DNA of 64,000 nucleotides. It comes from Antechinus flavipes (Eukaryota). The DNA lies in assembly GCF_016432865.1 (NCBI RefSeq), contig NC_067401.1, positions 186,248,001 through 186,312,000 of the forward strand, read 5' to 3'. The position numbers and the translations under genes were made by a program. Below, piece by piece: positions 1 through 64,000 of this stretch (within the stretch, counting starts at the first letter, position 1; the number at the start of each line of letters is the position of its first letter). The notes under the pieces were generated by a model, which searched no databases, was not told where the DNA came from, and saw only the letters and a program-made list of their open reading frames with translations.

Positions 1-362
1 GGGAGATCCTCAGGGTGAGAGACAAGCCTTCCCTTTCCTTTCTCCCCCATAACCTGTCTACTATCCCATCTATACTTCCCTTGTCCTGAGTACATCTGTG
101 AGCAATGTTCTAGAATAAGCACTAAGGGAAAAGCTCCTAACTCTGGTGAGAGAGAGACAGTCCCTCTATCCTAAGGATCATCCCATTCTTTTCCAGTTCT
201 AGTTCTACTAGTTCTACTGTGCTTTTAACCTATCAACTACAAGTATCATAATAGAGTGTTTTCTCTCCCAGCTGCCACCTCCTTCCCAATTTCCAACAAG
301 TTTAGTTTAATTTTCATTCTCTAAGGAAAGAATATCTAAACTTTCCATTTGATTCTGCCTAA

Positions 363-18391
<18,029 letters not shown>

Positions 18392-19262
18392 TGGACACCC
18401 AGGCTGAGCAGAGATAGGTGGGGTATATCTCCATACTGGACATGTAACCCATCTCTACTTCCTGCTGCCACCACCATGACCAACAAAAAGCCAGGCTTCC
18501 CAGGCCTCTCCCTCTCTACCCTTCCTGGGCTTTTGCTTTTTTTTTTTTTTTTTTAGTTTGATTCACTGGAGCCTGCTGGGAACGTGACCTATGACCCCTG
18601 AAGCTTTTTGTGATCACGTGACCTTCCCTTTCCTCTTTCCTCTCTCAAAATGTTCTCTCTTAAAAAAAACTGTGCCTGTTACTCCCAACTCCTGGATAGA
18701 GGTACAGCTTTCTCCCACCAGAAATTATTTGGGAATCAGCCCCTTCCTTCCTCTTCCTCCCTCTTCCTCCCCCACCAAAGAGGAAAGTGCTTGGGGATGC
18801 CTCCCTTCATTCTACTGCTGCTATCTAGGGCAGAGTCCCAGGGCCCTTTTTTGCACGCCAGGGGGACCAACTCCTCCAATGAATGTACCAGACCCTGGGG
18901 GGGGTGGCATAGAGACGGGGTCACCAGTCACTCCAGGGGAAGGGGGGGATGGTCCATGGGGACCATTTCCTCATTACTTTCTGAAAGCACTTTAATCATC
19001 TCCCCCCTCCCCATCTCCAGGGAATGGGGAGGGGGGCTGCCAGCCAAAATAATCCTTCCCCTTTCTAATCTTATCTCCCCTTTCCTCTTCTCCAATCCTC
19101 TTCCTGGATGGGGGGTGGGGGGATGGGACTGGCTACTGCTCTCATCTATCCCCCCAGCCCCACCTTGCTTGCATTTGTATATAGTGTGAGCAGCAAGTAG
19201 CTCCCTTCATCCTATTCCCTGCCCTCAATCTCAATGTAGTGGCCTTGGAAACCTCATTTGTT

Positions 19263-19268
19263 AATAAA
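19263..19268 (+). terminator. MINK1: MINK1 polyadenylation signal AATAAA
   Basis: AATAAA ~870 nt after the stop in the context TTTGTTAATAAAGACAGAATTCAACCAGC; second AATAAA at 19314-19319. Confidence 0.8.
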
Positions 19269-19960
19269 GACAGAATTCAACCAGCTTCTCCTATCCCATT
19301 GCTTTTTTACTCAAATAAACTAACACTAGAATTACAATTATAAAGAATATGTTCAATAATAATTGTCAGTGATGAAGAAGCAATGGTCAGAATAAACTCC
19401 AAAATAGATTCCAGACTGAAACAAGTGAAAAGAAGCCAAGAATATTTATATGAGATTGGTATATAAGAGAGTTGAGAAAAGAAAACAACAGAAGAAAGTG
19501 TCATCAAAGGGAGATAAGAGGAAGTACCCATAATTCTCTAATTTCTTTTAGGAGGCTCTGACTATTCCGCTTTCCCTACCTCTAACCTCTAACAGGCCAA
19601 ATTGGGCCTATTGGCCAGGTAGAAAAAGGGCCAGACTTCCCGCCTATGTTTATCTATTTGCTATCTATTGTTTAGGAAAAACAGACCTGAATTGTGGAGG
19701 TAGAACACCACAAGGCAAAACACCATAAGGGAAGTTAGAAGAAACAAACTTTATTGTGGAGGAATATTGTATTGGGGACAGCCAAGGAAAGAGGAACAGC
19801 TTAGGTCCACTGGTGTATCCTTTGTTTGGAAGGAGGGCCAAAATCAGTAATATACACAAAGTGGGTTTTTAAAGGGCTTCATGAGTCAAGCAAGATGGGA
19901 TATTGTTTGTGGGGGGAGGGTAAACTGGGAATCTAGACTTGTTCAGGTCAAAGTTAGATA

Positions 19961-20171
19961 GTCTAGTGGATAGTGTGAAATGTGGAATCAGGAAGACCTT
20001 AATTCAAATCCTGTCTCACATACACTATCTGTGTGACTCTGGGACAAATGCTTTCATTTCCTTATCTTAAAATGGAGATTTTAGTAGTTATTTTATATAA
20101 TTGTGAGGATCAAATGAGCTAACATGCAAAATGCTTTGCAAACATTAAAGCACAACGTAAGTGCTAGCTAT
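19961..20171 (+). mobile_element. MIR between the MINK1 and CHRNE 3' ends
   Basis: tagtggatag..gaatcaggaagacct..ttcaaatcctg..ctgtgtgac..gggacaa...ttgtgaggatcaaatgag...aagtgctagctatt. Confidence 0.75.
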
Positions 20172-20539
20172 TGTGTTGGGGAGGAGGAGAGGAAAGAGGG
20201 AATTATCTGGGAAACTGGGGTAGACTAGTTAATATTCAAATTCCCATTCAGTATTGAAAAAAATACTTTAATACAGTCTAAAAGGCTTTACTTTAGTCAT
20301 GATTCAGTGGATTTTGTGGGAGAAATCTAGAGGCTAGGGAAAGCCAGGTTTCTTTTACAGAGCAGGAGGCTGCTGAGGTCCTTGTACCACAGAAGAGGAG
20401 AGAGGCCTCAGTGTGAATCATATCAATGAACAAAAATAACTGAATAAAGGAGACGAGTCCAAGAAAGATTTTTAGGGAGAGGGAAGTGAAATGTGGGAGG
20501 TCCTTTTCACTTGGGCCTTAGTGACTGGTCACTGAAGAT

Positions 20540-20545
20540 TTTATT
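20540..20545 (-). terminator. CHRNE: Candidate CHRNE polyadenylation signal
   Basis: tttatt on + (AATAAA on -), ~110 nt past the stop codon. Confidence 0.55.
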
Positions 20546-20654
20546 TCATGATTGCACTGGCCAATAAGGCTCAAGATGGAGGGACCAATAAGGGTCAACA
20601 CCCCTCGAAGAAGCTCAGTTTTAGGATTATGGGTGGTCTGGTTACAAAGGAAGT

Positions 20655-29693
<9,039 letters not shown>

Positions 29694-29782
29694 CTGCTCT
29701 CCGGCTCCTCCAGGTTATTCTGAGCATTGATCAGGGCTAAAAGGAAGGACCATCTTAGCCAGCTTGGGGGGAGGGGTGTTAG

Positions 29783-29788
29783 TTCCGG
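29783..29788 (-). promoter_or_regulatory. CHRNE: CHRNE N-box (CCGGAA, GABP/Ets site for synapse-specific transcription)
   Basis: Minus strand reads CCCTAGCCGGAACTAACACCCCTCC at -95 to -90 from the ATG, the flank and spacing of the known epsilon N-box. E-box CACCTG at 29863-29868. Confidence 0.85.
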
Positions 29789-30411
29789 CTAGGGCAAGGG
29801 GACTATTAACATTATCCTACTCTCTGCCCTCTCTGCCGGTGCCCCCCCCCCAATATCCCTACCACCTGCTCTGAACAGAAATATCTTGGCTGCTTCCAGA
29901 GACAACTGTTCTACTACCCTTCTTCCTCCCCTAAATATCCCAGAATCCTTTAGTCTCATCTTTAATCACACTATTTGTAACCTACTAAATAGAGTAGGAA
30001 TTCTACCTTCTCCCCATCATAAAAAAAGATAACCTCAGTTCTAAATTCTGGTTTTGCTTGCTACTGGCAAAACTTGAATAATTCAAACAAATGCTTGTTT
30101 TTATTTGTTTGTTTTTAATGAAATTTTTTTGTTTTCTTTTAACATCCATTTTTCAAAATGTAGAGGTCCAAATTTTTTCTTGTTCCCTATGTATTGAGAA
30201 GGCAAGTAATATGATACCAATTATATGTGTGAAGACATGCAAAACATTTCCATTTTAGCCATGTTGCAAAAAAAAAAAAAAAAGGCAAATATAAAATGAA
30301 AAAAAAAGCATCCTTAAGTCTGTACTCAAATTTCATCAATTTTCCCCTCTTCCTTGTGTTCCATATTTTTCTCCCTGCCTCCCTAGTTCCACTCTCTCCT
30401 ATACAGCAAAG

Positions 30412-30682
30412 TTAAACATGTGCAATTCTTCTATACGTATTTCCACAAATATCATGCTGCACAAGAAAAATTAGATCAAAAAAGAAAAATACGAGAAAAA
30501 AATAACAACAACAAAAGGGAATGTGATACTTTAACATATATAACATGTATTGGTTTACCTGCCATCTGGGGAAGGGGGATAGGAGAAGGGAGGGGGAATT
30601 AGAACAAAAGGTTTTGCAGTTGATAATGCTGAAAAATTATCCATGCATATGTTTTGTAAATAAAAGTTATAATAAAAAAAAA
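30412..30682. mobile_element. L1 3' end with an inverted 5' segment
   Basis: Antisense L1 3'UTR piece (~30412-30528) joined to a sense 3' tip with poly-A (~30530-30682). Confidence 0.7.
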
Positions 30683-31129
30683 ATTACCCCACTGAGGCAG
30701 ACCTTTTTCAGGAAATTCCAAATTCCAGAAGCCTTCAAAAAGTGATGTCCATTCAATTGGAAATCTAGGCCTGGGGACTTTGCTTTCTTTTTAACGTGAA
30801 ATATGAACCTCAGATTTTCTAGAAAGGATATTTCTGAACTCACTTCTTTGCAGAATGTCCAAAGTAGCATATTTTGCCTCTTTGACATAGCTGCCAGGAC
30901 CCTGCCTGCTGTGAAGACATTCTCTTCTCAGCGGAAAAACCTTTTGTTATTTCTCTGCCAGGACTTTGCCACTGAAGAATTCAGTCTCTCTAGCAAAGCT
31001 GGTTTCTCATACAAAATAAACTTCCCTTTTTGCCCCTAAAACTCATTGGGTTCATGAATTCTTTCACAAAGGACCTGCACTGACCAAAAGGGGATTTCCA
31101 CAACTCTCTGACTGCCACTAGAACGCCAT

Positions 31130-32640
31130 CACATTCATATACCATAATTATTCAGGCATTCCCCAACTGATGGGCATCCACTCAGTTTCCAGTTCCTTGC
31201 CACTACTACAAGGGCTGCTACAAATATTTTTGCAATTTTATATGATCTCTCTATAGAGATACTGATAAATCAAAGAGTATGTATGCACAGTTTGGTAGTT
31301 CTTTGGATATAGTTCCAACTTACTCTCCAGAATGGTTGGATCAGTTCACAACTCCATCAACAATATGTTCATGTTCCAATTTTCCCACATCCCCTCCAAC
31401 ATTAGTCATTATCTTTTCCTGTCATTTTAGCCAATCTGAGAAGGATGAAGTGGTACCTCAGAGATGTCTTAATTTTCATTTCTCTAATCAAGAGTGATTT
31501 AGAGCATTTTTTCATGTGAGTAGAAATGATTTTAATTTCTTCACCTGAAAATTGTCTTCCTATCCTTTGACCATTTATAACCGGAGAATGGCTTGTAGTC
31601 TTATAAATATGAGTCAAAGCTCTATTATTTTAAAAATAAGACCTTTATCAGAACCCTTGGATGTAAAAATTTAATTGATAATAAATAAATAATAAATAAA
31701 GTCTTTATCCCAAAGTTTAGGACTCACATGTGCAAAAATGTTTGTGGCAGCCCTTTTTGTACAGGCAAGGAACTAGAAACTGAGTGGATACCCGTCAGTT
31801 GGAGAATGGCTGAATAAGTTGTGGTCTATGAATATAATGGAATATTATTGTTTTATAAGAAACGACCACCAGGATGATTTCAGAGATACCTGGAGAGATT
31901 TACATGAACTGATGCTAAGTGAAATGAGCAGAACAAGAAAATCATTGAACACAGCAACAACAAGATTACATGATGATCAATTCTAATGGATGTGACTCTT
32001 TTCAACAGGAGGTGGATTCAGGCTAGATTCTAGTGCCATCTGTACCCAGAGAGAGGACTGTGGGAACTGAGTGTGGATCACAACATAGCATTTTCACTTT
32101 TTTTTGGTTCTTATTTGTTTGAATTTTGTTTTCTTTCTAATTTTTTTTCCTTTTTGATCTGATTTTTCTTGTGCAGCATGATAATTGTGGAAACATATAG
32201 AAGAATTGCACATGTTTTACATATATTGGATTACTTGCTATGTTGGGAAGGAGAGGAGGGAGAAAAAAATTTGGGACACGAGATTTTGCAAGGGTGAATG
32301 TTGACAATTATCTATGTAAAAAGCTTTAATGAAAAAATAAAAATAAAAGAAATGAGGCCTTTATCAGAACCCTTGGATGTAATTTCCCCCCAGTTTTCTG
32401 TTTCTTTTCTAATCTTGGCTGCATTGGCTTTGTTTGTACAAAAACTTTTTAATTTAATATAATCAAAATTAGCTATTTTGCATTTCAAAATGTTCTCTAG
32501 TTCCTCTTTATCCATAAATTCAGTCATTCTTCACAGATCTGAGGGGTAACCTATCCCTTGTTCTCCTAATTTGCTTATAATATCACCCTTTATGTTTAAA
32601 TCATGAACCCTTTCCATCTTATTTTGGGATAGAGTGTTAT
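31130..32640 (-). mobile_element. L1 ORF2 fragment interrupted by a second, oppositely oriented L1 (~31690-32345, +)
   Basis: Host L1 continues on both sides. The inner copy has an ORF2 tail, 3'UTR and A-tail and is flanked by a duplicated ~35 bp. Confidence 0.85.
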
Positions 32641-34428
32641 AGCCTCAGAAATTTACCAGTTGCATGACCCTGGACACAGTTTGCCTCAGGAATGAGGAAT
32701 AATCTGTAAAATGATCTGGAGAAGGAAATGAAAAATCACTCTAATATCTTTGCCAAGAAAACCCCAAATGGGGTTAAGAAAAATCAGATACTTTTTAGCC
32801 TGGAAAGCCTAAACAACAAGAACAAAAATCTCTGAATCATTCCAGACCCATGAAAATATTCAGAGTATCAACAAACTAAGTGATGAGGTTTGTGTCCCCT
32901 CAATTCCTGGTGGTGATGAGGTTAATGGCAATAAGACAGTTGTTTAAAAATCCCCTTTTAATTGGCCACAGGTTTAAATTGAAAGAGTTCACTTATTCCC
33001 GAATTATTCATTACAAAATGAAAGTTTATTGTTGGATAAAAATCAGTTTGCTAAGAGACTGACTTCTATAATGGCAAAGTCCTATTGGGGAAATGGAATT
33101 TTACACTAAGCATCAGTGGGCAGGATCCTAGCAAATTGCTCGTCCCTCTTTAAGGAACTGAGTTGAAGGATATCTTGGTGGGGGGCTGGGACAGCCTGAG
33201 CTGATCAGACCAGGATTTCGCAATTGAATGAGAATTTATAATTTCAAAAAGATCAATGGGAGTTGATTTGCCCTTGAATAGGCAACATGCCATGAAGATG
33301 GGCCTTCTCTAGATTCCTTGGATGCTGGGAAATCCTGATCTCTGAGATCAGAAAGGGAACACAATAAAGGGAATCTTAAAGGGAACACAGCTTCAGTAAA
33401 GGGAACAGTTTCCCTCTCTTTTCATAAGGACCTCTTATGGAAGAATGAGTAGTGAAAAGGAAAAGAAACTAGGATAGTAGTAATTTGAACAGGTTGCAGG
33501 GTCAAAGTGTCAAGGTTCAAGGGGGAACCCAAAAATGTTGGGGTTCCAGTATCCTGGTCCTACAGAATAAACTGAGATAAGATAGCCTAAGGGAAGAAAT
33601 CATTTCTAACTTCCGCTTCCCAAACCAGGCACCTTTAGGGTCATTGCTACATCCTTCCTAAGGGCCACACCATATCAAAGGGAAGGTCTTTTTTGTCTGT
33701 TTTTTAAAAGATGAAGATCTGAGCAAACTCTTTAATAAGATAGGGAAGGAGCTTCTAAAGATTTAAAAAACAGAATGAGAGGAGAGATTGATAGATGCAG
33801 TAAAATCCTTACAGAGATAGAAGATTAAGGTCAAGGGCACAAGTTATGGTGAGATTGGTTTTGGCTACCTCATCCTTTGAGCCTGTAGACAAGGAAGAAA
33901 AGACCATTGAAAACAGAAAATTTCAAGTAATGGTGTAGGTAACTAACTCATAATTCAAGTAAAGTAGGAGACTGGATCTATCATCTGTTTAGATCCAAAA
34001 GTTTGGATGACATTAGGATTTTGAGAAGAGTAGAAAGTTTGGCACAACCATTATGGAGTATGTGATAATGAACTAGAGGTGAATAAAAAGATTTCTGTAT
34101 AGTAGGGGACCTAGTTCACATGTTTTGTTTTTGTTTTATTTCCTCTAGCAGCATTGAGCAGTTCAAGAATAGGAAAAAAAAGAAAAAGGGCAGTTGCGGG
34201 GGGAAGGGGGAGGGGAAAGGGGGGAAGGGAGAGTACATTGGGGTTAAGGACTGGCAAGGTGACATGAGTGGCAAAGAAAAACCAGCATAGAAGACTGCAA
34301 ATTTAAACTGTTTTGAATAGAGGGTCAATCTTATAAAGGGATGAAATGAGAATAGAACAAAAGTGCTACACTCTGGGAGAATTAGGAAATTGTAGGGCTG
34401 ATGCTCTAACCACTATTCGACCTAGCTG

Positions 34429-34923
34429 CCCCAGAAATTTAACTTTTAATATTGATACAAACAGCATTCTCAATGTATCCGCTATGGATGAGAGCACAGA
34501 TAAAGAGACTGACATAACTATCATCAGTGACAGAGATTGTCAGAGAAAAACAGGAAGCTAAGAAATGCAAGGCTGAAGCAAGCAGAAAAACAAGGTGTAT
34601 TCCAGGAATTCACTTGAATCTCAATGCTTTCAAGAAGAAGGCTATAGTGGAGAATGAGAAACTTTCAATGCAAAATTGGTAATTTTGTGAGGGTAAACAT
34701 ATAAGACAAAAAAATGGAATGACAACTAGTTTGGATTAGACTGCTGAAAAGAAAAAATTTGAACATCAGCGAAAAAGAATTAAATTTTGAGGCCTTTGCA
34801 ATCTCATTATCACTAAGCTATATCAGAGTATAAGGGACATGCCAGGTGGACTTCCAACTGTGGAGCTGCCCCATCCAGAAATGCCTTTTCTGGACTTGCC
34901 ATTGAAGAAGTCCACTAAATGCG

Positions 34924-34964
<41 letters not shown>

Positions 34965-35185
34965 GCAGAGCATCTACATGGCTGTTTTTGTTTTGTTTGT
35001 TACCAAAGCTGGTGAAACTGTAATTGAAACATAAATGTTGAGTTGTTGTGTAAATTCTAGGCAATAAGAAAGCTTGATTGTGTGCAGAGGGAGAAAATTG
35101 AATATGGTACTTTATCAATACAAAGTAATGGAAATGCAATTTTTGTACTGAAGAATAACATTTTATTATAAATTGTCCTTAAAAA
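34429..35185 (+). pseudogene. HSPA8: HSPA8/HSC70-like processed pseudogene, 3' fragment
   Basis: TFNIDTNSILNVSAMDESTDKETDITIISD resembles [30 protein letters not shown]; later TAEKKKFEHQ and IITKLYQS; ends AIEEVH-TAA (34916-34918), the EEVD* equivalent. Intronless, frameshifted, followed by UTR-like sequence whose end is approximate. Confidence 0.85.
34921..34960. repeat. (GC)6(AC)14 compound microsatellite
   Basis: Direct count; lies 2 nt after the pseudogene stop codon. Confidence 0.95.
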
Positions 35186-37477
35186 GTTTTTTCACCAGAT
35201 GTCAATGAAATCACAGATCTCTTCCCAAACAAAAGTTGTAAATCTAAGTTTTATGGGTTTGCCATTTGTTAATTTTTAATAAAGTACTTATTTTTACAAT
35301 AAATTTGTTATTTGTTAGTCTGAAGCCAATCCTATTCTAATAAAGCAAAACTCCATGGTAACACTCCATGGTAACAAGCATCTTGTAGCAGCTCTGCACA
35401 AATCATAATTCTACTCCTCTTTTCCTCTTGCACTCAAAATCCCCTCATCATGTCATATCTTGGAGTTAAAATTCTAAATTCTCTAAGACCATGTCACTGG
35501 ATCATGAGCTCTGGCAAGTTCTACCAGACTGCAAGTGAGGTCATATCAACAGTCTCAGGATAAACTTGGCTAAGTCTGGGGAGACAACAGCAATAGCAAC
35601 TCTTGAAGTGTTAACTAAAAACCCTAGCCCCCACTGTTTGGAGTCCAGATAGGTTACATCTCACTCCTCCCACAGGGTTCTTTGATATCTTTTAGGGTTG
35701 GCCAGAAATATCTCAAATAGAGACATAGAGGCTCTCTGCAAATGGTTCCAACAATCATAGATACTTTCCCACCAAATTTAGGAGGTAGTTCCCCTACATG
35801 CCAGTTCCATTTAACTACTTGGATTAACTTTTACTTTAAAAGGTATACAAATTTAGTTCCCCCAACACTTTCTTTGTCACCTTGTACCTCTGTTACCAGA
35901 GAGGGGAAGAGATTAGGTTTATAACTTAATTCTCTTTCTATAGAATACGGTTCCAATTCCAAGTTCACAGTCTTCTTCAGGCTGGAATCTAAGGCAGCCA
36001 GACTTGTCACAGCTTCCCTGCCAATCTGGCTGGCTTTCAGCAATCCTTGCTCCTTGGTTACCATGGCTCAAACACCCAGATTTGGTAGGATCTTTAGCAG
36101 TACCTGAAACTGAGAAGGAGTGATGAAACAGAATAGAAACTTACTTATTAGAGCCAGGGTTAACAGAGAAAGCAGGGGAAATAAGTCTTTCTCCTCTTAT
36201 TGATTCTGTTCATGGCAGCTGTGCAGTGGGTGAACTGATATCTTTACCCTCTGGATGAAGTAGGAAATAGCCTGAAAGAAAAAAAAAAAAAAAAAAAAAA
36301 AGGACAGAAAAGAGAGAGACTGTTTCAATTTGGCAGCATTTCTGGCTACAAAACCAACCAGAAGAGACCATTCCTGTCCCATGTGTAGGCACAGTACCTC
36401 TCTCGCACTTTAGGCAATCTAAAATGCTTGTTGAATTGAGTTGAATAAAATATTTGTGAGGGCTCATAAGTATTAATATTTTAGTTTTCCACATAAGGAA
36501 ATTGAAGCTAAGAGAGGTAAAGAACAGTCATAGTAAAAATTAGTAAGGGAGGTAGAGAATAGTCATAATAAAAAGTCTATCACAACAAAGTATACCCTGC
36601 TTTAATACAGAGCTGCCCACCTTCTGCAAGTCACTCTTTGGGCCTCCGTTTCTTGTGTGGAAAAGGAGATAGTTAATTAACAAACTCTAAGATTTCTTAG
36701 ATCCCTAAATCCTATGATCCCATGAACCACCTACCCATAAACAATCTGCAAAAGGCAGGTTGAAACATAAGAATGCTTATTGAATTTGATTCTCCCTATT
36801 GCCCCCATGTGGCTAGAGCCAGTATTAATAGAATATCAGCAGGCGGGAAAAATCTCTAGGATTGCCTAGGATTTCAAAATTTTTAGTTTACACTCTTAAA
36901 AATCATTGAGGACTCCTCCCTCCCAAAGAGCATTTATTTATATGAATTATATCTATAGATATTTGCCATGTTAAAAATTAAAACATAATTTTAAAAACAT
37001 TCATCAAAATAATAACCCCTTACATTTCAATACAAATAACAAACTTTTAAAATGAAAAATAACTATATTTTCCAAAAATAAATCATTTAATAAGAAAGAA
37101 TAGCATTAAAATCTTTTTAATGTCTGCTAAATAGAAGACAGCTGGATTTTCATAATTGCTTTTGCATTTTATCTGTTGGAATATTTTGTTTTTGTTGAAG
37201 TACATGAAGAAAAGATGGTCTTACATAAATATAGCTAGAAAAAGGGAGGAGTATTTTAATAGGCAAATAATGGCTTAGTTTTATTATAAAAATAATTTTG
37301 ATCTTGAGGTTATAGGATCTGGAGGATATATGCATTTTAAATACATCTTCAATTTTCAAGGGAGGAGCAGAGATCTAAAGCTGGAGCATACAATTGTGAT
37401 GAAATACCATCATGCCACAAGAAATGATGAGCAGGATGGTCCCAGAAAAATATATGCAAACTGATAAAAAGTGAAGT

Positions 37478-38304
37478 AGATGAGATCTAGATTTTGGGAT
37501 TCCCGGTCAGGGAACCAGATGATGAGACTAGATTCAGGGAAGCAAATTATGAGATTAGGGTTCCTGGTGGTCAGAAAGTTAGATGATGAGGCTAGTGGCA
37601 GGTTTGGGCTCAGGGAACCAAATGAAAAGGTATGGTTCCCCCCAAACCCTCTTAGGATTGGTGCAAAGTAGGGAATTTTGGGAACCCCCTTCTGGTGGTG
37701 CAGAGGTCCTCTAAATTTATGAACCCGAAAAGCTAGACTGATAAAAGGAAATTTGTTATAGGCTTTGGGAAGTCAGCCTTTGCTATGCTTGAATAGAAAG
37801 CTTGAATAGTGGCAAGGTCCCAACAGGGGAGTAAAGTAGTGGAGGAGTCCTGGCAGAGAAGTTTCTAGTAGAGATATCCTGACAGAGAGACATAAAGTCT
37901 TGTTAGGGAAATAGGTGAGGATCCACATTCTTTCCTTTCTTCACCTATTAAGTGAGAGAGTAATGCTGAAAGAGAATATCATTCCATCGGGCAGAATTTT
38001 GCTGCTTTGCCAGGGATGGCTTATTATCTCCTCTGTGAGGAGTAAATTTAAAATTGGCTCTTTTATAATAAAAGCCTTTGGCTACAAACTGAGGGCAGTT
38101 CTGATGGGGCTGGGTACAGGTTGAACTGGAATTTGAACAGAATTGAATGAGTTTTTCTTTAATTCAATAGGAAGTTTAATCAGTAGTGAGTGTTATCAAT
38201 AGGGGTGGTGCCCGTTTCTCAGGATCTTTTATGGAGACCAGGATTCAGGGAGAATCTGTCCTTCAAGGAGTTTTAGAGAATTTTGGGATCCCTTTGTCAG
38301 GGAA
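37478..38304. mobile_element. Probable LTR-type element inserted into an old L1 fragment
   Basis: L1 sequence stops at ~37477 and resumes at ~38301. The insert has short terminal direct repeats (ttttgggatYcc..tcagggaac), repeated gggaacc/ggttcc motifs and an AATAAA. Confidence 0.45.
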
Positions 38305-38377
38305 CAGAATACTATACAAAGAAATAGCTCTATGATAATGATGGTTAACTCTCAAACATCTTTTTTTTATTTTGGTC

Positions 38378-38525
38378 TTTTTTTTTCCTCCTGAGGCACT
38401 TGGGGTAAGTGACTTGCCCAGGGTAACACAACTAGGAAGTGTTAAGTGTCTTGAGGCCATATTTGAACTCAGGTCTTCCTGACTTTGGGGCCGGTGCTCT
38501 ATTAATTGCACCACCTCGCTGCCCC
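38378..38525 (-). mobile_element. WSINE1/MAR1-type SINE, near full length
   Basis: T-tail, tgaggcacttggggtaagtgacttgcccagggt...tgcaccacctcgctgcccc. Confidence 0.88.
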
Positions 38526-39889
38526 TGTACCTAACTTTTCTGATCAACACAATGATCTAAGGCAATTCCAAAAGGATTCATGATGAAAAATGCCATTCAT
38601 CTCCAGAGAGAGATCTGAGTACAGACCAAAGAATACTACTTTTCATTTTCATTGTTTTTTGCTTCCTCTCCCTTCCCCACAAAAATGTTTTGAGTGACTT
38701 CTTCGACATAATGGGTATCATATTGCTTGTCGCCTTAATGGCTGAAGAAAGGAAAGAATGTGGAACTCAAAATTAAACAAAAAAGGAATGCTATAAATAT
38801 TATCAAATCAAATATAAATCAAATAAATAAATATTCTTCCATTCTCCCTATTCCTTTTGTCATCCTTTCCCCTAGTTTTTCCCTACTTTACATCAATTCA
38901 TTTTTCATTCTTCCTTTAAAATCTTTCCTTCTTCTCCTCTCCTTTAACTTATTTAGTTTTTAGATATTCTTTGTCTTTCTTTTTTTCTCAATAGTATTTT
39001 ATTTTTCCAAATACATACATGGTTTTCAGTGTTCATTTTTGTAAGTTTATGTTCCAAAATTTTCTCCCTCCCTCTTTTACCTCTCCCTTTCCCCAAACAG
39101 CAAGAAATATAATATATTAAAATATGTGCAATCCTTTTAAACATATTTCCATATTTATATGCTGTGCAAGAAAAACCACTGCATCTTTTTTAAAAAAGAA
39201 TTTCTTTAGTTTGTTATCTTCATTAATTATCTTTTCTGTATTCTAAACTTTTCTCTTATTCATGGCCCTTGTGCATCTTTATTTCTTCTTTAGTCTGCAT
39301 TCCTTATATAATTAAAGCTTTTTCTCTTTTGTATTTTTGGAGAGATTTGCTAAGGCAGATTCAAGTTTTTCAATTCTATAAATTATTTCTCTTGTATAGG
39401 CCATACATTTTGCTTTGAAGATTCTTATTTCTCTCTTGTACCATTCAGGAACATCCTGCTGGGATTCCATACTCTCTGGGAATCTGTCTCATCATGTGTT
39501 GCTTCATTTTTCTTTGTCAGAGAAAGATAAATAACCTAAAGTGTTTCAAAAGTTAATAGAATAAGATTTTTTAAAAAATTTTTAAAGTGTATTTATTTAA
39601 AACTTACATGCCAAATAAAAAACAAAATAGAAAAAACAAAAAAGAAAAAATGGTCATGCCCACTAGAAATTGAAAATATATAACAAATTTCCATTTCAAG
39701 AAAACATGTTTTCTTGAAATGGAAATTTGTTATCAAAGATTAGTGAAGAAAATTCAGTTTAAAAAGTTAAGTGCCACAGGTTAACTATTACTCTTCCCTC
39801 CCCAAAGGAAGGTGTTATCTAAACTAACTGAGAAATCTCTGAGTAAGTATAACAAGACAAAGAAAAGTTATTCTTATGCTCACTGATAT

Positions 39890-40195
39890 TTTTAATAGGA
39901 AGCTGTATTTTGTCAAAAGCTTTTTCTGCATCTATTGAAATAATCATGATATCTGTTGGTTTTGATATGGTCCTATCAGCATAATAATGCTGATAATTTT
40001 CCTAATACTGAATCAGCTCTGCATTAATCCTGGTATAGATTCCACGTAGTCATACTATAGTATCCTAATGTTAAATTGCTGTAATCTCTTTACTAATATT
40101 TTATTTAAAATTTTTGCACTAATATTCCTTAGGGAAATTGGTTTATAATTTTTTTTGTTTTGCCTCTTCTTGGTTTAGGTATCAGTATCATATGA
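39890..40195 (-). mobile_element. L1 ORF2 internal fragment
   Basis: ttttgtcaaaagctttttctgcatctattga..ataatcat, a hallmark of antisense L1 RT region. Confidence 0.75.
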
Positions 40196-41156
40196 GAGTT
40201 CGTTCATCAATTTTTTTGATGGAGTCACAGGGCATATACTCATTGGCTGGCTACATGATCACCTGGGACTCTGGCAACATTTAAAAAAACAAGGCATAAT
40301 CTCTAAGGAATGATTTGAGAACCTGGATTTTGAGGATGCGCTAGTCTTTAAGGAAGGGATTTTTCTGTTCACCTCCTCCTTCATCATCAATGTCATCTTG
40401 TAGCAAAGCAACTTGCTCAACATCCCCCAAAGAAAAGGCCCACAGGTCCAAAAATATACTGGAGTTTTAAGCTTTCCCCATATAGTTCACCAAATGTTGG
40501 GGAACTGAGGTTTGGATCCCAAAAGTATAGTGGGGTCATGTGCTAGTATCATGAAGTGTCTCAAAAGAATTTATAGGTTTAGATCTTCTCTAAATCAAGA
40601 AGCAACGATTTTATTCTTAGTCACTGGCTTAGTCATTGACATGCTAAGTTCCAAAGGAGAGTTATAGTGATTAATAAGGAGAAAGACTGGCGTTATTAAA
40701 TTCCTTATTGGAACTCACAAGTAACCAGGAGGAAGGCCATAAAGGAGGTTCATCACTGCAACAGTAATTGGACTAACACTAAAAGGAGTTAAGTCACTGT
40801 GATATAAGGGTCCTAAAGAAAGTTAGCCAGAATAAGAAGACTTCATAGAGAGCTTGCTAAGTAGGCTGATTCCTAATGAACTGGCAAAAAAAAAAAAAAA
40901 AAAAATGGGGTAAAAAGTAATTTGTTTTTTATAGGGGAAAAAATAAACGTAGGGTAGAGGGGGATGTTGACATCATAAGTTGGTCTTCTGATTGGATTTA
41001 GTAATGGTGGATCATGATTATGTCAACTCAAAGAATTCAGCTAGGAATTCAACCAAGGGCCTTTGCCCAAGTAAAATTCTTGCTCTTTCACAATAATGCT
41101 ATTCCTTACTACCAAAGACCTAGGGTCTTTATTCACCCCCATCACTGAGTTGAAAA

Positions 41157-42585
41157 ATTTTTTTATTAAAGCTTTTTATTTACAAAAGCCATATGCATAG
41201 GTAATTTTCCTTTCTTTCTTTTTTCTTTTTTCTTTTTTTTTGCATGGGTAATTTTTCAACATTGATCCTTGCAAAATCTTCTGTTCCAAATTTTCCCCGC
41301 CTTCCCCCCACCTCCCCTAGATAGCAGGTAGTCCAATACATGTTAAATATGTTAAAATATATGTCAAATCCAATATATTGCATGCATATTTATACAGTTA
41401 TCTTGCTGCACAAGAAAAATCAGATCAAGAAGGGAAAAAAACTGAGAAAGAAAACAAAATGCAAGCAAACAATAACAGAGAAAGTAAGAATGCTATGTTG
41501 TGTTCCACACTTAGTTCCCACAGTCTTCTCTCTGGGTGTAGATGGCTCTCTTCATCACTGACCAAGTAGCACTGGTTTGAATCATCTAATTGTTATAGAG
41601 AGCCATGTCCATCAGAATTGATCATCGTATAGTTTTATTGTTGCCCTGAATACTAATCTCCTGGTTCAGCTTACTTTACTTAGCATCAGTTCATGCAAAT
41701 CTCTATGAAATCATTCTATGTTCATTTGTTACAGAACAATAATATTCCATAACATTCACATACTATCATTTATTCAGCCATTCACCTCCACTCATTTTCC
41801 AGTTTCTGGCCACTACAAAGAGGGCTGCCACAAACATTCTTGCACATATGGGTCCCTTTCCCTCCTTTAAGATCATTTTGGGTTATAAGTCCAGTAGTAA
41901 CACTGCTGGGTCAAAGGGTATGCACAGTTTGATAACTTTTTGAGCATGGTTTCAAATTGCTCTCCAGAATGGTTGGGTCCATTCACAGTTCTATCAACAA
42001 TGTGTCGGTGTCCCAGTTTTTCCACATCGCCTCCAACATTCATCATTATTGTTTCCTGTCATCTTCGCCAATCTGAGAGGTGTATAGTGGTATCTCAGAG
42101 TTGTCTTAATTTGCATTTCTCTGACCAATAGTGATTTGGAGCACCTTTTCATGTGGCTACAAATAGTTTCAATTTCTTCATCTGAAAATTGTTCATTTTC
42201 TTTGACCATTTATCAATTGGAGAATGGCTTGAACTAGTATAAATTTGAGTCAATTCTCTATCTATTTTAGAAATGAGGCCTCTATCAGAACCTTTCAATG
42301 TAAAAATGTTTTCCCAATTTATTACTTCCCTTTTAATCTTGTCTGCATTAGTTTTGTTTGTACAAAACCTTTTTAACTTAATATAATCAAAATTATCTAT
42401 TTTGTGATCAATAATGACCTCTAGTTCTTCTTCTTTGGTTGCAAATTCCTTCCTCCTCCACAGATCTGAGAGGTAAACTGTCCTATGTTTTTCTAATTTG
42501 TTTATAATATCATTCTTTATATCTTGATCATAAACCCATTTCGACCTTATCTTAATATATAGTATGGGTCAATGCTTAGTTTCTG
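41157..42585 (-). mobile_element. Relatively young 5'-truncated L1 (~1.4 kb)
   Basis: Poly-T head, full 3'UTR, ORF2 tail LLVREMQIKTTLRYHYTPLRLAKMTG..CWRRCGKTGTPTHC. Confidence 0.92.
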
Positions 42586-43324
42586 CTATTGAGTTGAAAA
42601 TTTAATGGAGGAGCACAGGAAGTCCAGTTGAGTGATCTGCCCAGCAGACACACTATGGGAAGAACAGTACCAGGATATCATAAGGACACGGGACCTTGCC
42701 TGCTTGTAGTGAGTTTCTTTGGCTAGTCTTATATTCCTCACTACAGGCGTACTTAGTGTGAGCATACAAATTCTGTTTATTTATGGGAGCATGTATCTCA
42801 GTTTTGTGGTAGGAGGAGGAGAATTTATTAAGCACCTATTATTTGCTGGGTACTATGCTAAGAATTTTATAGAGATGCTGTTATTATCTCCATTTTACAG
42901 TTGAAAAACCTGTAAGTTTTATAGGTGAAATGACTAGCCTAGATTTGAAACTTGAGGTGTCTTGTTATTAATGCCTCTGTTCTCTGTGCTCTCACAGCTA
43001 CAATTCATTCTTTTCTGGAAAAAAAAAAAAAAAAGAGCAGCAGCTGCTGGTCATTGTCCTAAGTTTTGTTATTACCAGATAAGAGCTCTAGGGAAATAAA
43101 TAAATCTGAATAGATATGGGGAAAGATATCCCACCTTGGTAAGAGGTATAGGGAGGCAGCTGAGCTAGTGATTTTTCCTAGGGAATTACAAAATCTTTGG
43201 TGTCTCTCTGCAATAATACTATGGCTTGAACAGATTCCTAGGACAGGTAGTAATCTGAGAGGGAGGAATAAATGTGAACTGAAAAGCTACTATGTACACT
43301 CATTTTATAGATTTTTCATCTTCA

Positions 43325-43690
43325 TTTTTTTTTAATTATAGCTTTTTATTGACAGAACATATGCATGGGTAATTTTTCAACATTGTCTCTTGCACTCATT
43401 TCTGTTCCAATTGTTCCCTTCCCTCCCTTCACCTCCTCCCCTAGATGGCAGGCAGTCTCATACATGTTAAAGCATATCTTAGATATAATATATGTGTGCA
43501 AATACATACAATTCTCTTGTTGCACAAGAAAAGTCGAATTCAGAAGGTAAAAATAACCTAGGAAGAAAAACAAAAATGCAAGTAGTCCACATTCATTTCC
43601 TAGTGCTCCTTTTCTGGGTGTAACTGACTCTATCCATCATTGATCATTTGGAACTTGAATTGGATCTTCTCTTTATCGAAGATATCCACT
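43325..43690 (-). mobile_element. L1 3'UTR fragment
   Basis: Same 3'UTR family as 14300-15010 and 41157-42585. Confidence 0.85.
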
Positions 43691-44250
43691 TTCATCATCA
43701 TCTTCCTCTTCAAATGTATCATTTAGTCAACCAGTGCTTTCCTGTTTCTATGATACCCAATAGGACATGAAAAGACAACTATCATTATGTTCTAACTTAC
43801 CTCTTGGTAAGAGTTTACCCAAGACGGTAGCCCATACCACTTAGCTTGACTGGAGATAACCTTTAAATGCCTCCAGTCTTTTTGGTTCAACAGGATAATC
43901 TTCTAGCCTTACAGTATAATGGGGAAACTCCTCTGCCTCTGTATTTTCCCTCACCCACTATCAACGTTATGAATATATGTGATTGTGTGTATATTTATCT
44001 AAAATAACTTCCTGTAGAATAATGAGCTACCAAACCACAGTTGTAAATGTAGTAGTTCTTAACATTAAAAAATAGGTGAAGAAATTTTATGCTAAGGAAA
44101 ACAGGTAGCTGCCTAACTTAATAAAGCCACCCTTACAATAACCCATTCTTTCTACCTCTTAATCTTCACTTCCCAGATATAGGCCCCTTGGAACTATAAG
44201 GAAAGGGTTGGGGAAAGGAGGATATATGGGAGGGAAGCTGTGAGAGTAAA

Positions 44251-44347
44251 TGATAAGGGTTTTGTCTGTATTCCCCCCTTCCTTTGGAAAACCCAAGGGT
44301 CTTATCAGGCCAGCATTTCCTTTCCTCTTTCTTCCCCTACCTTCCTG
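44251..44347 (+). promoter_or_regulatory. GP1BA: Putative megakaryocytic GATA/ETS promoter of GP1BA
   Basis: TGATAAG (44251-44257), CTTATCA (44301-44307), ATTTCCT (44315-44321) and CTTCCTG (44341-44347), 100-200 nt upstream of the proposed exon-1 ATG. Confidence 0.6.
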
Positions 44348-44444
44348 TTCTTGCCAAAGCCAGGCATCTTGGTTCTCCATAGGGTAAGCTCATAGAGGCA
44401 TACAGTTCCTGGCAAAAACTATGAATTGGAGGTGCTTGTGGAAA

Positions 44445-46909
44445 ATGGTGAGTAGTGGGAGAGAAAGGTCAAACCTGAGGACTGGAAAGTAATATTGACC
44501 TAGCTGAAGGTGAGAAGGGATGGATTTTTCAGTCTGGCAGTGGTAGTAACAAAGAGCCAGTTGATTAGAATGTTAGATACTTGAGATCTGGAAAGAATCA
44601 AGAGAGCTAGTGGGATTGGGTGGAGAGATGAAAAATGTGGATCTGAGGAAGAAACCTGAGTCCTCTGGGGTAATCTAAGGTTGAGGAAATAGTAAGAGAC
44701 TTAGAGTCACATACCTAGAGAGGTCTTGGAGAGACTATGGGGCTGAGAGGTAGCACCTGAATCTTTGGGAGGATTATTTGTTGGAGAATAAAAAGTGAGA
44801 AACTGCCTGGTAGGGGTGGAAAGGAAAAGTGAATTAGGAGCGTGGGAAGGGGAGGGGTAAGAAGTCAGGGACCTGGGTGGTCTGATCCTGGGTTCTTCAG
44901 GAATCTGAAAAAAATAGGAAAATACCATTACTTCTTTTCCCCTTTCACAGGACCCTGTGCTACTCTTGGTCCTCCTTTTCCTCCTCCTTCTGGGACCCTC
45001 CTATTCCCAGTCTCCCTGTGAGACTCAAAAAGGGGCTAGCAAGATGGAAACTAACTGTGAATCCCTTGGTCTGAAGTCTATACCACCAAAGCTATCCCCA
45101 GACACTGCCATTCTCTTCCTTCAGAATAATGGCCTGAAATCCTTCTCCACTTCTTCTCTCGGTTTTCTAACCCAACTCACTGAACTCTACATAGCTAAAA
45201 ATAATATGAGTGTCCTGATAGCAGATGGGAAGCTTCCACTCCTCTCAATTCTGGATCTCTCTGATAATTGCCTAAAGACCCTGCCTTCACTAGCACACTC
45301 CCTCCCTTCTCTTACCTCCCTTGATCTCTCCAGAAATGCCCTAGAGTCCCTGTCTCCACATGCTCTGGCTGGCCTGGATTCGTTAGAGAACCTCTACCTT
45401 GGAGGCAACAAGCTGAGGAGTCTGCCCCCAGACTTTCTGAAAGCAGCATTCAAACTCCAGAAGCTGGATCTATCGAAAAATCGCCTGGAATATCTATCAG
45501 CCGACCTGTTGGCAGACCTCCAGAATCTAAACACCCTCTTCCTACAGGATAATCAGCTCTCTATCCTTCCTTTTGGCTTCTTCCGGGATCATCTCCTACC
45601 TTATGTCTTCCTCCATTCCAATCCGTGGAATTGTAACTGTGAACTTCGATACCTACGTCACTGGCTACAGGAAAATCAGGGTAATGTCTACCTTTGGAAG
45701 GAAGGTGTGGATGTCAAAGTCATGACTCCAGATGTGAAGAGTGTCCTGTGTGAGGTTCCCTTTAAGACACCTGTTGTCAGTTTCTCTGCAAATTGTCCCA
45801 TCACTGGGGATGAAGATTATGACAGCTACAATGAGTATGATGAGGTAACTGCACAAGGGGTCTTAAAATCTGAAACTACTACTATTCCAACCACCATATC
45901 TCTGGAGCATTCCACAGTCCTTAGTAGGTCAAAACTCACCACAACAGAACTCACCACTTTCCCAATAACCCCAGAAAAAAACACATTCCCAACTACGAGA
46001 AGGTCCATCATATTCCTTAACAGCCCAAAAATAACTGGGCTCCCAACTATATCAGAACTTACTAGGTTCCTGAACTCAGAAGCTACTACATTTCACATCA
46101 CTCCAGAAAATACCATACTCCCAACTACCCAAGAGGTCATCATATTTCTTAACAGCTCACAATCTACTACTCAGTTCCCAACAATGCCTAAACTCACTAG
46201 GTTCCTGATCTCCTCAGAAGCTACCACACTGCAGATCACTCCAGAACCCACTGCATTTTCAGAGAATCTGGAAACAACTAGATTCCAAACTTCTCCAGAA
46301 AACACCACATTTCCAGTAACCTCAGAAACTACCATGTTGCAAATAACCTCAGAATCTGTCACATTTCCAATCATAGATTCCATTGGAGGTCCTATGTCTG
46401 TTACCCCGCCCAGTCTTTTTTCAACTTTAATCCTCCTGAGATCCAACATTCTGCCACCAAATGAAGCTGTGGCTCTAGGAAACTTAGGTGATCCTAGCAA
46501 TTCCTCCTCCCCCATTTCCACCTCCTGCTGCCTTCTGTCTCTGAGGTTCTACATCTTTGGAACAGCTTGGGTTCTTGTCTCTTCCATTGTTCTCATTCTC
46601 TTCTTAGTTCTAGCTCAGCCCCCACTTCATCTGCTAAGGACCCATACCTTTATGGAGGACATCCCCAATCCAAGGGCCACTGTCCACCTTGAGCTCCCTA
46701 AGGGGAAGGAAGTGATAGTCCATAGAGCTTGGCTTCTCTTTCTTGGAGGATCAATACCTTCCTTCCGCACTAGACTCTTTCTGTGGGTACAGTCCAATGG
46801 CAGAGTGGGACCTCTGACTCTGAAGAGGAAGCCATCTGCCATAAGCCTTGGTCGAGGGGAAGACTTGCTGGGGTCTGTCAACATCAGGTATTCAGGCCAC
46901 AGCCTCTGA
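44445..46909 (+). CDS. GP1BA: Platelet glycoprotein Ib alpha. Proposed exon 1 ATG 44445-44447 plus exon 2 44951-46909 (653 aa)
   Basis: LRR array, WNCNC cap, beta-switch VYLWKEGVDVKVMT, acidic tyrosines DEDYDSYNEY, mucin stalk, CC then TM helix, filamin site PSFRTRLFLWV, C-terminal RYSGHSL*. Exon 2 identity is certain; start assignment is inferred. Confidence 0.93.
45947..46369 (+). repeat. GP1BA: Degenerate coding tandem repeat in the GP1BA mucin stalk (18-aa unit, higher-order ~45-aa unit)
   Basis: ELTTFPITPEKNTFPTTR / EATTFHITPENTILPTTQ / EATTLQITPEPTAFSENL / ETTRFQTSPENTTFPVTS / ETTMLQITSESVTFP; the first two are each followed by an IIFLNS...LTRFL block. Confidence 0.8.
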
Positions 46910-47033
46910 GCCACATAGCCACCTATAAACATACTCAGGTTCCTAGACAGAATCTAGGTTCTGAATGACTTGGGAAAGATCAGTGTAGATATGACAAGTT
47001 CTTCTGAAATCTAGGGGCAGAGTCTGAACCTAC

Positions 47034-47039
47034 AATAAA
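47034..47039 (+). terminator. GP1BA: GP1BA polyadenylation signal
   Basis: AATAAA ~125 nt after the stop. Confidence 0.65.
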
Positions 47040-47225
47040 AATTTCTTCTAGTAATCAGTTCTTATTGTATACATTGGTAGGGGTGAGGGGGAAGAGATGG
47101 TGGGTCTTGAGGGGCGAGGTATGCTGGTAGACATCTACTTTGCCACCTTCCTCTCCCTCACCACAAATTTTGATTTTGAAGTGATGGTGGAACATTTAAA
47201 AAGAAATATCTTGAAAAGCAGTTGG

Positions 47226-47363
47226 AGGGAACAGCTAGGTGCCACACTAGATAGAGCATCAGCCTCAGGGCCGAATTTAAATCTAGTCTCAGACACTTAA
47301 CACTTCCTAGCTGTGTGACCCTGGGCAAGTCACTTAACCCCAATTGCCTCGGAGAAAAAACAA
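47226..47363 (+). mobile_element. WSINE1/MAR1-type SINE with an internal deletion
   Basis: cagctaggtg..tagatagagcatcagcc...ctagctgtgtgaccctgggcaagtcacttaaccccaattgcctc plus A-tail. Confidence 0.85.
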
Positions 47364-49641
47364 ATGGAGATGGGGCTAGGTCCTTTGGGAATTTATTGTA
47401 CTCTTTTCTCCATTTCATTCTTAATCTTGTTAATTTAGTTTGCATATGAGTTAAGTAGCCAATGATCATATCCACATTTGTACCTCTGGTGGCAAAAACC
47501 TCAATAAATGTTTATCTTTTACAGCCATTAAATAAAAGGCCAGAAGATGTCATACCAGTTAACTTTTTTTTAAATGCCTGTTTCCCCTACCTTTTCCAAT
47601 TGACCATAACCTAGAATGCCTTTTCTGATGTTATTAATAGATTGAGTTCAATTCCCTCATTTTACAGATGTGAAAATTGGCACTGAGATCAATATCATAC
47701 ACCTAGTTTTAATTTTATGCTTCCTTTCTAAACTCAGAAAACAGGTCAATACAGTTATTCCCCTCCCCAATGCCAATGAGGTTTGTGTAATAGGTACCAT
47801 AACTCATGTTGGGATCTAGGGCTTCTTTGCCTTCCTAGAATATAGGCAATCTATTGCTTCATATCCAAGGTTTTAGAGCCAGGGAAAAGTTCAGATTATA
47901 TTCAAGTGCCCAAATGGTGCAAAAGTATCAAAAGCACTGTCCTAGAATCAAGACACTTGGATTCTAGTGTCTGCTTTGCCAATATGTAACTTTGGAAATT
48001 ACTTTTCCTAAGACACATTTCCTCCAATAAAATGTGTGTGTATTTAGAGGTCCTTTGTAGAACTGATTCCATTAAAATGTTGATAATCATTAGCAGAAGA
48101 GGGAATCTAGTTGTAAATTTGGGAACTTTGATTTCAACTTCACCTCTCTGGGTTAATCATCTAACAGAACCATTTATGAAGAAGACACCCAAAGCCCAGT
48201 AACTGATCCAAGGTCACTACAGGAAGTAAGCAGCAGAAATAGAATCTGAAACTTAATCCTGAGCCCCAATCCAAGGATCTTTCTGTTAAACTTCACTGTC
48301 TCTTGCTCCGCTAAATAACTCCCCCACCCCTGCCTCACTTCCACAAATAGCAAGGTAAGCTGCTTCCCTGTTCCTGAAACACATAGTTTCTTTCTCTATC
48401 TTTGTAACTTCCACTCCCTCCTCATGTTGTGTAATATCTCACTGAACAGACTCTCAAGGGCTCCCCTCAGGCAATAACAAATTACTATTTGTCTCTGTCT
48501 CTAAAGAGCCAGGTGTTCATCAGTGCTCATTAGAAAGACTGATCCCTAGTCACTGATTCTACTAATAATGCTCACTTGTTCAATCCAGTCTGAGGACCGG
48601 GAAGTCAGTTTGTCTTCCACATTCTTGTAGCATTTGGGCTTCAGCCCAAATCCATTTCCACCCCAGTTCCCAATAAAAGCAAGGAATATGAGAACTTCAA
48701 AATGTTTCCATGATTTCAGAAAAACAGTTGAATGACAAATCCCTTACCATAGTTAAATATAATTTCATAAAATCATCATATATTTTTACCATAATTTTCA
48801 AGATTAAAAAAAAAAAATAGACATCCTGTTCCCCAGGAATCCAATTGTTTAAGCAGCCCCTATCCTGAGGCTGAGGGGGAGGACAGAGTACCCAGGCACA
48901 TAATATGGACAAAAATCTCTCATCACCTTTGTCTTGCTTCCTTAAGACTGTCCCTTGTAATGACAGAAAGGGGGGAACATATGGAGTGTGGACAGGTGCT
49001 GGTCTTTATCAATGTGGAAATTCAGAAGCAGATACTAAATTTCAAACCTGTCTCTTACCAGGCATTTACTAAGCCCTCTATTGGGGATGGGGAGTGAGAA
49101 AAATATTTTATTTTATCATGAGGCCTCCTTGGCTACACGGGCACTCTCCTATTTTCTGTTTGCTTTCCAAGCATGGAAACTATCAACAACATCCCTAGGT
49201 GTCCAACCATACTGCTATTTAAAACTATCCAAGTTGATACTTCTATCAGGACCTCTTTGCCCTCTCCCCTTCTCCACAGGATGTTTTTGAGGTGAATGGA
49301 AGTCCCCAGAATTATGGAGACAAGTTCCAGGCTCTTTGGAGGCCACAGGAAAAGGGAAATAGAGTCCAAGCTGGAGCAGTGGACAGATCAAAGTCCTTTA
49401 TATCAGGAGAAACCACACCAGGGGTTGGGGTGGGAGTGGGAATAGGATGGGAGGAAAAATGAAAGAGTTGGGGGAAATAAATAGAATGGGAGGCTGAGGG
49501 GCAGAATCTATACACCCCCTTGGGAAAGTGAATGTATGGTAAGGGTCGAGAAGATTGAAGCTTATAAGGGTGTAGGTGATCCCTCAGGTTCCCATTCCTG
49601 GGAGTCATGTCCTCCTGGTCCTCAGGCACCCTTGGGGCTCC

Positions 49642-52365
49642 TCAACCACTGAGAAAGAGCTTCTTGTAGGCTTTGTTCATCTGCTCCAGGAAGATAAAGG
49701 TGAGAACAGTATGGGGGCCAAGTCGAGCATAGTATGGTGTGAATCCCTTCCAGAGGCTGAAGAATCCTTCATATCGAATGACCTTTACCAGCACATCCTA
49801 TGAAACAAGAGGGAAGGGCTTCTGGGGATGAGAAGAACACCAACCTTTCCCCTGCCCACATTGTTACTTCCAACCAAAACACCCTAGTATGAATACTCCC
49901 AGGCCTTGGTGGATGGATGAATAAAGGGCAAAAATTAAATAATATCTGCTTATTAAATTTTGAAAAGATATGTGAATAGCTTTCTTCAATTCCCCAAATT
50001 CTCACCAGTCCATTCTTATACTCTGGCTTCCCATCGATCATTCGCATATTCTGAATCCTGGGTGAGCACAAGAAGGGATAAATAACAAACCAGTTAGAGC
50101 TGTAGGTAGGATGGAATGGGATCAAAGCTTTAATTTTGATTGTGGATTTAGAACTAGAAGAGCCCTTTAAAATTTTCTAGCTTAATTCTATCATGTTACA
50201 GGGCAAGGAAAAAAGTCAAGAAAAAAGACCAGGTCTTCTTGGCTTCAAAAATAGGGCTCAAAAAATGGTATACTTGATTTTTCTGTCCCATTTTGCTACT
50301 GTCTCCTCCATCTGAATAATATTAAGTGTATATGTAAAAACCCAGACAACTCTTTCCTTTTGCCTTAGAAATCCTGATTCTACCTGGTTTTAACAATGTC
50401 CACAGGCATAGAGGCTGCTGTGGTGACCAGTCCACTGATCATACTGGCGCAGAAATGACAGAAGATGTTGTCAGAGAAGTGACCTATAGTGGCAAGAAAA
50501 AGAGATGTGTCAGTTTAAATTCTTGGAAAGGCTGGAGCAGAAAGAATTGGGAAGTAGATACCTGAGTGAGTGGGGAAGATCTGGAGCTCACCTGAATCCA
50601 AGAGAAACTGTTTAGATTGTGAATAGGAAGCAAGCTGGGCAGCATTGACAACAACAGCTCTAGCCATAGTAGGGATACAACCCTATTATTAAAAGAAAAA
50701 ACAATGTCAGCCCTTCATCTCCTTTTGGACCCCCCTCACCTCCTCTCCCATTTTCTCCCCTGGTCATTAAATATATTCCACTCACCCTCCAAAGGGTGGG
50801 GACTCCCTCTTCCCTGGCAATTCTCAAGAGTGCATCAAAAACATTCTTGTAACCTCTGCGCTGATCCAACGGCATCCTGTAGAGAGTGAGTGAAGTTGAG
50901 AATGGGAAAGGAGGAAAAGAGAGGATCTGGAAAGAAGTCAAGAAAGAAAAGACCAAGTAGTAGCATGACAATTCTTTGCATTACAAAGAACCATAGTACT
51001 TGAGAATCAAAATGTCAGTCCCCTTCTTTTATAATTTATACTAAGTCCAGAGAAATAAACTGAATTGCCCTAAATTAGAGTGGCAGTAGTCTTCTGACTG
51101 CCAATTCCCTGTTTTCCCAGGGCACTAATCCCTAGAGAGAGACTGGGGTCCTAGGTTCTTAGGTAGCCTTTAATATGACTCACCGACCATCAGCTGTCAT
51201 ACGAATCAGGGCAACTTCAGCAGGTGTTCCCACAAAGGCTCCTGTGGCACCTGCTGTCATGCCAATCAGGGCCTTTAGCAAGAATCCAGGGGGTGTCCCA
51301 TCTGCCCCAGTCAGGCGCTCAAAAAGAACAGTGTAAATGCCAAGTCGGGTTGTTGTGTAGGTTGCCTGGCGTAGGAGCCCAGCAGACAGCCTGATGGAAG
51401 GAGAAAGCCGGTCAGAAACCCGACCCTCAAAACCCCATGGGAAAGGGAAAGCCCTTTTTTTGGCCCTTCATTCTAATTGCTCCAATAAGAAGATCTGGGA
51501 ATGGTGGCATACAGGTGCTAGGATGTGATTCCCAGTCCCCATGTCATACCTTAAGCTCCCAGTCCTTTCGTTTCCCCAAAGGGCCAGGACTCTTTAACTC
51601 CCAAGTCTCCAGTTCTAGAATTACCCTGTGTAGATGCCTCGAAGCCCTTCAGTCCTCAGGATACTGGTGAGGGCGTGGAAGCTAGTCCTGTATTCCCGGG
51701 TCTTGGCCCCTTCCCCACTCAGCTGCATTCGGTTCTTCACCAAGTCTAGAGGCTGCACAAAAACCGTGGCCCCCATCCTGAGGTGGGGGAAGAAGGGAGT
51801 TCAGAGACGGGCCCTCAGGCCCTCCCACATCCTGAGTGCCTCGGGTGCCCAGAACAACAGTGTTGAGACAGGTGCCATGTAAAAGTAGGCGGGTCACGTA
51901 AGCCCACCCAGGTCCGAATTCGGGCTAAGTGTTCACGCAACTTTCCATAGATTGGATGTGCCAGGGTTGCGCTCCAATCGGGGATAACTCGGCGGTTGCA
52001 ATGACCCTGGGATCGGCAGGCCCGGGGGCCGGAGATGGGGAGAAGGTGTAAGGGAAGCTCTGTGAAGGAGAGCCACACGTCATGCAGTCCGGGGCGGCAG
52101 TGCAATGGAAGCCGTGCAGCGTAGGGGCTGCGTGGGGCAATGGGCTGTAAGCGACGTACGCGCTGACCCACAGGCCGAACTGGAGTCGCTGCCCCATCAG
52201 TTCCCGGAGAAGTGTCCCGGCTTTCAGCCTGGACTAGTACATGTGTGGGGAGGAGAACGCTTACCCAGCCAGACCCCCGAATAAGAACTTGACGGACTTG
52301 GGGGACGTCCGTGGCTTTAAAGCCACCTCACTGCCCCCAGGAGTCGCCGCCGCCGCCGCCGCCAT
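49642..52365 (-). CDS. SLC25A11: Mitochondrial 2-oxoglutarate/malate carrier, 316 aa. Exons 52265-52365, 51625-51777, 51184-51390, 50786-50876, 50592-50682, 50384-50483, 50006-50057, 49642-49797
   Basis: KPRTSPKSVKFLFGGLAG; three carrier signatures (PLDLVKNR, PAEVALIR, PVDIVKTR); ends KAYKKLFLSG*. 951 nt in frame with GT-AG introns. Candidate polyA signal at 49107-49112. Confidence 0.98.
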
Positions 52366-53427
52366 CTCCACTGCACCCGGGACTTGAGAGCGCGTGCCCC
52401 CACACTCGCCCAAGGTGACACTGTAGGCGCGCACGCGCGTCCTAGCTCACACTCTCCTTGCTCTCTCTTCTATCCAAGACAGCCCCTCTTCTCCGCCCCG
52501 GTATCAGCCCCACCACCACTTCAGTTGGAAGCTAGTACGCAGGCGCACAAAGAGGCAACTGGGAAGAAGATGGAGCCAGAGTAAAGAGGGACGGGAATAG
52601 AGGCGGAGCTTGGAGAATGATGTTGGAAGTGGGGTGGGGCTTGAAGTTCTTGGACAAAGGCGTAAATAGAGAGAGAAGAGGTGGAGACTTGGAGGGACCG
52701 AAAATAACGTGCGAACTATAGCGCATGGGCATTATTTGCAAGGAGGCGCCAGGGAAATCAGAGAAAACGAAGAAATCTCGTGAGATCAAGAAAGCCGGGG
52801 AGTGACGGTGAAGAGTCTCGCGACAATTGTCTTCAGTATTTGGAGTTTGGGAGAAATGAGAAAACCTCGCGAGACTTACATGAACCTGAGGTAGTAGCAG
52901 CGACGCCAGCAGCCCTGGAAGGGAGTAGAGGTTTGTAAACTGGGAATTCCTGGGGGTAGTGGGAGCGGAAATCTTCCCAGAAGGATGGGAAGCACTTTGC
53001 AGGAGGTTTCTTTGGACACCTAATATTCCTCCGTATCTGTAGACATCCCTGTCCCCCTTATTCCCTGCCTTAATCCTCTAGCCCATTTTTGATGGCTCCT
53101 GGGTCCAGATATTGAAAACCGGAAGTCCCTTTTAAGGGATTGGGAGGATGTCCCTCAATTCCGGAAGTGCTCCTTGTTGCTTCTTTCTTTTACCGGAAGT
53201 TTCTCTTTTCATCTGGGTTCCCCCTTTTACTCACAAACCACAAAACTTGAGTGGATTTAGAGGCCCTTACTGACCCACCTGGTTCAGAACTGTCATCTCT
53301 CGTTCCCACCTTCTCTCTCCTCCCCAGTACCATGGAGAACTCGGACTGGGTGAAAGACTAGACTAATATATTTTGCGGGGTGGGCCGGAGGCGCAAGGAC
53401 AGAACTCCGTTCTCTTTTTGGCTACAG
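52366..53427. promoter_or_regulatory. Bidirectional CpG-rich promoter region between SLC25A11 and RNF167
   Basis: Head-to-head ATGs ~1.1 kb apart. CCGGAAGT at 53119, 53161, 53193; TCTCGCGAGA-like motifs at 52776, 52816, 52865; NRF1-like GCGCGCACGCGC near 52427. Confidence 0.75.
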
Positions 53428-53465
53428 GACTCCGTCCTCCCCAACCTGCGGCTGCTGCTGCTACC

Positions 53466-56775
<3,310 letters not shown>

Positions 56776-57426
56776 CCTGAATTTGCACCTTCACCCTTAA
56801 AGGATTTCCTGGGCTAGAGCCAGGTCCTTCCCCTTCTACATCAAAAGATTTTCACTGTTGGGTTAATAAAATTGCTTTGTTTCTGAAGCAGGGTGGGGTC
56901 TTTCTTGGGTGGAAGGGATAAAAAGGAATGAAAGTTCTGTCCATAGTTGAAATGATAAGTAGTCTTTTCATTCCTAGACTAGGAAGCTCCAGTCATCCAG
57001 AAGGGGAAAAGGCACCCAATCCACCTTAAAGTTTTATAACAAACACCCAAGAAACTTGAGACCTTAAGGGATTGCAGTTTTGCTTTTTTTTTTTGGAAAG
57101 CACAGGTGTCAGTGTTAGTGTTAGTTCTGCTGGCATACTCCCTGTCATTACACACACCTTTATTAGTAGAATCTTTTATTCATATTCCAATATAAGTTTC
57201 CAGAAAAAAAAAAAAAACAATTTTTCCAAAAAAAAAAAAAAAAAAAAAGTCTTCCCTACTACACACAGGAAGGAGGTTCAAAAGAGAGGGGGAAGGGGCG
57301 CCTGTCTGTCCAACCTGGCCCCCCCCAGGTATAGTTTTGGCAGCAACAAGTGGGTGGGGAAATGGCCCAAAAAACAATGGTGAGGGAAATGGTGCAGAAG
57401 CCTTGGGAAGGGGAGGGTGGGGAGGG

Positions 57427-61300
<3,874 letters not shown>

Positions 61301-63419
61301 GGCAGGCACTCACCTCCCAGATCGCCTGACCTCTGCCTTTTTCCCCCTACCTTCCCTTCTCCCTTCCTCCCTCCCCCCTCCGCGTCTGCACTCACGGGAG
61401 GGCGAGGCAGAAAATGACTGGAGGGGTGGGGAGGAGGCCCTGATTTGGGGAGATAAGCTAAAAGGAGGGAGAGGTTTGGGTGAGATAAGTGAGGTCGGCT
61501 TTGGGTATAGATGGAAAAGGGATTGTGGGGAGAAAGAAGCCCAAGACCCAAGTGAGTCAGACCGACTATTGGGAGGCGCAGACCCGGGCTGGGAGGGTGG
61601 TGCGTCACCAAGTGTGAGTCTCCCAGGCGCCTGGGGAAAAAGCTCTCGGCTGGGAGGAGACACTAGCAACTCCCAGCCGGGCAGTTTGCTTTTTCTCCTG
61701 CAAACACACTTTACTGTTCTCCTTCTTACTAATAGAGGGAGGAAACGCTGAGTAAACCCAGGGGCAGAGTCTCGTTTAGAGAAACCAGAGGCTGAAAGCT
61801 TCAGATTTGGTCAAGTTAAAAGATTGAAGGCCTCAGAAGCAGAACGAAACAATTACAGAGAGAGGTGCAAGGATAGAATGAGGGACTCGGGTACAAAGGA
61901 CAAAATTTGAAGATAAAAGGAAAAAGAGACATGGGGATACAAATGATGGCACATAAGGATAGACTTGAAGATAAAGACAGAAGCAAAGACCCAACGAAAG
62001 ACAGATTCGAGAAAGGGAATTGAGACTAAGAGAAAGGGAGACATTTACAAAGATTGATTCAGAAGTAGTCGGCACTAGGACAAATAGAACACTAATACTG
62101 GAAAACGGAATTTTTATAAAGGGAGACCAAGAAGAGAGACAGATTTGGAAATAGACAAAAGGAAACTAAGAAATAAAAATATTCAGAGATAAAAACAACC
62201 TTGCCAAGAAATAGATACCTAAGTATATCATGGGATCATAGCTTAAGAAGCAGAAGGGTTGAGGAAACTGAAATCTACAATATTCACACACATTAAAAAA
62301 TGGTAGCATCAAAACTTACATTTCGGTCTTCTGGCACAAAGCTAGAACTCTAGGATATGCCAGGATGAAAATTCAAGAGGCAGATTTGTGAGGCACAGCA
62401 AAACAAGTAAATTCCAAATTATACAGTCTTTGATTTTGGAAGGAACCTCAAAGATTATCGAAGTCCAACTTCCCAATGTAAGAATCTCAACAGCATCATT
62501 GTCAAGTGTTCTGTAAGCCTATATTTGAACTAAACTTTGGGAGATAGAAAAAGAAACTGGGGGAGATTCAAATGGACATAGATATTAAGGGGCAGAGAGA
62601 GGGAGACAGGAAGAGATTCAGGTGGAGAAAGACATTAAAAACACTCTATAAAAACAACAACAAATACACACACACACAGATGGGGGCAGAAAAGAGATTT
62701 AATACAGAGACACAAGGACCCAGGGGCAAGATTTCAATGGAGAAACAAGGAGATAAAATAGAAGTAAATAGAGAGGAAAAGAGACAGAGACTGAAGTCTA
62801 CAAAGGTCTGTCTTTAAATTTGCACTGTGTGAAAAGTACAGGGCTCCTCTCCTTGGAAAACGATCCTTGAAGATGGAGCAAGCAGCAGTTTTAAGAAATC
62901 TAAAAAGGACCTTCTTTTTACTTCATTGATAGTAAAAATCTGTATTCATACTGAAGATTTTGGGCCAGATACTCATGCCTCCCAAATTCTCAAGTCTTAA
63001 ACCCCACAGCTGACATTGCTATCTTATCAGGAAGTAAGTGGATGAGGCTAGCCTCCCCTCCCCCAAGACCCCTCAGCAGTCTATGCATGAAGGGGTAGAG
63101 GCTCAGGTTACCCATTTGCCCTTTCTTAAAGGTCCATCTTTAACCTTTGCTGCTGGAAATTCAACCCAGGCAATGGGTAAGAGAAAGGCTTAATACCTGC
63201 ACTGGGCCCGCCTCCCTCTCTCCCTTCTCCCCTCTCCCCTTTCAGCTGAGCCCCCTTCTTGGGGAGTGAAATTGGGAGAATGACTTTTTGGGGAAGGGCA
63301 CAGCATCAGTGGGGGTTGGAGGAGTGTCTTGGGGACTAAGAATTTGCCTTTGGTGGGCAACTTGTTGGCTGCCAGTCACTAAGCTGGGTATGAGTAGATA
63401 GGGGAGGAGCTAAACAGAA

Positions 63420-63520
63420 GGGCGGGGTCAGTAATAAATGCCAGGCTTAGGAGTGATAGCCACACACTGTCCCAGCAGCAATCGGTACCCCAAGACCTAG
63501 CCCAAGGAACTCCAGCTGTG
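63420..63520 (+). other. ENO3: Probable ENO3 muscle promoter and non-coding exon 1
   Basis: GC box GGGCGGGG (63420-63427), TATA-like TAATAAAT (63432-63439), then ACACTGTCCCAGC resembling the ENO3 5'UTR; donors at 63485 (GTACCC) and 63521 (GTGAGA); syntenic position. No coding exon lies in the window. Confidence 0.55.
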
Positions 63521-64000
63521 GTGAGACTTCTCAGGCCCCCATTCTAACCTGATAGAGCAGGGGCAGGGGCAAGATTCTTTCCTCCATCCCCTACACTAAG
63601 TTGTAATTCATAGCCATAGGTTGGGGAGAGGCTGGAGAATAAGGAGGTTGGATGGGATGGACAGACAGCTGAATGGGGGAAGAGGCTAAAGGACACAAGG
63701 CTTTGGAGAGGATAGGACAAAGGAAAGAGAGACAGGGTAAGGTATAGCCAAGACATGAGGATGATGGGGAAGAATGTAGGGAGTAAAGTAAGTGGGGAGG
63801 GGAAGATAGGATGAGGAGAGAGGGGGAAAACAAGGCTGGGAGAGAGGAAGAACTAAGGGAATTATAAGTAATATAAGGAACGTAGCAAATTCAAAGTTAT
63901 GGTATTGAGAACCCAAAGGTAGGGACAAGGGTAGGGTAGCAGGATAATGGAAATAAAATAAAGGGAAAGAGCCTGAGAAGATTGGAGGGAGATTAAAGAG

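Follow-up and report, generated by a model that had tools for sequence, protein, structure and literature searches.

Comparative evidence for an exon-1 start codon in GP1BA of Antechinus flavipes and other marsupials

Introduction

Human GP1BA, the gene for the platelet glycoprotein Ib alpha chain (GPIb-alpha), has a single intron, and a type I membrane protein requires a signal peptide at the start of its reading frame. In the window analyzed here, a 64,000-nucleotide stretch of the Antechinus flavipes genome, the GP1BA codon at the position of the eutherian initiator reads GTG. Where, then, does translation of GPIb-alpha begin in this marsupial, and how did the arrangement arise?

An earlier note on this DNA had proposed that exon 1 carries the start codon and that the start was relocated between marsupials and eutherians, and both annotation and comparison across species now support that view. 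We propose that an exon-1 start, joined to exon 2 by a 44447>44951 splice and relocated in the marsupial stem, is the best explanation of the locus (probability about 0.88), a reading that rests on annotation and comparative evidence. The exon-1 start is already implicit in public gene models. New here are its polarity as a gain in marsupials, the recurrent loss of the old exon-2 ATG, and the recognition of an ATG flush with the splice donor as the invariant start; no description of the exon-1 start arrangement was found in literature searches on GP1BA gene structure or marsupials.

Results

GP1BA in the Antechinus window

In a protein search, the open reading frame (ORF) at 44957-46909, extended to the acceptor at 44951, was 100% identical to XP_051851891.1 (661 aa, Antechinus flavipes), for which the RefSeq title is "platelet glycoprotein Ib alpha chain [Antechinus flavipes]". 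The next best protein matches were GP1BA of the Tasmanian devil at 86% identity and of other marsupials at 66-76%; identity with eutherian GP1BA was 36-53%, over local alignments only. Precomputed Pfam leucine-rich-repeat (LRR) families are assigned to the matches, the LRR head being the N-terminal ligand-binding domain. The translation runs through (i) the leucine-rich-repeat head, (ii) an acidic Tyr-rich stretch, (iii) a Thr/Pro-rich mucin-like stalk, (iv) a transmembrane segment, and (v) a tail ending RYSGHSL, and the last four of these are common to the marsupial and eutherian proteins. A Mito_carr gene lies downstream of GP1BA in the fetched devil, possum, manatee, and squirrel loci. From its sequence, we assign the gene in the window as the GP1BA orthologue of A. 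flavipes. A pseudogene reading is ruled out by the intact 650-codon ORF.

The Thr/Pro-rich stalk, encoded at 45900-46500 of the window, features imperfect repeats such as TTFPITPE and TRFLISSEATT. Its length is very variable among marsupials (proteins of 607-751 aa), like that of the eutherian macroglycopeptide region.

Structure of the 5' end

The following features of the window define the 5' end of the gene. Here and below, a slash in a nucleotide sequence marks an exon-intron boundary.

44303..44321, + strand: promoter block found by alignment to be conserved, which contains a TATCAG GATA motif (44303-44308) and a TTCC ETS core (within 44315-44321); its function is predicted from motif and position only
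44421..44423, + strand: ATG1, the first ATG in exon 1 and the RefSeq start, which prefixes MNWRCLWK to ATG2 (XP_051851891.1 begins MNWRCLWKMDP)
44445..44447, + strand: ATG2, the final three bases of exon 1 and the predicted invariant marsupial initiator (AAATG/GTGAGTAG, identical in 9 of 9 marsupial genomes)
44448..44950, + strand: intron 1, 503 nt, phase 0, bounded by a GTGAGT donor and by an acceptor made up of a polypyrimidine tract and cacag (sequence inspection and script)
44951..45010, + strand: opening of exon 2, encoding DPVLLLVLLFLLLLGPSYSQ, the predicted remainder of the signal peptide (sequence; N-terminus alignment)
44951..46909, + strand: GP1BA exon 2 coding sequence to the stop codon (ORF list; 100% identity to RefSeq)
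44957..44959, + strand: GTG codon at the ancestral (eutherian-type) initiator position, 6 nt past the acceptor like the ATG of manatee and squirrel

The two exon-1 ATGs are in frame and 8 codons (24 nt) apart, and the frame upstream of ATG1 is shut by an in-frame TAA at 44385. The donor that adjoins ATG2 (GTGAGT, 44448-44453) matches the MAG/GTRAGT consensus at eight of nine positions, in agreement with the earlier description of ATG/GTGAGT at 44445-44453 as a consensus donor with A at -3 and G at +4. ATG2 keeps this G at +4 both spliced and unspliced; ATG1 has A at both -3 and +4. At the other end of the intron, a polypyrimidine tract and cacag extend to 44950, which bears out the proposed acceptor, the opening of exon 2 at 44951, and the intron length of 503 nt. 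Exon 2 then begins GAC CCT GTG CTA, and the spliced 44447>44951 reading is M-DPVLLLVLLFLLLLGPSYSQ, in which a Leu-rich core followed by a PCE...NCE motif can be aligned with the N-termini of eutherian, bird, and frog GPIb-alpha. From this anatomy, together with conservation, positional homology, and annotation, we infer the 44447>44951 junction.

Exon 2 by itself offers no early AUG. Its first in-frame ATG is at 45044 (KMETNC), codon 32, past the signal peptide, as the earlier note had it, and past the first N-terminal-cap cysteine. The unspliced frame into exon 2 meets a TAG at 44915, after which it contains no ATG before exon 2, and unspliced reading from ATG1 meets a stop after 23 codons. 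An assembly error at GTG 44957 is excluded by the presence of the same codon in the independently assembled Tasmanian devil genome.

Comparison across nine marsupials

Eight further marsupial loci were fetched, and their donors and acceptors were located by script. The resulting DNA set (n = 9) spans Didelphimorphia to Diprotodontia and comprises Antechinus, devil, bilby, koala, Dromiciops, wombat, opossum, brushtail possum, and sugar glider. ATG2 and its donor, AAATG/GTGAGTAG, are invariant across the set, the frame is open across the exon 1-exon 2 junction in every species, and the homologous intron 1 of the other marsupials measures 414-550 nt. ATG1 is present in all but the wombat, where the triplet is ACA (wombat locus 2977-2979). 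The 27 nt from ATG1 through ATG2 carry no indel in any marsupial, with 11 variable columns; the stretch directly upstream of ATG1 contains indels of 6-14 nt among the species aligned.

The first two codons of exon 2 are sense codons in all nine species, GAC or GAT followed by CCN or CTC. At the third codon, where the old start lay, the species differ as follows.

Antechinus, devil: GTG
bilby: CAG
koala, Dromiciops: ATG
wombat, opossum: AGG
brushtail possum: AAG
sugar glider: AAC

The GTG that had first drawn attention to the locus is thus correctly read in Antechinus but is only the dasyurid state. In the seven marsupials that lack the old ATG, the first in-frame exon-2 ATG is codon 32, 86, 88, or 258, far past the signal peptide, so the sole AUG before the signal peptide in their spliced message would be in exon 1. 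For the wombat, ATG2 is the only possible AUG, because ATG1 is replaced by ACA and the exon-2 position by AGG. In the unspliced stretch upstream of exon 2, which is closed by a stop, an in-frame ATG occurs only in koala and opossum.

Agreement and conflict among gene models

XP_051851891.1 begins MNWRCLWKMDPVLLL, with its start at ATG 44421 and its junction at 44447>44951; the claim that this ATG would add 8 aa is confirmed, and the RefSeq protein includes those residues. RefSeq GP1BA models of 10 marsupial species have an exon-1 start. Those of devil, sugar glider, koala, tammar, Dromiciops, bilby, brushtail possum, and opossum open M-x-x-[RK]-x-x-x-x-M-D-[PL], and that of the wombat, which is without ATG1, opens at MDP, i.e., at the donor-adjoining ATG. 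The devil (G3VTH2) and wombat sequences in UniProt are the same as those of RefSeq. As most of these models come from one pipeline, their agreement across species is not fully independent. The models (XP_051851891.1, XP_023358549.1, XP_056673691.1, XP_027712937.1, and others) share with our reading the exon-1 ATG spliced to DP...; they choose the longest ORF, from ATG1, wherever it is present and are silent on AUG usage and on the evolution of the arrangement.

One Ensembl-derived opossum entry in UniProt, A0A5F8H3D0, conflicts with the spliced opossum RefSeq model. It begins MTTYSFPLPQDPR, from an ATG within the 3' end of the intron (opossum locus ~3412-3441). As a general marsupial start this candidate was rejected, since that ATG is missing in seven other marsupials, save for a differently placed one in koala. 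The A0A5F8H3D0 start is probably a mis-annotation that arose from single-exon modelling.

Sequencing runs that are probably from the same species hold 0.90-0.99 of the sampled words. Searches for transcript-derived support were made at the protein level. A word search of transcript-derived protein fragments with the first 160 residues returned none at E<=1e-20, and there was no Logan-derived marsupial protein among the 120 matches listed in the full-length search.

Outgroups and the polarity of the change

In manatee and squirrel, the GP1BA coding sequence is confined to a single exon, and the acceptor region reads cacag/GTCCCC ATG; the initiator lies 6 nt past the acceptor, at the position of the Antechinus GTG, as the earlier note had placed the eutherian ATG. 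The chickadee coding sequence also occupies a single exon, with ccag/GCC ATG (3 nt past an acceptor-like site), and the tungara frog (Engystomops) reads ccag/GTCCACC ATG (7 nt past an acceptor-like site), the chickadee and frog acceptors being predicted from sequence only. No monotreme or reptile GP1BA orthologue was among the matches listed in the full-length protein search, and the timing of the relocation rests on eutherian, bird, and frog outgroups.

An alignment that would polarize the change had been suggested with opossum, platypus, and chicken. The comparison made here includes opossum, a bird (chickadee), manatee, squirrel, and frog. Because these outgroups as well as koala and Dromiciops have the exon-2 ATG, we consider that ATG ancestral and the exon-1 ATG a gain on the marsupial stem. 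The old ATG is gone in seven of the nine marsupials through at least four independent changes (GTG, CAG, AGG twice, AAG/AAC). Placed on the accepted marsupial tree, these states would imply losses in (i) the opossum, (ii) dasyurids and bilby, once or twice, (iii) the wombat, and (iv) the possum/glider/kangaroo stem, again at least four.

The frog gene model (locus 4001-15007) features an intron of ~9 kb inside the LRR domain, with tblastn pieces that overlap at residues 160-165; unlike the frog, the other fetched GP1BA coding regions are unbroken after the signal peptide. Either a true intron gain or an artefact of assembly or modelling may account for the frog intron.

Promoter block and exon 1

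The GATA and ETS sites that had been noticed just upstream of exon 1 are conserved. The motifs, at 44303-44308 and ~44317-44320, occupy columns that are invariant or nearly so in the alignment of eight marsupials with manatee and squirrel. Within exon 1, the marsupial ATG1 aligns with CTG in eutherians, whose exon 1 is without ATG. The alignment of marsupial and eutherian donors is ambiguous by ~10 nt, which leaves strict donor homology not established. By analogy with the human mRNA 5' end, transcription would start at ~44375-44385.

A donor-like sequence, AGG/GTAAGC (intron start 44384; 44382-44390 of the window), lies ~60 nt upstream of the real donor and upstream of both ATGs. Its GT is kept in all marsupials examined and is missing in eutherians. 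The site lies close to where transcription is expected to begin, and it may act as a promoter or initiator element or serve as a minor alternative donor.

Which exon-1 ATG is used

Under the scanning model, most ribosomes start at ATG1 when it is present in the transcript, and some start at ATG2. A variant of the main explanation is that only ATG2 is in the mRNA or is used, with ATG1 upstream of the transcription start or bypassed, such that the RefSeq N-terminus would be 8 residues too long. We regard this as possible but would not bet on it. The wombat retains ATG2 despite its ACA at ATG1, and of the two ATGs it is ATG2 that lies in the better context, with A at -3 and G at +4. Codon positions 1, 2, and 3 of the 8-codon extension contain 3, 5, and 3 variable sites, respectively; with no third-position excess, there is no sign of selection on the extension as protein. 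Between ATG1 and ATG2, an out-of-frame ATG (CTCATGG) occurs in five species (devil, bilby, possum, glider, and opossum); Antechinus reads CTTGTGG there. However, eight of nine species retain ATG1, with A at -3, indels are absent from the 24 nt that separate the ATGs, and the alignment with eutherian exon 1 indicates that the region near 44421 should be transcribed. Taken together, the missing coding signature, the out-of-frame ATGs, and the wombat without ATG1 point to ATG2 as the essential start and to a neutral extension.

The out-of-frame CTCATGG could also divert some leaky-scanning ribosomes.

Other first exons and non-AUG initiation

A second alternative holds that the gene uses a different first exon or donor, for example that at 44384 or one belonging to an unrecognized exon further upstream, and that ATG/GTGAGT is incidental. 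The site at 44384 lends this reading some substance, as it agrees with the donor consensus at seven of nine positions and marsupials conserve its GT. Splicing from 44384, however, would leave no AUG before the signal peptide in seven of nine marsupials and therefore no functional receptor. Moreover, the GATA/ETS block and its distance from the donor match those of eutherian exon 1, which would put 44384 near the expected transcription start and not in an exon (a placement that draws in part on the human mRNA 5' end). We judge a different first exon or donor improbable.

Non-AUG initiation, in which exon 1 would be untranslated as in eutherians and translation would start at GTG 44957, a near-cognate codon exactly at the ancestral start position, had been named as the alternative to relocation; it is highly improbable. 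One or two in-frame exon-1 AUGs with A at -3 would be encountered first by scanning ribosomes. Moreover, marsupials do not preserve the position as a start (bilby has CAG and glider AAC, neither of them near-cognate; wombat and opossum have AGG; possum has AAG), in contrast to the invariant exon-1 ATG.

Discussion

Overall, we propose the following model for the exon-1 start. Transcription would begin downstream of the conserved GATA/ETS promoter, and exon 1 would terminate in ATG 44445-44447, fused to the consensus donor. Excision of the 503-nt phase-0 intron would join this ATG to GAC CCT GTG at 44951, and translation from exon 1 would continue directly into the leucine-rich signal peptide. 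If transcribed, ATG 44421 would be the first AUG, 24 nt upstream, and it probably also initiates, adding 8 residues to the n-region of the signal peptide. As the products of ATG1 and ATG2 would both shed the signal peptide, either AUG is expected to yield an identical mature receptor.

In evolutionary terms, the ancestral tetrapod start would be the exon-2 ATG, a few bases past the acceptor, as kept in eutherians, a bird, and a frog. The marsupial stem would then have acquired in-frame exon-1 ATGs, after which the old exon-2 ATG became dispensable and was probably mutated independently in most marsupial lineages, to GTG in dasyurids. A single shift of the initiator across the 5' intron in the marsupial stem, followed by at least four later decays of the exon-2 ATG and with a possible coupling to splicing, is quite probable.

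The architecture of the gene is otherwise shared with eutherians: the same promoter block, one short 5' intron, a homologous acceptor, and an exon 2 with nearly all of the coding sequence. Manatee and squirrel, the eutherians compared, have no ATG in exon 1 and have their initiator 6 nt into exon 2. In marsupials, by contrast, exon 1 closes with the predicted initiator, and the codon at the exon-2 position can vary freely.

N-terminal extension through the gain of an upstream in-frame ATG is a general and well-known mode of gene evolution. The marsupial GP1BA start is ordinary start-codon turnover of this kind, with an in-frame ATG gained in the former 5' UTR, the ancestral ATG decaying in several lineages, and the mature protein unchanged. 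It differs from the general case in that an intron separates the new start, which abuts the donor, from the old one, and that only the cleaved signal peptide is changed.

An exon-1 start would settle how GPIb-alpha can be made in marsupials when the placental start codon is missing, and it favors the spliced RefSeq models over the single-exon, Ensembl-type model for opossum. It would also provide a phylogenetically resolved example of a start codon that crossed an intron while the old one subsequently decayed. The consequences for the protein are small, being limited to the cleaved signal peptide, and the locus is of use chiefly for annotation and for teaching how start codons turn over. If one stem shift and repeated decay are true, the locus would offer a clean, datable natural experiment in such turnover. 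Likewise, because the start codon would be flush with the splice donor, only spliced mRNA could yield the receptor, and GPIb-alpha synthesis could be coupled to splicing in megakaryocytes.

Finally, marsupial GP1BA may be compared with related platelet glycoprotein genes. GP1BB has a single intron a few bases past its ATG, such that exon 1 supplies the start, an arrangement like that proposed here for marsupial GP1BA. The coding sequence of GP5 lies in one exon, and the likening of GP1BA to GP5 in the earlier note may be mistaken.
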